In this document: positions 1-64,000 of the stretch, one piece after another
Numbering within the stretch: position 1 is the first letter of the stretch
Layout of the letters: each line of letters begins with the position of its first letter
Virus record (IMG/VR): IMGVR_UViG_3300031669_000001
Coordinates: 1-64,000 of that record
Direction: 5' to 3' (one strand)
DNA: 64,000 nucleotides
Notes under the pieces: model-generated
The model's database searches: none
The model's input: the letters and a program-made list of their open reading frames with translations, nothing else
Told to the model about the DNA's origin: nothing
Position numbers and translations under genes: made by a program

Positions 1-285
1 AGTCGGCAACTTCTTCAGGCAGACGTTCACGCTTGACCTTCTTGAGAGCGCGGAATACTGCACGAGCAGAGTCTTCCACGGTGCCAGATTTTTCCATCAG
101 GCTGCCGAGCAGTTCATTGCGAGAAGCCTTTGAAAGAAAGCGGAACAGATTGTCACCGCGAAGCTTGTTGATTTGTACGACGATGGCGTTCAGATCATCA
201 AGCTGAGCGTTCAGCTCAGCCAGTGCTACGTCATCTTGCGTGGTTGGTACGACGGTTGTGTCTTGGTCAGTCATTGTAAATCTCC

Positions 286-780
286 TTAAAGGCCAGGTAA
301 ATCTGACGTGGGTAGGAGTCCATCTCCGTAGAGAGATTCTCCATGAACCCGCATCAGGGTTGAAAAAACGTGCTTGTTGTAAATGCTGTACTGCTCTGGA
401 AAGCTCAAATTGTAAATTAAAGCGATAAACTTTGAAACTGCTGCTGATCTGGAGATGCCTGCTTCACAGTGAACTAGTGCGTAGACGGTATCGTCTTGAT
501 GCTTCTTCAGAAACTTCAAAATCTTCACAGCGTCATCTTCATTGAAGAGACGATACTGCGTCGCTTGTGAAGCGTTCATGTGAGATGGATCTGCATCATC
601 AAACTCAAGACGAAGAACATCTTTCCATGAAGCATCATGAAGGACCGCAGGCGTACAGTGTGCTGAAAGGCTATCAGGAACCGCTGGAGTCGTGATCGAG
701 ATCAACACTCGGTCATCTCGTCCTGACGGCTCTACAAACCTTTCAGCAGATCTTTTTGAGAAGAAGTTTGTATTTTTCAT
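286..780 (-). CDS. Cys-dependent protein-tyrosine/dual-specificity-like phosphatase
   Basis: HCxAGxSRS active-site loop (VHCEAGISRSAA); first gene after an early promoter. Confidence 0.8.
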   Translation of the reverse strand: MKNTNFFSKRSAERFVEPSGRDDRVLISITTPAVPDSLSAHCTPAVLHDASWKDVLRLEFDDADPSHMNASQATQYRLFNEDDAVKILKFLKKHQDDTVYALVHCEAGISRSAAVSKFIALIYNLSFPEQYSIYNKHVFSTLMRVHGESLYGDGLLPTSDLPGL

Positions 781-813
781 GTATTTTTTAAGTCAGGTTA
801 ATTCAGTTGATCA

Positions 814-843
814 ATTTTATCATCTATCTCGCAAAAAGTAAAC
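814..843 (-). promoter_or_regulatory. T4-early-like sigma70 promoter
   Basis: GTTTAC-18 nt-TAAAAT with extended TG; member of a repeated family. Confidence 0.7.
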
Positions 844-861
844 ATATATTTGCGCGCTGCG

Positions 862-869
862 TATAAATA
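862..869 (+). promoter_or_regulatory. T4-like late promoter
   Basis: Exact TATAAATA upstream of GAGG SD and ATG at 898. Confidence 0.75.
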
Positions 870-897
870 TTCGTAGATCTTCCTACGAGGTAACACA

Positions 898-1470
898 ATG
901 AAGCTTAAAGAATTCTTGCTCGAATCAACTATACAGTCAGCGACAACTCACATCAGAGATAATCTCTTCGAGAGTATCGTCGATTATCTTTCTCTAGTCA
1001 TCGCGCAAATTAACAACAAAAAGCCTGATGAACTCTTCAAACCAGGTCCAAACGCGCTCGATTTAGATCATCTCGCTACAATTCTTACGGGTCTCAAGAT
1101 CGTCGCAGATCCAGATTATCGTGCAGGTATCACAAAGCGAGATGTTGGTATGAATCCTAATGATGCAAAAGAACTCTTTAACGTTCTCAATCAAGTCGAC
1201 AAGCAAGGTAAAGATCCAGAAGCAATAAAGAACGTGTTCGTCGCTCTCTGTAAGTTAGCACCTCAAGCTCTCAAGCTTCAACGTTCTGAACTCGACATAC
1301 TCAGCGCTGGAGATGAAGCGGAGCGTAAACATGAAGCTCAATCTCTTCAACAGGTTCTTACAAAGGCAACTCAACTATTCAACAAAGTTCGTGTGTCAGC
1401 CACAAGCACTCGCGGCGTTGATGTACCATCCTTGGGTACTCCCGGTCACACATCCATTAGCACCAGCTAA
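898..1470 (+). CDS. Late protein, candidate internal head protein
   Basis: Late promoter and SD; N-terminus MKLKEFLLE-S resembles T4 capsid-targeting sequence. Confidence 0.65.
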   Translation: MKLKEFLLESTIQSATTHIRDNLFESIVDYLSLVIAQINNKKPDELFKPGPNALDLDHLATILTGLKIVADPDYRAGITKRDVGMNPNDAKELFNVLNQVDKQGKDPEAIKNVFVALCKLAPQALKLQRSELDILSAGDEAERKHEAQSLQQVLTKATQLFNKVRVSATSTRGVDVPSLGTPGHTSISTS

Positions 1471-2274
1471 CACTCCATTATCCGAATCATCAATCCTCAT
1501 CTTTTCACGAAGATGAGGATGTTTCAAAGCTATCAAGTGCCTTAATTCTTTATCTTCAGTCAGACCGGGATAATTTGCTTGCCGCAGGATCTGATCTTCA
1601 TCTCCCGATCTTATGAACATAATCATGGCGAGAACTTGATCTAGAACCGGTGTGCTTTCCATGATCACACAAAGCTTAGACACAAACAAGTTTTCTTTGG
1701 TGTACAGCTCAAGCTTATAAGGAGTACTGTAACCTGGGTATTGTGTTCTTTGAATGATAGATTGATCCTTCGTAAGCACAAACTTAAAGTCGCTTTCAGG
1801 GTGATAAACTTCTACTCCTGATCCTCCCAAGAAGCACCTAATCTCATCATTGAATCCTAAGCCCGTAATGAGCTTGAGACCTTTCTTTATGGCAGACCTT
1901 ATAGGTCTTGGATTCGGTCTCAATAACTTTCCAGCGACTTTTATGTTGTTAGCTTCAGCGTATAATCTCGCCTCATTCCAATTGTTCATCGTCCAAGTTG
2001 CACATGTTGTAGCCGTATCCCAGCCAGTGCCAGTCCAACTATGAATTGGAGAAGAACTTGTCAAGAATGAGAGGTAAATGTCATTCATGATGTCCTGTCC
2101 TGTCCTAGTAATAGACACAACATTGGTTGTTGAAGTTGCGATAACCCCATTGCTAATCGCTGATACGGTCCCCGACGGTCTAATGTTATTCACAAGGAAC
2201 ACAGTAGAATTAGTATCAATCACATTTGTAGGAACGTTGTGATTGTGAGTCGGAGATTCTGTTGGGGCTGCCAT
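1396..2274 (-). CDS. Hypothetical protein; partner of the GG-terminated protein
   Basis: 292 aa; TAATG overlap with upstream gene; low-complexity T/N/S N-terminus; C-terminal LCV...TP..DQ..A...AN segment. Confidence 0.7.
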   Translation of the reverse strand: MAAPTESPTHNHNVPTNVIDTNSTVFLVNNIRPSGTVSAISNGVIATSTTNVVSITRTGQDIMNDIYLSFLTSSSPIHSWTGTGWDTATTCATWTMNNWNEARLYAEANNIKVAGKLLRPNPRPIRSAIKKGLKLITGLGFNDEIRCFLGGSGVEVYHPESDFKFVLTKDQSIIQRTQYPGYSTPYKLELYTKENLFVSKLCVIMESTPVLDQVLAMIMFIRSGDEDQILRQANYPGLTEDKELRHLIALKHPHLREKMRIDDSDNGVLAGANGCVTGSTQGWYINAASACG

Positions 2275-2687
2275 TAGCCGCCGGCTATCTTACGAACTGC
2301 GACAGCCTTTGAGTTTGCAACCTTTGTCGGGTCACGCTCGATGACTGGATCAGCTTTTGATCCTTTGCCGAAGAGATTTGGACGGGCGAAACTTGCATTG
2401 CCGCTGCGAACCTGCTCTGCCACATCGCGATCATCAACAGACTTTACCATACGCTCGAATGCATCATCGTCGATGACAACATGTTCACACTTGTCGAGAG
2501 TCTCTTCCGTAACTTTAACCTTGCGGTAAAGCTTAACGATTGGAATCTTCTTTGTGGTGAAGAATGTGTAGCCTTCAGACATCTTCTTCTTGATCATCTC
2601 TATGATCTTGTCTTTGTTGTGTTCATCCCAGGTGATCGTGATGTCGCCTGAACCGTTCAGAAATGTGATGCTTGGTTGTTCGTTCAT
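2274..2687 (-). CDS. Hypothetical protein ending in di-glycine (possible ubiquitin-like)
   Basis: 137 aa, C-terminus AVAVRKIAGG-stop. Confidence 0.7.
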   Translation of the reverse strand: MNEQPSITFLNGSGDITITWDEHNKDKIIEMIKKKMSEGYTFFTTKKIPIVKLYRKVKVTEETLDKCEHVVIDDDAFERMVKSVDDRDVAEQVRSGNASFARPNLFGKGSKADPVIERDPTKVANSKAVAVRKIAGG

Positions 2688-2688
2688 T

Positions 2689-2919
2689 TTAGCTCCAGTA
2701 AATTTTACATTGAATTGAGGTGACAGATTTAAGCATCTCTGTCATTCTGTAACCATCACTTCCAAGGCGTCCAAGAATATCCTTAGCTTCAGACATCTCT
2801 ACAATGATGTATGCCTCGTATTCGCCTTTTTGAGCTGCAGCTTTAATTACCGATATCACATCAATATACCCCGGTAAATTAGCATCACGTGCGATCTTAT
2901 ATGCTTCACTTGCTAGCAT
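2689..2919 (-). CDS. Hypothetical protein
   Basis: ORF tightly packed in minus-strand operon. Confidence 0.6.
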   Translation of the reverse strand: MLASEAYKIARDANLPGYIDVISVIKAAAQKGEYEAYIIVEMSEAKDILGRLGSDGYRMTEMLKSVTSIQCKIYWS

Positions 2920-3293
2920 TTATTTTCTCCTAAGATTGTTGCGATGAAAGGCGCAGAATCTTTTACGGTCATGTACCTTGCATACGCTCCATTTGCATTC
3001 TCGATTGCCTGCTCCATAGCTTCTTGTGGAGAATTAGCCTTAAGAGTCATCGTTTTACTCTGCGTGATGATCCTAAAAACATTAACCTCATATTCTTGAG
3101 GTGCAAATGGGTCGGTAGAAACTTTTGCTATGCACCCACATTCGAATCTTGGACTGTTGTGATCATCACACCAATCACATCCCAAATGCGAAATTTGGCC
3201 GGCTCCCTTACAGTTACAGCGCTCAAGATCGTCGTTCTCTGGAGCGCGACCTGTTGCTTCCTCGAATATTTTGGCAGTGATTCTTTTAGACAT
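2913..3293 (-). CDS. Hypothetical protein with Cys/His cluster
   Basis: CNC...H.GC.WC..H...RFECGC; overlapping operon junctions. Confidence 0.6.
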   Translation of the reverse strand: MSKRITAKIFEEATGRAPENDDLERCNCKGAGQISHLGCDWCDDHNSPRFECGCIAKVSTDPFAPQEYEVNVFRIITQSKTMTLKANSPQEAMEQAIENANGAYARYMTVKDSAPFIATILGENKC

Positions 3294-3834
3294 CTTTCTT
3301 ATCCCAGTTGTAATTTTCTCTGATTGCTATCTCGTTTGGACGACCGTCGTCGAATGAGTTATTGATCCACCAGAAGGCATGGTAAATCTGCTTGTTGTAA
3401 CGATAGCGTTTCTCCACCGCGTGGAAAGATGCTTCATTGTAAAATGGTTTCTTATCCTTTAAGATCTGCCACAAATCCCACCAGGCTTGCCTGTCATCAC
3501 GTGATTGCGGAAGTTCAACAGTGTGCCATTCGCCCATAATCTTTCGGAGCATCTCTACATCAGTCGTCTTCTTTCCACGAGCAGATATCAAAGACCATCC
3601 TGCATCTTGATAATGTTCTTTTGGTGAACCATCGAAATACTTTGGTACCCAACCGGTCAAGTTTGCGAAGGTTGCAACTAATCTACTGGTGGCTAAGTTG
3701 AGACCTTTTGAGGCGTCAGCAGCCCCTTCATTAGTAGAAAATTCACCCGAGTTTCCTTCTCCTTGAACCTCTCCAGTAGCATCAGCGTAATCCTCTATCG
3801 CATTCCACAACTTTTCTGCATCAGACTTTTTCAT
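3286..3834 (-). CDS. Hypothetical protein
   Basis: 182 aa, operon packing. Confidence 0.6.
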   Translation of the reverse strand: MKKSDAEKLWNAIEDYADATGEVQGEGNSGEFSTNEGAADASKGLNLATSRLVATFANLTGWVPKYFDGSPKEHYQDAGWSLISARGKKTTDVEMLRKIMGEWHTVELPQSRDDRQAWWDLWQILKDKKPFYNEASFHAVEKRYRYNKQIYHAFWWINNSFDDGRPNEIAIRENYNWDKKDV

Positions 3835-4174
3835 GTTCGGCGCACCATTGACATTCTTGCATCTCTTGTTCTTGTTGCGGAACAGGATTACCGCAACACT
3901 CTCCAGAAAGTGTAGGACGATTGCAGCAGACAGCGATTGTCCTAACAGAAACTATCGCTCCACTTCCATCGCAATGAGGACATGCAGTCAGCAAATTGTA
4001 ATAGACGTACCACTTTGCATCTGCGACCTTACGGAGTTCTTCCCACTTAGGCCATGGCTTTTCAAGTGGTGGGTTGAAGCCGCCTTTCTTAGACAGATAT
4101 GTTGACGCTTCTACAACGGCAGCATCGTTGGCTGCCAACCATTCATCTTTAGCTTTCTGAAGTGTTTCGCTCAT
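3821..4174 (-). CDS. Hypothetical protein with Zn-finger-like Cys motifs
   Basis: CPHC.G.G, CC...CC, CQWC. Confidence 0.6.
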   Translation of the reverse strand: MSETLQKAKDEWLAANDAAVVEASTYLSKKGGFNPPLEKPWPKWEELRKVADAKWYVYYNLLTACPHCDGSGAIVSVRTIAVCCNRPTLSGECCGNPVPQQEQEMQECQWCAEHEKV

Positions 4175-4458
4175 CTTACAACTTCCTTTTCACGTTCCTT
4201 TGCCGGAGCAATTTCAGGATCGATTCGTTGCAAAGTTTCGAGAAGAAAACCTTCTCTTTTACCATCTGGTGCAAAATCTTTCCACGCAAGTGCTTCATCA
4301 AATGTAGCGTGACAACGTCTACAGTAACCTTCCCAACCGTCTGTGAACTTGGAGATTTCAACTATCGTGAAAATCAGGCCGATGCTGTTAGTGTTACCAC
4401 AGCAAGGGTCAGGATAAACAACGATGACTCTATCTCCAACTTGTAACAGCCTAGTCAT
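4171..4458 (-). CDS. Hypothetical protein
   Basis: ATGA overlap, operon packing. Confidence 0.6.
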   Translation of the reverse strand: MTRLLQVGDRVIVVYPDPCCGNTNSIGLIFTIVEISKFTDGWEGYCRRCHATFDEALAWKDFAPDGKREGFLLETLQRIDPEIAPAKEREKEVVR

Positions 4459-5142
4459 TTAAACCTTTAACAGGTTTGGGATGACAGCTCTGCTCATCCA
4501 ATGTTCATCTGTTTGGACGTGTCCCTTGCGAACCCACTTTGCAACCTTCTTGTCAAAGTCGTCAAAGCGAATTTCATCGACTATGCGAACGACGAAACCC
4601 TCTTGCGTGTGTGGATCCAACTCATCAGCCAGATCGTAGAGCACTTGAAGATTAAAGACGCCTCTGTAAAATTCTTCAGGCTGAACGATGCCTAACCTGT
4701 CAAACCAATCCGTCTGAGCGTCGACGCTGAGAGCTACGTTGCGATCATCCCAAATGGAGAAGCCGTAGAAGTAGCTCTTCAAGTCGGTGTAGGGAATTGA
4801 GTGTTGCGCGTACATGTTCTCGCCGCAAATTCTCCAACCATCAGGGATCATGTAGCTCATGTTTCCATGAAAACGTTTGATCCAGTCTCGAGATGGGTGG
4901 TGACGAGAATCCAAGCTGCGCGCGTGGAAGCCGTGATGATAGAGAGTAGTGTTTTCTCCATCCATCTTTTCAGTGACGATGACTTCCTTGCCGATCAGGC
5001 CTACAAGGCTCTCGATCAGGCGGTCATCATTCTGCAGCCCAGGGCTGAATGGAAGATGCATCGTGCGTGGGTATTTGACTTTCATTGCAACTCCTTGTAG
5101 ACGCTGATAGGATATGAATTTGGTACTTCCTTGTACCCACAA
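4459..5142 (-). CDS. RNA ligase family nucleotidyltransferase (likely start 5085)
   Basis: KYPRTMHLPFSPG, motif I EKMDGEN, ICGEN, YGFSIWD, EGFVVR, AKWVR. Confidence 0.85.
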   Translation of the reverse strand: MWVQGSTKFISYQRLQGVAMKVKYPRTMHLPFSPGLQNDDRLIESLVGLIGKEVIVTEKMDGENTTLYHHGFHARSLDSRHHPSRDWIKRFHGNMSYMIPDGWRICGENMYAQHSIPYTDLKSYFYGFSIWDDRNVALSVDAQTDWFDRLGIVQPEEFYRGVFNLQVLYDLADELDPHTQEGFVVRIVDEIRFDDFDKKVAKWVRKGHVQTDEHWMSRAVIPNLLKV

Positions 5143-5423
5143 TTCAACAACCTCAAATGCAATCTAGCATTCAAAATGCTCTCGACAAATACAGCTTCCA
5201 TATCTGCAGCTTTTGCATCAATCTCGGTTTGCGCAAGCCATGCAGTAAATAAGCCGCGTCCACGCTTCTTCTCATCAACATTTATGTTGGCTACATCAAA
5301 GCACTTCTTCACAGTGTCACCGATGCGATGCGCACCACGTCGAACATATATGCTCATGTCGTCATCATGCAACCAGGAATTTCTGAGTCCACTAGCCAAA
5401 AATTCCACAGCAGAAGTGCTCAT
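5082..5423 (-). CDS. GNAT-like acetyltransferase
   Basis: INVDEKKRGRGLFT resembles the acetyl-CoA binding R-x-x-G-x-G motif. Confidence 0.55.
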   Translation of the reverse strand: MSTSAVEFLASGLRNSWLHDDDMSIYVRRGAHRIGDTVKKCFDVANINVDEKKRGRGLFTAWLAQTEIDAKAADMEAVFVESILNARLHLRLLNCGYKEVPNSYPISVYKELQ

Positions 5424-5725
5424 GACTTTTTTGGTATGCGTGAAACGCGGTATCCCTGTCTTGCCGCATATTGCTTCAGCAAGCTAAGCTCAGGTGTCTC
5501 ATCATTCCAGTGCGTCGATGCTACTCGCTGATCAAGTCCACTACCACCACCAAAGGTTCGAAGAGTAACGTTGTCGTTGTGCACCTGTTCAACAACTTGA
5601 CCTAGACCGCATTGGATTCTTCCAGCAGACACTATCGCGTCATAAAGTGCATCTGCTTTTTTGAGAAAGTCTTCACGACCACATATTGCATCATTTTGAA
5701 ATACAAACACTGTACGAAATCCCAT
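5420..5725 (-). CDS. Early hypothetical protein
   Basis: GGAG SD; first gene after early promoter. Confidence 0.65.
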   Translation of the reverse strand: MGFRTVFVFQNDAICGREDFLKKADALYDAIVSAGRIQCGLGQVVEQVHNDNVTLRTFGGGSGLDQRVASTHWNDETPELSLLKQYAARQGYRVSRIPKKS

Positions 5726-5751
5726 GCTGTTCTCCTATGGTTGATGGAGTA

Positions 5752-5780
5752 ATTATAACACATCGGGCAGAAAAGTACAC
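5752..5780 (-). promoter_or_regulatory. T4-early-like promoter
   Basis: GTGTAC-17-TATAAT with TGTG extension. Confidence 0.8.
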
Positions 5781-5790
5781 ACTTTATATT

Positions 5791-6051
5791 TTAAACAAAC
5801 AGCTTCAATTGTTCAGAAAAACGATATGTTTCTGTCACAATCATTAAGTCGGCAGCTTTTGGAATACTAAAGTGTTTCCCTATTGGCAACCCAAAATGCT
5901 TAGTCCAAATGTCTCCGATGGCTTGATAGAGTTCTGGGTACTCGCTACGGAGAACAGACCCACCATCTGCAGGAATGTATTTCAAGTCTCTGGGAAAGTA
6001 AAGTGCAAACTCCTTTGGAAATAGGATTCCAGCCACTGGAAGAAACATCAT
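5791..6051 (-). CDS. Small protein with phage tail-collar-like motif
   Basis: YIPADGGSVLRSEYPELYQAIG resembles the collar-domain consensus. Confidence 0.5.
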   Translation of the reverse strand: MMFLPVAGILFPKEFALYFPRDLKYIPADGGSVLRSEYPELYQAIGDIWTKHFGLPIGKHFSIPKAADLMIVTETYRFSEQLKLFV

Positions 6052-6365
6052 AGCTTTCTAGCCAACTTTTCAGAGGCTTCAACAGCCTTCGCGTGAGAGC
6101 TGTATATTTTCTTGTAAAGATCTTCTGGCGCAAATCCAGGTGCAGCTTCTCCAGTCGAGTGGAAAAGCTCAGCTAACTGATGATGGATGGTGCACAGCGT
6201 GATGCCGTTTTCCTTAACGTATCCACCGTTAGGCATCTCATTTCGATCAGTGATGTGATGAGCGTCAAGGTCTGTTGTGATGTTACAGAAGCGACACTTG
6301 TGGCCGTCTCGCTTGAACACCGCGATCCTGAATGCATCTCTAACTGCTTTCTTCTTGCTACTCAT
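6048..6365 (-). CDS. HNH endonuclease
   Basis: VFKRDGHKCRFC...AHHI...NGITLCTIHH. Confidence 0.85.
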   Translation of the reverse strand: MSSKKKAVRDAFRIAVFKRDGHKCRFCNITTDLDAHHITDRNEMPNGGYVKENGITLCTIHHQLAELFHSTGEAAPGFAPEDLYKKIYSSHAKAVEASEKLARKL

Positions 6366-6511
6366 CTTCTACTTTCCTATAAATTCCGTCTTTCAAAGTT
6401 ATAACACCGTCATAGATTAAATCTGTAAGAGCTTTATGCAAATCAATGCTCAGAAATTGATCGTAGATCAATCCACTTTTATCAAGTTCATCTAAGACCA
6501 TTTGCCTATAT

Positions 6512-6835
6512 TCAAGCTTGTTCATATTTCACAACTCCATGTTTATCTTCAGCCTTAACAACTTGACCGTAGATGATCCTTGTCCAGCCGTTGTCATACC
6601 CATGATTGTTGCTGATGAGGTAACGATCTCCATCTTTCTTCGTGATCTTGTGAGCGTCTATGTAACGACCATTCACCTTACAAAAGACGATATCGTCTAT
6701 CTCGTAAACTTCTTTGCGCTCATACTCACACGTCACCGGGTTAGGTAGGATAGGCTTCATTGAGTTTCCAGCGCACTTCATCCTGCCCTTACCAGTCTCT
6801 TCAAGAGATCTTTTTAGGTTCTCGTACTTGTTCAC
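6512..6835 (-). CDS. Peptidase S24/S26-like protein
   Basis: GNSMKPIL, DIVFCKV...AHKI, D/N-N motif. Confidence 0.6.
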   Translation of the reverse strand: MNKYENLKRSLEETGKGRMKCAGNSMKPILPNPVTCEYERKEVYEIDDIVFCKVNGRYIDAHKITKKDGDRYLISNNHGYDNGWTRIIYGQVVKAEDKHGVVKYEQA

Positions 6836-7119
6836 TCGATGATTCCTCGCTTCAAAATTTCTTTAGCCTTGTTACAAAGTTCCGGTTGAATGTACCACAG
6901 AGCTTTCGTCTCTATGATCTTTGTTAGATAACCAACTTTTGATCTCCAGGCTGCAGGTAACGTGTAGAACGCGGAAGATCCTACCAAGTGTCTTCGACCC
7001 CTGTGGATAGCCCACGTCCACTTCCTATCTCCGTTAGGTGAAAGAACTTCTACGTCAACTTCCTTTATCTTCCTACAAGGATGCAACGCTGATATGAGGT
7101 ACATTTTCATTTGGTTCAC
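6832..7119 (-). CDS. Hypothetical protein
   Basis: ATGA overlap. Confidence 0.55.
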   Translation of the reverse strand: MNQMKMYLISALHPCRKIKEVDVEVLSPNGDRKWTWAIHRGRRHLVGSSAFYTLPAAWRSKVGYLTKIIETKALWYIQPELCNKAKEILKRGIIE

Positions 7120-8192
7120 ACGTTAAAGAATGCTGACACGATCGCCTGATTTGCGTTGACAAAATGCCACGCACCATAGAACATCAGACCTATGACACCG
7201 AGCTTAATTCCGAGGGCTATCGCACCATCGGTTTTGATCTCGACAATCTTGTCAGCGATGAAGAAGATGATGAAAGCTCCGACCATCGTAGTCAGTTCCC
7301 TGATACCGTAGATCGCGGCTGTTGTACCAAAGCCGATGAACACGACTGGTGTGATGACATTCATCAGAGCGTAATTTGCTCTGTCGTAGTAGCGACTTGA
7401 CAGGATGAGCAGTCCTACGAATCCTGCAAGACTACCTAACCAAAACGCGCCAGATTGAAACAAGTCAATGATAGGATAATGAATTCCAACTGCTCGATAC
7501 ACGGTGAACAGAATAAGTATGATCACGCTAGCAGATGTTCCACGATAGATAGAATCTTTATCATCGTAACCAAAGGCGTAACAAAGCGGAGTTACGACGA
7601 CTGAGAATCCTAACAGCGAGATGACAGCGGCCATCGTTAAAAAGCCTATCGAAGGCGCCATGAAGACTATAGCGAGAGCACCCCAAACGACAGTCAGAAT
7701 CGTTGAAAAGCGCGTCATGTTAGGTTTGAGTTTACGAACGTGTGCGCTGAAGGAGATAGCACCTGGTATCAGCAGCGATCCAATGATGAGAGCCCATGAT
7801 GAAAAATCGTCTGTTGGACCATGGCCGTGCATCGTATAATATGCCTTAACTATGAGACCCACAGTAAGCACCCACAAGCCCACCTCGATGAATGCAGTTT
7901 GTTCTAGCAAAGCCGCAACGATTCCTTTGAAAATGAGCAAGATCGCAGACGTAAGCAACACTACACCGATCACCCACAAGAAATTTTCAAGACTCACGTA
8001 GGCTGCGGCCTTCTGCAGCGTTGTGAGGCTGGGACATGCAGTATCAGCCAACGCTATCGCCGGCATCAACATCAAACTTGCTAATAATTTTTTCATGATT
8101 TTCCTTTTATTTCCTGAATTGGATAAATTACTCCATAGTTTCCACCGGTCTTCTTGCAGACCACCCACTTGAATTGAACTGGGTGACAGCAT
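7116..8192 (-). CDS. Multi-pass membrane protein (likely start 8096, MKKLLAS)
   Basis: Signal-like N-terminus and about 9-10 hydrophobic segments. Confidence 0.75.
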   Translation of the reverse strand: MLSPSSIQVGGLQEDRWKLWSNLSNSGNKRKIMKKLLASLMLMPAIALADTACPSLTTLQKAAAYVSLENFLWVIGVVLLTSAILLIFKGIVAALLEQTAFIEVGLWVLTVGLIVKAYYTMHGHGPTDDFSSWALIIGSLLIPGAISFSAHVRKLKPNMTRFSTILTVVWGALAIVFMAPSIGFLTMAAVISLLGFSVVVTPLCYAFGYDDKDSIYRGTSASVIILILFTVYRAVGIHYPIIDLFQSGAFWLGSLAGFVGLLILSSRYYDRANYALMNVITPVVFIGFGTTAAIYGIRELTTMVGAFIIFFIADKIVEIKTDGAIALGIKLGVIGLMFYGAWHFVNANQAIVSAFFNV

Positions 8193-8235
8193 TTGTCTGC
8201 AAGAGGCACAGCCAAAATATTCTTTCGTTCTTCGC

Positions 8236-9111
8236 TCATATCTCGAACACCTTATGCTTTACAAAATGTTGTGATTCAAACTCTTGACTCTTGTAGCCGA
8301 CGCAGTTGTTTACCAACAACGTTTCACCCACCAAAGTTTCCTTCTGATAGTGAGTGTGACCGTAGCACCACATCTTGATGTGTGGATTGTCCAAGATCAA
8401 GTCGCTCAGGTCGCTGTGATAGTAACCGTTACCTGCAGTGTTTGTAGCAAACATTGGGTTGCTCAAGCCTGGCATAGGCAAGTGATGAGTGATCACCACT
8501 ATCTTCTTGTCTTTGTTCTGCTCAATGATGATCTTCAGGTAATCACGATGCTTCATGAAAGTTTGCACCCACTTCTCACTCGTGAACCGGCTCCAACCCA
8601 TTTGAGAGTAGCTGTTAGTTTTTAGATCCAAGCTTTTCAAACCTGTATCAAATGCTATCTTGCCATCGTAGCGCATGTAACCCGGCATGTTGTACATCGT
8701 CAACGGATCAAACTTGTTCATGTCAGTCCACAACGTGCAACCAACGAACAACACATCTTCGTCAATCACCACGTCGCAGTCAAGAACCTTGACGTTCATG
8801 ATTCCTAGGTCAGCCAGCATGTTGTTGCACTTCTGACCGCCCTTCACGATAGACAGATACTTTTCAGTAGGCCAGTAGTCATGGTTACCGAGAACAATTA
8901 ACACTCGCTTGAAGTGCTGCGCGACGTTGCTGATCCAGGAATCCTCTGCGTGCATGATGAAGTGAGTACCAATCCACAGATCGCCAGCAAGAATCAGAGT
9001 AGTCTCTGCATCGTCAGGCATCTTCGGCGGGTACCACATGACATCGCGTGCCTCGTAGTGGTCTAAGTGCATGTCGGAATAAACTCGAATCTTCTTCATA
9101 GGTCTGTTCAT
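8236..9111 (-). CDS. Calcineurin-like metallophosphoesterase
   Basis: SDMH, AGD, GNHDY, THH, GHTH motifs; ATGA overlap with PurA-like gene. Confidence 0.9.
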   Translation of the reverse strand: MNRPMKKIRVYSDMHLDHYEARDVMWYPPKMPDDAETTLILAGDLWIGTHFIMHAEDSWISNVAQHFKRVLIVLGNHDYWPTEKYLSIVKGGQKCNNMLADLGIMNVKVLDCDVVIDEDVLFVGCTLWTDMNKFDPLTMYNMPGYMRYDGKIAFDTGLKSLDLKTNSYSQMGWSRFTSEKWVQTFMKHRDYLKIIIEQNKDKKIVVITHHLPMPGLSNPMFATNTAGNGYYHSDLSDLILDNPHIKMWCYGHTHYQKETLVGETLLVNNCVGYKSQEFESQHFVKHKVFEI

Positions 9112-10367
9112 AAGGTAAATCTTTCCTTGATATTGTCTCTTGTAGGCCCACGGCTTTCCAACACGTAAGGTAATCCAATTTCACGAGCAAGTGAAACTGA
9201 GAAGTTATCCTTTGACGCACGCTTACGCTTTCCATTTGAAATGTAACGACCTACGTCGTCGAGATGATCAACGCAAGTAACGGCTAGCTTTGGGTTTACA
9301 TTGAAGCTAGAACCAAACACAGAATCTTTCAGATCAACAGCGATGCGATGACGTAGTTCATCGACATCCAAGTTACCATAACGGAACTTTCCTTGGAACT
9401 CATTTGTAAAGTTCGTAGTTTCCTTGATTCCTTTGTAAGGCTTTTCCTTCAACTCGTTTTCCATTGGACCAGCGCCGTGACGCGTCAAGTAGGCTCTAGT
9501 TACGTAGTAGACGTCGATCGCGTTGATTCCAGCTTCCTTGCAGATTTCTCTAACGTTTGTCAGACCGGTGAAGGACTTAGTTACGTGAGGGTGATGACCA
9601 TTCACTTGATCTAGACCGAGACCTTGACCGCCTTCAAATATCAACGAGTCATGCTTGCTCAAATTTTTTGTGTGCGTGATGGATATTGACTTTCCGAAGA
9701 GAATGATGTCTTCTAGGAACTTCCAGATCAAATTATCGTCCATCACCCGCTTCAGCATTTCATGAGTGTAGGGAATTCCGAGTTGTTGTAACCGCAGTGG
9801 AACCCACTCTTTGCGAATCAACTGTAATTTGTAGTGAAGCTCATCAGTTTTATCGTAGATTGAGTTGTAGTAAACGTCATCTGCATTCAGCTTGAAGATT
9901 GATTTCAGGTCAAATAGCTTGCCATCATTCGCAGACACCACTTCACAATTATTTCGATCGATGGTGTCTGTGACACCTAGACCGCAACTTCCATGTTTGA
10001 AATGTTTCTCGCGATACTCATTGACCATCATGTCGTATGGTGTAGACACCATCACTCTTGGATCAACGAACATCTTTGGAATCTTAACACCGGCGCTCTC
10101 AAGAACTGTGCGTTCTTTGAGGTAGATCATCGGGTTAGCGACGAAGTACTTGCTCAGGAATGTATCGGCACCATGAAACGTTCCCGATCCAAAGTGACTG
10201 AAGACGTGTCGATGACCGCCTGGTGTTACCACTGTGTGACCAGCCTGGGCACCACCATTGAATCGAACAACCAGCTTAGATTTTTCTCGATGTACAAGAT
10301 AGTCAGTGATGAGACCTTTACCCTCGTCACCATAGTTGGCGCCTATTACTACGTGTACGTTGCTCAT
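9108..10367 (-). CDS. purA: Divergent adenylosuccinate synthetase (PurA)-like ligase
   Basis: GANYGDEGKG, GGAQAGHT, EGGQG, TRHGAGP, SRGP; aspartate loop and TKLD motif diverged. Confidence 0.85.
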   Translation of the reverse strand: MSNVHVVIGANYGDEGKGLITDYLVHREKSKLVVRFNGGAQAGHTVVTPGGHRHVFSHFGSGTFHGADTFLSKYFVANPMIYLKERTVLESAGVKIPKMFVDPRVMVSTPYDMMVNEYREKHFKHGSCGLGVTDTIDRNNCEVVSANDGKLFDLKSIFKLNADDVYYNSIYDKTDELHYKLQLIRKEWVPLRLQQLGIPYTHEMLKRVMDDNLIWKFLEDIILFGKSISITHTKNLSKHDSLIFEGGQGLGLDQVNGHHPHVTKSFTGLTNVREICKEAGINAIDVYYVTRAYLTRHGAGPMENELKEKPYKGIKETTNFTNEFQGKFRYGNLDVDELRHRIAVDLKDSVFGSSFNVNPKLAVTCVDHLDDVGRYISNGKRKRASKDNFSVSLAREIGLPYVLESRGPTRDNIKERFTL

Positions 10368-10552
10368 TTTATCGTCTTCAAAAAGCCTGTTAGCAGGCGT
10401 TCATTGTCATAAGTTCGAGTTGACTGTTTGCGCTTTGGCTTCGCTGCTTCAGCCATCGCTTGCTTTTTCTTCGAACACGCATCATGATTGCCTTTTCGCC
10501 GAGAACGATGGCAAATTTCGCAGATATTTAGATTGTTCGAGTTGAATTGCAT
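10364..10552 (-). CDS. Small basic early protein with CxxC
   Basis: First ORF after early promoter; CEIC...H..C. Confidence 0.55.
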   Translation of the reverse strand: MQFNSNNLNICEICHRSRRKGNHDACSKKKQAMAEAAKPKRKQSTRTYDNERLLTGFLKTIK

Positions 10553-10581
10553 TGTGATTACCTTTTAATTTCGATGGGTTA

Positions 10582-10611
10582 ATTTTATCACAATATGAAT
10601 AAAAAGTAAAC
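10582..10611 (-). promoter_or_regulatory. T4-early-like promoter
   Basis: GTTTAC-18-TAAAAT. Confidence 0.75.
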
Positions 10612-10621
10612 ACTTAAATGA

Positions 10622-10655
10622 AAAAAGAGCAAGAATTTCCATCCTTGCTCTTTTT
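10622..10655. terminator. Intrinsic terminator after vWA gene
   Basis: AAAAAGAGCAAG...CTTGCTCTTTTT inverted repeat with T-tracts on both strands. Confidence 0.8.
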
Positions 10656-10670
10656 GATAGGTGCTACGAT

Positions 10671-11633
10671 TTAAACAGAGGCTTTTGCTTTGACTTTCTT
10701 CTTGTCGAAGCGAACTACTCCGCCGCGCTTCACTGCAACGTCTGTAGAGCTCGACATGCCAGCGACTGCTTTCGCTACCACGACCGAGGTATCTCCAGAC
10801 CAGGTAGCTGCAACCACTGCAGCCGATGATCCTTCGACCACTTGAATCGCCGATACGATCACTTCAGACAGCTTGGTATAATCTGCCAGAGGCAGAACGC
10901 GTTCAGCTCCGATCAAGTTGTTCCAGGATTTGATGACGGAATCTCTTCCATACATACAACCATTTCCTTGTTCAATCACAACGTGGAAGATGTGGTACAT
11001 CTTCGAAGCCATCGCGAACAGTTCCTTCGAGCTGATGAAATCAGGAACGTCATCACCGATGAACCTTTTGATCTGTGCAGGATTCAGACCAGGCGGTGCA
11101 GGTTCATCGCCTACTGTGAACAGATAACCCTTCTTGCCGCGCTTTTCGAAGCAATCGATAGAAGTGTGTTGAGCTGCGAAGTACCATGGCAGATCATACG
11201 ATTCGAAGTTATTGCCGCCGCCACGACCTTCCAAGAAGATGTCTGTCAGCTGTTCGATGATTCGATTGTCTGCCTCAAACTGAGACACCTGCAGCGGGTA
11301 ATTGTCACAGTAAGCATCACCATTGGCCATGAACATCAGGTGTGGATCAGATACAGGTTTGCGATCCAGAATTTCATTGAACAGAACACCCAGGCCTTCG
11401 CGAGCGATACTTTCAGCGATCATACCCATGGATCCAGTAACGTCCAAGGTGACGATGATGGCTGTAGAATTTGGATTGTCAACTGAATCGCGAGATTCAC
11501 GGACTGCAACGTTCAACGGGCTCAGGTGATCTTTGGCTGCGCTTTTGGTTGCAAAAATTTTATCGGCGGACTTACCGACGGTGCTTCTAGAGTATGAGTC
11601 CCAGTCCTTGGAACTCCAGCTGCCTCCACCCAT
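10671..11633 (-). CDS. von Willebrand factor A (vWA) domain protein
   Basis: MIDAS DVTGSM, GDA..D, EG.GGGN..ESY, TVGDE. Confidence 0.8.
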   Translation of the reverse strand: MGGGSWSSKDWDSYSRSTVGKSADKIFATKSAAKDHLSPLNVAVRESRDSVDNPNSTAIIVTLDVTGSMGMIAESIAREGLGVLFNEILDRKPVSDPHLMFMANGDAYCDNYPLQVSQFEADNRIIEQLTDIFLEGRGGGNNFESYDLPWYFAAQHTSIDCFEKRGKKGYLFTVGDEPAPPGLNPAQIKRFIGDDVPDFISSKELFAMASKMYHIFHVVIEQGNGCMYGRDSVIKSWNNLIGAERVLPLADYTKLSEVIVSAIQVVEGSSAAVVAATWSGDTSVVVAKAVAGMSSSTDVAVKRGGVVRFDKKKVKAKASV

Positions 11634-11634
11634 T

Positions 11635-11982
11635 TTAGTTCTCCTTTTTAAAGATAAAGTATGATGATTCTGTTTCGTAATAAGGTTGTTTTAAATACTG
11701 CACTTTCCAACCTGCCGTTTCAAAGAGTGGTTCAACGTCGAGCCAACCTTTGTTGTATGCATCTACATCTCCAAACTCTTCCTTATGAGCTTCAATGTAA
11801 GATTGAATCTGTTTGTAGACAGTCGTCTGTTTCACCTCGGCGTAATTGCTAGTTGAATTAAAATTCTTGGCGATTTCCGCGTTGAAGATTCCAATTACAA
11901 AGTATGGAATCTTCTGAGCCTTTTCCAACTTAATCTGACGCTTAAAGCTCAGTACTTCATCAGGTCCTATCGGTTCCATCAT
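11635..11982 (-). CDS. Hypothetical protein
   Basis: Operon packing between J-domain and vWA genes. Confidence 0.65.
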   Translation of the reverse strand: MMEPIGPDEVLSFKRQIKLEKAQKIPYFVIGIFNAEIAKNFNSTSNYAEVKQTTVYKQIQSYIEAHKEEFGDVDAYNKGWLDVEPLFETAGWKVQYLKQPYYETESSYFIFKKEN

Positions 11983-13070
11983 TTGCTCCCATAAAGATCA
12001 TCTGCGGTCAACTTCAAATCCACGAACCTCCGAGGACCAAAGCTGTCTATTACTGTCTTGGTGTGCCAAGTCTTGTACTCTTCGTAGGCATCACCTTTGC
12101 TCATAGTTCTCAACCAACTTATCAGTTGAGGTGGAATGCTCTTGTTCATGAGCAGCTTTGAGCCTACGATGTCACCAAGTAACTGTCTAGCGGTAGCGTG
12201 AAGAAGTTCCAGATCGATTTTTGGATCAGCTTTTTGAGCATCCAGAACATCTTCTGGTGAAAATTCTACAGCTACTCCAGGTAACGCGTCAAGCGGTTTC
12301 CCTATCTCTCGAGCATACCACCAACCACCAAGCAGGTGAACAGTGTGTTCTCCTGGTGAGATCAGACAGGAATCTACTGTGATTCCAGCGTGCATCAAAT
12401 TTGCATACTTTAGATAGCAGCAGATGCTATACAGACGGCTGATCATCCAAGCAACATGCTTTGGATCAACCTCGCCGTTGAAGTGAGAGAGAACATCGCT
12501 CATCAACAATTGGTCAGGAGTCTTCTTGATCAGCATCACCAAGCGCTCGTCAGTGACCAACTCAGAATGAATTTCAGGCAACAGCTTCTTTACCTCATTC
12601 TTCATCTTGTCATCTGCAAACTTGAAGTTCTTGATGATGCGTTGAGCGTTCTTGTAGAGGTCTTCATTGTCCTTGTACAGAGAGTACGCAACGACGGTAT
12701 CACCGACGTAGATGTCTCCTAGCTCGAATGCTCTGGTGGCTTTGTACTTCAATTTGAATTTTTTGCCATCCACAGTTTTGAATACAATGACTCCTGGAGT
12801 GACCCAGGTGTCTGTGGCGAGTCTGAAGACGGCGAGATTATAGACTACATTAACGTGCGCCATAACGTCTTCATCGACCATTGGGTTCTGATCGGGGTGC
12901 CAGGCGGAGACGAGTTTACGATACTCTACCTTGGCGACTTCAGTGTCGGCGGTGAACAATTGTTCAGGTTGGTCTACAGGGATGGCTAAGATGTCATCGG
13001 CTGTGAGCGTTGAGATGTCTTTCATCACTTCCTCACTTTGTAAAGGCTCTTGAAGAAACTCCTTCTTCAA
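11979..13070 (-). CDS. J-domain plus degenerate protein-kinase-like fold protein (likely start 13025)
   Basis: YRKLVSAWHPDQN J-domain motif; kinase C-lobe-like region with HAG in place of HRD and GGW in place of DFG. Confidence 0.7.
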   Translation of the reverse strand: MKKEFLQEPLQSEEVMKDISTLTADDILAIPVDQPEQLFTADTEVAKVEYRKLVSAWHPDQNPMVDEDVMAHVNVVYNLAVFRLATDTWVTPGVIVFKTVDGKKFKLKYKATRAFELGDIYVGDTVVAYSLYKDNEDLYKNAQRIIKNFKFADDKMKNEVKKLLPEIHSELVTDERLVMLIKKTPDQLLMSDVLSHFNGEVDPKHVAWMISRLYSICCYLKYANLMHAGITVDSCLISPGEHTVHLLGGWWYAREIGKPLDALPGVAVEFSPEDVLDAQKADPKIDLELLHATARQLLGDIVGSKLLMNKSIPPQLISWLRTMSKGDAYEEYKTWHTKTVIDSFGPRRFVDLKLTADDLYGSK

Positions 13071-13083
13071 GATAGTATTTATC
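13048..13083 (-). promoter_or_regulatory. Late-like box GATAAATA followed by 10-bp hairpin with GGAG loop
   Basis: TCTTGAAGAA-GGAGT-TTCTTCAAGA directly after GATAAATA. Confidence 0.5.
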
Positions 13084-13122
13084 TATGGAAAGATTATAAT
13101 CCAATTTTTGATGAATGTACAA

Positions 13123-13266
13123 TTATTTGTTGCAACCTTGAGAAGTAGCAGCGGTGCCGACTTTACCATGCCCAGTAAGAACGGGGATAGTTACAGCGGC
13201 AATGATTCCGATGATTGCAATGACGATCATCAGTTCTGTCAAGGTAAAACCTTTAGTTGCTTTCAT
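13123..13266 (-). CDS. Mini type IV pilin-like peptide 1 (47 aa; not in ORF track)
   Basis: GGAG SD; MKATKG/FTLTELMIVIAIIGIIAAVTIPVLTGHGKVGTAATSQGCNK; prepilin cleavage site, E5, G14, P22. Confidence 0.85.
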   Translation of the reverse strand: MKATKGFTLTELMIVIAIIGIIAAVTIPVLTGHGKVGTAATSQGCNK

Positions 13267-13324
13267 TTCATTCTCCTTAGTATATTCACAATCAGGCGCC
13301 GAGCAGCCACATAGTGGACAATGG

Positions 13325-13465
13325 CTAGAACTTCAAGTGTTGTGTTTGATTCATTGGGATGATCTTGTCATGTTTCAAAAACGGAGTGACGAGAGCGGTG
13401 ATGATGATCAGAATTGCGACAACGATCAACATCTCGATTACTGTAAAGCCTTTGTTTGCTTTCAT
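13325..13465 (-). CDS. Mini type IV pilin-like peptide 2 (46 aa; not in ORF track)
   Basis: AAGGAG SD; MKANKG/FTVIEMLIVVAILIIITALVTPFLKHDKIIPMNQTQHLKF; E5, P22. Confidence 0.85.
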   Translation of the reverse strand: MKANKGFTVIEMLIVVAILIIITALVTPFLKHDKIIPMNQTQHLKF

Positions 13466-13466
13466 G

Positions 13467-13742
13467 TTAACTCCTTGGTACTTCAACTAACTGGAAAATT
13501 TTCCATTTGCGATCTGGGGCTTTTGACTTGACATACTTGAGAAACTTATTCGCTGATGACCAAGTCCCATAATGAACTTCGTTACCATAGGCGTACACTC
13601 CGATAGCACCAGAATCTTTCACCCAATAGTGACCGACAGAGTAGTTGAATGACTTTTCTTCTTCTTTAGGCTTTGCTTTCTTCTTTGTCTTCTCGGTCTG
13701 ATCGATAGCTTCTTCAAGAGCCTTTATTCCGTCACTCATCAT
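13467..13742 (-). CDS. Hypothetical protein
   Basis: Operon packing. Confidence 0.65.
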   Translation of the reverse strand: MMSDGIKALEEAIDQTEKTKKKAKPKEEEKSFNYSVGHYWVKDSGAIGVYAYGNEVHYGTWSSANKFLKYVKSKAPDRKWKIFQLVEVPRS

Positions 13743-13751
13743 TTTCCCCGA

Positions 13752-14000
13752 TCAATAGTTGAAGTTTCTGCGCTCATCAAGTTGAGCTTGCATTGGCTTT
13801 GCGAGGTTATAAACCTCCATTACGTTCTGCATGTTGTTGCCATTACGAACAGAAACTTCATAACGAGGGTCTTGACCTGGCATGATGTAGACGGGATAAT
13901 CATCCCAGTCAAAAGTGTCCACCATCACCACCATGTGGGTTGCCTGAATCTCAACACCCTTTTCAAACCACTCTTTAATGTCTTCTCTAGTTGCTGCCAT
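13752..14000 (-). CDS. Hypothetical protein
   Basis: GGAG SD, operon packing. Confidence 0.7.
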   Translation of the reverse strand: MAATREDIKEWFEKGVEIQATHMVVMVDTFDWDDYPVYIMPGQDPRYEVSVRNGNNMQNVMEVYNLAKPMQAQLDERRNFNY

Positions 14001-14009
14001 ATCTTTCTC

Positions 14010-14276
14010 CTAAATTGGGATACCTTTATCCCAATTATCTGCGCTTGCAATTTCCTGATACTCTCGCGATTCTCCTAAAATCTCTATTTGAATCACTTCG
14101 CCTTTGCTCGTAGTAAACTCTGTGATGTCCAATGGGCTTCCAGTTAAAGCGCGCACCATCTGATCGATGATCCAAGCATTTTGCCCCAGCGTAGTCTCAA
14201 CGTTCGCGTACCGCTTGGCAATGTTGAGAGCATGAACAGCTGGAATAGGGTCCCAACAGGGATTCCTTATGAGCAT
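14010..14276 (-). CDS. Hypothetical protein
   Basis: Operon packing. Confidence 0.6.
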   Translation of the reverse strand: MLIRNPCWDPIPAVHALNIAKRYANVETTLGQNAWIIDQMVRALTGSPLDITEFTTSKGEVIQIEILGESREYQEIASADNWDKGIPI

Positions 14277-14277
14277 C

Positions 14278-14625
14278 TTACTTTACGATTTCAACTTTTG
14301 TGATCATGCGGCCAGATGACGTACAGAACGCTACACGCTTTGCATCGTATGTCAGCTTGACGAGTTCGCCTGTTTCATTTGCGCGCAGAAGAATCTTCAG
14401 GTCAGCAGGATTGATCACGTTGGCGTAGATGTCTTGAGTAGACATCGAACCTGTTCCATTGCGCATCACACCAAGGCTGAGATCGATGTCGATGTAGTTA
14501 TCACAAAACATTGGAGTGTTGTGAACGACGCGCTTTACTTGACCTACGACTTCTACGTCACGAGCTTGATAACCACAAGCTGTAAGGCTCATTGCGATTG
14601 CTATAACTGCTAAAATCTTTTTCAA
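14278..14625 (-). CDS. Putative lipoprotein
   Basis: MKKILAVIAIAMSLTAC lipobox; TTG start with GGAG SD. Confidence 0.75.
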   Translation of the reverse strand: MKKILAVIAIAMSLTACGYQARDVEVVGQVKRVVHNTPMFCDNYIDIDLSLGVMRNGTGSMSTQDIYANVINPADLKILLRANETGELVKLTYDAKRVAFCTSSGRMITKVEIVK

Positions 14626-14635
14626 AATATTCTCC

Positions 14636-14989
14636 TTAAATGCTCAATGCTCTTTGAATTTGAATAGCCTTGTCGCGACGACCTGCGTCAAAGAATTCTT
14701 CTTGTGATTCCCGAATCTTGCGCTTCAGAACCTTGACGTCAATGTTACGCAAAGCTGTTGAGTTAACCCACTCGTTAATCAGTACAGCTTCAACTTTATC
14801 TTTGATCATCGCATTCAATTCCTGACCTTCAGGCGAAGACTTGAAGATCGTCATTCCGATTTTCAAGATGCAATCAGATATCCAGTATGATGTGGAGTTT
14901 TGAGAGATCGAGTGATCGCCTTCAATGTGAAAAACCTTACATGCGCTGCATTGCCGATCACCCGTTCCAATTACAACGTCATCCCACAT
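14636..14989 (-). CDS. Hypothetical protein
   Basis: Operon packing. Confidence 0.6.
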   Translation of the reverse strand: MWDDVVIGTGDRQCSACKVFHIEGDHSISQNSTSYWISDCILKIGMTIFKSSPEGQELNAMIKDKVEAVLINEWVNSTALRNIDVKVLKRKIRESQEEFFDAGRRDKAIQIQRALSI

Positions 14990-15185
14990 TAGATTATCCT
15001 CTCATTTATCATGCCGCACTTGCTACAAGTCCGACGCTGTCTCTCTATACAGTTGTTATCGTTTTTACTATCTCTCCCCAAACAGACCACTTATGTCCCC
15101 AAGCACAAGGATCATTCCTAGTAGCAAAGTAGATTATGATCGTGACAAAAGCGACAAAAATTGAAATGAAAATTATTGCAGTCAT
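14989..15185 (-). pseudogene. Small membrane-anchored Zn-ribbon protein interrupted by a 1-nt frameshift
   Basis: TM then CAWGHKW in frame 0, stopping at TAG; -1 frame after the A5 run continues ERQRRTCSKCG. Confidence 0.5.
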
Positions 15186-15194
15186 ATATTTCTC

Positions 15195-16631
15195 CTATTT
15201 GTCATCCCTCAGGCAGGTAAAGAATGGGAAACGCAGAGCGTAGGTGTCAGAGTTTTCAGCCAGGGATAGTTCTTGACATTCGATAGTGCAGGTCTCGCCG
15301 ATAAACTTGTCTTGGTTGTTCCAAGCGTAGGTGCGGAAGAACTCATCGTTAGATACTCCGCTTGCCAGGATAGCTGCGATGTCGATCTTGTTGGCTTTTG
15401 CGAACTTCGCCAACCAAGCTTTGTAGTTCTTGTGGCTGACCTTGATGCCGCCGCAACGAGACTTGATCTTGTTACCATTTTCGTCCTTGCCTTCAACGAA
15501 GAAGCCACCGAGACGGCCTTCATTCTTGGTACCGGCGCGGCCTTCGAAGCAACCAACGATCTTGACGTCCACGTCGATGACAGGCTTCCACTTCGACCAA
15601 GTAGCTGTACGCTTCTTGTTGTTCCATTCATACTTGCCGCTGAGGTACTTGATGATCAGACCTTCATCTTGACCAGCGATACCGAGCTCAGTAACTTCGG
15701 CGTAGAATTCTTGGGCTTCTGCCAAGTTTTTCAAGATGCGATACTTTGACTTCACGATTGTGGTCAGGTTGAGCTTCTTGATTACCTTTTCAAGATCACC
15801 AGATCGTGCATATTGAGGCTTAGGGCAGCTTTGAGCTTCCCATTCAGTGAGAGTCATCGTGTCGAATACGTAGAAGCGCATTCCAGATTTGTCACCTTTG
15901 GAACCTTTTGCTTTCGCTGTAGCAGACATTCCACCATCAGCCAAAGCTTCACCATCGACGATGATAGGTTGACCAACTTCTTGTTCCATCTTGATGAGTT
16001 CATCATCGAACAAACCATTCCATTGATCTGCAGATTTGCCGGAGCGAGACAGGTACTCGACTTCACCGTTCTGAACCTTTGCAACCAAGCGCATACCGTC
16101 ATATTTGACTTCGCCCATGCACGGGAATTCCCAACGATATTTTGGGTAAACGATTTCACCCTTTGCGTTCTTACGATGCTCGATCTTTTCGCAGAGCATC
16201 AACTCGAAGCCAGGAATCTTCAACTGAGGGTAAACTTTTTCGAAGGTGTTGGTGTTACCACCGCACTTCAGGTCTTTCAGGAGGACACGTTCGAGGACGG
16301 AAGCAGTACGTTCATCGTACAGTCCGAGGACGGCAGTTACTGCATTCTTTGCAGCGTTGCCAGTCAGAACTCGATCATTAAGTTGGTCTAGGAGTTCGAA
16401 GAAGAGCTTGAAAGAACCATTGCGTCCATCCAAGTTGCCGAATGCCTGTGGTTGTTCCCACTTGCGAATACCAAAGACACGATAAGGATTTTCAGTTTCC
16501 AGCAACAGACGAACACCGTCTGCATCCAGGCCGGAAAGTGCTTCGAATTTTTCTTTCTTCGTTGAAATCTTTTCAGCTGTAAGAATTGCATCTGCGAAGG
16601 ACTTTGCCATTGATAATCTCCTGTTTTCCAA
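15195..16631 (-). CDS. ATP-dependent DNA ligase (likely start 16610)
   Basis: EVKYDGMR, SRSG, DGE, FDT, EGLIIK, KWKP, OB domain LRFP. Confidence 0.95.
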   Translation of the reverse strand: MENRRLSMAKSFADAILTAEKISTKKEKFEALSGLDADGVRLLLETENPYRVFGIRKWEQPQAFGNLDGRNGSFKLFFELLDQLNDRVLTGNAAKNAVTAVLGLYDERTASVLERVLLKDLKCGGNTNTFEKVYPQLKIPGFELMLCEKIEHRKNAKGEIVYPKYRWEFPCMGEVKYDGMRLVAKVQNGEVEYLSRSGKSADQWNGLFDDELIKMEQEVGQPIIVDGEALADGGMSATAKAKGSKGDKSGMRFYVFDTMTLTEWEAQSCPKPQYARSGDLEKVIKKLNLTTIVKSKYRILKNLAEAQEFYAEVTELGIAGQDEGLIIKYLSGKYEWNNKKRTATWSKWKPVIDVDVKIVGCFEGRAGTKNEGRLGGFFVEGKDENGNKIKSRCGGIKVSHKNYKAWLAKFAKANKIDIAAILASGVSNDEFFRTYAWNNQDKFIGETCTIECQELSLAENSDTYALRFPFFTCLRDDK

Positions 16632-16638
16632 TAAGGTA

Positions 16639-16667
16639 ATTATAACACAGCAGCGATAGAAGTAAAC
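16639..16667 (-). promoter_or_regulatory. T4-early-like promoter
   Basis: GTTTAC-17-TATAAT. Confidence 0.8.
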
Positions 16668-16669
16668 AC

Positions 16670-16954
16670 TTATTTTGGGATCGTGCTCTTTTCATGCTCT
16701 TCAAGAGAAGATAGGAACATCTGTAGCATCTGAAGTTTTGACTTGACACTTTGAAGAGACGTGTGAGCTCGATCATAATCAAGAACACCATCCGGGTACG
16801 CAAAATCAGCGCTAGTTGTCATTGAATCTACAGTTTTCTTCAAGAATTTGACGGTGTCCAGCGACACTTGTGTTTCGATGTTCATGTTATTCTCCATTTG
16901 GGTTGAGTTCGTCAAGATACTTGTTAACAATTCTGATGTACCTGCGAAGGTCAT
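16670..16954 (-). CDS. Hypothetical protein
   Basis: ORF with internal GGAG-ATG start. Confidence 0.55.
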   Translation of the reverse strand: MTFAGTSELLTSILTNSTQMENNMNIETQVSLDTVKFLKKTVDSMTTSADFAYPDGVLDYDRAHTSLQSVKSKLQMLQMFLSSLEEHEKSTIPK

Positions 16955-16975
16955 CAGAAATCAAAGCTGGATAGG

Positions 16976-17392
16976 TCATCGTGAACGGTGCCCCGCTGGA
17001 AAGTGAACAGGCAACGCTTTACCTTCCTTCTTCTTAAATTTTTGAACCTTGTGACGAATGTGAGGGAGATAGTGATTACCCCTGTTCATCACGGTGACGA
17101 TGTAGCGACCACTGGGATTTGAGATCCCGACGAAGACGTTGTCGTCACGAACGAACAGCGTGTAGCAATTATCAAATCCATACTTCTCACCGAGCATCGT
17201 CATGAAGATGCTATTGTTCAGGAAGCTTTTTTCTTCCTTTGATTCCGCCATTAGCTTGTAGGCTTCCTTCAGCCGTAAAGCTGGCGGTAGCGCTTCTACT
17301 TTTGTAGAAAATTCATGATTGCGTTCACAAAGCCGTTCAACGGCATGTTTTGTTAAGATGTAGTCAAGCGATTTAGACATTCTTACCTCCAC
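16976..17392 (-). CDS. Hypothetical protein
   Basis: LTKHAVERLCER N-terminus; operon packing. Confidence 0.6.
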   Translation of the reverse strand: MEVRMSKSLDYILTKHAVERLCERNHEFSTKVEALPPALRLKEAYKLMAESKEEKSFLNNSIFMTMLGEKYGFDNCYTLFVRDDNVFVGISNPSGRYIVTVMNRGNHYLPHIRHKVQKFKKKEGKALPVHFPAGHRSR

Positions 17393-17756
17393 GAAGCGCT
17401 TGCAATCTCTTCTCAGCTAACTCAGCTAACTCACGAGCCCTTTCTGACTGTGCGATTGCTGCTTTCAGACGCTGAACCGTTTTCTTTTCTGTGGCGATCC
17501 GCTTTCTTTTATTGGCTTCACCTTTTATCTGAGACAGCGGTGTCTTCTTGATGACTGACATTGAACCGTCATCCTCATTAATGTCATACTCAATAAGGAT
17601 TAAATTGCTCATGTCTCGACCATAGTTTGCATAGTTTAGGTGACAGCTAACGTGACCAAGTGCAGACCACATCTTTCCCTTCTTTGAAAAATTACAGCGT
17701 TCTCCGCCACAGGAAAATAATTTGTCGGTATTTCTTTGAATCTTGAAGATCTTCAC
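17373..17756 (-). CDS. Hypothetical protein
   Basis: Operon packing, coiled-coil tail. Confidence 0.6.
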   Translation of the reverse strand: MKIFKIQRNTDKLFSCGGERCNFSKKGKMWSALGHVSCHLNYANYGRDMSNLILIEYDINEDDGSMSVIKKTPLSQIKGEANKRKRIATEKKTVQRLKAAIAQSERARELAELAEKRLQALRGGKNV

Positions 17757-18250
17757 GCTAACACATCCACCTCTTCAATGTTGTAATCGACGTTTTCAAT
17801 GTAAAGATACCGTTGCTCGAAGAATGGATGTCCCTTAGGATATCCCAATGACAACAGCAAGGCTTTTTCACGGGCTGTAATTATCTTCTGACGAGCTTTA
17901 AAGAACGCCTCGTTACGCTTCGCGATTCGTTTGTTCTTTAGTTCGATCTTCGTGCGCTCATTGCGCATCTTCTGGGTGATCTGTTCTTTGCCGAGTCCTG
18001 GCGCCCAGCGAGGATACGGCAAGAGATGTTCACACTCAACCTTACCAAGTTCACCGTCTATAACGTCGCGGAGTTCTCGAAGCTTTTCAGCAGCTTCCGT
18101 GTCTTTTACATGTTCCGCTTCTAACTCCAAGACTTTGGCTTCTGCCTTTGCCTTGTCAGCTGTTACAGCTTCATTTTTAGACCAAGAATCGTCGTAGCGG
18201 CCGCCAGATGCAACTATCAGGTACATGATGTCTGTCATTATGTGTTCCAC
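17753..18250 (-). CDS. Hypothetical protein
   Basis: Operon packing. Confidence 0.6.
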   Translation of the reverse strand: MEHIMTDIMYLIVASGGRYDDSWSKNEAVTADKAKAEAKVLELEAEHVKDTEAAEKLRELRDVIDGELGKVECEHLLPYPRWAPGLGKEQITQKMRNERTKIELKNKRIAKRNEAFFKARQKIITAREKALLLSLGYPKGHPFFEQRYLYIENVDYNIEEVDVLA

Positions 18251-18423
18251 AAAATGGTTGTAAAAATTATCAGAGCTTCAATCCACCATAATCCTATCAA
18301 CATTGGACGAAGATTTCGATTCAAACGTTCGTAGTACATTGCGATCAAAATTCCAGGAACGAACAGTGGAATGACCAACAATGAGAAGAAGAAAGAGTTA
18401 TCCATTTCAGAACTTTGGATCAA
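18238..18423 (-). CDS. Small two-TM membrane protein
   Basis: Two hydrophobic stretches. Confidence 0.55.
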   Translation of the reverse strand: MIQSSEMDNSFFFSLLVIPLFVPGILIAMYYERLNRNLRPMLIGLWWIEALIIFTTILWNT

Positions 18424-18685
18424 ACTCGCAGCCTACATCGACTGGCGCAAACTCTGGATTTTGTTGGAGAAGATATTCTACTTCCGCTGCATCTTCTTCA
18501 GCAAGAAAGGCTTCGAAATCATTCAATAGAGAAGAAACGAGGCAATTGTCGATCTTGGCATCGCCATCGATAACCATGATGCCATACTTAACATTACGAG
18601 AAATGGCAAATTCTACAAGATCAGCTTCAGGAAAACCGTTATGATTTGCGATCATAGCTACTGTGCTCCACATAGTTACCTCCAT
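18407..18685 (-). CDS. Acidic early protein
   Basis: First ORF after early promoter; GGAGG SD; D/E-rich. Confidence 0.65.
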   Translation of the reverse strand: MEVTMWSTVAMIANHNGFPEADLVEFAISRNVKYGIMVIDGDAKIDNCLVSSLLNDFEAFLAEEDAAEVEYLLQQNPEFAPVDVGCEFDPKF

Positions 18686-18704
18686 TGCAATTTACGATAA
18701 GGTA

Positions 18705-18733
18705 ATTATAACACAATGGCACAAAAAGTAAAC
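18705..18733 (-). promoter_or_regulatory. T4-early-like promoter
   Basis: GTTTAC-17-TATAAT. Confidence 0.8.
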
Positions 18734-18742
18734 ACTTTTGTG

Positions 18743-19108
18743 CTATCCGCGACGCATCTTAGAGATATCGATAGCATTCTCAGCAGAAAATACTGGAACA
18801 GAGTTTGACTTGTGCATCGTTGCAATGCCAATCATGGCGGTGCCGGTGTAGACGTTGCGATCTTTCTTGAAAGTTTCGATAGCGTTTGATTTGAGAGACT
18901 CAACGCGCTTGAAGTCCTCAGCTCCTTCTCGAAGAGGCTGAGGACTTTTCAGATCGATAGGTTGAAACTTCGTGCTTTCATTCTTGACACCATAGTGCTT
19001 AAGGTGTCTTTCCCATTCCAATGATCTTTTTGTTTTCTGTTTCCTCGTTAACTTTGAAGTTTGCAGAGTGTAGATCAACATGCTTGTGCCTCTTCTTATT
19101 GCGCTCAT
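18743..19108 (-). CDS. Conserved T4-like phage hypothetical protein
   Basis: YTGT..IGIATMHKSNSVPVFS...ISKMRR motif recalled from T4-like phages. Confidence 0.6.
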   Translation of the reverse strand: MSAIRRGTSMLIYTLQTSKLTRKQKTKRSLEWERHLKHYGVKNESTKFQPIDLKSPQPLREGAEDFKRVESLKSNAIETFKKDRNVYTGTAMIGIATMHKSNSVPVFSAENAIDISKMRRG

Positions 19109-19481
19109 AGCGCTCGTGTTCTAACCATTTTCTATTCAGTTCTTCTTTTCGAATCTTTTCTTCTTTATGGCGTTGTTCTTCAACCTGGTGTTCTCGAATC
19201 AAAGCTTCCTTCTTATAAATCTGAGACATCAGATCGTAACCAACTGAGGTGCACATCTGATAGAAAGCGATGTAAGCGTCAGCTGGATTTTTTGTTTTTA
19301 ACTTGTAAGCGTCAGTGTTGAGACCACTGTAAGGGAAATCTTTCGAAGAAACGGTGCGGGAGTTTATCTGTTCAAGAGGAACCCCAACGTCACGGAGAGT
19401 GACAACGCTGCGAGCATACAACCCAATTTTATCACACTGTTTATCGATAGGTTTTGTTGGTGCCGAAGCACATCCTACCAA
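18999..19481 (-). CDS. Lipoprotein-like protein with truncated signal peptide
   Basis: LVGCAS lipobox, but in-frame TAA directly upstream. Confidence 0.45.
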   Translation of the reverse strand: MVGCASAPTKPIDKQCDKIGLYARSVVTLRDVGVPLEQINSRTVSSKDFPYSGLNTDAYKLKTKNPADAYIAFYQMCTSVGYDLMSQIYKKEALIREHQVEEQRHKEEKIRKEELNRKWLEHERYERNKKRHKHVDLHSANFKVNEETENKKIIGMGKTP

Positions 19482-19489
19482 TAATTATT

Positions 19490-20863
19490 TCAATGTTTGA
19501 GGATAGGAACAGTCTTGCCATGTATCTCTAACGAGAACGTGTAAAATTTGTTCTTGTTGACTTCAGCAACCAGCTCCTCGAAAAACTTCTCAGGCTCTAC
19601 CTTGTATTTCTGCACGTTACCTTGCTGCCAATTGCGAGGTAGCTCCTTGTTCGACAAGATAGCATCATCCCATTTAAGGTTGACGGTGTTACCATCAACT
19701 ATAACAGGTAAGAATCCTTGAGTGTCACAATTGCTACGTTTAACGCTCAACGCCAGACAATGTCTTATAATTTCACGGGCATTGAGATCCGTATTGATAA
19801 ACTGTGGAAGGTAAAAGTTTCCATCCTTCTCCATCACTACAAATTGGCTCATCAAATCTGTCTTCGATAACACTTCAGCATCCTGAAGATCTTCGACGTA
19901 CATATTGTTAGCGGAATTGTAACGTTGATTCTTCAAGACTATCTTTTCCCTGGTGAAGATATTCTTCACCTCATTCTTGATGAGCATTGCGTCGCTCTCT
20001 GCAAACTTGGCTTTAGCAGCGTAAACCACCTTGGCGCCGTAGGTGTCTCCAGCGATGGAGAGTGAAGGTTGCTGTTGGTTAACCCTGTCCAGCGCCCAAT
20101 TGAGAATGAAATCGTGATCACCTTGAAAAGCTTTCTTAAGCTCAGCGATCTTTGGAGTGCTTGGAAGATCGATAGAAGATTTTGCGGTTGGAATCATCAG
20201 GTAACGGTCCTTTACTACAAACTTCGTCAGTTGGTGTTGAACGTAGTTGCGACCGTAGTAAGTAACAGTAGGCTTACCATCTTTGTCAAGCTTCAAATCT
20301 TCAGTGGTTTGAACGAGACAGCAGACCTTACCAAAGTATTGAGCTTCTGTTCCATCCACCATCGTTACCAGATCGCCAGGTTTGAGGCTCTTGAGAGTGA
20401 ACTTGTCAGAGCTCTTCATGCGTGTGGTTTGAGCGAAGGCAGCCTGATACTCTTCTGAATTTTCAAGCAACAGCGCGTTCTTAGCACCATCACGGGCGTA
20501 CAGACACTTACCCTTGATCAAACCGTTCTCGATGGTTGTCAACTCCATGAGCATCATGAGGTTGCCAGACGTGATCTCAATCTCGAAACCGCGAGGGTCT
20601 TCAACGCGCCAGACAGACGCGCCGCTACCAAACCAATCCCTTGAACGAGTAACGTCGCCGACGAAGCGGAAGCCTTCGACAGGTACGTTGTCGATGGTTA
20701 CGTAAGAGGCATTTTTTCCTGCCCAGCCTTCAACTGTACTCTTACGTTTATTGGCTGCAGAATCTTTTCCTTCTGGTGTTGCAAATCCAAGTGGAAACTT
20801 TCCACCCATTCCACAGCTTGTACCACTACGCTTACCTACAAAGTATTGGTCAGGAAAGTGCAT
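19490..20863 (-). CDS. Large phage hypothetical protein
   Basis: 457 aa ORF, GGAG SD. Confidence 0.75.
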   Translation of the reverse strand: MHFPDQYFVGKRSGTSCGMGGKFPLGFATPEGKDSAANKRKSTVEGWAGKNASYVTIDNVPVEGFRFVGDVTRSRDWFGSGASVWRVEDPRGFEIEITSGNLMMLMELTTIENGLIKGKCLYARDGAKNALLLENSEEYQAAFAQTTRMKSSDKFTLKSLKPGDLVTMVDGTEAQYFGKVCCLVQTTEDLKLDKDGKPTVTYYGRNYVQHQLTKFVVKDRYLMIPTAKSSIDLPSTPKIAELKKAFQGDHDFILNWALDRVNQQQPSLSIAGDTYGAKVVYAAKAKFAESDAMLIKNEVKNIFTREKIVLKNQRYNSANNMYVEDLQDAEVLSKTDLMSQFVVMEKDGNFYLPQFINTDLNAREIIRHCLALSVKRSNCDTQGFLPVIVDGNTVNLKWDDAILSNKELPRNWQQGNVQKYKVEPEKFFEELVAEVNKNKFYTFSLEIHGKTVPILKH

Positions 20864-20865
20864 CG

Positions 20866-21126
20866 TTATTCTCCGTCGTCGAAATTGTCTTCGTTGTCTT
20901 CAGCTTTCTTACGCCCTTCAAGATCAGTTGGCTGCAGTGGGAACTCACCTTGAATCTGGCCACAGTCTGCACAGTATTCAAATTGAATGTCATCTCCACC
21001 ACCAACGCCTAGATCATCAGGCACGTAGCCTTCATGTTCTTTTTCTCCGATGGAGCACACGCACAAGTCGCTGACCTTACCATACAGGTTGACTATCCTG
21101 TCACTCTTACACTTTTGACATCTCAT
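20866..21126 (-). CDS. Acidic Zn-ribbon protein
   Basis: CQKC...CADC; acidic tail. Confidence 0.65.
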   Translation of the reverse strand: MRCQKCKSDRIVNLYGKVSDLCVCSIGEKEHEGYVPDDLGVGGGDDIQFEYCADCGQIQGEFPLQPTDLEGRKKAEDNEDNFDDGE

Positions 21127-21205
21127 TGCTTTTTCCTTTACTTAGTTATTTGTGCTCTAATTGCAGACCATGGAACTTCTATAGTTGTTCCATCCTCGTC
21201 TCCAT

Positions 21206-22348
21206 TCATCGTGAACCTCTCAAGTTATAAAATTTGCGCAGCCATTCTACCATCCACGCGTCGAACTTCTTCATAAATTCAGCGTTACACTCTGGAAGGT
21301 CTGTTGTTTTTTCCAGATCCTTTAGCTCGTCAAGCTTTGAAGCAAGCTCTTCCTTGATAGGATCGAGTGGAAGTTCTCCACGCTTGATTGACAGGAGGTG
21401 GTTTACGTAATTTTCATCAAATGGGAACGACAGCTTCCGAGTTGACAGGATTTGAAGACCCTCATCAACGATGCGCAGCGCGTGCATGGTAGCCTTCCAA
21501 TCAACGTTGTTTGCAGTCGCAGCGTCGGCACGAGATCCATATTTCTTCTCAAGAGCGTGAACAACTTTGAGGGTCTGGATCAAACTGTTTGTGAACGGTA
21601 GGGTCTTCTCGAGGATCACAGCGCAAGGCTTCATCACACCGCCACCGATGTCATATTCTTCCAGGCGGAAGTACTTTGGAAACTTCTTGGCTAGATCGTT
21701 GAGCAGGCCGGAGTACCGAGGAGTCTGATAGATTTCGCTCAGCTTCATCTCATCTTCTTTGTAGTAGACGTCAGCGTCACCTATGATCACTTGAAGTTCA
21801 CGCACAGCGTTCAGCCTCTCACCCTTGAATGAGTAAAGAGAAGCTTGGTTGACAACGTAACCCATCATCGCTTTGATGTTAGACGTCAGGAATTTGGTGC
21901 GAAGTTCACGCACGAACTGTACGAAGAGAGGAACTTCGTAGTCGTAATCGTCAAACTGAACATCACGAATTGCAATCATAAAGTCATACATTGGTCCATC
22001 AACTGCAGAAGTTCCAATGCAGTATCGTCCAACCTCTCCACGCGGATCGAAGATCTTCTGTTCAGCGTGATCGCCTTCCATAGCGAACGCAAGTTCGATT
22101 GCGTATGTTTGACCTTCAACGAAGTGACGAGCGAAGATTTGCAGAGGGATGAACTCTTCATCCACGTCATCTGCAGAGTTTCGGGTGTGCTCTACTTTGT
22201 TTGTCTTCTTAACCTTCGCTTCGAGCTTCTTACCTAACAACATATCGTCAAGATCAGGCAGCACGATATGCTTGATGTCGCGATCAGAGGCTGGAGTAGA
22301 AGTTCCGTAGAGCTTCGATCCATAGAGAGTTGTAAAAAGTTTTTTCAC
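21206..22348 (-). CDS. Pol-beta-superfamily nucleotidyltransferase (GTG start 22348)
   Basis: LYGSKLYGTSTPASDRD (GS...DxD); C-terminal DWKATMHALR...LL.IKRGE. Confidence 0.8.
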   Translation of the reverse strand: MKKLFTTLYGSKLYGTSTPASDRDIKHIVLPDLDDMLLGKKLEAKVKKTNKVEHTRNSADDVDEEFIPLQIFARHFVEGQTYAIELAFAMEGDHAEQKIFDPRGEVGRYCIGTSAVDGPMYDFMIAIRDVQFDDYDYEVPLFVQFVRELRTKFLTSNIKAMMGYVVNQASLYSFKGERLNAVRELQVIIGDADVYYKEDEMKLSEIYQTPRYSGLLNDLAKKFPKYFRLEEYDIGGGVMKPCAVILEKTLPFTNSLIQTLKVVHALEKKYGSRADAATANNVDWKATMHALRIVDEGLQILSTRKLSFPFDENYVNHLLSIKRGELPLDPIKEELASKLDELKDLEKTTDLPECNAEFMKKFDAWMVEWLRKFYNLRGSR

Positions 22349-22506
22349 GTTAGGAGGTTCTTTCTTTTGACGGTTCCACATTTTGTACATTGAAGGTCGT
22401 AATAGCTTCCACAGGGTACGCCATTATTTGTAATTTTGCCCTGAAAGTTAATTTTCCATTGGTGATCACAGCCACCCCAAATCAGATGCCACAAAAATTT
22501 TATCAC
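22345..22506 (-). CDS. Small Zn-ribbon-like protein (53 aa; not in ORF track)
   Basis: CDHQW...QCTKCG; GTGA overlap with the nucleotidyltransferase start. Confidence 0.55.
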   Translation of the reverse strand: MIKFLWHLIWGGCDHQWKINFQGKITNNGVPCGSYYDLQCTKCGTVKRKNLLT

Positions 22507-22703
22507 TTTTTAATCCTGTCGTATTTTGAGTTCATTTCGAGTGAGCGGGGAATTCATCAGTGCATCCCAGATGGGTGTCTATCTTGATTTTGAATGAAAC
22601 TGGCGCGCTTGGCTGCTTCAGCGTTGGAGGCGCGGTTTTTGTCACAGTTTTAGTTTTACTGAACAGCTTAAACACATTACATCCTCATTCAATCTATAGG
22701 CGC

Positions 22704-22733
22704 ATTTTAACACAAAAGAACTCAAAAGTAAAC
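22704..22733 (-). promoter_or_regulatory. T4-early-like promoter
   Basis: GTTTAC-18-TAAAAT. Confidence 0.7.
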
Positions 22734-22794
22734 AGAAAAGTGAGCCGGTGCACCAAATAAATAAATCTAGAAACTAACCTATACGAGATCAAAC

Positions 22795-23211
22795 ATGGCT
22801 AAAGTACATCCAATAATTTTCGAAGAACTTCAAGATGACAAAAATCTTCTTTTCTTGACGCTGATCGAGTACAAGAAGGTCAAGTACCTCACCATCGTCG
22901 AAAACATCATCGACACAGAGATTCAAGCTTACATCCTTGACAACCTAGCTGCAGAAGGTATCGATCAAGATTGGTTCTTGAGCGTGGCTACTAAGTGGTT
23001 CTATGCTGCTTCTGACAGATACCCACTTTCTTTTGAGTTTGCGAAACTTGGCAACGGTGACGTTGTTAGGAAGTCTCTCAAGACTTTCAACATCAACTCT
23101 ACATCTCGAATCATTGGGAAGTTGTTCACCTACGACATCAACAGCAAGCCAAAGATCAAGCGTAGGAAGGTAGTTGCGATGCCTGAAAACGCTGAGATCA
23201 AATTCAAATAG
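22795..23211 (+). CDS. Hypothetical protein
   Basis: Plus-strand two-gene island preceded by AATAAATA (22756-22763). Confidence 0.75.
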   Translation: MAKVHPIIFEELQDDKNLLFLTLIEYKKVKYLTIVENIIDTEIQAYILDNLAAEGIDQDWFLSVATKWFYAASDRYPLSFEFAKLGNGDVVRKSLKTFNINSTSRIIGKLFTYDINSKPKIKRRKVVAMPENAEIKFK

Positions 23212-23219
23212 GAGACATC

Positions 23220-23663
23220 ATGAACTGCTGTGATACAACTTTAGCTGCACAAGGCACTTATTGCTGCCCTATTTGCATGAAAGATACCCCTCACTCGCAT
23301 TCGTTTGACAAGTGGATAGGTGTAGACTTTGATGGAACTGTTGCATACTCTATTCCAAATCGAACTGACGCTTACGTTCTTGGAGAACCAATTCCAACTA
23401 TGATCTATCGCATCAGAGATTGGGTGGCTAAAGGTTACACCGTTAAACTTTTGACAGCTAGGATGAACGAACAATCTAGCACAGGCATCACCAGAGACGT
23501 CAACAAGATGAAGCAATTGCTGCAGGAATGGTGTGTCAAACACATCGGGGTAGCGCTTGAATGTACAAATTCAAAAGACGGTTGGATGGAAGTATTGTGG
23601 GATGACAGAGCTGTTGGAGTTATCCCTGATACAGGAATGCCTACTCAATCGTTTACGGCTTGA
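23220..23663 (+). CDS. HAD-superfamily phosphatase (polynucleotide 3'-phosphatase-like)
   Basis: GVDFDGT motif I, TAR motif II, K..WDDRA motif IV. Confidence 0.8.
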   Translation: MNCCDTTLAAQGTYCCPICMKDTPHSHSFDKWIGVDFDGTVAYSIPNRTDAYVLGEPIPTMIYRIRDWVAKGYTVKLLTARMNEQSSTGITRDVNKMKQLLQEWCVKHIGVALECTNSKDGWMEVLWDDRAVGVIPDTGMPTQSFTA

Positions 23664-23669
23664 GAAATC

Positions 23670-24860
23670 TTACCCATAGTATCCGCGATTAATGTTTACG
23701 CTAAAGCAGTGATCTTTCGCCCATGCATCTACAAGGGTAAGCTCTTCTGCTGTTGCGGCACGGTTAGCGATCCCGCGCGCCTGGACTATCGAACCAGCCT
23801 CAGTTACTTCAATCGTCAACTTACGGTGAGTTCCACCATATTCATCCTCGTTAGAGAGCGACCAGATAGAAACAGAACCCTTGATACAGCGATCTTTGTA
23901 GCTTAATACGCAGTGTCGTTGGGAGTTACCTTCCTGTTGAAGGTCCTTAGCGGTCTTGATCTGCTTGAAGAACCAGCGCTGTACCTTTCCAGTCCTAAAC
24001 TTTCGATTGTAAGTCTGATCTGGAACATCCAAGCCGTCCCAAGTTGCATTACCGATGACCTTCATTCGGCGAAGATCGTAGTGCCAGTCTTTCATCTTCT
24101 TGGTCAGAGATTCAACGGTCTGCCCAGAACCTGCTAGGGTGAAGGTTGGATTTCCAACGTGCTTGTGATTCAAATAGTCGACGAGATCGTTGATCTGATC
24201 GATGGTGATGTTATTTTCGTGAGCGAAGAATCGCATCACGTACTTCCAAAATTCGGTAGGCTTCTTCTCTACGAGCTTAGAACGAGCGACTCTAAGAGCG
24301 CTTCCGTCCTTCGCGCCAACGCACTTGCAGATTGCGTAGATGAGAGCCTGAGGGATGGTAAGATCGTACTTACAGTTCAAGAAGGCGTGAGTCTCCTTCT
24401 TGGACAAAGCTTTGTCCTTGAAGTATTCTTTGTAGAGAGAGCCACCAGTAGCAATGCAGATGTACCACATCTCAAATTCATGGTATCGTTGACGCGTGCC
24501 AGGAGCACGACCATATCCAGGTTGAACTGTATCGCCGCTATATTCCCAGATGTAGTTCATGAAGCTGGGAACAGGATACTTCTGAAAAACATAGCGAACC
24601 AACTCAAGAGTTTGCTTAGCGCGATTAGCGCTCTTGGTCTTCATCACGAAGAGGTTCTCATCGCGAACGAAATACTCTCGATACTCTTCAAGACGATTCA
24701 GCAGCGGAGGGTTAGCTTTTGCAGCAGCTTCTTTCTTCTCTTTATTTTGCTTGGCGATGCGAGCGGAAGCTGCGGCTAGCGCAGCTTCCTCGATTTCCAA
24801 TTTGTTTGGTTTTGGTTTCTTGCTGCTCATTACTGTACGCAGACTCCTGGTGTACCACAC
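23670..24860 (-). CDS. PcfJ-like domain protein
   Basis: L..EG....HCV.SY...C..G...IWSL...TIEV....I.QARG..NR. Confidence 0.75.
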   Translation of the reverse strand: MWYTRSLRTVMSSKKPKPNKLEIEEAALAAASARIAKQNKEKKEAAAKANPPLLNRLEEYREYFVRDENLFVMKTKSANRAKQTLELVRYVFQKYPVPSFMNYIWEYSGDTVQPGYGRAPGTRQRYHEFEMWYICIATGGSLYKEYFKDKALSKKETHAFLNCKYDLTIPQALIYAICKCVGAKDGSALRVARSKLVEKKPTEFWKYVMRFFAHENNITIDQINDLVDYLNHKHVGNPTFTLAGSGQTVESLTKKMKDWHYDLRRMKVIGNATWDGLDVPDQTYNRKFRTGKVQRWFFKQIKTAKDLQQEGNSQRHCVLSYKDRCIKGSVSIWSLSNEDEYGGTHRKLTIEVTEAGSIVQARGIANRAATAEELTLVDAWAKDHCFSVNINRGYYG

Positions 24861-25075
24861 GCACCTGTTACAAGAGCGAACAAGAGATGGAAGATAGAAC
24901 CTAGCACGTTAAAAAATCCGTAAATTATCGGCCAGAGAGCATCTGTCCAGAGCTGCGAAAGCAATCCTGTTTCAGCAAGAAACAGAAAGAAGAAGAAAGT
25001 AAAGATGCAGAGCATGACGAAAGATGTTTTTACCATCCAACGCGGTGCAAAAAAGTAAAAGAGTAGAGTTTTCAT
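24830..25075 (-). CDS. Small membrane protein
   Basis: Hydrophobic, operon packing. Confidence 0.55.
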   Translation of the reverse strand: MKTLLFYFFAPRWMVKTSFVMLCIFTFFFFLFLAETGLLSQLWTDALWPIIYGFFNVLGSIFHLLFALVTGACGTPGVCVQ

Positions 25076-25081
25076 GATAGC

Positions 25082-25384
25082 TTAATCGTTAAAGATCGTC
25101 ACTGTCGATCCGCGAAGATTCGGGAAAGCTTTGCAAGTTTCTTTCGTTGGTACGAGATGCCATGCTACAAAATCACCTTCGGCATCACGTTCGTAGTTGC
25201 TCATGATGAACTGTGCTTGATGAGAAGTACGAGAAGAGATCATCGTGAAACCGAGATCAGCAGAGTCAGGGTAGATTTGATCGAAAGGATTTACATCTTC
25301 GACGAGACGGCTGAGGCTTGACATCTCTGCAACAAATGACTTCTTGACGGCATCGTAAGAAAATTGCTTTGAGTTGACGATCAT
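25082..25384 (-). CDS. Early hypothetical protein
   Basis: GGAGG SD after early promoter. Confidence 0.7.
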   Translation of the reverse strand: MIVNSKQFSYDAVKKSFVAEMSSLSRLVEDVNPFDQIYPDSADLGFTMISSRTSHQAQFIMSNYERDAEGDFVAWHLVPTKETCKAFPNLRGSTVTIFND

Positions 25385-25414
25385 GATTACCTCCTGTATT
25401 GATTTGATGAGATA

Positions 25415-25443
25415 ATTATATCACAACCGTCAGAAAAGTACAC
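25415..25443 (-). promoter_or_regulatory. T4-early-like promoter
   Basis: GTGTAC-17-TATAAT. Confidence 0.8.
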
Positions 25444-25445
25444 AC

Positions 25446-25970
25446 TTATTTGGCTGTAACTTGCTCATCCATGTACTTCCAGCTTGACTCAAGGTTTTGC
25501 TTGCACTGAGCCATGAAGTCTTTGTTGAAGGATGCCATCAAGTTGTTATCGATATCCCACCAGAAGTCAGAACGATAGCGCAAGTGGCGATCCACATATT
25601 CTTTCGCGCTCTTCCCCTTCAAAGTTTCTGGGACCTGAATAGCCTTGAACCAGTTTTCGATGCGGAGGCCTTTCTTCAGGTGACGTTTGTTGGAGCAAGC
25701 TTCTTGAAATTGAGTGCACCACTGTTCAAAGTCTTCATCAGACAGAGAAGTCAAGACCTGTAGGTTATCACCGTCAACGTTGAAGATGTTTGTTTCACGT
25801 AACGTCAGTTTATCTGCAGCGTGCTGCATCGCTCGTAGAGATTTTGGAAGGGCACCAAATTCAAATTCTGCCGAACCCATGTCATCCATGTTGACGGCCT
25901 GGGAGATTCGGTTTTCGATTGAAAGCGGTGTGTTGATAGTACCACGTTGAACCAGATAAACGTTGCGCAT
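25446..25970 (-). CDS. Early hypothetical protein
   Basis: GGAGG SD after early promoter; MGSAEFEFGALP motif. Confidence 0.75.
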   Translation of the reverse strand: MRNVYLVQRGTINTPLSIENRISQAVNMDDMGSAEFEFGALPKSLRAMQHAADKLTLRETNIFNVDGDNLQVLTSLSDEDFEQWCTQFQEACSNKRHLKKGLRIENWFKAIQVPETLKGKSAKEYVDRHLRYRSDFWWDIDNNLMASFNKDFMAQCKQNLESSWKYMDEQVTAK

Positions 25971-25995
25971 ATTTCCTCCTATTTTCGATGGAGTA

Positions 25996-26024
25996 ATTAT
26001 ATCACAGTGCAGCTAAAAGTACAC
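25996..26024 (-). promoter_or_regulatory. T4-early-like promoter
   Basis: GTGTAC-17-TATAAT. Confidence 0.8.
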
Positions 26025-26602
26025 TAAAATTTGATGCCACCTTTTATAAGGTGAAGTTGAAGCACGATAACTAGCGCGTAAGCTACAGCGTGTGCCTTCT
26101 TGAAAGCGTAACCTTCACTACCAGGCTCTCGCTTGTAAAGGTACTCTCTAGTCTCTGTCTTACCCTCGAGGTAGTACTTCAACAAGTAACGCTTTTGAGG
26201 ACGGATGAGAGCTAAGAAGTCTGCGAGCTCAATGATTGATCGAGGCTTGAGCTGCGTTAAAAGTTCATGATGCTTGGAGATTTGGAATAATTGCTGAACG
26301 ACTGATGGAATCTGCAGCAGCTCCCAATCAGGATCATGCTTCAGAAGCTCGGTGATCTCCTCACGGGAAGAGAAGTGATCATACACGTGGACGTGCAAGA
26401 AATCAATCTTGAAGTAACCCAGCTCTTCCGCTTGCTCGTAGGGGATGGCAGACAACCCGGTTAATGGATCCGTTGGAACGTTTTGGAAGTAGAGGCCGCA
26501 GGGGTGTGGCGACAACTTCCCGTCCTTGTACAGGGATGCCTTCACTGCAGATGGAAATGTCGATGAGTTGAAACTGCTCACTACGTCTATGTCGATGTCC
26601 AT
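26024..26602 (-). CDS. dnaE: DNA polymerase III alpha (DnaE)-like catalytic palm/fingers fragment
   Basis: DIDID, HPCGLY, GYFKIDFL, YAFKKAHAVAYA match family C polymerase motifs. Confidence 0.85.
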   Translation of the reverse strand: MDIDIDVVSSFNSSTFPSAVKASLYKDGKLSPHPCGLYFQNVPTDPLTGLSAIPYEQAEELGYFKIDFLHVHVYDHFSSREEITELLKHDPDWELLQIPSVVQQLFQISKHHELLTQLKPRSIIELADFLALIRPQKRYLLKYYLEGKTETREYLYKREPGSEGYAFKKAHAVAYALVIVLQLHLIKGGIKF

Positions 26603-26705
26603 TGCGGCTTTTCAAAAGTTTGAAGACAACCTTTTCATCAGCATGATACTCAGTATCGATACCGATGAACGGGAGGTCGTAGGGGATGTTCTTATTCACG
26701 AGATG

Positions 26706-26735
26706 ATTATAACATAGTCGAGAATGTAAGTAAAC
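26706..26735 (-). promoter_or_regulatory. T4-early-like promoter
   Basis: GTTTAC-18-TATAAT; predicted +1 at the GTG at 26699. Confidence 0.7.
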
Positions 26736-26762
26736 ATTCTAGACGTACAGGAGACGGAGAAT

Positions 26763-26963
26763 TTAACGACTAAAAACGTGATCAAGAAACTTCGCGTAGT
26801 CTTCCATGTCTTGCTCATTCATGTCGATGATGAGCTTAGGACAAAGGTTAGACTGATGAAGCTTAATGTTCAGAATGCAGCCAAATAAAATATCGTCAAG
26901 CTTTGATTTAGCCCAGATCAGGTCTGGTCTAATAACTCGTAGACTTTTGCTCGGTTCTTCCAT
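26763..26963 (-). CDS. Hypothetical protein
   Basis: Operon packing. Confidence 0.5.
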   Translation of the reverse strand: MEEPSKSLRVIRPDLIWAKSKLDDILFGCILNIKLHQSNLCPKLIIDMNEQDMEDYAKFLDHVFSR

Positions 26964-27127
26964 TTGTCGGTTGTTGCGCTTTTAACTTGAGTTGTTCACG
27001 AAGTTCGTAAACTTCTCTGGTAAGATCGTTGATTGTCTTTTTTGAGGCATCAGCGATTTGCTCTAGCTGCTTGACGTATGTTGCTCTGGACATTTTAACT
27101 CCTTCAACTGGTAAAGGACTTGCAATT

Positions 27128-27667
27128 CTATTTATCTGCTTGCAAGGCTGCCGCTTTCTTTTTCTCGATAAATTTTTTCATTGAGATTGACCTTTTAACG
27201 CGAGATTCTAATAGTTGTGGCTTCCCCTTCAATTGAATTGCTAATTTAGCTTTATGTTCATTTGATAATGGACCAATTTTCTTACCCTTATTCCATGGTG
27301 TATGACCTTTAGAATTTGCTATCTGTTCTAACGATCGTGGACGAAGTTTATTACCTACAGTAGAACCGCCTCTGAGACCATCTTCAAATTTCAAGTTTGC
27401 CCATAAATCTGACGTTACTATATTCCACTGTTCAGAGACCATTAATGCAAACTCTTTGATCTCTTCTTTCTCAGTGAATAAACAATACCAAATAGTTTCA
27501 ACTTTATTCCGACCATACTTATTGATATGATTATTCCAATGAAGACCTCCACCTTTATATTTCTCAAGATTTTTATGTAAAGTTTTTCCAAGATAAAATA
27601 GCCCCCTTCCATCAGTTCTAGTTGATGGATCTGTTGGATGCCACTTGATATAAAGATAGACTGTCAT
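27128..27667 (-). mobile_element. Free-standing GIY-YIG homing endonuclease gene
   Basis: VYLYIKWH...FYLGKT...YKGGG..W..HI; C-terminal TPWNKGKK and NUMOD3-like repeats; AT-rich. Confidence 0.8.
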
Positions 27668-27674
27668 GTCGAAG

Positions 27675-27703
27675 AAAAAGCCTGCAAACATTGCAGGCTT
27701 TTT
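27675..27703. terminator. Intrinsic terminator
   Basis: AAAAAGCCTGCAA-aca-TTGCAGGCTTTTT. Confidence 0.8.
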
Positions 27704-27715
27704 CGGTGAATGCGT

Positions 27716-28291
27716 TTAGCGCATTTTGATAGGTGCTGACACACCGCTTGAGAATGCTGCTTCAGTATCTGCCGCTACGACTGGCTTGTACTTGTTCAGG
27801 TCAACTTTTGGAAACCCAGCAATTGACAGGAACCAGCTACGTGGAACTGTTCCGAGCTCAGTAACGTACACTCGCTTTTCATCGATCATTCGAGTTTGTG
27901 CGTTCTGGAATTCGTTTCGTCCAGCTTCGATGATCTGTTGAATCTTGGTGTACAGCGTACTATCGAAGTTCACGCTGTGTTCCTTGATCCACTGCATGCT
28001 TGCCTGGCTGCCGTTTGCGCCGTAACGGCTAGACAGTTCCTTGGACATCACTTCTTTCAGATCATCTTTGTACATCGCAGGGATGGAAGCTGCTTCTTGA
28101 ACCTTGAGGGTGTATTGACCCAGAATGTTCTTGTTGTTTGTCCAGTCGGCTTCTAGACCAGCTTCCGCACGAACGGCGTAGTTTGTTGCAGAGTAGTAAG
28201 CGATCACCAATCCACCACCAACAGTAATCGCAAATCCTATCACAGCCAACGCCACGATCAAACCAACGCTCATTGCACCTTTATTTTTCAT
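27716..28291 (-). CDS. LemA-like membrane-anchored protein
   Basis: N-terminal TM, helical body, C-terminal P..W...AGFP. Confidence 0.55.
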   Translation of the reverse strand: MKNKGAMSVGLIVALAVIGFAITVGGGLVIAYYSATNYAVRAEAGLEADWTNNKNILGQYTLKVQEAASIPAMYKDDLKEVMSKELSSRYGANGSQASMQWIKEHSVNFDSTLYTKIQQIIEAGRNEFQNAQTRMIDEKRVYVTELGTVPRSWFLSIAGFPKVDLNKYKPVVAADTEAAFSSGVSAPIKMR

Positions 28292-28515
28292 TCAATTTCT
28301 CCTAAGTTTACTTCATTAAAAACATCTCGATTGTTGATGCGTCTTTGCTGCCTTCTTCTGTGCGTCTTTTCCTGCTTAATGTCTACTGAATTTCCTTGGT
28401 GACCACCGTCATGTTCCATGCCAGGTACACCAGCTCTAACGCGAGCCATGTAATTCTGATAACTGTAGTTGAATCCTCGTTTGTTTGGATTCTTACGGCG
28501 GTGGTTCGTTTTCAT
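28288..28515 (-). CDS. Small basic protein
   Basis: R/K-rich, stop/start overlaps. Confidence 0.55.
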   Translation of the reverse strand: MKTNHRRKNPNKRGFNYSYQNYMARVRAGVPGMEHDGGHQGNSVDIKQEKTHRRRQQRRINNRDVFNEVNLGEIE

Positions 28516-29579
28516 TAGTACCCGTTCCTCTTTACTACAATCGTTGTGATCACAGAGGCGATGAGTCCCAAGATAATAGCTAACACCAACACCCAGGTGG
28601 GTGGTTGTATCTGAGTCTTTAGATACTCAAAGTCCTTCATCTCCTTGCGCTTAAACATCTTCTGAGTATCAGCTGCGATCACTGGGATGATCTTTGCTCG
28701 ATCAACTGTTCCTATCGCTGAGATGTCATCATGCAGTTCCACCTTGAACAGAGCTGCATCAGTCCAACTCGAGATACCTACCCAGTCGATCTTTGGATAG
28801 TGAGTGACGCCAAGGATGACGATGATGTCATTTTTCTTTCCACCAACCCACTTGCCTTCTAACGAGTGGATGTAACTTTCATCTGCCGTGTTTACAAAGA
28901 TCACGATAACGTTTGCCTGCTTCTCTGGCCCAAGAGTTCGCAAGATGTCAGAGATGTCATTGTCCCATTGAGGAATGTCCGGCACTGGCACCCCTTCAGT
29001 GATCGCGCGATTCAACTTGTAGTAATCGTAGATGCCAGCTGGATAAACTGGAATCATGTTGTCAAATCGATGCGTCAAGTTCTTGTGGAACAGACTGTCA
29101 GGAACAGCCTTCACGTAGTTTGTGAAGTGATGCTTCGCAGAGACTGGATCACCAGGCTTTACTATAGTCCAACGAGGTGGCTCCCTAAGTCCCTGGCTGT
29201 CAAGCGTGTTGATGTCAAAGTCACGAACGTTTGAGTGAACTACCCAATCAACGTCGTAAGGATGCTCATAACAGGTGTCGCATTCTTCTGTCGATGTTCT
29301 ATGCTTTCCATATCCCGAAGACACCATGTGACAGTGACATTGATAACTGTGGCGGCACGGTACCTTCTCATGATACTTTGAGATGACTTGACCGTTCAGA
29401 ATCTCGATGTCATCTGTCTGGCTGTACATTCCCGTTGCATACACGACTAGAGTTAAGATCGTTCCGACGGCGAATGAAGATCCAATCTCGATCCAAGTAA
29501 CCTTTCTTGGAAGGAAGATCTTCGTCAACCAAGGGATGATGAAGATTGGAAAAAGAACAAACAACAGCGTCATGCTCAT
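28515..29579 (-). CDS. Membrane protein with TPM-like periplasmic domain
   Basis: Two N-terminal TMs, one C-terminal TM; K.ANVIVIFV...GGKKNDIIVILG. Confidence 0.6.
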   Translation of the reverse strand: MSMTLLFVLFPIFIIPWLTKIFLPRKVTWIEIGSSFAVGTILTLVVYATGMYSQTDDIEILNGQVISKYHEKVPCRHSYQCHCHMVSSGYGKHRTSTEECDTCYEHPYDVDWVVHSNVRDFDINTLDSQGLREPPRWTIVKPGDPVSAKHHFTNYVKAVPDSLFHKNLTHRFDNMIPVYPAGIYDYYKLNRAITEGVPVPDIPQWDNDISDILRTLGPEKQANVIVIFVNTADESYIHSLEGKWVGGKKNDIIVILGVTHYPKIDWVGISSWTDAALFKVELHDDISAIGTVDRAKIIPVIAADTQKMFKRKEMKDFEYLKTQIQPPTWVLVLAIILGLIASVITTIVVKRNGY

Positions 29580-30052
29580 TTTGATTCCTTCAAAAGTTTA
29601 TCTCGCAATCTGTCAATTACTTCCATCGCTTCTGTGATTCCTACTCCTTTTGTCTTGTAGTAATGCTTCAAAGCTGCGATGCGCCCTTTTGTGTTTAGTA
29701 GTTCCAAACACTCATCGAGAATTGTGTCCTTGTTCTTATCGAACCATTCCTTTTCAAGAGCTGAGCCGTGAAGCGGGCAATTGTCTGCATGATTGTGAGC
29801 CTCTGCGCACAAGCATTTCGGTGAAAGCAGCTCAGGTGGAATTTGATTGACGTAGATTTCTTCGTCTTCAAAAAGATAGTAACGAGTTCCGTAGGTACCA
29901 AGCCCAGCGTTGTAATTCTCGATGAGAGTTTTGATCAGATTTCTGTCCATATCTGAATCAAGCACCGCTACGATGGTATCACCCATCGTGTCAGGAGTAT
30001 GTTTTTTGATTACTAGCATAACTTCTTTCTTATAGCTTCTCAGCGAGGTCAA
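29576..30052 (-). CDS. Hypothetical protein with C-terminal ribosomal L7/L12-like motif
   Basis: GRIAALKHYYKTKGVGITEAMEVID resembles KI.AIK..R..TG.GLKEAK. Confidence 0.5.
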   Translation of the reverse strand: MTSLRSYKKEVMLVIKKHTPDTMGDTIVAVLDSDMDRNLIKTLIENYNAGLGTYGTRYYLFEDEEIYVNQIPPELLSPKCLCAEAHNHADNCPLHGSALEKEWFDKNKDTILDECLELLNTKGRIAALKHYYKTKGVGITEAMEVIDRLRDKLLKESK

Positions 30053-30198
30053 TCAAGAACCTCGATGTCATCAAGTTGTTTGCGAAGAGCGCGAAGAACA
30101 ATCCAAGCGCTACCATCCAGTTTGATCCGTACCACAGCAGGCCAAAACCTACCAGGGATAGAAGGAATTCTATCCAAATTTTTAACACGAACACTCAT
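30049..30198 (-). CDS. Small hypothetical protein (start MSVRVK)
   Basis: AAGGA SD; overlaps HEG end. Confidence 0.45.
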   Translation of the reverse strand: MSVRVKNLDRIPSIPGRFWPAVVRIKLDGSAWIVLRALRKQLDDIEVLD

Positions 30199-31066
30199 GA
30201 GCATCCTTAAATTTGCAATTATTAAAATGCCATTGATGCATTGTTGCTGAGCCGCCTTCTTTATCACAATGTGGACATTTCACAATCTTTTGCTTTTTCC
30301 CTAATGTAGCTGCTGACATATTGGCTTTAGCTTCTTCAGAAACTGAAGTTCTAATTCTAGCTTTAGCACTCAATGACATTTTATCTTTGATTGATTGAAA
30401 CTTAACGGAATCTTTTTTCAACTTATCCCAATGTTCAAAAGCTTGAACTGATCTATCTGTAGGTTTCCAGTCTTCAGCTTGACGTTTTTCTAATAATTTT
30501 TCTTTTCTAGTTTTATGCATTTTATACCAATTTTTGTATCTCGCTTTGGATATTTTACTAAGTCTATTTCCTTGTTGTATTCGTCTTTCATCTGACCATG
30601 CAGCTCTCATTAAAGCTTTAGATTCTAACGTATTCTTTCTCTGAAGACTGCATAATTTCAAACTTGCTTGTTGTCTTTTTTCTGGAGTCCAAAATCGCTC
30701 CATCTTTATAGTGAATTTTTTACGACGCTCATCTGTCCAACTAGCTTTCAGCTTTTCTATTACAGATAGACGTTTAACAGGATCTACAAATAACCATGGA
30801 ACTGCAATTCTTGACAAATTATAATACTTTTTTCCAATTTCGTCTTTATGAATCATCGAAAGAACTCGTTGTTCTTCTAAGAACATTGATTTTTTGTCGT
30901 AGTGGAAAGATAAAATTCTGCGCTTAAAAGATTTTGACCGTTTCTTATACGCGTTTTTCATCCATCTAGAACTACAGATATATCCATCATCCGGAGTCCC
31001 CCAGTGTGCACCGATATAAAAGCGTTTCTTTTCTAAATCATACCAAATGTAGACAAACCCTGACAT
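30182..31066 (-). mobile_element. Free-standing Seg-like GIY-YIG homing endonuclease gene
   Basis: GFVYIWYD....FYIGAHWG..DDGYICSS; C-terminal CPHC...HF.NC; own late promoter; AT-rich. Confidence 0.85.
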
Positions 31067-31746
31067 AATATCACCTTTGCTAAAATGATATTTATACAGA
31101 GTGCAAACACGAAAGAATAGTTTTTAGTTGGAATGCGGCACTTAACTTGCCAGCCTTTGTTTGAATCTGCTTTCATGCAAGCTCTCAGAACAGCCTTAGG
31201 ATTCTTCAACACCAAACCCTCATCTTCAGGCTTCAATTCCAGAAAAAGCTTTGCAAAATCACCCGTGTAGTTTGTAGCCACCGACACGTAATCGTGAACT
31301 CGAGTTTGATCACCTTCATCCGCAACAGGTTCCCATTGAGAAGCCAGCAGAAGTTGACGATCTGCAAATGTGCTACCAACAAGGTGAACACCTTCATCAA
31401 CTATCTTGTCGAAGATGTACAGTTGATTCTTTGGACCGCCAGACACCTTGGAGTGCAGCAGCTCAGCAACGTAGACGTTCCACTTTTTAGAACCTTGGAA
31501 GAAGCGAGTGTGCTCTGGAGTAGGAGACCACATGCGATGATCACCGTTGTCGATGTCATTGTGGCGAGTCTTGAAGATGACCTCGTTACCCTTGGCAAAG
31601 ATGACCGTGCAGGTACCGTTCTTTTTCTTTTGAGCCCAGTAGCCTTGCTTCTCTTGAAAGGTAAGCATCGCTTGAGGAATCTTCTGCTCCGGACGAGGAG
31701 GCCAGAGGTATTGGTATTCGTTGTAATCCATTACACAAGCTCCCAA
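31033..31746 (-). CDS. Stand-alone ATP-dependent ligase/capping-enzyme-like nucleotidyltransferase domain
   Basis: QKKKNG (motif I), AELL, YIFD, EGLVLK, WQVK; no OB domain. Confidence 0.7.
   Translation of the reverse strand: MGACVMDYNEYQYLWPPRPEQKIPQAMLTFQEKQGYWAQKKKNGTCTVIFAKGNEVIFKTRHNDIDNGDHRMWSPTPEHTRFFQGSKKWNVYVAELLHSKVSGGPKNQLYIFDKIVDEGVHLVGSTFADRQLLLASQWEPVADEGDQTRVHDYVSVATNYTGDFAKLFLELKPEDEGLVLKNPKAVLRACMKADSNKGWQVKCRIPTKNYSFVFALCINIILAKVILCQGLSTFGMI
31067..31096 (-). promoter_or_regulatory. Late promoter with SD-sequestering hairpin
   Basis: TATAAATA (31089-31096) overlaps the 5' arm of AATATCATTTT-AGC-AAAGGTGATATT. Confidence 0.75.
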
Positions 31747-31916
31747 AACTTTATCAGTTCACCTTCAGACACAGCTATTCCGTCGCGACTACCGACCTTG
31801 TCTACTTCCCAGGTCGTACTTGCATAAAATTTCCTGATGACCCAGTCACCATATTCAGGATGAGCTATTTGACGAATCTTAACGCCCGGTTTGATTTGAT
31901 CGAGAGCGAGACTCAT
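31731..31916 (-). CDS. Hypothetical protein
   Basis: Operon packing. Confidence 0.55.
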   Translation of the reverse strand: MSLALDQIKPGVKIRQIAHPEYGDWVIRKFYASTTWEVDKVGSRDGIAVSEGELIKFWELV

Positions 31917-32110
31917 TGCAGCACCTCGTGCATGTGATCACCGATCCATTCATAAGGATCGCCAGTGCGGGCTTTGGCAGTACCGTAAGGCATCTCACCG
32001 TTATTGCAGAAGTATTCGTAGAGTTTGAGGTACAGATCTTCAGGAAGATCGCTGTTGTTGTCAATAGCGAATTGAATATCTGCCTTGTCTTCATCGGTGA
32101 ATGTAGTCAT
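31913..32110 (-). CDS. Small acidic phage protein
   Basis: MPYGTAKARTGDPYEW motif; acidic. Confidence 0.65.
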   Translation of the reverse strand: MTTFTDEDKADIQFAIDNNSDLPEDLYLKLYEYFCNNGEMPYGTAKARTGDPYEWIGDHMHEVLQ

Positions 32111-32276
32111 TAGATGTCCATCCCTACGGTAATGTTTGTAGGATAGCCATCTTCGATCAGCTTGCGCTTGATCGCTTTGCAGTTCAAGCGAGATGCAGAG
32201 TAGACTGAATCGTAATATTCACCGAATCGATAAACTGTGTAGTGCATGATTACCTCTAGCTTGATTTGATAGAGTA

Positions 32277-32305
32277 ATTATATCACAGCGCTGCAAAAAG
32301 TACAC
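32277..32305 (-). promoter_or_regulatory. T4-early-like promoter
   Basis: GTGTAC-17-TATAAT. Confidence 0.8.
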
Positions 32306-32332
32306 ACTTTTGTGCAATTATGGTGAAAACTA

Positions 32333-33106
32333 CTACAAAACATCTACTTCTCGATCAACGCTCCAATGTTCCGGCATAAATGCGGGCTTTGCAGTGTCGA
32401 TAAAGTGTTGTCTCCAACGCTTGATGAAAGGTTCAAAGTCTCCACTTGCGTGCAAGTCTTCGACGATCGCTTTTCCAGGATCGATTCTACATGCAATCAA
32501 AACGCTATCGGACAGCTCTTCAAGTTCTTCTAGAGTAGGAGTCTTTCCCAGATATTCAACAATCTCTGCCATCATGTCAGCTTGACGAGAAGCTGGTATG
32601 GTGTTTTTGCGTAACAGAGATTTTGCAAGACGACAGACCTTGTCAAGAATTTTATTGTCAACAGACATCTTGATGACTGGAAGATCTTCACCTGTGAACT
32701 CTATGGAGATTTGCTTCTTGAGGTGCATAGCCTCGGTTTCGTATTCCTCGTGGCATGGAACGCAGATCACGACAACGTCATGAGCTGATCGTGCCTTGAG
32801 CTTCAGGGGAAAGAACTTTCGATACATGTATGGAACTATATGGTGCTTCGTCAGATTTGCCTCAGTTCCACATTTGACGCAGCGATTATGCTTTGGAGCA
32901 AGGCTGAACGCATCACCTTTGTTTCCGTTGCCGTGAGGCTTGAACTTGAGCTTGATGGTAGGTGGATCTTCAGAGATGACGTCTGCAAGACCTCTGTCAA
33001 GGTACCACTTAGCGCGCTTGAGCGCACAGCGGCACATCTCCTCGCCTTCAGGAGAGATCATCAGCCAATTGGAGTAGGCTGGGGTTTGTAGGTTACGAAG
33101 GCTCAT
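32333..33106 (-). CDS. HNH nuclease resembling the EXD2 C-terminal HNH-like domain
   Basis: AKWYLDRGLA, CVKCG, HHIVPYMYRKFFP...HDVVVICVPCH. Confidence 0.75.
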   Translation of the reverse strand: MSLRNLQTPAYSNWLMISPEGEEMCRCALKRAKWYLDRGLADVISEDPPTIKLKFKPHGNGNKGDAFSLAPKHNRCVKCGTEANLTKHHIVPYMYRKFFPLKLKARSAHDVVVICVPCHEEYETEAMHLKKQISIEFTGEDLPVIKMSVDNKILDKVCRLAKSLLRKNTIPASRQADMMAEIVEYLGKTPTLEELEELSDSVLIACRIDPGKAIVEDLHASGDFEPFIKRWRQHFIDTAKPAFMPEHWSVDREVDVL

Positions 33107-33410
33107 TTACAGGAAACACCATGTGAGCGCGGATGCTGACAGTATCTGCATCTGCATAATCCAGCGAAGGAGCATCTTCATGTGGTTCACCGTACAGGAA
33201 CTTCTTGATTGACTCTACACTCAAAGTTACTCGACCGGTCTTTGTGATCTTGATCGCAGTTCCTACTGTAGTGCGAGCCCAGCCACCGTCAGAAGTGCTG
33301 TAACCATATCGTTGTCCTATTGCAATTGGAATTCCAAGAGCATCTTTCCACACCTTTGGAAAGTCAATTGGATTGTCTGTATTTGTCATGTGTACCATGA
33401 TAATCCTCAA
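33093..33410 (-). CDS. Hypothetical protein
   Basis: Operon packing. Confidence 0.6.
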   Translation of the reverse strand: MRIIMVHMTNTDNPIDFPKVWKDALGIPIAIGQRYGYSTSDGGWARTTVGTAIKITKTGRVTLSVESIKKFLYGEPHEDAPSLDYADADTVSIRAHMVFPVNEPS

Positions 33411-33625
33411 AGTAAGGTGATGCGATTCTTTGGAAATAAAACCACAGAGATGATTGGGAAGTCCACCTTCTCATCCCATGCAACTGACTCTCCATTGATG
33501 ATGAGAGCTTTGTTCTGACACCATCTCTTCAGCTCCGAGTTTGAGACAGGACCAACGCGCTTGCCTTCTCTCGTTTGAAAGTGACAAACTTTATTGAGGT
33601 CTCGTAGAAATTCCCAGAAGTTCAT
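33407..33625 (-). CDS. Hypothetical protein
   Basis: ATGA overlaps. Confidence 0.6.
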   Translation of the reverse strand: MNFWEFLRDLNKVCHFQTREGKRVGPVSNSELKRWCQNKALIINGESVAWDEKVDFPIISVVLFPKNRITLL

Positions 33626-33900
33626 GGTATAGTGCAGGGTACAGGATTCTTAGCAACGTTAGTAGTCCTAAATCCGCACTTCTCCAATGCAGCAGCGACG
33701 TCATAGACATCATAGCAATGCATTCCAGAGATGATCACGATGAAGCCGCCAGGTCCTTGAACCCGGCCTTTTGATAAAAGATAGACGTTTTGCGGTTGAA
33801 TGAGAATGTCCATCGTGTGAAGCTCGTAGCGTAGAAAATGTGCGACGAGCTCAAATAGAGGCGTCACAACGTTATCATTTTTGTAGACTGTGAATTTCAT
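33622..33900 (-). CDS. Hypothetical protein
   Basis: ATGA overlaps. Confidence 0.55.
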   Translation of the reverse strand: MKFTVYKNDNVVTPLFELVAHFLRYELHTMDILIQPQNVYLLSKGRVQGPGGFIVIISGMHCYDVYDVAAALEKCGFRTTNVAKNPVPCTIP

Positions 33901-34312
33901 TTTTCGTACTTCTTCATCTTCATGGTGCTGACGCCGTTGAAAACAACGATAGGTTCAGATTTGATTCGGGCTGGAATGTACGCAGCTTGTTTTCCCTTCC
34001 TTATCTCAATCAGCATCCACACTAAGAGAGCTACCAGCAACAGGGAAAAACCAACGTAAAATATTTCTGCATGCATTTTTTTCTCCTTAAAACCAAAATT
34101 TAGTTGAGATGTTGATTACGGTCAACGCTAAAGAATCGACGACCAAGATAGCTAGAAATCCTGTAACCAACCAGTGAAGAGGTATCGAGATCATTCGGCT
34201 TCTCGCGGGTGCACAATTTGAATCCACTTCAGAATCTCGCTCATAGCTTGTACGCGCCAGCGGCGCACTTGACGAGTCTTTGAAAATTTTGCTATTGGTG
34301 CGCGATACACTT

Positions 34313-34516
34313 TCATACTTTCTCCCTAACTAGATCGTAATATTTCTTAGCCCAATCAGGGCAACCTTCTTCATTTTCTTCAAACGAGGAGAATCGAGGG
34401 AACTTTCCAAAAAGCGCCCTACGAATTGAGATGGGATGCTTTTGTTCACGCCGATATTTCCACCATCCATAACGAGTCATCAATCTCCACAGCCACAATG
34501 GAATTTTAACGCGCAT
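34313..34516 (-). CDS. Hypothetical protein
   Basis: Operon packing. Confidence 0.5.
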   Translation of the reverse strand: MRVKIPLWLWRLMTRYGWWKYRREQKHPISIRRALFGKFPRFSSFEENEEGCPDWAKKYYDLVREKV

Positions 34517-35012
34517 AGCAGTTGTCTCTCAACAAATCATGAAGCTCGTTGAGGGTTTCAAATTGTTCGCTTGGTGTGAAATCAGGAAAAACGAGTTGCC
34601 AGCGATCTTCGATGTAATTCACTTCAAGCGTTGCACCGCTGTCGAGCAAATGAATGACGCTACCTGGGTAAATAGAATCTGGTAAGTTCTTGACTCGCAT
34701 CTTGTCAAGAGCTTCTTGGATGTCCTGAGAAGTGAGATCGAGTTTTTCAACTCCATAGTTTATACCACAGCTGCTTAATGGACGCTTCCACTGTGCCTTG
34801 AGAGCGAGCCAACGGGCTGTTAGATAAGCATTGCGCAAACCTTCAACTCGTTTCGACGCTACCACATTGTGGTAGATTCCCCAATAACCGCTAACAATGA
34901 TGGCGTTTGCACGCCACATTCCAGGCTTATCTTCGATGGGCATCTTTGCCTCAAATTCAGGACAGTATTTGCGCATCAACCACATTTGAAGTTTGTTCAT
35001 GTTACCGTTCAT
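34506..35012 (-). CDS. Hypothetical protein
   Basis: GGAGG SD. Confidence 0.65.
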   Translation of the reverse strand: MNGNMNKLQMWLMRKYCPEFEAKMPIEDKPGMWRANAIIVSGYWGIYHNVVASKRVEGLRNAYLTARWLALKAQWKRPLSSCGINYGVEKLDLTSQDIQEALDKMRVKNLPDSIYPGSVIHLLDSGATLEVNYIEDRWQLVFPDFTPSEQFETLNELHDLLRDNCYAR

Positions 35013-35026
35013 TCTTCCTCCTTGAA

Positions 35027-35050
35027 GAGCCTGTAGAATTCTACAGGCTC
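35027..35050. repeat. Perfect 24-nt palindrome (probable terminator or hairpin)
   Basis: GAGCCTGTAGAATTCTACAGGCTC just after the stop of 35059..35691. Confidence 0.6.
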
Positions 35051-35058
35051 GATTTTGA

Positions 35059-35691
35059 TTAAACCAGCAGAGTTTTGACGTTGGTCAGGATGGTGGAGAT
35101 GTCGGTTGTTTCCAGTTTCGGTTTGAACGCGATCACGGTGATAGCTTCGATGATTTCGCGAGGAGCTTTTGAAGAGAACGCTTTGTCCATCGTTGTATCA
35201 CCAACAACGTTCTTCGATTTTTCTTCTTGAACCACGATGAAGTCAGCAGGAACGAACTTGGAGATAGCTTCGGAAACCTTGGAAAGCAGAGCATCGTCAG
35301 AAGCGTAGGCTGGGTTGATGCCGAACAGCTTTTGAACTGCAACAGCTTTTTCGACAGGGAGGTCATACTTTTCGAACAGAGCCACTTCTTCATCGGAAAG
35401 AGCAGAAGCTGTAGAACGCTTGCGCATTTCCACTGAGGCGGATGCATTACCTTCAACGCCGCGGAAGTTGTCAGGACGCTTTGCAGTAGCTTGAGCGATA
35501 TCGAAGAAGTGATCGAATGCTTCAGCTTTGACTGTTGATTCGAGGGTACCTTTTGCAGCTGTAAGAGCCTTGATCAACGCATCGATTTCAGCGAGTTGCT
35601 TCAAACCGTTAATTGCAACTTCATCCTTGGCGGATTTCTTTGCTGCAGGTTTTGCCGCTACTGCTTTAGGATTTGCGAAGAGATTTGCCAT
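35059..35691 (-). CDS. Early hypothetical protein with strongly biased codons
   Basis: First gene after early promoter; Ala/Lys-rich N-terminus. Confidence 0.8.
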   Translation of the reverse strand: MANLFANPKAVAAKPAAKKSAKDEVAINGLKQLAEIDALIKALTAAKGTLESTVKAEAFDHFFDIAQATAKRPDNFRGVEGNASASVEMRKRSTASALSDEEVALFEKYDLPVEKAVAVQKLFGINPAYASDDALLSKVSEAISKFVPADFIVVQEEKSKNVVGDTTMDKAFSSKAPREIIEAITVIAFKPKLETTDISTILTNVKTLLV

Positions 35692-35724
35692 GATCGTGTT
35701 TCCTTATTGATTTATGATAGTGAA

Positions 35725-35753
35725 ATTATATCATAGTGAACCAAAAAGTACAC
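35725..35753 (-). promoter_or_regulatory. T4-early-like promoter
   Basis: GTGTAC-17-TATAAT. Confidence 0.8.
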
Positions 35754-35814
35754 ACATTTGTGATGTTTTTACAAACTATTTGCGCTATTATTATAGACTG
35801 GACTGAAGAACCGC

Positions 35815-36513
35815 TCAGATTCCTAATGCCAGAGCTATTTCCCGAACGTTCTTTACAACCTCAGGGGACCGCTCTAACTTCTCAGACCAGTATGTGATGC
35901 CAATGTTCTTCATCAAGGCAGCCCTTTCACTCTCATGAAGAGTACCTATCCAATCTTTGAAGCTCCTGGAGCAGAATAGAAGCCATGGAGATAGACGACG
36001 CTGTTGGATGAGTTCAGTTATCTCTCCGCTAGTGAACTTTGAGAACACCTCAGAAGGTTGAACTTCAAGACCCTCAGATAGCGCCAAGATGGTCTCAATA
36101 GCAATGTTAACCTGCTCGTAAGGATCTGACTTCTTGTCACTGTACTCGAGGAAGATTTGATAGGCTTCATTCCGCTTCCATAGAGAAGGAGCTATCTTCT
36201 GAGCCAACATTAACTCGATATACTTCTGAGGATCTGGGATGCCTGTCTCACGACACCATTCAGCAAATTTGAAGAATGAGGTATAGTAAGAAGATGAGAT
36301 GAAGCCTTCAGCTGCTGGAGGTTTTCTACGCTGCTTCTCCAACCAAACTTTGTACAGCCCATAAGCTTGTTGTCCTATCACGGTTTGTATCTCACGAGAG
36401 CGAACCATCGAGGTACACTCATGCTTCATGAACGTTCGTTCATTGAAGAACTTCTTTTTGCAAAACTTACAATCGTATAGGGGTATGCTACTCATTTTGG
36501 TCGTCAGGATCAT
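35815..36513 (-). CDS. Protein with N-terminal C2H2-like zinc finger
   Basis: YDCKFCKKKF......KHEC. Confidence 0.7.
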   Translation of the reverse strand: MILTTKMSSIPLYDCKFCKKKFFNERTFMKHECTSMVRSREIQTVIGQQAYGLYKVWLEKQRRKPPAAEGFISSSYYTSFFKFAEWCRETGIPDPQKYIELMLAQKIAPSLWKRNEAYQIFLEYSDKKSDPYEQVNIAIETILALSEGLEVQPSEVFSKFTSGEITELIQQRRLSPWLLFCSRSFKDWIGTLHESERAALMKNIGITYWSEKLERSPEVVKNVREIALALGI

Positions 36514-36676
36514 TATTTGGGATTATATCGAGACACCAGCTCTCAAAATTATTTAGGACATTTGAATAACCATCTGCCATGTCAGTAATGAATTGAGTGA
36601 CAGTTGCAATTATAGCAACAATCAAAAGAGATATGGCTAGGAATGGAAAGGCTACCCAGAATAGTTTACGTTTCAT
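36488..36676 (-). CDS. Small membrane protein
   Basis: N-terminal TM. Confidence 0.5.
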   Translation of the reverse strand: MKRKLFWVAFPFLAISLLIVAIIATVTQFITDMADGYSNVLNNFESWCLDIIPNNDPDDQNE

Positions 36677-36685
36677 GTCATATTA

Positions 36686-37096
36686 TTATCGAGATGGAAC
36701 GGGAAGAAACTGCCAATATGCAGGCAGAAGGGAATTTTCTTTTGCATCCCTTACCAGAAACTTAGAGTGAACCGTACCAGGGGAGAAGAATTCTTTAACG
36801 CAGTCTTCTGCAACATTAGGATCAAAGTACTTACAGCTGAAGACGTCGATGTAAGCTTCTCTGGAAATTTCCATGAAGTGACCTGTGATGTTGCTAGTGG
36901 AGATCAGTTGAACTAAACTGTAACCAACCTTTGGATCACCTTCACACATCATCACGATGGTAGGTTCTCCAACAGCAACCATGTCAATTCGCTTAACAAG
37001 TTCCTTTACAAAGTTGTAAATGTTATCGTAGCTGGAAATTTTTTCAAGATTGCAATCACCGCAGTCCAAAAGTATGTGCCATCCAAAAGTTTTCAT
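36686..37096 (-). CDS. speD: Pyruvoyl-dependent S-adenosylmethionine decarboxylase-like protein
   Basis: GWHILLDC, GYSLVQLISTSNITGHF, YIDVFSCK. Confidence 0.8.
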   Translation of the reverse strand: MKTFGWHILLDCGDCNLEKISSYDNIYNFVKELVKRIDMVAVGEPTIVMMCEGDPKVGYSLVQLISTSNITGHFMEISREAYIDVFSCKYFDPNVAEDCVKEFFSPGTVHSKFLVRDAKENSLLPAYWQFLPVPSR

Positions 37097-37692
37097 AAAA
37101 TGCTCCTCTGCCTAGGTTTACAGTTGACACCATGCCAACGGTTAAAATTTGCTTGTCCGCCAATACTTTTAAGACATTTTGGACAAATTATTTTCTTTTT
37201 TGGTTTACTCAAGTTTGCTTTATGTTCATTTGATTTAGGAATTCCTTTACATGTTACTAAAGTTCCATCTTTACTCTTGCGTAAACGTGTTTCACTTATC
37301 TTCTTACCTACTCCAGGTCTTTTCTTACCTAAAAGTTGATTTAATCTTTTTCTTTGATGTTCATTCGTTTGAATTTTTCCAAGCGCATGACCAGGTTTAA
37401 AATCTCCACCATCTAAACCATTTTCAGGTATTAGATTCAACCAACGATCAGATTTAACAATATCTTGTTGTTGTGAAAAGAGGAATGCTATTCGTGTGCA
37501 TTCATCTTTGTCAGTGAACAATTTATACCACAAAGTTTCAACATGCTCAACACCATGACGTTTTATATGACGTCTCCAATGAATACCAGATCCTAAATAT
37601 TTGATAGGATTTTTTCCTGTGGTCTTACCAAAGTAACATTTGCCAGTAATGGCATGTTGCTTTATGTAGAGATAAGTCGCTGGAAACAGAAT
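37093..37692 (-). mobile_element. GIY-YIG homing endonuclease gene lacking a canonical start codon
   Basis: Frame open from 37692: ILFPATYLYIKQH...YFGKT...YLGSG.HWRRHI; the ORF track starts only at TTG 37533, after the catalytic motifs. Confidence 0.75.
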
Positions 37693-38214
37693 TTATTTTC
37701 CTAGTACGTTCGGGTCAAACTCAAACGGCCAAGGACACTTTGATAGACTTGCATTGCTGTATCGATGGTCGTTGCTAACTTCACCAGCGATCCACATCGG
37801 AAGGATTACTTCCTGATCTTCAGAAGCCAACTCTATCTCAGCGATGATCAAGCCTTTGTTGTTGGTCCTGAATCGATCTACTTCCCAAAGCTGTCCATGT
37901 TGATCAGGGATGATGTGACGAACCTTCTCGATGATCTTTCCTTCATTACAGAAGTTAGTTAGCAGCGCGCTGGCTACATCAAAGTCAATTTGAGTCTCAA
38001 TCTCAACACGCTTGATCCCAACTGATTTCCCCTTGACGGTAAGGAAAGCGTAGATGTCGTTGTCTCCAGTAAGCTCTTCAACAAGACGAACTCTGATCGT
38101 CTTCGCTGGATCAGTAGACAAGAAGCCTTGCGTGATCTTCTCGATCCTAATTGCTTCAGCCCATGGAACATCAGACGTAGTCAAGAACTTTCTTTCTATC
38201 TCAAACATTTGCAT
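37693..38214 (-). CDS. CYTH-domain protein (triphosphatase/adenylate cyclase family)
   Basis: EIERKFL, IRVR, LTVKG, EKVR, WEVD, AEIEL, RYSNASL. Confidence 0.9.
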   Translation of the reverse strand: MQMFEIERKFLTTSDVPWAEAIRIEKITQGFLSTDPAKTIRVRLVEELTGDNDIYAFLTVKGKSVGIKRVEIETQIDFDVASALLTNFCNEGKIIEKVRHIIPDQHGQLWEVDRFRTNNKGLIIAEIELASEDQEVILPMWIAGEVSNDHRYSNASLSKCPWPFEFDPNVLGK

Positions 38215-38611
38215 CTCCTAATAACCACACGTAAGTCGGTCTCAAGTTCTCAACAAACTTGTACACCTGCTTGTTTGACGGGTCAAATAACTCTTCACCA
38301 TCCCAATAAATCATGTGCTCTCCACCCCCATAATTCAAACTTACAACTTGAATGAGAGCCTTGCGTTTCCAGATTAGAGCTTGCACATATTTCTTGTCAA
38401 GATTTTGTGTCCATATAGACAGCGCATTTTGACCTTCAATGAAACCTGCCATCTTCAAAGCTTCTTTCAGCGTGCTGTCGTAGCAACCTTTGGCGAGTTC
38501 TATCTTCTTACGGAATGCAGGCTTGAACATTGAACTGTAAGGTCTTCCCGTCGCCATTGCAAGTGATGCCAATACACAATCAGATTCACCTTTCTGCTTT
38601 ACAATCTTCAT
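38201..38611 (-). CDS. Papain-fold C39-like peptidase
   Basis: Q....DC..A..AM..G; H...WDG....DP. Confidence 0.6.
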   Translation of the reverse strand: MKIVKQKGESDCVLASLAMATGRPYSSMFKPAFRKKIELAKGCYDSTLKEALKMAGFIEGQNALSIWTQNLDKKYVQALIWKRKALIQVVSLNYGGGEHMIYWDGEELFDPSNKQVYKFVENLRPTYVWLLGDANV

Positions 38612-39003
38612 GCTAGTAACCTGTTCACCGCGATTTCTGCTTCTGCCATACTTTTTACCTGGACATCACTATGATGCAGCAGCCAAGGACTTAGTGGTTT
38701 CCCGCTGATGTCAATGACGACGACAGGTTTGCCGAGTGTATGTTTCGCATAGAAAACTTCCATTGAAGTTCCCACGGATGGCTTTTCATAAAACACAACG
38801 ATAAGATCGGAATTGTTGATGTCTTCGATATCTCCATCAACGATTTCTTTTGCTATGCCTGGCTCTAATTCCCTACCGCGATAATCACGATTCATTGGAT
38901 CTATACATTCATAGTTCCAAGTATTCTTGATAAGATCTCTCCAGTTTGTAGCTTCAAAATCAGTGCAACCGTTTATCGGACCGCATAAGTATATCTTCTT
39001 CAT
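38608..39003 (-). CDS. Nucleoside 2-deoxyribosyltransferase-like hydrolase
   Basis: IYLCGP, D...I..SD, SVGTSME. Confidence 0.8.
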   Translation of the reverse strand: MKKIYLCGPINGCTDFEATNWRDLIKNTWNYECIDPMNRDYRGRELEPGIAKEIVDGDIEDINNSDLIVVFYEKPSVGTSMEVFYAKHTLGKPVVVIDISGKPLSPWLLHHSDVQVKSMAEAEIAVNRLLA

Positions 39004-39467
39004 GATGTTACTTCCTTCTTCAATAGTTTAAGTTCATCTTTTTGGAGCCCGTGAGCCTCACCTAGTTCCATGATTTCATCTGCTGAGAACAATCTGACTG
39101 TGTCTTCTGCTTCCTTTAGAGACATGTGATAGTGTTCTGCTATCAACTCCACAGATTTCTTACTCTTCTTTGTTCCACCTGTCTTGTAGTTAATCCAAGT
39201 GTAGCGCTTCTTATCTCCAGATGAACACACTGTCAACAGCTTCAAGAATAGTTCCTTGTGTTCTGGTAAACTGAAGACCGCTAGGTTGACAACCTCATTC
39301 AAGAAGATTATCTGTCTTTGATCAGTAGTTCCAGCCATCCACCTCATGGTAACAAGTGGGGAAAACTCTTTCTTCTGATCATCGCTAAGCGAATCCCATA
39401 GCTTGTAGTTCTTCTTGTCAATTTCACCTAACAGCATGAAAATGTCAAGAGCTCTTTCTTTAACCAT
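39000..39467 (-). CDS. Clamp loader small subunit (T4 gp62-like)
   Basis: K..FSP....RWM...LNE.VN...HKEL pattern; adjacent to gp44-like gene. Confidence 0.6.
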   Translation of the reverse strand: MVKERALDIFMLLGEIDKKNYKLWDSLSDDQKKEFSPLVTMRWMAGTTDQRQIIFLNEVVNLAVFSLPEHKELFLKLLTVCSSGDKKRYTWINYKTGGTKKSKKSVELIAEHYHMSLKEAEDTVRLFSADEIMELGEAHGLQKDELKLLKKEVTS

Positions 39468-39651
39468 CTATCTTGCACCTAACTTTTGCTACGCGAATAT
39501 CTCTGTGTAGATTCTCGATTCGTTCGAGCAGCTCAAGCTCACGAGACCTTGGAACCATCTCTATGTCGTCTGAGTGTTCACCGTTGGTCAACACATATTC
39601 ACCTTGTACTTCACGCACAAATATTTTATTCTTCATCATCATCATCGTCAT
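39460..39651 (-). CDS. Hypothetical protein
   Basis: Operon packing. Confidence 0.5.
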   Translation of the reverse strand: MTMMMMKNKIFVREVQGEYVLTNGEHSDDIEMVPRSRELELLERIENLHRDIRVAKVRCKIDG

Positions 39652-39713
39652 CTGGTCCCAAAAATAAAACTGCTGTTAAAAACATTGCTAGCACCCAAAA
39701 AGCTGGATTCACA

Positions 39714-40664
39714 TCATTCTCCTATTGCGTTGGACAACTTGATACATGTGGCTTCAAAGTTAAGGTGTGGAATCGCGACGAGCGCATGTTTGTAAACCCC
39801 ATCAAGAATGATACAGAGAGCTTGCTCATACGCATTTCTATCAGAGACGTACTTTGGGTGCTTGCCAATGTTGCGATATAAAAACTCGTAAACTTCAGTG
39901 ATCTGTTCTGCTGTACATTGCTCTGTTACGAGCTTGCGAATGTCTCTCAGCTTTCCTTCAAGGATGAAGTCGAGCAGCTTGAACTGATAGTCACCGCCTT
40001 CTGAATCATGAACTGGATTTCCAAGGACACCATTCGTCGTGTTCAACTGCATGTTGTTGATCATCTTGCGGATGTCTGGATAAGCCTGATCTACATACTT
40101 GTCGACTATCTCCGGATCAAATTCTACACCTTCGATTGTGAGAATTTCAAACATTCGCATGAGAACGTCATCACGACTTGGTGCCTTGAATCGCAGTTGC
40201 TGCATCCTTGATTTGATGGCGGGGATGATCTTATTTTCATAGTTGCAAGTGCAGATGAAGCGACATGTATCCGCGTTCTCTTCGAGGACTGCACGTAACA
40301 TGCCTTGAGCTGCTGGTGACATGTAGTCAAACTCTTCTAGCTTGACGACTTTGAACTTTCCAATAGGGTAGGTGCTTGCGAAGCTGAGGATTGTATCACG
40401 GATGTAATCAATGCCGGTTTTGTCAGACGCGTTGATCCGCATGACGTCAGCTTCATCGACACCCATCTCGTTGATTAGAATCTCTGCAAGAGTTGTCTTA
40501 CCTGAACCTTGAATGCCTGTTAAAAGCAGGTGAGGAATCTCACCGCTTCCAACTATACGTTCGATCTGTTCTTTTTGCTTGTCACTTTGAAAAACGTAAC
40601 CGCTTAATGTGCTTGGACGATGAGCTTCAAACCATAACTTTTTGACTGCCATACTAAACTCCAA
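39714..40664 (-). CDS. Clamp loader AAA+ subunit (T4 gp44/RFC-like)
   Basis: LWFEAHRP, GIQGSGKT, INASD, LEEFD, SRM arginine finger. Confidence 0.92.
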   Translation of the reverse strand: MEFSMAVKKLWFEAHRPSTLSGYVFQSDKQKEQIERIVGSGEIPHLLLTGIQGSGKTTLAEILINEMGVDEADVMRINASDKTGIDYIRDTILSFASTYPIGKFKVVKLEEFDYMSPAAQGMLRAVLEENADTCRFICTCNYENKIIPAIKSRMQQLRFKAPSRDDVLMRMFEILTIEGVEFDPEIVDKYVDQAYPDIRKMINNMQLNTTNGVLGNPVHDSEGGDYQFKLLDFILEGKLRDIRKLVTEQCTAEQITEVYEFLYRNIGKHPKYVSDRNAYEQALCIILDGVYKHALVAIPHLNFEATCIKLSNAIGE

Positions 40665-40706
40665 TGATTAGATGGCTATTATAATTCTATTGACGCTACA
40701 AGAACA

Positions 40707-42071
40707 TTATTGGTACAAAGATTTTTTGGTTGATGTAGATTCAGCGACAGAGAATAGAGCTTCTGGCATGTGAATCTTAATGTCCTCTAATGAGCTCTTG
40801 AGAGGTTGTTCTACTATCAAATCGGCTTGAGGAGAACCGGAATAATTGATATCGCCGTTGATTTCAGTAACAGGAATTGCTGGAGTGTAATCTTGAACCA
40901 TCTCTACTAAGACGCCTGCTGTATCTATTTCATACTCATCATCTTCAGGCTTCTCGCCAGTATCTATGTCGTCATAAACCAAAGACATCAATTCACGTTC
41001 TTCCTCTGTCAAAGGCTCTTCTTTAGGAGTTGGAATTTCAATAACGTGATCTGCCCAACCGATGGATTGTGGAGTTACCATCGTAACCTTTTCAGGTATT
41101 ACCTCGCCTTCGTCATCGACAGATACTACCTCAAATGGAAACTCTTCTTTGAATTCTGGACTGAGAGCTTCCGTAAATTCTTGTGCAACAACCTGCTCAG
41201 TCGGCGGTGGACTTTCTTCAGCTTCAGTTGGAATGTATATCTCACCTCGCTTTGAGATAATATCATCGTCATCTTTGTGCGACCATGAAGAATCTGGCAG
41301 CGGAAATTGAACGGGAGGTTCTTCATCGTTAGCCTCGTGTCTTAGCTTAACCAAGAAGTTACCAGCTAACAACAATCCCGTAGCCAATGGATCGAAGACG
41401 AAGATGAGGATCATGATGACCCACTTGCTCGCTTCTTCTATCGAGATGTTGAATGCTTTTGCGACGTAGATGATTGGGCCTGCGTGAACGTTCTGATCGA
41501 TGTTCTCGCTTTGAACTTTGAGAATATCAGCCGTCAACTCATCGTTGCGCTTGTTGATCGTGTTTAGACGAGATCTGATTCTCTCTTGTTCAGGTTTAAA
41601 GGAATAGATCAGACGCTGACGACCTCTAATGTAGTTGCTTGGAAGCTGCGCTACCTGCTTATCCATGTCAGCTTGTTCTGTCTTCAATGAATCTCTCTCA
41701 GCGATCAGAGATGCCTGTTCGTGTTGATAAGATTCTACCTTGAGAGTGACCTCCATGACAGGTTGAACAGCTTTTTGAAACGCTCCAGACAGATATCCAA
41801 ACGCACCAACCGACGTGATCGTCATGAGAACGATAACTGCTGCAAGCATGTAGTACTTGAACTTTGACTTAATTCGATTCCAATATTGATAGAGGAAAGA
41901 AACTGTAACGACCTTCGCGATGTCTAGGATCACCGCCATCGTAAGAATTACAGGATCACCTGCAAACAACGCCCCCAAGCCAAACACTGAGATGTAAGTC
42001 CCAATGGACTCCATCCCAAAAGCGTTTGCAAAAATCGTGAAGATGAAAAGTTTGCTAGGCTTGAGCTTCAT
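40707..42071 (-). CDS. Membrane protein with coiled coil and acidic tail
   Basis: 3-4 N-terminal TMs, coiled coil, GPIIYVA...IFVFDPLA TM, acidic C-terminus. Confidence 0.75.
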   Translation of the reverse strand: MKLKPSKLFIFTIFANAFGMESIGTYISVFGLGALFAGDPVILTMAVILDIAKVVTVSFLYQYWNRIKSKFKYYMLAAVIVLMTITSVGAFGYLSGAFQKAVQPVMEVTLKVESYQHEQASLIAERDSLKTEQADMDKQVAQLPSNYIRGRQRLIYSFKPEQERIRSRLNTINKRNDELTADILKVQSENIDQNVHAGPIIYVAKAFNISIEEASKWVIMILIFVFDPLATGLLLAGNFLVKLRHEANDEEPPVQFPLPDSSWSHKDDDDIISKRGEIYIPTEAEESPPPTEQVVAQEFTEALSPEFKEEFPFEVVSVDDEGEVIPEKVTMVTPQSIGWADHVIEIPTPKEEPLTEEERELMSLVYDDIDTGEKPEDDEYEIDTAGVLVEMVQDYTPAIPVTEINGDINYSGSPQADLIVEQPLKSSLEDIKIHMPEALFSVAESTSTKKSLYQ

Positions 42072-42385
42072 CAGTAAGTTTCACCAGGTTCATCGCTGAC
42101 ACCGATGATCTTGTCTTCATCAGTCTTCCAGTAACGAGCATCACCTATGTAAAAACCGAAGGTCCACTTACCAGGCTCGATCAGAATGAAGTCACCAACG
42201 TTTACCTCTGTAACATCTGGACCAACGAACAAGGCTTCACCCCAACGAGGCATCAGCGTTTGATTGCCGTCGCCTGATGTAACAAGGATTCCTGAAGCTG
42301 CTTTGTTTACGAATCGGGTTTGAGTGACATCTTCGGTGAACTTGAAGATGATGTTACTTTGGATCGCTTCTATCTGCTGTGTCAT
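42071..42385 (-). CDS. groES: Co-chaperonin GroES-like protein
   Basis: ASGILV mobile loop, VGPDV.EVNVGD, DEDKIIG. Confidence 0.75.
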   Translation of the reverse strand: MTQQIEAIQSNIIFKFTEDVTQTRFVNKAASGILVTSGDGNQTLMPRWGEALFVGPDVTEVNVGDFILIEPGKWTFGFYIGDARYWKTDEDKIIGVSDEPGETY

Positions 42386-42800
42386 TTATTTCTTCTTTCG
42401 TATAGTTTGGTGTTGTGGGTAACGGGTTAACTGAGAGAATCGCGCTGTAAGAATCTTCAATTCCATTAGGGTGTAAGCCACAGGGTTCACGACGGTACGT
42501 TACATCCCAAGTTATAGATTCAACGTTGACAGTTTCAAAGGTATAAGGGTTAATAATGTCTCTGTATTCAGGCTTTTCATTTCTACGAGTTGCGATAAAT
42601 GTTGAAGTGCCGCGAGACATCTCGTCTCCACCTATAACTCTATGACAGATCACAGTGTGAACGGCTGGATCCTGATAAGCTCCATAGATGACTTCGCCTT
42701 CACATAAGTTAAACACTCTGACGCCAGGAATCGTGAGTTCAAGCTCATGTTTCCTTGAATTGATCTTCAATGTCTTATCTTTGTGTTTGAGCATCATCAT
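42354..42800 (-). CDS. Hypothetical protein
   Basis: Operon packing. Confidence 0.55.
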   Translation of the reverse strand: MMMLKHKDKTLKINSRKHELELTIPGVRVFNLCEGEVIYGAYQDPAVHTVICHRVIGGDEMSRGTSTFIATRRNEKPEYRDIINPYTFETVNVESITWDVTYRREPCGLHPNGIEDSYSAILSVNPLPTTPNYTKEEINDTADRSDPK

Positions 42801-42801
42801 G

Positions 42802-43029
42802 CTATTCCTGATAATAATCTTTGATCTCTTTAGTAGTCATAGGCTTTTTAGAGAAAACTATACCATGAGTATCTGAACCTTTTGTCATCGGTAAGTCATA
42901 CACAAAAAGTCCTAACTTCTTTAGAATTTTCTTCAGCTCTTTTGCAGTTTCATCGCTCAAATCCCGATGATCAGCCAAGAGCAATTGATGAGTAACTACT
43001 TCTTCTATCAAAAATGATTTGAATAGCAT
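42802..43029 (-). CDS. Small protein with capsid-targeting-like N-terminus
   Basis: MLFKSFLIE-E. Confidence 0.6.
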   Translation of the reverse strand: MLFKSFLIEEVVTHQLLLADHRDLSDETAKELKKILKKLGLFVYDLPMTKGSDTHGIVFSKKPMTTKEIKDYYQE

Positions 43030-43030
43030 T

Positions 43031-43414
43031 TTATTTTTTTCCATAATGAGATGATCCGCCAATGCGAACGCCTAGAAACAGACCCATAGCTTTCCAGTGT
43101 GGAGTACCGGTTGCAATTGCAGCTTCTCTCAACACACAATCACACTTGTAGCGAGAAAATGGTGCTGTTGAATAGACGTAATCGTGCAGCGTTGCAGCTT
43201 CTGATGCGATGTCACCAAAGATGGAGAAAAATAGCGCGGGCCATCTTGGCACAGATGCGAAGTCTGTGACGTAACCAACAGGAACTGTAAGAGTACCAAC
43301 TCCCGTGATATCAGATTTATAAACGAGAGGCGCTGTCAACGACCATGTGCCACGACCTTGTGCTGCGCTTTGATCTACGAGTTCAACTTCTAACTTTGAT
43401 TGGAATGATGCCAT
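43031..43414 (-). CDS. DUF1353-family protein
   Basis: VPVGYVTDFASVP...AATLHDY.Y...CD..L.EA; GGAGG SD at 43414. Confidence 0.8.
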   Translation of the reverse strand: MASFQSKLEVELVDQSAAQGRGTWSLTAPLVYKSDITGVGTLTVPVGYVTDFASVPRWPALFFSIFGDIASEAATLHDYVYSTAPFSRYKCDCVLREAAIATGTPHWKAMGLFLGVRIGGSSHYGKK

Positions 43415-43424
43415 GTTTTCCTCC

Positions 43425-44060
43425 TTAGATGTGTGCAAGCTTTTTAAGAGCTGCAAGTTTTCTGTCATATTTACTAGCCCATGACGTGACGCTTTTGATA
43501 ACCTTTTTGATAGCAGAAACTATTCCAGCTTTCAAGTCACCAATCAAACCTTCGTTCACTTTAGCTTTGACAGATAAAGCTGGAGACTTGTCTTCCTGCT
43601 TGGTGATCGTAGTGTAAGCTGCGGCGATCTCATCAACCTTCGCTTGAAGCTCGTCTGGGATCAGCTTTGCGAGTTCTTCAGCGATGGCTTTGTAGTCAAC
43701 GACAATCTTATCATCTTGCTTTGACTTTTTGGAAACCGTGAGAGTGAATGAAACGGTGTCTATCACTCGCGTAAGCACTATGTCCTCAGCGGCGAAGAGG
43801 TCTTCAACCTTCTCCTTGATGTCTGCGTTCAATTCTTTCTTCTTCTCACCCATAACCTTGATGGCTTTATCAAGACGATCGTAACGAGCTGCAAGCTTGG
43901 TCAACACGCCTGATTCATTGCCGTTGAGTTCGACGATGACGCGATCAAGCTGTTTCTTAACGAGTTTTTCTGTGTAAGTTAGATCTTCACGGCGCTTACG
44001 ATTTTCATCAGCTTCAGTGAGAATCAGGTGTTCTTTAAGGGTTAAATTATTGGGTGTCAT
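43425..44060 (-). CDS. Coiled-coil protein, candidate processed head/core protein
   Basis: LKEHLILTE-A and VNE-G motifs; helical. Confidence 0.65.
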   Translation of the reverse strand: MTPNNLTLKEHLILTEADENRKRREDLTYTEKLVKKQLDRVIVELNGNESGVLTKLAARYDRLDKAIKVMGEKKKELNADIKEKVEDLFAAEDIVLTRVIDTVSFTLTVSKKSKQDDKIVVDYKAIAEELAKLIPDELQAKVDEIAAAYTTITKQEDKSPALSVKAKVNEGLIGDLKAGIVSAIKKVIKSVTSWASKYDRKLAALKKLAHI

Positions 44061-44349
44061 TTACTATGCTTCCTTGTACGTTCTCAAATGGTCCACCATG
44101 TTCTACTATAAGACCGGATACTGATGGTGGTATGCTGATTCTTGCGCCGTGTGCTATGTTTGGTGCGTTAAGAATTTCTATGCCCTTGTAATTCTCTGTT
44201 GCAGGTGGAGTTATAATTCCACCGTGTACTACTGTAGGATCTTCATTATAAGATGCTGTCACTGTCTCAAAGACGTAAGAGTCATTTGAACCTGGCGGTA
44301 CTCCAATTTTCTTTATAGGTCCACCATAATTTGTAGGTCTCATTGACAT
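44047..44349 (-). CDS. HGGP-repeat protein A
   Basis: YGGPI, HGGII, HGARI, HGGPF. Confidence 0.65.
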   Translation of the reverse strand: MSMRPTNYGGPIKKIGVPPGSNDSYVFETVTASYNEDPTVVHGGIITPPATENYKGIEILNAPNIAHGARISIPPSVSGLIVEHGGPFENVQGSIVNDTQ

Positions 44350-44358
44350 CCAGATACC

Positions 44359-44616
44359 TCACATTTCATTATCAACATCACCATAGGTTCCTCTAAAGTT
44401 CAGAGGTAGTTGAATCGGTCCGCCGTGCACTGGTGGTACGTTTGTAGTCTTCTCGTCGATGTTAGAAGTAGCTTCATACGGCAAGATAGCTGAAGGGGTT
44501 TTGATGATCCCACCAGCAGTCACATCGTATTGTGGCGGTATAGTCACGTCTACAGGTTTGATTGGCCCACCGTGAACTGGGTGGTGATTATCGAATTGTG
44601 GACGCTGAGCAGCCAT
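44359..44616 (-). CDS. HGGP-repeat protein B
   Basis: PVHGGPI twice, AGGII. Confidence 0.65.
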   Translation of the reverse strand: MAAQRPQFDNHHPVHGGPIKPVDVTIPPQYDVTAGGIIKTPSAILPYEATSNIDEKTTNVPPVHGGPIQLPLNFRGTYGDVDNEM

Positions 44617-44867
44617 TACTTCTTCTTTTTCGCTGGAGCTTTGACAGGAATTTCCAACTCGACAGCTTCCTGTTCTGTAAAATCAATCACTTCTGTAATC
44701 TCAGTTGTAGCTGCTTTTGATCCGCGAGCTTTTCCTTCTTTTGAATCGATGAATTCTTTACGACGAGCAACCTCGATGTTCATCGGGGCCTGTGCAAGCT
44801 GTTGCTTGATGATAATCGTGTCGAAGTCTAACTGCACTCCACGTGCTGTTCTGACTATTCTTGGCAT
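44616..44867 (-). CDS. Hypothetical protein
   Basis: GGAG SD; RTARG..LD motif. Confidence 0.7.
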   Translation of the reverse strand: MPRIVRTARGVQLDFDTIIIKQQLAQAPMNIEVARRKEFIDSKEGKARGSKAATTEITEVIDFTEQEAVELEIPVKAPAKKKK

Positions 44868-44878
44868 GACATATTCTC

Positions 44879-45439
44879 CTATAATTTTATGAAGTCTGTG
44901 ATCTCGATGTCGTACTCGACGGGATCGACTTCATGTAGACCGAGAAGATACAGTAAGTAGCTTGAACATGAACTTCCACGTCCTACTCCCCAGATGACTT
45001 TCTTTTCCTTCATCACGTCTATCACGTAGATGAGAGTTCTTAGAACATCGTCTAGCTTAAGCTGCTTGAACATCCAGATTTCTGTAGAGAGGCGTTCAAC
45101 ACGTTTCTCATAGAGATCATCTTTCTCAATCCGATCGACCAACCCAATGAGGTAATCTTCGAGATTCAGATCATATTTATAGCGATCGGGCAGCTTCCAT
45201 TCTGGAGGGAACTTAACGTTGCATTCTGTCTTAATCTTCAGCTCATGGTCGCTGATTGAGTTATAGGCGAGGATTTCAGGAGTGATTGATGTGACATATA
45301 ACTTCTCGATACCGTGCGTCTCAGATGACATCCTGAGTATGTACGAGACGATTGAATCAGGGTCTACAGAAATTGTACCATCTGGCCAGAGCAGATGGTC
45401 TTCAACTACTATCGGAAGGAGCTCACTTGAGGGCTTCAT
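44879..45439 (-). CDS. dnaE: DnaE-like polymerase N-terminal fragment
   Basis: WGVGRGSSCSSYLLYLLGLHEVDPVEYDI matches DnaE GPGRGS.AGS..AY.L.IT..DP..YDL. Confidence 0.8.
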   Translation of the reverse strand: MKPSSELLPIVVEDHLLWPDGTISVDPDSIVSYILRMSSETHGIEKLYVTSITPEILAYNSISDHELKIKTECNVKFPPEWKLPDRYKYDLNLEDYLIGLVDRIEKDDLYEKRVERLSTEIWMFKQLKLDDVLRTLIYVIDVMKEKKVIWGVGRGSSCSSYLLYLLGLHEVDPVEYDIEITDFIKL

Positions 45440-46505
45440 CGACGAGTCTCTTTAACCAGCCAAGGTCAGCTACAACGTCAGTTTGAGGTGGATTGAGCAT
45501 GTCCCATTGTTGGATCTGTTGTAGTGCAGTGCGAAGCTTCATAACTTCAGAAGATTCACCCTTTCTGAATTTTGTAACTGCTTCCACAAATTCTTTATCC
45601 GTCTTTGCTTTTAGACGGGTGCGTGGCAACTTGTCTGCTAATTCTAAGATGAGTGGAAGCTTTGCAAGCTTCATTCTCCACTCAAGTGGAATTCCATCTT
45701 CGCCGTAAAATGCTCCTGCAACTTGACCGCAAATAGCAGCTGTGGTGTCTGCATCATCACCGAGATTAGCAGCCTTTAGGATCGCATCTCGAAAATTGTC
45801 TGTCGTGTAGAAACACCAAAGAGCAGCTTCAAGGCTTTGAATAACGTAACCAGATCCCACGATCTCTTTTTCTGACTTGTCGACATAGGTTCCATCTGCA
45901 ATGTCTTGAATGCTCTTTGACATAAAGCTGTCATGTTGACAGAATAGAATTTCTTCTTTGTTCAAATAGTCAGAGTGTAGAGCGTTGAAGATGATAGCTC
46001 CTAACAACTTACAAGCTTCAATGCACTGAGGTGCAGAGTGAGTAGTCCTAGAGCTCAACCCTGAATTGAACACCGCTAAAGTTCTATTGTCATGAAAGAA
46101 CATTGGAACAGGTGCGAGACGCATGATGCTACCATTGCCTAGAGAGTAATCATCGTGCCACGCAACTTCTGAACCGATTTCTTGAAAGTCTCTAAGAGCT
46201 CTCCGAGTAGTTCCACCAATGTCAAAGCAGTGACCGTTGCTGCTCATGTAACCGAGATTGAGCCAATCCACATACTTTTGAAGCTGATCGACAGCATCCA
46301 TTCCACCTTTGTCTACCAAGCTCTGAGCTAAACAGAGAGCCATCGAGGTGTCATCTGTCCATTGACCAGGCTCGAGGTTAAATGCACCACCGCCTACCAT
46401 GTCAGTGACAGGTTCAAATTCACCTCGAGTCTGAAACTCAACAGTTGTACCTACTGCATCGCCGCATGCAAGTCCTAACAACGCACCTCGAAATTTATCG
46501 TTCAT
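45423..46505 (-). CDS. ADP-ribosylglycohydrolase (DraG/ARH family)
   Basis: LGLACGDAVG, GQWTDDT, GNGSIMR, TTH, GDDADTT. Confidence 0.92.
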   Translation of the reverse strand: MNDKFRGALLGLACGDAVGTTVEFQTRGEFEPVTDMVGGGAFNLEPGQWTDDTSMALCLAQSLVDKGGMDAVDQLQKYVDWLNLGYMSSNGHCFDIGGTTRRALRDFQEIGSEVAWHDDYSLGNGSIMRLAPVPMFFHDNRTLAVFNSGLSSRTTHSAPQCIEACKLLGAIIFNALHSDYLNKEEILFCQHDSFMSKSIQDIADGTYVDKSEKEIVGSGYVIQSLEAALWCFYTTDNFRDAILKAANLGDDADTTAAICGQVAGAFYGEDGIPLEWRMKLAKLPLILELADKLPRTRLKAKTDKEFVEAVTKFRKGESSEVMKLRTALQQIQQWDMLNPPQTDVVADLGWLKRLVDEALK

Positions 46506-46611
46506 TCTTTTGCCTTTATTATGTACAGATAGCACAGCCCTAAAGCTACAGCGATAACAGAACCGCCTAAAGCTCCACTTAGAGCAGCAACTGTCATATC
46601 TTCAAATGTTA

Positions 46612-47436
46612 TCATTCTGTTATGTCTTTCAATTCTTTATTCCATCTTTGAAACTTGTCATGCACCTGCAACTTTACTAGCCAATTGTTGAAGTACTCGT
46701 CTATCTCTCTAGAACGAGGATGAGTCTCTGCGTTGTAAATCAAAAAGTCCTTGTAGTTCTGAACCTTGTCAGCTATCAACATTTTCTCAATGCCAAGAAG
46801 AGGACTCATCTCGATGTCGTGAGTGCTTCTTATCTTTCTATGAGATAGATAGCCATTCGCAATGTTGCGATATTCCATGGCTAACGCAACGGCTATAGGA
46901 TTACACTTCACTACGACTCTATCAAAGTTGACTGCAAGATCCATGCTATTTTGAACTAACGGGTGAATGCAATAAGCTTTCATCGCCGTCATTGAAGCGT
47001 CTATCTGCATCATGATGTAGAGACCTTCATCTATGTGATTCATCTTCAACACACCGCTTCTCTTCGCACAATCATTTCCATAAAAGTCCTCAACCATCTT
47101 GTACTCAACGGTATCAAAGATCGATCTAGCAACTTGATGGGGTATGTCGTGCTTCTCAAGAAATGGAATGATGTTGCAATCTTCCATAGTGAGAACTGGA
47201 CAATCTGCCTGCTTCAACAACTTTACACCATGTCCATGACCGCGCATCCTAAATGGAAGGTAGCCAGAACAGAATTTTTCCTCGTCTTTGGTAAAGAACG
47301 TGAGGTAACCATGCTCAGTAGGTTCTACAGTCTTAGACCATTTAAACCCAAGTGACGCCAGCTGCAACGCACGAGTCTTGTAATATTGGACTATGTCCAC
47401 AAGATCATTTGCATCGTGGTTGAGACGGTATGTCAT
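46612..47436 (-). CDS. Putative GNAT-like plus HD-like fusion protein
   Basis: RMRGHGHG; NHIDEG...H...LIADKVQN pattern. Confidence 0.5.
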   Translation of the reverse strand: MTYRLNHDANDLVDIVQYYKTRALQLASLGFKWSKTVEPTEHGYLTFFTKDEEKFCSGYLPFRMRGHGHGVKLLKQADCPVLTMEDCNIIPFLEKHDIPHQVARSIFDTVEYKMVEDFYGNDCAKRSGVLKMNHIDEGLYIMMQIDASMTAMKAYCIHPLVQNSMDLAVNFDRVVVKCNPIAVALAMEYRNIANGYLSHRKIRSTHDIEMSPLLGIEKMLIADKVQNYKDFLIYNAETHPRSREIDEYFNNWLVKLQVHDKFQRWNKELKDITE

Positions 47437-47984
47437 GTTGGTTTGTACTCTACTCCATTGATGATAAGGGGTTTGTAAACGTCGTTGAGGATGAGTTGTT
47501 CTACCGTTAGGCCGTGAGCGTCATGAAGCTTAAACACCTTAACTCCAGCTAACATGAGAAGTGAAAGTCCATTGTCATCATGTCTATCGTAAAATTCACG
47601 GAAGTAAACTTCCTCAATTCCAGCAGCGATGATAAGCTTTGCGCATGGCAGACAAGGTGATACTTGTTGTACCAGCGCGGCACCTACGGTTTCGATGCCG
47701 TGTTTCGCGCACTGTGCTACAACGTTCATCTCTCCATGAAGCTCAAACCGTTCAGAGAATTGTCTGTGAAGGTCTCTGCCTTCGGGAGTCTTGACATCAA
47801 CGTTACAATTCTTAAAGAATCCTGAACAATGATTGAAGCCTGTTGGAACTCCATTCCAACCTGTCATGTTCACTCTACCATCTCTAACGAGTAAGGCAGC
47901 TACGTGAACTCTGGCGCAGGTTGATCGCTTGATGTACGCGTCGAGAATCTCAACACATGTTTGTAAGTCTGCTTGCTTTATCAT
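47433..47984 (-). CDS. dCMP deaminase
   Basis: RSTC....V, GWNG.P, HGEMN, PCLPC. Confidence 0.9.
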   Translation of the reverse strand: MIKQADLQTCVEILDAYIKRSTCARVHVAALLVRDGRVNMTGWNGVPTGFNHCSGFFKNCNVDVKTPEGRDLHRQFSERFELHGEMNVVAQCAKHGIETVGAALVQQVSPCLPCAKLIIAAGIEEVYFREFYDRHDDNGLSLLMLAGVKVFKLHDAHGLTVEQLILNDVYKPLIINGVEYKPT

Positions 47985-48040
47985 TTTACTCTCTTCTTCA
48001 AATGAGAAGATTGTATCACATGCAGAAGATCGTGTAAATT

Positions 48041-48364
48041 TTATAGTAAGTGGAGTTCGTCGTCGATTCGGCTGTCCAAGACAGTGTCTTCAATCTTGTA
48101 ACGCCAGACTTTGAAGCCTTTCTGTTTCAACTGACGAACAACTTCGACAGTGCGATTTGTGATGTCCTCGAGTTCCTTCGAGTGACTCGTCATGAAGGTA
48201 TCTTTAGAAGAACGTTCTTCTGTGTCTGCTTCACGCTTCTTCATGAGCAGGTCTGCAATCCTGAACTTCCAACCTTCAGCGATCAGCTTTGCGGTCTCTA
48301 GCTTACCGTCAAAAACAGGTTCGATGGTGACGTGAGCTTCGTAGTAGTGTTTGGCAGTTGTCAT
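48041..48364 (-). CDS. Hypothetical protein
   Basis: YYEAHVT...RYKIEDTVLDSR. Confidence 0.7.
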   Translation of the reverse strand: MTTAKHYYEAHVTIEPVFDGKLETAKLIAEGWKFRIADLLMKKREADTEERSSKDTFMTSHSKELEDITNRTVEVVRQLKQKGFKVWRYKIEDTVLDSRIDDELHLL

Positions 48365-48672
48365 ATCACAGAAAGGCAGTAATTCTTCTCATTCTCGATC
48401 AACTTGGCAACTGTCACACACGTAATATTAACCGCCGACTGAATGTAGTCTGTCTCATCGTTCTTAGGTTTAATCAGGCCCTGTGATTTCGCGATACACT
48501 CGTTGTAAGCTTCAAGCTTTGCGAGCTTGATCAGGTTAACGAGTTCGCGGTCACCCACTTGATACTTGCTGCCTGATTCAAAAGAATCTTCTATGCTAAT
48601 TCCAGCCTGAATGCGCAGCTTGTCAATACCTTCCATAGTAATCATTTTCTTCCACCTCTCCTTTTTTCCCAC
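48361..48672 (-). CDS. Hypothetical protein
   Basis: Operon packing. Confidence 0.55.
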   Translation of the reverse strand: MGKKERWKKMITMEGIDKLRIQAGISIEDSFESGSKYQVGDRELVNLIKLAKLEAYNECIAKSQGLIKPKNDETDYIQSAVNITCVTVAKLIENEKNYCLSVI

Positions 48673-48875
48673 TCATAGTCAGAATTCGGCGCAGCTACAC
48701 CATCAAGGTGAGTAGCATCTGGATTTTCAGATGACATCGCGATGAAACTTATGCTCCTTCCAGCTATCCGATCTTGTCTCAGCTTCTCGCACAGCTTTAG
48801 AGCTTTATCAATTTCCTCAAAGCTTTCGAAATTTGATAAATCCCCCTCCGTCCAGTATATGCGATGAACGGTCAC
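48642..48875 (-). CDS. Hypothetical protein
   Basis: Operon packing. Confidence 0.55.
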   Translation of the reverse strand: MTVHRIYWTEGDLSNFESFEEIDKALKLCEKLRQDRIAGRSISFIAMSSENPDATHLDGVAAPNSDYEWEKRRGGRK

Positions 48876-48986
48876 GGTAAAACTGCTCCTATGGTAAAGA
48901 GAATTCCAAATACCAAGAATCCTGCTGCAGTTGAATGTACCAAAAATCCAATTGCAGTTCCAATGACAATTATTCCTACGAGATAA

Positions 48987-49307
48987 TCAGCTGATCCCAT
49001 TTTTTGCTCCTAATATTTTGTTCAGCGTCACAGAAAAGATAGATTTTGGTTTACGAGCTGCACGAGCCTTGCGTATTTCCTTGTACAGCGTGTAGCTATA
49101 ATCAGCCATCTTCTTTTCAAACCAAGGCTTCTGCGTTATAGCGTATCGATAAGCTCTGTCACCATAAACATCGCGAGCGCCGTAGCTCGGCCACTCACAC
49201 TTAGGACAACCGCCATGTTTGCTGGCATCTTTCTTCTCAAAGATCCACTCGCATGACATGCAGACCCGCAAGTTTGCTCGTTGTTGAGGGCTGAGTTTCT
49301 GTTTCAT
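48987..49307 (-). CDS. Zn-ribbon protein
   Basis: CMSC...GGCPKC. Confidence 0.65.
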   Translation of the reverse strand: MKQKLSPQQRANLRVCMSCEWIFEKKDASKHGGCPKCEWPSYGARDVYGDRAYRYAITQKPWFEKKMADYSYTLYKEIRKARAARKPKSIFSVTLNKILGAKNGIS

Positions 49308-49645
49308 ACAAAGACCTTAGCTATAGCTGCCCAAGCATCCTTCTTGGAATTTTGCCATTCGATGTGTTGAGTGATGCTGTTCGTTTCCAGGTAAATCATG
49401 TACTTTCCAGAATGATTTGAATAAACACAGTGGGCTTCTGGATACTTGCTCTTTACCTTCTCTTCATTGGACATTTCAAACTCCTTACCTTCGGTAAACA
49501 ATCTTCCTCTATCAACTGCACAGGTTTTATGAGCTGGGTAGATACCGTCTAGCCTCACAAAATCTTTATCTTTGACAACAAATCTGCACAGTCTGCACCG
49601 AGGCTTCGGCTTAATGACGTTTGGATTCCAGTTACCGCGTGCCAT
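49304..49645 (-). CDS. Hypothetical protein with Zn-finger-like motif
   Basis: CRLC...H..C. Confidence 0.55.
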   Translation of the reverse strand: MARGNWNPNVIKPKPRCRLCRFVVKDKDFVRLDGIYPAHKTCAVDRGRLFTEGKEFEMSNEEKVKSKYPEAHCVYSNHSGKYMIYLETNSITQHIEWQNSKKDAWAAIAKVFV

Positions 49646-49871
49646 TTAAGTACAACTTCAATCCAGCTTCCAAAATTTCTATCTTATTGCGATGTTTCAT
49701 GATCTCTTTATTGATCTTATCGACACCGCATTCACGAGCAAGCTGGGCAGCATTTGCAATCTTTTCTTCTAGAGTTAAGATTCCAGAAGGATTTGTTTCT
49801 TGAAGCTTTGGAGCTTTCAAGTCTTTCTTATTCATTTGCTTTTTAATCGTGTGCATAGTAAGTTGCATCAT
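49632..49871 (-). CDS. Hypothetical protein
   Basis: Operon packing. Confidence 0.5.
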   Translation of the reverse strand: MMQLTMHTIKKQMNKKDLKAPKLQETNPSGILTLEEKIANAAQLARECGVDKINKEIMKHRNKIEILEAGLKLYLNGTR

Positions 49872-50893
49872 TCTTTCTCCGTCAGAGCGTAGACTGCAAG
49901 CTTCTTCCAGTCTTTGCAGCTTGAGTTGCGGATTGTGATCAAGTTCATCAGCGAGCGGAAGTTGATGTCGTCAGTCACGTTCATGTGCTCTTCCAGCAGG
50001 TTAAGAGCTTCATGCTTGTGTTCAAGCTCGACGTGCGGAAGAACATCTTCAATCACGTTGCGCATACGTTCGATGCGTTGTGGCTTGGACATCGACAGGT
50101 CAACCTTGAAGCAGCGAGTCTTCACGGCTTCATCGATCTTAGCGAGCTTCATGTTCGAGATGAAGATGATGCGGCCGTTAAACTTGAAGGTCATCGGCAA
50201 ATCTGCATCGCCGAAAGATTGTTCGACTAACCAAGACACCCAACGTTCTTCGTAGGAGTCCAACGCCGATTTCAGCAAGCTGATCGAATCAGCGTCTTTC
50301 AGAACCTTGTCGCAATCATCGAAAACGATAGTGCGATCACGATTTTCCCAAAGCAGACGGTAGAGAGCTTTGGAAGATGCGTGGCCTTTGATGACAACGT
50401 AGTCACCTTTAGGCTGATTGATTTGTGCGTAGACCTTGTCTTTGATCTTTTCTTCTGAATCTTCTACCTGGATGACGTTAAGATCATCGATGCTTGGGAA
50501 GATCGTGTTGCAGTTAACCTTACCGGCCTTGCGCAGCGATTCCATCACGGTGAAGGTCTTACCGACTCCACCTTCGCCGCTAACCATCAGAGATTTAGCA
50601 TCACCTTCAACCACCAGGGTGATCAACTCGTTGAGAAACTCAAAGCGTTCGTTGATGTCGAAGTTAGAATCGACTGAAGATATCGCAACGCCCTTAGGAT
50701 CAGTGATCTTGATGTTGGTTGTAACAACCTCAACGTCCGTGATCTTCGCCTTCACGACGTGAGGGTGAGATTGTTTAGCGACGTAGCGAACTAACGTCTC
50801 CGAGCTTTTTGATGCTACGATAACTTTGTTGCGGGAGATAAGTTGAAACTTGTTCTTTGTTTCATTCCAAACTATCTTAGCTTTTGACATCAT
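49868..50893 (-). CDS. Early AAA+ ATPase
   Basis: Walker A GEGGVGKT, Walker B IVFDDCD, IFISN sensor, KTRC. Confidence 0.85.
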   Translation of the reverse strand: MMSKAKIVWNETKNKFQLISRNKVIVASKSSETLVRYVAKQSHPHVVKAKITDVEVVTTNIKITDPKGVAISSVDSNFDINERFEFLNELITLVVEGDAKSLMVSGEGGVGKTFTVMESLRKAGKVNCNTIFPSIDDLNVIQVEDSEEKIKDKVYAQINQPKGDYVVIKGHASSKALYRLLWENRDRTIVFDDCDKVLKDADSISLLKSALDSYEERWVSWLVEQSFGDADLPMTFKFNGRIIFISNMKLAKIDEAVKTRCFKVDLSMSKPQRIERMRNVIEDVLPHVELEHKHEALNLLEEHMNVTDDINFRSLMNLITIRNSSCKDWKKLAVYALTEKE

Positions 50894-50922
50894 TACCTCT
50901 CTCTGTTTAGATTTGATGGTGT

Positions 50923-50951
50923 ATTATATCACAAGCAGCTGAAAAGTAAAC
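50923..50951 (-). promoter_or_regulatory. T4-early-like promoter
   Basis: GTTTAC-17-TATAAT. Confidence 0.8.
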
Positions 50952-50971
50952 ACTTTTGTGCGGAAAAGACT

Positions 50972-51004
50972 GAAGCCCGATTGAATTTCTTCAAATCGGG
51001 CTTC
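50972..51004 (-). terminator. Intrinsic terminator
   Basis: GAAGCCCGATT...AATCGGGCTTC stem followed by AGTCTTTT on minus. Confidence 0.7.
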
Positions 51005-51035
51005 GGATGCTCCTTCTACACGTGGCAGATGAGTC

Positions 51036-51212
51036 TTATTTTAGAAGTTTTGCAGCTTCATCTAACATATTGATTGCATTACGCAGGCTATCTGGAGCGT
51101 CAGGACCCATAACCCTTTGAATTTCGCCAAGCTCTTTCATTGCCTTGGAAATAATCTTTACGCCTGCTGGAACAGATCGTTCTTCTTTCAGGTATTGCTT
51201 AAAGTCACTCAT
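51036..51212 (-). CDS. Small protein with capsid-targeting-like N-terminus (58 aa; not in ORF track)
   Basis: MSDFKQYLKE-ERSVPAG...AAKLLK; ATGA overlap. Confidence 0.65.
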   Translation of the reverse strand: MSDFKQYLKEERSVPAGVKIISKAMKELGEIQRVMGPDAPDSLRNAINMLDEAAKLLK

Positions 51213-51391
51213 TTCTTCTTTCGCTCGTAAACTACAGCGCGCCTGTCACCATAGATGTACCTTTGATCCTTCTGACCATTTTGAAGGATAACAGTTTCAA
51301 CGTCAATCAAATCGTGTCCGTCGTAACAGATGCCAAATACAACCTCTTCGTCATCAGCGCAGTGTGCTTCTACGGTTACTGTAGTCGTCAT
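51209..51391 (-). CDS. Hypothetical protein
   Basis: Operon packing. Confidence 0.55.
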   Translation of the reverse strand: MTTTVTVEAHCADDEEVVFGICYDGHDLIDVETVILQNGQKDQRYIYGDRRAVVYERKKK

Positions 51392-51392
51392 C

Positions 51393-52478
51393 TTAGTTCT
51401 CCTGCATCGCTTTTCTAGCGACTGCGATTATTTGTTTCTTTTCTGCTTCATTTGGATTTCCAGGATTAGCAACAATTTCTACCTTTCCATTCTTCTTGAA
51501 GACTACCGAAAAGTGACCATACTTTTCACCACGTGAATCAGTGACTTCACACATGTCCGTCTCCATGCTACCAGCCCAATACTTGGCTTCACACAATTGA
51601 GATTCTGTCAGCTTTTCCTTGAACTCACCGCTCATCTTTTTGATGTCAGCTTTACGATCACGCATTGAAACTTCTTCAAGGCGCTTCACTACATTTTCTA
51701 TGAGATTTTCTAGGCGTTCATCCAACTCATCTTCAGTGAATTCGAATGGAGTATCTTCATCATCTTTATGAGTGCGTTCATACTTGACCTTGTCGTCGAC
51801 AAGATAGACGTAAGCCATTCGGATTAAGGTAGGCATCAACGCATTGACAACGTCATGAGAATCTGCACGATCAGGATCTAGCTTGATCACGTCAACGTCT
51901 GGAAAAACATCTGCTTCCATGACGAGAGATTCATTAACAAGTTCTTTAAAATCTACTTCTTTTTCATCGCTCATTCTATAGGTTGCAGCAGCGATATACT
52001 TTCCAGCTTTGGCTTTAGATAAAGCATCGCGAGTGATCCTTGGATGATTCACATCAATGATTGTCTTCATTCCTACAGGCTTAAAATCTTTTTGAGTCTC
52101 ACGTCTCTTGAGATCTGCAGCATCTAACCCGTAAGTTATGTATTTGAAACCTACTGATTCTTCAAGAGGTTCAAATGCATCTTGATCAAGCTTTACACCT
52201 CTAAATCCACGAGCATCGAAAATTTTCACATCTTCAATCTTATTATTTCCACGAATCGCGCAATCAAATTCTATGATGCCTTTACCATGTGCAGAATTAG
52301 TTTCCCAATTAAAAGCTACCATGTACCCTTCTTTTCCATGTGTACGAGATACTGGGTTATCGAGTTCAATAGTGGCAGTATTTTCGATGCCTAAACGCTT
52401 TGCAAATACATTTTCCAGATCATTGATCTGGTCTGCTGTGAAGTGTGTTTCTTCTTTTAGAAATTGTGAGAATTTCAT
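51393..52478 (-). CDS. Candidate multi-module internal head polyprotein
   Basis: MKFSQFLKE-E; linkers LEE-S, VNE-SLVME-A, LTE-SQLCE-A. Confidence 0.7.
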   Translation of the reverse strand: MKFSQFLKEETHFTADQINDLENVFAKRLGIENTATIELDNPVSRTHGKEGYMVAFNWETNSAHGKGIIEFDCAIRGNNKIEDVKIFDARGFRGVKLDQDAFEPLEESVGFKYITYGLDAADLKRRETQKDFKPVGMKTIIDVNHPRITRDALSKAKAGKYIAAATYRMSDEKEVDFKELVNESLVMEADVFPDVDVIKLDPDRADSHDVVNALMPTLIRMAYVYLVDDKVKYERTHKDDEDTPFEFTEDELDERLENLIENVVKRLEEVSMRDRKADIKKMSGEFKEKLTESQLCEAKYWAGSMETDMCEVTDSRGEKYGHFSVVFKKNGKVEIVANPGNPNEAEKKQIIAVARKAMQEN

Positions 52479-53155
52479 GATCTGCTTTCTAATTCTTTTT
52501 CAAGATTTGGATCTATCTTCTTCACGAGAACATCAATCTCGTCTTGGGTCGGGGTGTCACGGTTGATACCTACTAACTTTCTCGCTGCATAACCTGTAGG
52601 ATGATTTGCAGAATCTGCAAAGAAGTCAACGATGACGTTGCTGACTTCTTCGATTGTTATTTCTAGCTCATCTTCTATCTCAGCTAGATCTTCTGCTTTA
52701 TTGAAAGCTTCAAGACACTTATCAAATTGTGGAGTCCAAAACTGATCTGTAGTGCGAGCGAGTTCTGCGGCGTAGGTGAAGTGCATGCCGTGATTTAGCT
52801 CTTTAAGCTTCTTCAACACGTAATCGTAGATCTTTTGTTGCATGACACCAAAGTTGATGCCTTCGAGGATGAGAGATTCTTTGACAGGTTTGTTTGCGAG
52901 CATTGACTTTAGCTCGGCTTTGATCTTCTTGGCAACTTCACCTTTCCAAGTAGAAGCATTTGAGAGGAAGTAGAGAACTACCCCCTTGCCATCATCTGCA
53001 TGATAATTGTCTGTAAGCTTATCAAGGTCTGCCATCGCATCGAGATAAGGCTTTGCGTAAGGACTTATATTTTTCCAGTCCTTACGAATATCGTTCGCAA
53101 TCGCCGACAGTGAACGATAATTCGCTGGCGCTTCTAACAGATCTCTAATTTTCAT
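52475..53155 (-). CDS. Candidate two-module internal head protein
   Basis: MKIRDLLE-A; internal VKE-SLILE-G. Confidence 0.7.
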   Translation of the reverse strand: MKIRDLLEAPANYRSLSAIANDIRKDWKNISPYAKPYLDAMADLDKLTDNYHADDGKGVVLYFLSNASTWKGEVAKKIKAELKSMLANKPVKESLILEGINFGVMQQKIYDYVLKKLKELNHGMHFTYAAELARTTDQFWTPQFDKCLEAFNKAEDLAEIEDELEITIEEVSNVIVDFFADSANHPTGYAARKLVGINRDTPTQDEIDVLVKKIDPNLEKELESRS

Positions 53156-53196
53156 TATTTCACCTTGCATAATTCCTTAGTTTTATTCTTCATGGA

Positions 53197-53204
53197 CATA
53201 AATA
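53197..53204 (+). promoter_or_regulatory. Late-like promoter box
   Basis: CATAAATA upstream of the GAGG SD of the HEG. Confidence 0.55.
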
Positions 53205-53221
53205 ATAATTTTGAGGATTAA

Positions 53222-53908
53222 ATGTATCACTTCACATATCAAACAACAAATCTTATCAATGGTCATATTTATATTGGAGTACACTCAACTCTATTATTAA
53301 ATGACGAATATCTTGGTTCTGGTAAAATACTCAAACAGGCAATCTCAAAATATGGAAAAGAACATTTCAAAAGACAAATTTTATGTTTTTATGATTCATT
53401 TGAGAAAGCACTACAGGCAGAGAAAGAGATCGTAACAGAAGAATTTATCAGCAGGCCAGATACTTATAATCTAAATATTGGAGGTCACGGCTCCTGGCAT
53501 CATAGACGCGGAATTAAAATGTTAGACGAAACGAAACGAAAAATATCTGCAAAATTAAAGGGGCGAGAATTCTCAAAAGAACACAAATCTAAATTAGGTC
53601 ATATTAAAACTATAGAAGAACGAGAAAGAATTTCTAAGGCATTAAAGGGAAGATCTTTTTCAGAAGCTCATAAACAAAAGATAAAAGAATCTCATGCAAA
53701 CGTTTCTGGAAAAAATAATCCAATGTTTGGAAAAGGACCAACAAAAGGTTCTTTTAATAGCGAAAATCATCCCCGTGCAAAAAAGATTACTATAGACGGT
53801 GTTACTTATTCTTCAGGGCTTCAAGCTGTTAAAGCTCTCGGTAGAGCTCGCGTCTATAAATTTGTCAAGTTGCGCCGTGATGATCAACAGGCTGGAATTC
53901 AAGCTTAG
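53222..53908 (+). mobile_element. Seg-like GIY-YIG homing endonuclease gene with NUMOD3 repeats
   Basis: FTYQTTNLINGHIYIGVH...YLGSG; S.EHK.KI repeats; NNPMFGK; opposite strand, AT-rich. Confidence 0.9.
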
Positions 53909-54527
53909 ACATTATATTCTCGACTTCATTAAAACTGATTGGATAGAAATTGTGAGAATCAACACCAACATCCAAAATTTTCCCCTTGAAAGGATATTTT
54001 AATCCACCATGAGAATGGCCATGGAGCATAAACGATGAATGATGAGCTTTATTCCATGTCAGCATCGCGTAGTGACTCATCACGATCATCTGGTTGCCAA
54101 CGTTGATCTCGAGATAGTCAACGCACTTCTCAAACTTCGATTGCAGGAAGTTTGACATCTTGATTCCCTTGTCATGGTTCCCATAGACCAAGATCTTCTT
54201 GCCGTTTAGCTGATCAAGGATGCGACCGGTCTTTGCTTCATCGTAGAATGCAATGTCGCCGATCATATAGACGGTATCATCAGGTTGAATTCTGGAATTG
54301 TGTTTACGGATCATCTCTGTGTCCATGACCTTGACTGCTTCATACAGAGAATTTTTGTAGATGCGCTTGAGTTGATCGACGGTGGATGATCCACTGTATC
54401 GACTTGCAACTGCGTCATCGTAATCCCGCTTGTGTTTGATGAGTGCAGCGTCTGCGAACGGACGCTTGCAGTACCAGATAACGTTGCCGTGTCCGTAATG
54501 TTGATCGCTTGTGAAAAATATTGCCAT
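53865..54527 (-). CDS. Calcineurin-like metallophosphoesterase
   Basis: TSDQHYGH, GD, GNHD, SHY, LHGHSH, DVGVD. Confidence 0.9.
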   Translation of the reverse strand: MAIFFTSDQHYGHGNVIWYCKRPFADAALIKHKRDYDDAVASRYSGSSTVDQLKRIYKNSLYEAVKVMDTEMIRKHNSRIQPDDTVYMIGDIAFYDEAKTGRILDQLNGKKILVYGNHDKGIKMSNFLQSKFEKCVDYLEINVGNQMIVMSHYAMLTWNKAHHSSFMLHGHSHGGLKYPFKGKILDVGVDSHNFYPISFNEVENIMSKLEFQPVDHHGAT

Positions 54528-54552
54528 TTTGTTTTATTTGGTTAGTTTAACT

Positions 54553-54579
54553 CAGGCTATTATAACACAACAGCCTGAA
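54553..54579 (-). promoter_or_regulatory. Hairpin with TATAAT in its loop (terminator and/or promoter)
   Basis: TCAGGCT-attataacacaac-AGCCTGA. Confidence 0.45.
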
Positions 54580-54589
54580 ATGAACATCG

Positions 54590-55168
54590 TTATTTTTTAT
54601 CTAATGACGTTATATAGCTGTCAGTTCGAGTTTCAAAATAAATCCTAGCAGCACGCTCGACCTTACCGCTTGGACCATCCTTAAAGCTGGTGACGTCTAT
54701 TGATAAGTTGTAAAAGAATTTGTAGAGAAGAGCTATCATCTCTGGGCCACCAGGGATGGACTCTGGCAAGTTTCCAATTATTGACTTTGGATCGAATGCA
54801 ACTTGTGTTAAGTTGTGATTTCTAGAACCTCTATAATCGAGCGCATTGACGTGGCTAGTGCTCGTAATGCGACAATCTTTGAATTTCATCTCTTCAAGAA
54901 TGTAATCATTTCCATCTAGAATTTGGATTGACAGGTCAAATTTATCACCTGCATTGCCGACTTCATTGATAGCAGATGCTGCTCCACTTAGAACGTCATC
55001 GTCGTATTCGAAGTAAAGTTCACCATTTTCTGGACCGTTGCAATAATTTTTCTCAGGAGGGTAGATGCTGTTGACCTGTAGCGAAACTGGTGACAGTCGA
55101 GAGTCACTAAAGACTACTCTGAAGCGGTTTGATAGTTTAGGTTGAAGGATTCCGGTAAAGTCTGCCAT
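54590..55168 (-). CDS. Tail tube protein (T4 gp19-like)
   Basis: LQPKLSNRFRV, LQV..I.P, DD, DG....E...F..C.I; late promoter. Confidence 0.65.
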   Translation of the reverse strand: MADFTGILQPKLSNRFRVVFSDSRLSPVSLQVNSIYPPEKNYCNGPENGELYFEYDDDVLSGAASAINEVGNAGDKFDLSIQILDGNDYILEEMKFKDCRITSTSHVNALDYRGSRNHNLTQVAFDPKSIIGNLPESIPGGPEMIALLYKFFYNLSIDVTSFKDGPSGKVERAARIYFETRTDSYITSLDKK

Positions 55169-55176
55169 GATTTTTG

Positions 55177-55208
55177 TATCTCCATTATTTGTTATGGAGA
55201 TATTTATC
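55177..55208 (-). promoter_or_regulatory. Late-like promoter with SD-sequestering hairpin
   Basis: GATAAATA overlaps the 5' arm of TATCTCCAT-N8-ATGGAGATA. Confidence 0.7.
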
Positions 55209-55221
55209 ATGGACAGAAAGT

Positions 55222-55815
55222 TTAGTGGAGATGCTTTTTGTGACGAGGTTCTAACTTGCGTTCACGCGCTAGACGCTTCGTTATCTCACTTAGACGGTTT
55301 TGTAGCTCACGAGGAATTCCATTCTCCTTACCACAACCCAGAGTCTTTCCAAGATTCGTTAGGTGTCGAGGGTAATGAGAGTAGACAGTTCGCTGCAGCA
55401 TAAACTTGTCGTAGTACGCTTCACCCCAAGGTCTCAACTTTCCATGTAGATAGTTTGCTGGGCCGATGTTGTAGGATTTCACCGCGCCTTCAGCCGATCC
55501 GGTCAGCATGTAATATTCTCGAAGCAACGCAACACCACGCGCGATGTTTTCACGAGGATTAAATGGACCGTCCTGTACTTGCATGAGACCATGAGATGAT
55601 TCCCTAGATGATTCGTTCTTTGCATCTTCTCGATAAGCTGATTCGATCCTGATGATGGCGAAGATGTCAGGCGCAGTTGGAAAAGAATTCCGATAAGCTA
55701 AGCGAGTTACAAGCTTTGTTATCTCTTTGTTTGGTTTGATCTCCCCACATGAAAAAGCTGGTTGAGCGAGAGTTAATGCAATTGCACCTAGAAAGAGCTT
55801 ACTTCGCTGTCTCAT
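55222..55815 (-). CDS. Lytic transglycosylase (SLT domain)
   Basis: AIIRIESAY, S.GLMQV, NI..G...L, SYN.G; N-terminal signal-like segment. Confidence 0.85.
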   Translation of the reverse strand: MRQRSKLFLGAIALTLAQPAFSCGEIKPNKEITKLVTRLAYRNSFPTAPDIFAIIRIESAYREDAKNESSRESSHGLMQVQDGPFNPRENIARGVALLREYYMLTGSAEGAVKSYNIGPANYLHGKLRPWGEAYYDKFMLQRTVYSHYPRHLTNLGKTLGCGKENGIPRELQNRLSEITKRLARERKLEPRHKKHLH

Positions 55816-56091
55816 TTCTTCTCCTTAGTTTCATCATTGTCGGCCTTGAAGCCTGGTTTGAATTGAGCTGGAGGTCCCATCATAGGGATGACTCTCAAAC
55901 CCTGATAGATGGGAGGTTTCAGTCCCATCCAGATGTGAATTTCAGTTCCTGTCTGTTTCATTAAAAGTACCTGAGATTTTTGATTGTTTCGATTGCAGCT
56001 TCTTTGAATGTCATATCTTCAAACAACCATAAGCCGTAACGATATTCAGAAATTGTTTGTCCAATCCAATTCGTCTTTTTGAGAGAAGAAT

Positions 56092-56346
56092 TCACAGTCC
56101 AAGCACCTCCTTGAACTTTCCGATGATGAAGTCGACTTCAACGGGTGTGAGATTGACGACATCATTCTGCAGCCTCTTACCCATGGTACGGATGAGATCA
56201 TTGCCAACCGACGGAGGAAGTTTCGAACGACTGCGATTGAAGAGCTGAACGTGCTTGTTGTCGAAGAAGACTTCGAGACGAATGCCGTCCACGAAGATAC
56301 GAGTTGTGTCGGTGTTGATACCGGACTTGATCTCGATATTTCTCAT
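56092..56346 (-). CDS. Early hypothetical protein
   Basis: ATGA overlap with acidic peptide. Confidence 0.6.
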   Translation of the reverse strand: MRNIEIKSGINTDTTRIFVDGIRLEVFFDNKHVQLFNRSRSKLPPSVGNDLIRTMGKRLQNDVVNLTPVEVDFIIGKFKEVLGL

Positions 56347-56405
56347 TCTTCCTCCGCGTTCATAGCAGCAACTTCTTCATCTACATAATCGTAAAATTCG
56401 GACAT
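56343..56405 (-). CDS. 20-aa acidic early peptide (not in ORF track)
   Basis: AAGGA SD; MSEFYDYVDEEVAAMNAEEE. Confidence 0.45.
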   Translation of the reverse strand: MSEFYDYVDEEVAAMNAEEE

Positions 56406-56435
56406 TTTGCATTCCTTGTGATTTATGATAGAGTA

Positions 56436-56464
56436 ATTATATCACAACAAGAACAAAAGTACAC
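56436..56464 (-). promoter_or_regulatory. T4-early-like promoter
   Basis: GTGTAC-17-TATAAT. Confidence 0.8.
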
Positions 56465-56494
56465 ACTTTCGTGCTAAAATCTCAAGATTTAACG

Positions 56495-56704
56495 CTAAAA
56501 CTTAGGAAGTCCAAGCATATAAAGCGCGATGACGGAAGTAGCAGTCATAGCATCTACGAGGCTTATTACGTAGTTATGATCATGGATTGCGCAACGGAAA
56601 ATGTTTATTACCAACTGCGGAACTAGACACAGAAGCCAGAAAGAACAGAAGATTTGAATTACGTAATACATGGAAACTCCTTTATGGAAACATTTTATCG
56701 GCAA
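56495..56704 (-). CDS. Small membrane protein
   Basis: Hydrophobic. Confidence 0.5.
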   Translation of the reverse strand: MPIKCFHKGVSMYYVIQIFCSFWLLCLVPQLVINIFRCAIHDHNYVISLVDAMTATSVIALYMLGLPKF

Positions 56705-56849
56705 ATTTACCGCAAAGCTTGAAGAACTGGATGCAGAAGAAGCCGATGACGATCTCTTTGAAGAAGATGACTATCAAAGAAAATTCTGCGGCGATGATCG
56801 CCAAAACTGCAAATATCTTCAGAGCATACAAAAGTTTTGAGTTCATGGG

Positions 56850-57218
56850 TTAAAAGCCACTTTCATTGTCACGTTCATCGTCACCACCTGAGTTGTATGC
56901 TGCTTGTAACAAAGTCTCAAGATGCTCTATCAAGGACTTATCACCTTTAGTGAGAGCATCATAGGCTTCACGAAGCTCTTTCATCTTGGTGACAGGATCG
57001 CGTTCAGTCCAGTGAATGTAGGTGTCAGTTGCATGATATGGAAGACCGCGAGCGTTCAGACAAGGATCAACATCCTTGACGTCCACCGCCCAATCTGGGT
57101 AACATCCGCGAGAGCCTTCAGATCCGATTTTGATATCGAGAAAGCGCTGACCTTTTGGATCATCTTTGTGTGCGTAGGTAACTTCGGCCATGATTTTATC
57201 CTTGAATGAGTTCAACAA
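56850..57218 (-). CDS. Hypothetical protein
   Basis: Operon packing. Confidence 0.6.
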   Translation of the reverse strand: MLNSFKDKIMAEVTYAHKDDPKGQRFLDIKIGSEGSRGCYPDWAVDVKDVDPCLNARGLPYHATDTYIHWTERDPVTKMKELREAYDALTKGDKSLIEHLETLLQAAYNSGGDDERDNESGF

Positions 57219-57477
57219 ACTCAGAATAGTAGTTGTAGACTTCTTGGTAACCGGAAGAATGACCGTGTTCCCAGGCCAGCGAGAAGCACTTGTCTGCTTT
57301 TGGATGACCTACGACATCAAATTCAGCTTCAAGGTCGGCTTTGAATTTAACTTCGAGACGGGTGTTCTCGGCACGATATGCTGCACGAGCTGCACGACGT
57401 TCTGCGGCTACTGAAGGTGCTGCAGATGAATTGAATTGAGGGTACGGAAGATGATTTTCGTAGTTTGCAAAATTCAT
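57196..57477 (-). CDS. Early hypothetical protein
   Basis: GGAGG SD after early promoter; AWEHGHSSG motif. Confidence 0.75.
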   Translation of the reverse strand: MNFANYENHLPYPQFNSSAAPSVAAERRAARAAYRAENTRLEVKFKADLEAEFDVVGHPKADKCFSLAWEHGHSSGYQEVYNYYSEFVELIQG

Positions 57478-57503
57478 AATTACCTCCTTGTTTCGATGGA
57501 GTA

Positions 57504-57532
57504 ATTATATCACAGGCAACAAAAAAGTACAC
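57504..57532 (-). promoter_or_regulatory. T4-early-like promoter
   Basis: GTGTAC-17-TATAAT. Confidence 0.8.
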
Positions 57533-57536
57533 ACTT

Positions 57537-58823
57537 TTATTCGAAAGTGATCTGATCTATCTTGAAACTTTTAGATTTTGGTGAAATGTAGTGTGCAGAT
57601 GATTCTGTTGGTGTAAGCAACCAAACCCACTTTGTTGGAGCTTTAGGATTTACTGAGTCACCATAGCCATCTGTGATCACGACGACGCAGTCAGGGTAAC
57701 GACCTTGATCTTTCTGAAGCCTCAAGCATTCTTCCTCAATGATTCGAAAGCTCGTGCCGCCGCCGATTCTAACGTGATCTCCAGGTTTTACAGGCGTAAC
57801 GACCGTGTCGAAGATGTAGAGCCTAGTGTCAAATATCCTGCGTTCCTCATCGAACGCCAGAAAGACCTTCTGAAAAATTTCAATGTAAGGTAAGCAAGAT
57901 CCAGAGATGTCCATGAACACGGCTGTTAGGAGACGATCTCTTACAGGTCTTTCAACGGCATTTATGCCTGGAAGAGATGCTTTGCTGCTCCTAATCACGT
58001 CATCGAAGCGGCGACTGTCGTGAGTGAACGTCTCTACATCCTTCTCAACCTGCTTCATGCTTGTCTTTTTAAGCTTGCGAATGATGTGAGAAAAATTGAC
58101 CTTCAACTTCTTGATCTTCTCCGCGATGATGTGTTCAAGCACTCCGGCAACCTTGCCGGCCAACAGACCGCCTGAAGCGCTGAAGAATGGAGGCAAGCTC
58201 TTGATTATCTTTTCAATATCAGCGACATCCAAATCTTCAGCTAAGGTGGCGGCCATCTCTGCTCGAGCGTGCTTCTCGACTTCTGTCATCGTTCCATCAT
58301 CATGAACGTCCAAAGTAGATGGGCCTCCAGCGCCTGAACTCTTAGGTGGTTTCTTGATCAGCTCCTCGAGGTAGTAGGTGAAAGTTTCATTTCTCTTGAT
58401 GAGGATAGGGTTCTCAAAGCAAGTATCGATCCAGCAGTACTTCTTCCAATCTCTAAGGTCTTCACGATCGTAGTGGAAGAGGTCGACTATCATCTCATTG
58501 ATCGTGATGTCCTGAGCGATGTTGACTAACTCTGCAGTAGCGCCTGGAACGTTCATGCCGTCGCGGATGCCGTGATCGAGGATGACGTGCATGCACTCGT
58601 GACAAACTACAAACAACTTCTCCCTGAAGGTCAGCTTATCCCAAAATTCTTGGTTGAGCTTCATCTCCGCTTTACCTTTGCGAGGTAGCCAGACGGCAGC
58701 CGTTGGAACGCTGTCATCAAATACCACGTCAGAGAGCTCAAAGAAGGTGAAGAAGACCTTGTTATAGTCCTCTATCGAAGCTGCGATTTCCAGCTTATCC
58801 TCTGATGACATTGAACGTCTCAT
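57537..58823 (-). CDS. Metallopeptidase-like plus vWA protein (DUF2201-type)
   Basis: HECMH zinc motif, N.AQD..IN, MIDAS DISGSC, GGGT, ITDG. Confidence 0.85.
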   Translation of the reverse strand: MRRSMSSEDKLEIAASIEDYNKVFFTFFELSDVVFDDSVPTAAVWLPRKGKAEMKLNQEFWDKLTFREKLFVVCHECMHVILDHGIRDGMNVPGATAELVNIAQDITINEMIVDLFHYDREDLRDWKKYCWIDTCFENPILIKRNETFTYYLEELIKKPPKSSGAGGPSTLDVHDDGTMTEVEKHARAEMAATLAEDLDVADIEKIIKSLPPFFSASGGLLAGKVAGVLEHIIAEKIKKLKVNFSHIIRKLKKTSMKQVEKDVETFTHDSRRFDDVIRSSKASLPGINAVERPVRDRLLTAVFMDISGSCLPYIEIFQKVFLAFDEERRIFDTRLYIFDTVVTPVKPGDHVRIGGGTSFRIIEEECLRLQKDQGRYPDCVVVITDGYGDSVNPKAPTKWVWLLTPTESSAHYISPKSKSFKIDQITFE

Positions 58824-59023
58824 GAATCAGGCCCACAATCAATTCGCCAGGGACACACTATCAAGCACGCAGTTGAGCAGTCATCTTCTCCGTGACAAGG
58901 CGGAGCTTTATCACCACGAAGTGATTTGATCTCCTCCAATAGCTTGAGTCTCTCAGGAGAGTTGTGAGCTCCTGTATTGCTCAAGAATGCCTCTTCGTCC
59001 AACAGGTCTTGTAAAATGCTCAT
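58820..59023 (-). CDS. Small Cys-rich protein
   Basis: C...C..C.W..C tail; between AAA and vWA genes. Confidence 0.55.
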   Translation of the reverse strand: MSILQDLLDEEAFLSNTGAHNSPERLKLLEEIKSLRGDKAPPCHGEDDCSTACLIVCPWRIDCGPDS

Positions 59024-60318
59024 AGAAAGTTCATGTCATCTACGATCTTGCGACTGTAGAGCTTCTCGTTGATGTAGTTCTTTTCTTTAGGTGTAAAGAA
59101 TCCGCCCACCTTAGCGATGATCTTGACGATCTCGTGGAAGTTTGTTTCTTTGCGAGCATCTTTTCCACCTATACCCCAGAAGATCCTGATCAAAGTCTTT
59201 TCCTGACAATTGAAAAGTACGTCTACACATCTATTTGCCAGCTTTGCTACGAGGTTGTGCTTTGTCGCGCTCAAGCCTCTGATGTCGTTTTCAAGTGAAC
59301 CACCATTCTTGTATAGCAGGTCAAGTCTAACGTTGTTTATGAGAGCTGCGGTACCTTGATTCCCCTTATCGTCTGGAAGTTTATTGATCAAATCTTCCAG
59401 AGAATTTACAACTTCAAAACCCTTCTGCCTAGCGTACACAAACTCAGTGAACGGTTCTACAAGCTCCTTAGGCATTTGCCTTCCATGCTTCTTGAAGAAG
59501 TCCACAGCTACTGGGTCGTTAGCTTTTACAAGGTCAAGCAGCTTCGTAGCGTTGTTTATGTCTGCGACGAACGCTCCCGCTTCCGCGTCATTCGTGACCT
59601 TCTTGATCTGCTCGTGGAACGGTAAGCTCTTCAGCATGCTTCGAAGAGCTGAGACATTTGATTCGGTAGGTAGGAAGTCCTCCAAGCGGCAACCATTTGC
59701 GTACGCTGCCGCTGCGTAGTCAACTCGGCGAGGAGACACCATTCTTTGAATGTCACCAGGCAAATCCTTCCACCATTGAATGAAGATCATCCCGGTGGTC
59801 GGGAATTTTGCGTTGAAGTAGTCCTCGTCTATCTTGTATGGAACTTTGATTGTAACCTGGAAGCGATCAAGTTGTGCGGGATCGATGTGATTGACTGAGT
59901 AGGTGTCGTCATCATCTTCTGGATTGATAGCTGCCCAGATAACTTTCAGATTGTTGAGCTTGTGTCCGTTGATTGACTTGAACTGAATCAGCTCCATGAC
60001 GGCGTTAATCACCTTGTCAGGTGCGCGGTTAAACTCGTCGAGCATGATCGCTTCTATCTCGTCGTTCTCACACCAAGCAGGCCTCACCAACTCAAGAGTT
60101 CGCTTGTTTACACCATCATCGATGACCTTAGGTACCCCTACAAAGTCAACCCAAGGATCGAGGGTACTTGCTGAGAAGTACTTCCAGCGATCGCCGTAAA
60201 GCTCAGTGAAAACTTCCTTAATGACGGTAGTCTTGCCGACACCGTGGAGCCCACTCAGGAGAACGTTATAGTTTAGGATAGCGTACTGTGTCAGCCTAGC
60301 TTTGTTGATGATTGCCAT
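59020..60318 (-). CDS. MoxR-like AAA+ ATPase
   Basis: GLHGVGKT, LDEFNRA, AAINP, DPAQLDRF, SPRR. Confidence 0.9.
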   Translation of the reverse strand: MAIINKARLTQYAILNYNVLLSGLHGVGKTTVIKEVFTELYGDRWKYFSASTLDPWVDFVGVPKVIDDGVNKRTLELVRPAWCENDEIEAIMLDEFNRAPDKVINAVMELIQFKSINGHKLNNLKVIWAAINPEDDDDTYSVNHIDPAQLDRFQVTIKVPYKIDEDYFNAKFPTTGMIFIQWWKDLPGDIQRMVSPRRVDYAAAAYANGCRLEDFLPTESNVSALRSMLKSLPFHEQIKKVTNDAEAGAFVADINNATKLLDLVKANDPVAVDFFKKHGRQMPKELVEPFTEFVYARQKGFEVVNSLEDLINKLPDDKGNQGTAALINNVRLDLLYKNGGSLENDIRGLSATKHNLVAKLANRCVDVLFNCQEKTLIRIFWGIGGKDARKETNFHEIVKIIAKVGGFFTPKEKNYINEKLYSRKIVDDMNFL

Positions 60319-60345
60319 GATGTCTTTCTGATATGGTTGTGGTCT

Positions 60346-60375
60346 ATTATATCACGACATCAACTTAAAGTACAC
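60346..60375 (-). promoter_or_regulatory. T4-early-like promoter
   Basis: GTGTAC-18-TATAAT. Confidence 0.75.
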
Positions 60376-60382
60376 AACAAAA

Positions 60383-60404
60383 AGGGCAGCTTGAGGGCTG
60401 CCCT
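60383..60404 (-). terminator. Intrinsic terminator
   Basis: AGGGCAGC-N6-GCTGCCCT followed by TTTTG on minus. Confidence 0.75.
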
Positions 60405-60425
60405 AAATGAGAGGATGATTGAAGC

Positions 60426-61025
60426 TTAAGCGTAGTTAGGATTGGTGATAGTTGTACCAACCGTTGCAGCCGTAATCTTGAATCCAGATCCGTTTGTTGC
60501 AGGATATGAACTTCCAGAAACACCGATGTAAGCAGACAAAACGTCACCGGCTGTGTAGTCTTCACCACCTGTGAGAAGAGTCACAGAAGTAACAGCTCCA
60601 CCAGAAGCAGTTATCTTTGCACGAGCTCCCTTACCAGTTCCGCCAGTAAGTTGAACAACGAAGTCAGTCAGATTAGGGTAACCTGTACCACCAACCAACG
60701 AGCCAAGAGTTAGAATCTCTGGACGAGGACCAGCAGGAACGAAACTTCCAGCTTCAACGGCTGCTACGATAGCATTAAAAGCTGCAACAACGTGAGCATT
60801 GACACTTAATGTTCCTGGAGCTGCACTAGACGCAGCTGGATAATCAGTTATAACAGCAAATGAATCGCTTGCTGGACCTACATTGCTACCTACTCTGATG
60901 GTAGTTGTAGCTGCAGTAGCTGCAGTAGAATCTGTATAACTGTCGACGGTGATACCATCGAAAACGATAACGTCAGCGCTATCAGTGTGAACGTTGACTG
61001 TGTATTTTGTACCTGTACCTGCCAT
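60426..61025 (-). CDS. Late structural protein (Gly/Thr/Ala-rich)
   Basis: Late promoter; GGTG.GA.A.I...GG.VTSV.....G..Y repeat typical of virion proteins. Confidence 0.7.
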   Translation of the reverse strand: MAGTGTKYTVNVHTDSADVIVFDGITVDSYTDSTAATAATTTIRVGSNVGPASDSFAVITDYPAASSAAPGTLSVNAHVVAAFNAIVAAVEAGSFVPAGPRPEILTLGSLVGGTGYPNLTDFVVQLTGGTGKGARAKITASGGAVTSVTLLTGGEDYTAGDVLSAYIGVSGSSYPATNGSGFKITAATVGTTITNPNYA

Positions 61026-61080
61026 GATGAACTCCTCTTAAATTCGTTGACGAAATGTGCGTCGATGATTGTTATGCAGT

Positions 61081-61088
61081 TATTTATA
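61081..61088 (-). promoter_or_regulatory. T4-like late promoter
   Basis: Exact TATAAATA. Confidence 0.75.
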
Positions 61089-61099
61089 GCGATATATGA

Positions 61100-61125
61100 A
61101 AAAAGACAGCCGAAGCTGTCTTTTT
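61100..61125. terminator. Intrinsic terminator
   Basis: AAAAAGACAGC-TTCG loop (minus)-GCTGTCTTTTT. Confidence 0.85.
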
Positions 61126-61153
61126 CGTTTTGTTACTCGGTCTAAGTTGAAAC

Positions 61154-61651
61154 TTAGATTGTTGCGCCTGTAGGACCAGTAGGAGCGTAAGGTAATGTTG
61201 GACCTGTAACTCCATTTACAACGTGCTGGAAATAACCGCCACCACCAACTGCGTAAGGACCCTGTGGAGTAGCGTTGGTATCAGCAATTACGAGATTGAT
61301 AGCTGTAACAGCATCTGCAACAAGCGTTGCAAAAGTTGTAGTCATTGCTGGAATTACTGCTTGTCCATATTCCAGGAAAACATCATAAGCGATGAATTCT
61401 TGATCTAAACTATATTGTGGTTCAACTTTAACACTACAAACGATAGCTAAATCGCCAGCTGCGGAATTTCCTGGACCGCCTCCTGTATTGATGTTAATTG
61501 GAGCAAGATATCCACTAGAAGAAAGTGGAATATCTGCTGAAGTGTTGAAAGCTGGGCTATATGTGAACTTTTCTGTCTTGATAGAATCAAGTTCAAGAGT
61601 GTTCGCTGCATCTGTGACCATGCGAATTGTTACTTTTTGACCTGTTGCCAT
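61154..61651 (-). CDS. Late structural protein
   Basis: Late-like box; N-terminus paralogous to 60426..61025; GPTGPTG tail. Confidence 0.65.
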   Translation of the reverse strand: MATGQKVTIRMVTDAANTLELDSIKTEKFTYSPAFNTSADIPLSSSGYLAPININTGGGPGNSAAGDLAIVCSVKVEPQYSLDQEFIAYDVFLEYGQAVIPAMTTTFATLVADAVTAINLVIADTNATPQGPYAVGGGGYFQHVVNGVTGPTLPYAPTGPTGATI

Positions 61652-61688
61652 TTTAATGCTCCTCTAGAGAATAAATGTTAGTTGTTTT

Positions 61689-61730
61689 AGCGTTCCGGAA
61701 CGCTTGTATTGTTATACGGAAGTATTTATG
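61689..61730 (-). promoter_or_regulatory. Late-like box CATAAATA plus 16-nt palindrome in the leader
   Basis: CATAAATA at 61723-61730; AGCGTTCCGGAACGCT at 61689-61704. Confidence 0.55.
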
Positions 61731-61757
61731 TCTATGCTTAAAAAGTCAATGATTTTT

Positions 61758-62321
61758 TTACGCCATTGCTAAGCCAAACGCTGAATTTGCAGCTGCCAAC
61801 GCCAGACCTCTAAAATATTCTACGGTTTGAGTCGTATCTGGTCCGGCGCCTGTAAGATATAAGATTTCCACGATGAAATCCTGCGATGGAAATGGTGAGC
61901 CTGGAGTCTCTGGAGCACCGGTCATTGAAGCTGGACTGTAAAGCGCGACATAGTTGAACCCTGTCTGTCCAGCAGCCGGAAGTGGCTGAGCCATACGAGT
62001 GATTCCTGCTACGGTAGCAGTTCCTGTACCCGAGCCTACAACGTGAGGATACATTCCATAAGGAGGATAATCACCAGGGGGGTTAGCTCTTGCTACGAAT
62101 GTAACACCGACTGTATTAGAAGCTGCACCGATCAAAGTAAAGTCTGTAGTGCCGACAGTCGCTATAGTGTACGCAACGCCTACTACAAATTGGCCCGCAA
62201 CAACAGGGGCATCATCGTAGCTCCATTGCTTGTCTGCTGACATGTTATCCAGCGTAAAAGTTACAAAGCGCGGATCAGCGTGTCCGTAGATAGTTAAAAT
62301 TTTTCCTACTTGGGTTGTCAT
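61758..62321 (-). CDS. Late structural protein
   Basis: GATAAATA at 62350-62357; FVVGVAYTIATVGTTDFTLIGAASNTVGVTF virion-type repeat. Confidence 0.7.
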   Translation of the reverse strand: MTTQVGKILTIYGHADPRFVTFTLDNMSADKQWSYDDAPVVAGQFVVGVAYTIATVGTTDFTLIGAASNTVGVTFVARANPPGDYPPYGMYPHVVGSGTGTATVAGITRMAQPLPAAGQTGFNYVALYSPASMTGAPETPGSPFPSQDFIVEILYLTGAGPDTTQTVEYFRGLALAAANSAFGLAMA

Positions 62322-62352
62322 GGTTAGACCCTCATTAATGTTCTAGTTGTAT

Positions 62353-62973
62353 TTATCTTGAGTTCAAGAACGATTGATAATTATAGTCGAAGTATAGTAA
62401 ATCATTTCGAAATGCGCGTTCTACAACTTTGATTGTGTCTTCACTGTATAACTTTGACCTATCTTTCAATTCATTCTTTTTAAGATTGATATTATCATGA
62501 CTTAAGTCATTCTTCAGATTATATTTTTTGCAAAATTTATCATAATCTTCAGATAGATTTTCAAATTTTAATATGTCTGTAGCTATGACTTTATCATTAT
62601 TTTCGACAAAATCATAACAAGGATTAAATTGGATTCTTTTACCTGCAAATTTTAATTCATAAGAAAGCACAAACTGTTCAAATGTCATATCAGGATTGAT
62701 ATCCGTTCTACCCAATTTTTCATATTTTAATTGTTCTTGAGTTTGATTAGTTTTAGGTCTAAATTGATAAAATTCAAAAATTGAATAGAGTCTATCAAAA
62801 GGATTCCTAACAATTGACATTATTGGTAAATGTGAATCTTCTTCTATTAAGACATTTTTAATAAATCCATGAGTTAAATAGCATTTACGTAAAAATCGCG
62901 CATTTTGTTTATCTAAACTGTTACTAATAGATACACCTGCCGTTTTGGGTATATGAATAAAAATTATTTGCAA
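62353..62973 (-). CDS. Sulfotransferase (Sulfotransfer_2-like)
   Basis: FIHIPKTAG (5'-PSB loop), RNPFDRLYS (3'-PB), KFENL. Confidence 0.85.
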
Positions 62974-63509
62974 TTTAAAACCTCATCTATTTTTTCTGAA
63001 CATAATAAAGAAGCATTAGTTTTAATTTTATCAATATCCCAATCCCACCAGCGCAATTCAAGTAATTTTTCTATCTCAATTTCTTTGAAACGATAACGAA
63101 TAATTTTTGAAGGATTACCAATAACAATTGCATAAGGTGGTATATCTTTAGCAATTACGGCTCCTGCTCCAATTACAGCTCCATGTCCTATCGTGACACC
63201 AGAAAGTATCATTGCATTAGATCCTATCCATACATCGTTCCCAATTATAGTTGGGCCTTTAGCGAAAGCTTCACCTAAATTAGAAATCCCAAAAGCTAGT
63301 CCCAACGGGAATGATGTTATATAATTAGTTCGATGTTCTCCTCCACCAAAAATTTGAATGCCATCAGCCATCGAACAAAAAGAACCTATTTTAATTTTAT
63401 CTGTATCAAGCCATAATTTTAGACTTGGTGATGACCCGTATGTAAATCTTCCAATTTCGATTCTAGGATCATCAGAAATTAAATAATCCATTACCATTAC
63501 CATTCCCAA
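62964..63509 (-). CDS. CatB/Vat-related hexapeptide O-acetyltransferase
   Basis: [43 protein letters not shown]. Confidence 0.9.
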
Positions 63510-64000
63510 AAATGACGTTTTAATGGTGTTCCAAGATCAAATTTATGAATGTTTGGATTGTCAGTGTGCTTTAAACCTGGAATATTCTTTACATTAAAAT
63601 GTTTGATATTTGTACGATCAACGTGCCAACCCTTTTTAGTTTCTTTAGTAGAATAGACTCTTTTTAGATATTTTTGTTTAGCATGCTGTTCACTAAGAAT
63701 AATGTAATGTCTTAAAAAGAATATATTTGGTGAAATCTTCAAATTGTGAGCATACGAATCCCATCCCAACATGTAATCTCCATTAGGATTAGTTGTTGTT
63801 CTTTTCCAAGCACGGTGGAGGCGAAACTTATTGTAAAAATAATAAGTTGACATTAGTTCAGCATAATTTTCAACGTAAAAGTCCTCTCCTGTTAGTGGTA
63901 CAAATACAATTTCATAGAAATTGATGCAGTTAAAGCCTGCTGCATCAGCTTCTACTATCCCCTCATATAACGTCTGTCCTTCTACAGAGGAACATAACCA
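63497..64000 (-). CDS. Glycosyltransferase (GT2-like), C-terminal part; runs off the window
   Basis: Frame open to window end: [28 protein letters not shown]...; later LRHYI.LS..HA..KY. Confidence 0.55.

Follow-up and report, generated by a model that had tools for sequence, protein, structure and literature searches.

Organisation of the operon

The window analysed here is a stretch of 64,000 nucleotides, positions 1 to 64,000 of IMG/VR record IMGVR_UViG_3300031669_000001, from an uncultured soil jumbo phage of 345 kb whose nearest cultured phages are RsoM2USA and XacN1. The operon of interest is located outside the head gene cluster, adjoining a Seg-type homing endonuclease gene, and its ORFs overlap or abut one another (ATGA-type junctions). 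The syntenic locus is flanked by a metallophosphatase-like gene on one side and an AAA ATPase on the other. The ORFs are as follows.

52475..53170, minus strand: gene A, 231 aa as the longest ORF, 26 kDa, upstream of gene B
51393..52478, minus strand: gene B, 361 aa, 41 kDa
51209..51391, minus strand: 60-aa ORF without a leader, with at most a weak phrog_10607 match
51036..51212, minus strand: 58-aa ORF, a leader-bearing single cassette beginning MSDFKQYLKE↓E (arrows mark candidate cuts throughout)

The true start of gene A is likely to be 53155 rather than 53170, since an AAGGTG ribosome-binding site lies 5 nt upstream of the former, and the protein would then begin MKIRDLLEA. Contigs from a soil metatranscriptome library span 3/3 of the gene B junctions with zero differences, and the gene B fusions are therefore not an artefact of one assembly. 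The parts of the two larger genes are listed below, with leaders scored by a position-specific scoring matrix (PSSM) built from the leaders of 29 other proteins.

53132..53155, minus strand: gene A leader MKIRDLLE, PSSM score 13.4; homologues begin MKIRDLLEA or MKIKDLLES
52877..53131, minus strand: module A1, 85 aa, pI 9.1, phrog_13953 domain (E 7e-23)
52859..52885, minus strand: gene A linker VKESLILEG, two candidate cuts, VKE↓S and ILE↓G
52478..52861, minus strand: module A2, 128 aa, pI 4.6
52449..52478, minus strand: gene B leader MKFSQFLKEE, of T4 capsid-targeting-sequence type, PSSM score 15.1, the top score in the genome
52158..52451, minus strand: module M1, about aa 10-107, pI 4.8
52155..52169, minus strand: junction 1, PLEES, a single, less canonical candidate site at the M1/M2 homology breakpoint
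51930..52157, minus strand: module M2, aa 108-183, pI 9.2
51912..51938, minus strand: linker 2, VNESLVMEA, candidate cuts VNE↓S and VME↓A
51603..51914, minus strand: module M3, aa 189-292, pI 4.6, net charge -12, a three-helix domain as modelled
51585..51611, minus strand: linker 3, LTESQLCEA, candidate cuts LTE↓S and LCE↓A
51396..51587, minus strand: module M4, aa 298-361, pI 8.1

Genes A and B are built from exchangeable modules

The initial annotation had divided the 361-aa gene B protein into four unrelated modules, and homology bears this division out: phmmer envelopes from a search of 1.84e9 proteins cover residues 7-109, 105/108-181, 184-293 and 305-361, ending at the boundaries that had been claimed. 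When searched separately for shuffling, as had been proposed, each gene B module was found alone or with other partners. M1 is matched by P0002 (residues 1-113), by an internal segment of P0047 (residues 80-174) and by the stand-alone 110-aa P0064. M2 stands alone in P0032, P0039 and P0060 (77-91 aa), occurs also in P0048, P0053 and P0040, and in P0012 follows directly on a leader, MKFSQFLKEA. M4 is a stand-alone protein in P0054 (83 aa), is internal in P0044 and precedes M3 in P0014, where the order is swapped. M3, with about 45 homologues that are mostly stand-alone proteins of 105-135 aa behind a leader, is the core family of the cassette system. The combinations seen are M1-M2-M3-M4 (gene B itself), M1-M3-x, M2-M3, M4-M3, X-M3 and leader-M3. 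Since the modules occur alone or with different partners, they are not always inherited together.

The modules of gene A are likewise found alone, with other partners or as separate genes, in the combinations X-A2, A1-M3, A1-A2, A1-x-A2 and leader-A2. A2 is the only module behind the leader in P0071 and P0073 and follows other modules in P0067, P0069, P0070 and P0072. A1 gives TM scores of 0.88-0.98 against stand-alone viral proteins of 76-90 aa, and Gordonia and Mycobacterium phages, which are unrelated siphophages, carry it in their early regions. The matches of gene A among 50,697 GenBank phages were confined to the A1 domain and came mostly from actinophages. Neither gene B nor the locus had any match in the same GenBank set (megablast, tblastn), and gene B had none in IMG/VR, where a narrow M3 alignment picked up a single contig, identical to L012.

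Among relatives the locus is hypervariable in the presence or absence of modules, in their order and in whether they are fused or split. A1 and A2 are separate, abutting genes in syntenic locus L011, where A1 is a gene of 81 aa, and M3 and a further module are separate, abutting genes in syntenic locus L012, as compared with P0005. Copies without a leader also exist, namely A1 in L011, in RsoM2USA and in actinophages, and P0039. Since several modules occur without a leader, packaging is not a requirement for their function. On the homology evidence, genes A and B join small autonomous domains of 7-15 kDa in frame, two in gene A and four in gene B. These domains come from a pool of phage cassettes whose members are encoded elsewhere by small genes of their own. 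A match to P0043, a eukaryotic homeobox repeat protein, was spurious and was left out, and a first MAFFT alignment of all fragments was discarded because it stacked the M1, M2 and M4 fragments onto M3.

Structural models and searches for function

The 361-aa protein gave no sign of the single compact fold that would have spoken against a modular design. Models of the whole protein were poor (pTM 0.25-0.29; pLDDT 38 with single-sequence AF2), and M3 modelled separately by AF2 from 48 sequences reached pLDDT 91.2 and pTM 0.78, with low pLDDT in the flanking linkers 2 and 3. In these models M3 folds autonomously and the linkers are predicted to be unstructured. No credible fold relative of M3 was found in PDB by Foldseek, in BFVD or in the AFDB clusters, the ESM Atlas gave no match, and the best hit in VIA-align wide (Z 5.5) was within the noise for helical models. 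Pfam, NCBIfam and PHROG provided no recognisable function for any module, and no peptidase domain was found in either protein. Basic and acidic modules alternate, with 3/6 being strongly acidic (pI 4.6-4.8).

Leaders, linkers and the prohead protease

All of the linker motifs reported in the initial annotation were recovered at the positions given there, in gene A, gene B and the 58-aa protein. In gene B they are FLKEE (aa 6-10), PLEES (104-108), VNESLVMEA (181-189) and LTESQLCEA (290-298), in gene A LLEA (11-14) and VKESLILEG (96-104, numbered on the long ORF), and the 58-aa protein has the N-terminus MSDFKQYLKEE. Across the 569 ORFs of the proteome (108,114 residues) there are three instances of the strict double motif, 3/3 in genes A and B, compared with a mean of 0.37 in residue-shuffled proteomes. 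As the strict pattern was defined post hoc, once the sites had been seen, the loose pattern ..ES...E[AG] provides the fairer figure: three of its six occurrences lie in genes A and B, and the probability of at least 3/6 landing in 592 residues is about 3e-6. Single L/I/V-x-E triplets are common, with 10 in gene B alone, and mere chance with a meaningless pattern can be practically dismissed, since the strict double motifs sit at junctions that homology sets independently and dozens of metagenomic relatives have the same linkers.

The leaders share a consensus of about 10 residues, in which an aromatic or aliphatic residue is followed by two variable positions, a second aromatic or aliphatic residue, L or I, one variable position and Glu, and then S or A. 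Most of the M3 and A2 copies that are separate genes carry such a leader. In the T4 capsid-targeting sequence, residues 4 and 7 serve targeting and residues 8 and 10 processing (Kuhn and Thomas 2022, PMC9026906). The 58-aa protein, whose leader scores 13.9, has F4, Y7, L8 and E10 at exactly these positions, and in the gene B leader the pattern recurs one residue earlier (F3, F6, L7, E9). The single targeting sequence attributed to gene B is thus recognisable, at the level of sequence, as resembling that of T4. The gene A leader (L6, L7, E8) lacks the aromatics that are important for targeting in T4. At the N-terminus, the PSSM threshold was reached by 16 ORFs, including a scaffold-like ORF, against about 3.6 expected. 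By eye, small ORFs in the head cluster, between the protease and capsid genes, have similar N-termini (MKVEDLLEA, MKLNDLLE).

The same matrix links the linkers to the leaders. In the gene B protein, Glu 183, 297 and 292 rank directly below the N-terminus, VNE of linker 2 (P1 = 183) being the second-best position and linker 3 supplying the third and fourth; internal matches elsewhere in the proteome were at chance level. Linker 2 also contains an aliphatic-x-E site at VME (186-188) and is identical to the end of the N-terminal leader of P0013 (MKTKFTRFVNESLVMEA↓DVF..). With copies anchored on the conserved M3 core, an aliphatic-x-E ends at most 4 residues before the M3 domain in 27/31 N-terminal and 18/20 internal copies, and the copies lacking it are truncated ORFs or false anchors. 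The gene A linker is kept as KESL(I/V)xEG in homologues and is doubled around an inserted module in P0067. At the DNA level, it is 80% identical to linker 2 of gene B over 30 nt, and linker and leader DNA together form direct repeats of 18-30 nt with 80-83% identity. From these sequence comparisons, the linker x-E↓S-L-x-x-E↓A/G is the surviving cleavage half of the leader of the downstream cassette, the targeting half having been lost. A reading of DFKELVNE as a full targeting sequence was rejected, DFKEL being part of the conserved C-terminus of M2.

A protease that could act on such sites is encoded by the phage. Its Peptidase_S77 gene (125213-125854; PF03420) reaches 94.9 bits, the cut-off being 27, and belongs to phrog_207 (E 1e-56), and the product is 37% identical to T4 gp21 (E 1e-26) with the GELNHP and GVSxRG motifs kept. 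In T4 (AF158101), paired L/I-x-E motifs lie 4-6 residues apart in the propeptides, as in gp24 (INE↓LLRE↓S) and gp22 (LKE↓QLIAE↓A), and gp23 has FLTE↓A. Processing in T4 is blocked by a change of the P1 Glu to Asp. In the capsid protein of the phage, YLTE↓T stands about as far from the N-terminus, as judged by position in unaligned sequences. The linkers had been likened to the sites of both T4 gp21 and phiKZ gp175, and only the first likeness stands, on the paired L/I-x-E motifs and the gp21-type S77 protease; the aliphatic P3 residue does not fit the second. Against cleavage, junction 1 (PLEES) is weaker than the double linkers and single. L/I-x-E is moreover a common tripeptide that is present inside the gene B modules as well (e.g. 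at aa 68, 252, 259 and 267), so that specificity of cutting would need to come from accessibility. Copies of TATAAATA, the T4 late-promoter motif, stand 95 nt before gene A and 28 nt before another leader-bearing gene; genome-wide, the motif is not enriched (25 found, about 31 expected).

Proposed model and its alternatives

We propose, as the probable reading of these sequences, that genes A and B are cassettes of T4-style internal proteins fused in frame, which a single leader would bring into the prohead, to be cut apart there. The sole N-terminal leader would carry the whole precursor into the prohead core, where the gp21-type prohead protease would cleave after the Glu of the leader and of the linkers. 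Like T4 internal proteins, the freed small modules would remain in the head and exit together with the DNA, and they might then act early in the host. Since leader and linker DNA are alike between cassettes, they may double as a joint for in-frame recombination, which would explain the cassette shuffling. Besides the points raised above against cleavage, the model has against it the location of the operon away from the head cluster, the gene A leader with its missing aromatics, the modules that occur leaderless, the strong acidity of 3/6 modules in contrast to the basic T4 internal proteins, and the want of a recognisable function in any module. A broader and more tentative idea, which we hold to be slightly less than an even prospect, is that T4-type jumbo phages have a natural arrangement of one address tag and many cargoes, in which mini-proteins are concatenated through dual-use linkers (cut site and recombination joint) into an injected effector array that can be expanded, reordered and exchanged.

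The alternative that survives best, although we consider it unlikely, is that the linkers are relics of gene fusion, former N-termini that now act as uncut flexible spacers in intact multidomain proteins. Fusion and fission at the leader are what is observed, cleavage being predicted, and the linkers are predicted to be unstructured, which would be sufficient for a spacer. However, a spacer need not keep an aliphatic-x-Glu, yet this is present immediately upstream of nearly every M3 copy, whether N-terminal or internal. Furthermore, linkers between unrelated pairs of modules converge on ESL(I/V)xE(A/G), and it is the cleavage half of the leader that has been kept while the targeting half has been lost.

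It is less likely still that the proteins are packaged and cut but are structural or assembly proteins rather than effectors, parts of the prohead core or of DNA condensation like T4 gp67, gp68, IPII and IPIII; the modules would then either not be retained in the head or lack a target in the host. The location of the locus outside the head cluster and its hypervariability are typical of accessory conflict genes and not of assembly parts, and A1 stands alone in the early regions of unrelated siphophages. These observations have to be weighed against the presence of the same leader on the scaffold-like ORF, the similar N-termini between the protease and capsid genes, and the alternation of basic and acidic modules, all of which would suit such a role.

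A third possibility, that leader and linkers serve a cytoplasmic process (another protease, a degron or a localisation tag) with no capsid targeting, appears very improbable. It would accommodate the leader-bearing ORF 147613-148521, which has a PF05618 retropepsin-like domain, and capsid targeting is after all read from sequence. However, the leader fits the tested targeting and processing positions of T4, the same motif occurs where T4 head proteins are cut, and a gp21 homologue is present with its His and Ser motifs conserved.

Comparison with known systems

Our analysis suggests that an uncultured jumbo phage lineage builds injected cargoes as polyproteins from exchangeable modules. Packaged and injected phage proteins act before any phage gene expression, the classic case being T4 IPI*, which blocks a restriction enzyme. 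Such proteins are hard to find because only a tag of about 10 residues is conserved. If cleavage and injection prove true, the leader-and-linker signature would allow injected proteins of uncultured phages to be mined from metagenomes, in-frame cassette shuffling at a coding joint would be a simple rule for cargo diversification, and the tag, the linker and the modules of 7-15 kDa would offer natural design rules for loading T4-type capsids with several proteins. If the proteins are not cut, the locus would still show clearly how domains are shuffled where genes once began, although this would be of modest interest. The virion-packed enzymes of XacN1 (chitinase, lipase) are without the leader and RsoM2USA has only the leaderless stand-alone A1, so that no cultured relative with proteomics is tied to the system.

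The closest parallel is with the T4 internal proteins. The N-termini of IPII and IPIII (MKTYQEFIAE) and of IPI (MKTFKEF) can be compared with MKFSQFLKEE of gene B. IPI, IPII, IPIII and Alt have, as here, a short leader with hydrophobic or aromatic residues at 4 and 7, I or L at 8 and Glu at 10, followed by A or S. In both cases the mature parts are small and very diverse, the leader is the only common part and the protease is of gp21 type. The T-even internal proteins are diverse, with only the capsid-targeting sequence in common (Rao and Black 2010, PMC3012670). The T4 ipII and ipIII genes are located by segB, outside the head cluster, and genes A and B are similarly placed by a Seg-type gene. 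Unlike genes A and B, with two to four cargoes per frame and internal linkers of cleavage type, the T4 internal proteins have a single cargo and are cut only at the leader (Alt also C-terminally), and packaging and cleavage are predicted here. Furthermore, IPI*, IPII* and IPIII* are basic (pI 9.0-9.7), whereas half of the modules here are acidic. No homology to the mature parts of T4 IPI, IPII or IPIII was found with Pfam, PHROG or phmmer. Since the T4 family is functionally defined and its mature parts are mutually unrelated, this absence does not exclude membership.

Foreign proteins have been packaged in T4 by fusion to the capsid-targeting sequence or to IPIII; the fusions are processed in the head and later reach the host cell (Hong and Black 1993, Mullaney and Black 1996, summarised in PMC9026906). 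In them one N-terminal targeting sequence takes the unrelated protein behind it into the head, which genes A and B would do likewise; they are laboratory constructs, whereas genes A and B are natural, multi-module and evolutionarily shuffled. Polyvalent proteins also have several unrelated domains (two to fifteen) per polypeptide, in combinatorial architectures as here, and the proposal for them is that they accompany the DNA and are cleaved into separate effectors (Iyer et al. 2017, PMC5512222). They are large, with recognisable enzymatic or anti-restriction domains and usually a peptidase of their own, whereas the modules here are tiny and without a recognised conflict or peptidase domain, and their cutting would be in trans by the head protease, at linkers derived from leaders.

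In phiKZ, 201phi2-1 and SPN3US, cleavage of head and ejection proteins is after Glu, as predicted here, by a distant relative of gp21, with several redundant sites per substrate. However, the phiKZ-type motif is S/A-x-E and the discarded propeptides often exceed 100 residues, whereas here the double linkers have V, L or I at P3, an aliphatic residue as in T4 (PLEE↓S being less clear), the leader has about 10 residues and all of the pieces are cargo-like. The protease of the phage is gp21-like and not gp175-like, its capsid protein and protease are of T4/Rak2 type, and on these two proteins the genome is not of the phiKZ type, which is marked by a gp175 protease, a virion RNA polymerase and a nucleus-forming lineage.

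Finally, the promoter-stem-loop cassettes (PeSLs) through which genes are shuffled in the hyperplastic regions of T4-type phages (PMC2839356, PMC4122927) resemble the present case in having short conserved DNA motifs, potential guides for recombination, at the borders of cassettes in a hypervariable accessory locus flanked by conserved genes. They are non-coding regulatory motifs between genes, whereas the conserved joint described here is coding and in frame, and shuffling at it therefore gives fused proteins.

Modular organisation of the cassette proteins

51036-53170, minus strand: four closely packed ORFs of 231, 361, 60 and 58 aa (the cassette operon); stop and start codons of neighbours overlap or abut
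53222-53908, plus strand: SegE-like GIY-YIG and NUMOD3 homing endonuclease, the sole plus-strand gene in the area
55222-55815, minus strand: SLT-domain lytic transglycosylase with a lipoprotein-signal-like N-terminus (..LAQPAFSC)

The modules of the 231-aa and 361-aa proteins (genes A and B) are freely recombined. Among about 15 billion proteins there was no full-length match to gene B, and a phmmer search with it against 1.84 billion representatives gave 55 matches, whose envelopes (query residues 7-109, 105/108-181, 184-293 and 305-361) coincide with the four modules (M1 to M4) proposed in the initial annotation. M3 has about 45 relatives, mostly stand-alone proteins of 105-135 aa, while M1, M2 and M4 occur elsewhere as stand-alone proteins of 110, 77-91 and 83 aa, respectively. 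In other proteins M3 is found in the combinations M1-M3-x, M2-M3, M4-M3 (order reversed), X-M3 and A1-M3, and A2, the second module of gene A, in X-A2, A1-A2 and A1-x-A2 (linker duplicated). The AF2 model of M3 alone (48 sequences) is a confident three-helix domain (pLDDT 91.2, pTM 0.78) with low-confidence flanking linker residues, and whole-protein models of gene B were poor. The modules are therefore neither always co-inherited nor parts of a single compact fold, the evolutionary and structural outcomes that had been named as arguing against a polyprotein. M2 and M3 share a conserved C-terminal [D/E]-F-K-x-x-L right before the linker or stop (51930-51950 and 51603-51625, minus strand), kept even in stand-alone copies (homologues P0032, P0060 and P0018-P0025), which might serve as a P-side recognition element or merely belong to the fold.

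The fusions are real sequence: a soil metatranscriptome library gave independent support in the form of seven contigs that match with no differences and span the boundary between genes A and B as well as each of the three junctions in gene B; the library may include DNA carry-over, and the support is for the sequence rather than for transcription. All motifs quoted initially were found at the residues given, and the end coordinate agrees with the most likely start of gene A at 53155 (MKIRDLLEA, preceded by AAGGTG). The proteome (108,114 residues) has three instances of the strict double motif, every one of them in gene A or gene B (shuffled proteomes, mean 0.37), and these two genes also hold three of the six matches to the looser pattern ..ES...E[AG] (P about 3e-6).

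The linkers resemble the ends of leaders, the ~10-residue N-termini of T4 capsid-targeting-sequence type. The N-terminus of homologue P0013, MKTKFTRFVNESLVMEA/DVF.., has a leader end identical to internal linker 2 of gene B. A position matrix was derived from 29 other proteins, using their N-termini; with it, gene B scored highest at its own N-terminus (15.1), and the next three positions in the protein were the linker Glu residues 183, 297 and 292. When the count was anchored on the conserved M3 core, thereby avoiding circularity, an aliphatic-x-Glu ended no more than four residues before the M3 domain in 27 of 31 copies at N-termini and in 18 of 20 internal ones; false anchors or truncated ORFs account for the rest. 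Fused forms have lost the Met-Lys-aromatic portion of the leader and retain ESL(I/V)xE(A/G), which is what would be left by selection for cutting rather than targeting. The DNA of the gene A linker and of gene B linker 2 forms a direct repeat of 30 nt (80% identity), and that of two leaders one of 18 nt (83% identity); such repeats could be in-frame recombination joints.

Related contigs carry the same modules as separate genes in the interval from the metallophosphatase-like gene to the AAA ATPase (phrog_1250). In locus L011, A1 is an 81-aa gene and the next gene begins MKIRDLFKESTEALFLEG/INF.., a leader plus A2; in the window these two modules are joined by PVKESLILEG. In locus L012 the M3 gene is followed by one of 82 aa that has the leader MKLKDFLKES; the module of this second gene is the C-terminal part of homologue P0005, attached behind ..EFKEKLTED. 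A 376-nt contig of a relative, from salt-marsh metatranscriptome run X5, links the gene A region to the M3 start (window 51868-52681) with 175 other nt against 694 nt in the window, and this relative therefore lacks M1-M2. We consider the architecture and its evolutionary mechanism well founded.

The order SLT, metallophosphatase-like gene, cassettes, AAA ATPase is kept in L012 and L013. The SegE-like gene lies within a patch of low GC (0.37), immediately upstream of the cassette operon, and is missing from L011, L012 and L013; T4 seg genes likewise lie beside internal-protein genes.

Proposed processing and delivery

The window covers the opening 64 kb of a viral contig that measures 345,069 bp, has 43% G+C and carries direct terminal repeats. 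A soil metagenome run, probably the source, has the same stretch on a 226-kb contig. The head genes are T4-type and include a portal gene, a Gp23-family capsid protein (E 8e-94) and a prohead protease:

125213-125854 of the whole genome record: Peptidase_S77 prohead protease (94.9 bits)

With T4 gp21 the protease shares 37% identity (E 1e-26) and the conserved motifs GELNHP and GVSxRG. By capsid protein, two jumbo phages are nearest among cultured ones: Ralstonia phage RsoM2USA (57%) and Xanthomonas phage XacN1 (54%). By distance, not alignment, capsid YLTE/T lies about as far from the N-terminus as T4 FLTE/A.

In the T4 record, IPII and IPIII begin MKTYQEFIAE/A and IPI MKTFKEF..; the head proteins gp24, gp22 and gp68 read MAKINE/LLRE/S, MLKE/QLIAE/A and MLLIPE/THELVLE/N, and gp23 is cleaved at ..FLTE/A. 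It is therefore typical of gp21 substrates to have L/I-x-E sites in pairs, at a spacing of four to six residues. The likeness of the linkers to prohead-protease sites holds for T4 gp21, in both the paired L/I-x-E and the gp21-type protease, and not for phiKZ, also suggested initially, which differs in motif and protease type. The T4 sequence targets mainly via residues 4 and 7 and is processed via residues 8 and 10 (Kuhn and Thomas 2022, PMC9026906). The 58-aa protein fits these determinants exactly (F4, Y7, L8, E10), and the gene B leader with a one-residue shift.

T-even internal proteins are a diverse defence-countering set with the targeting sequence alone in common (Rao and Black 2010, PMC3012670), and foreign proteins fused to it are packaged, processed and delivered (PMC9026906). 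We infer every step for the cassette proteins, from targeting, cutting and retention to ejection and host action. Precursors of 41 kDa and 26 kDa would enter the prohead core by means of one N-terminal leader, and there a gp21-type protease would cut leader and linkers to free modules of 7-15 kDa; these would remain in the head and exit with the DNA. Their small size may ease passage through portal and tail, as argued for the 76-residue IPI* (PMC3012670). Such a cleavage and injection system is plausible.

This way of working, proposed here from the genes, is that of T4 internal proteins and engineered T4 packaging fusions, and polyvalent proteins (PMC5512222) likewise have many domains per polypeptide. 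Unlike these systems, the cassettes place several unrelated mini-cargoes behind a single tag, have tag-derived linkers, presumed in-trans substrates of the head protease, and are shuffled in frame at the linker joints. Natural capsid-targeted polyproteins of such a kind did not turn up in text searches of the literature covered; a description may exist.

Several features fit less well. The cassette operon sits outside the head gene cluster, L/I-x-E is also present inside modules, gene B junction 1 (PLEES) is a weak candidate cut site, the gene A leader has no aromatic residues, and certain copies of A1 and M2 have no leader. Three modules are acidic (pI 4.6-4.8), whereas T4 internal proteins are basic. 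Pfam, NCBIfam and PHROG searches, and fold searches for M3, gave no assignable function for any module. A1 (52877-53131, minus strand) is phrog_13953, a widespread small phage domain that is a separate gene in early regions, near the right genome end, of Gordonia and Mycobacterium siphophages and a stand-alone gene in RsoM2USA, in all of these without a leader. The early-region genes fit an intracellular role in the host, of whatever kind.

Other leader-bearing ORFs

The leader matrix threshold was reached at the N-terminus of 16 ORFs in the genome (about 3.6 expected), including a scaffold-like 305-aa ORF adjoining the capsid gene. In the stretch from the protease gene to the capsid gene, small ORFs have the similar N-termini MKVEDLLEA and MKLNDLLE (by eye; below or outside the threshold). 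The following ORFs also carry leaders or leader-like stretches, the last four by whole-genome coordinates, with the three enzyme-domain ORFs outside the window:

898-1470 (region 862-1470), plus strand: 190-aa ORF, leader MKLKEFLLES (score 11.1), TATAAATA 28 nt upstream
112703-113509, minus strand: phosphoribosyltransferase/PRPP-synthetase-like, leader MITFKQFLSETILED
147613-148521, plus strand: retropepsin-like PF05618, leader MFAFKTFLFESMLLED
140515-141147, plus strand: cytidylyltransferase-like with HxGH motif, leader MKLSQIFEAS
122375-123211, minus strand: 278-aa ORF in the head gene cluster, ..STMELLNELFDLLE/DTAG.. near residue 110

The 190-aa ORF, which matched no known family, may be another capsid-targeted cargo, and the three ORFs with enzyme domains may likewise be packaged; speculatively, the phosphoribosyltransferase/PRPP-synthetase-like and cytidylyltransferase-like ORFs recall NAD-salvage enzymes. 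The internal leader-like stretch of the 278-aa ORF may reflect either a further fusion or an internal start.
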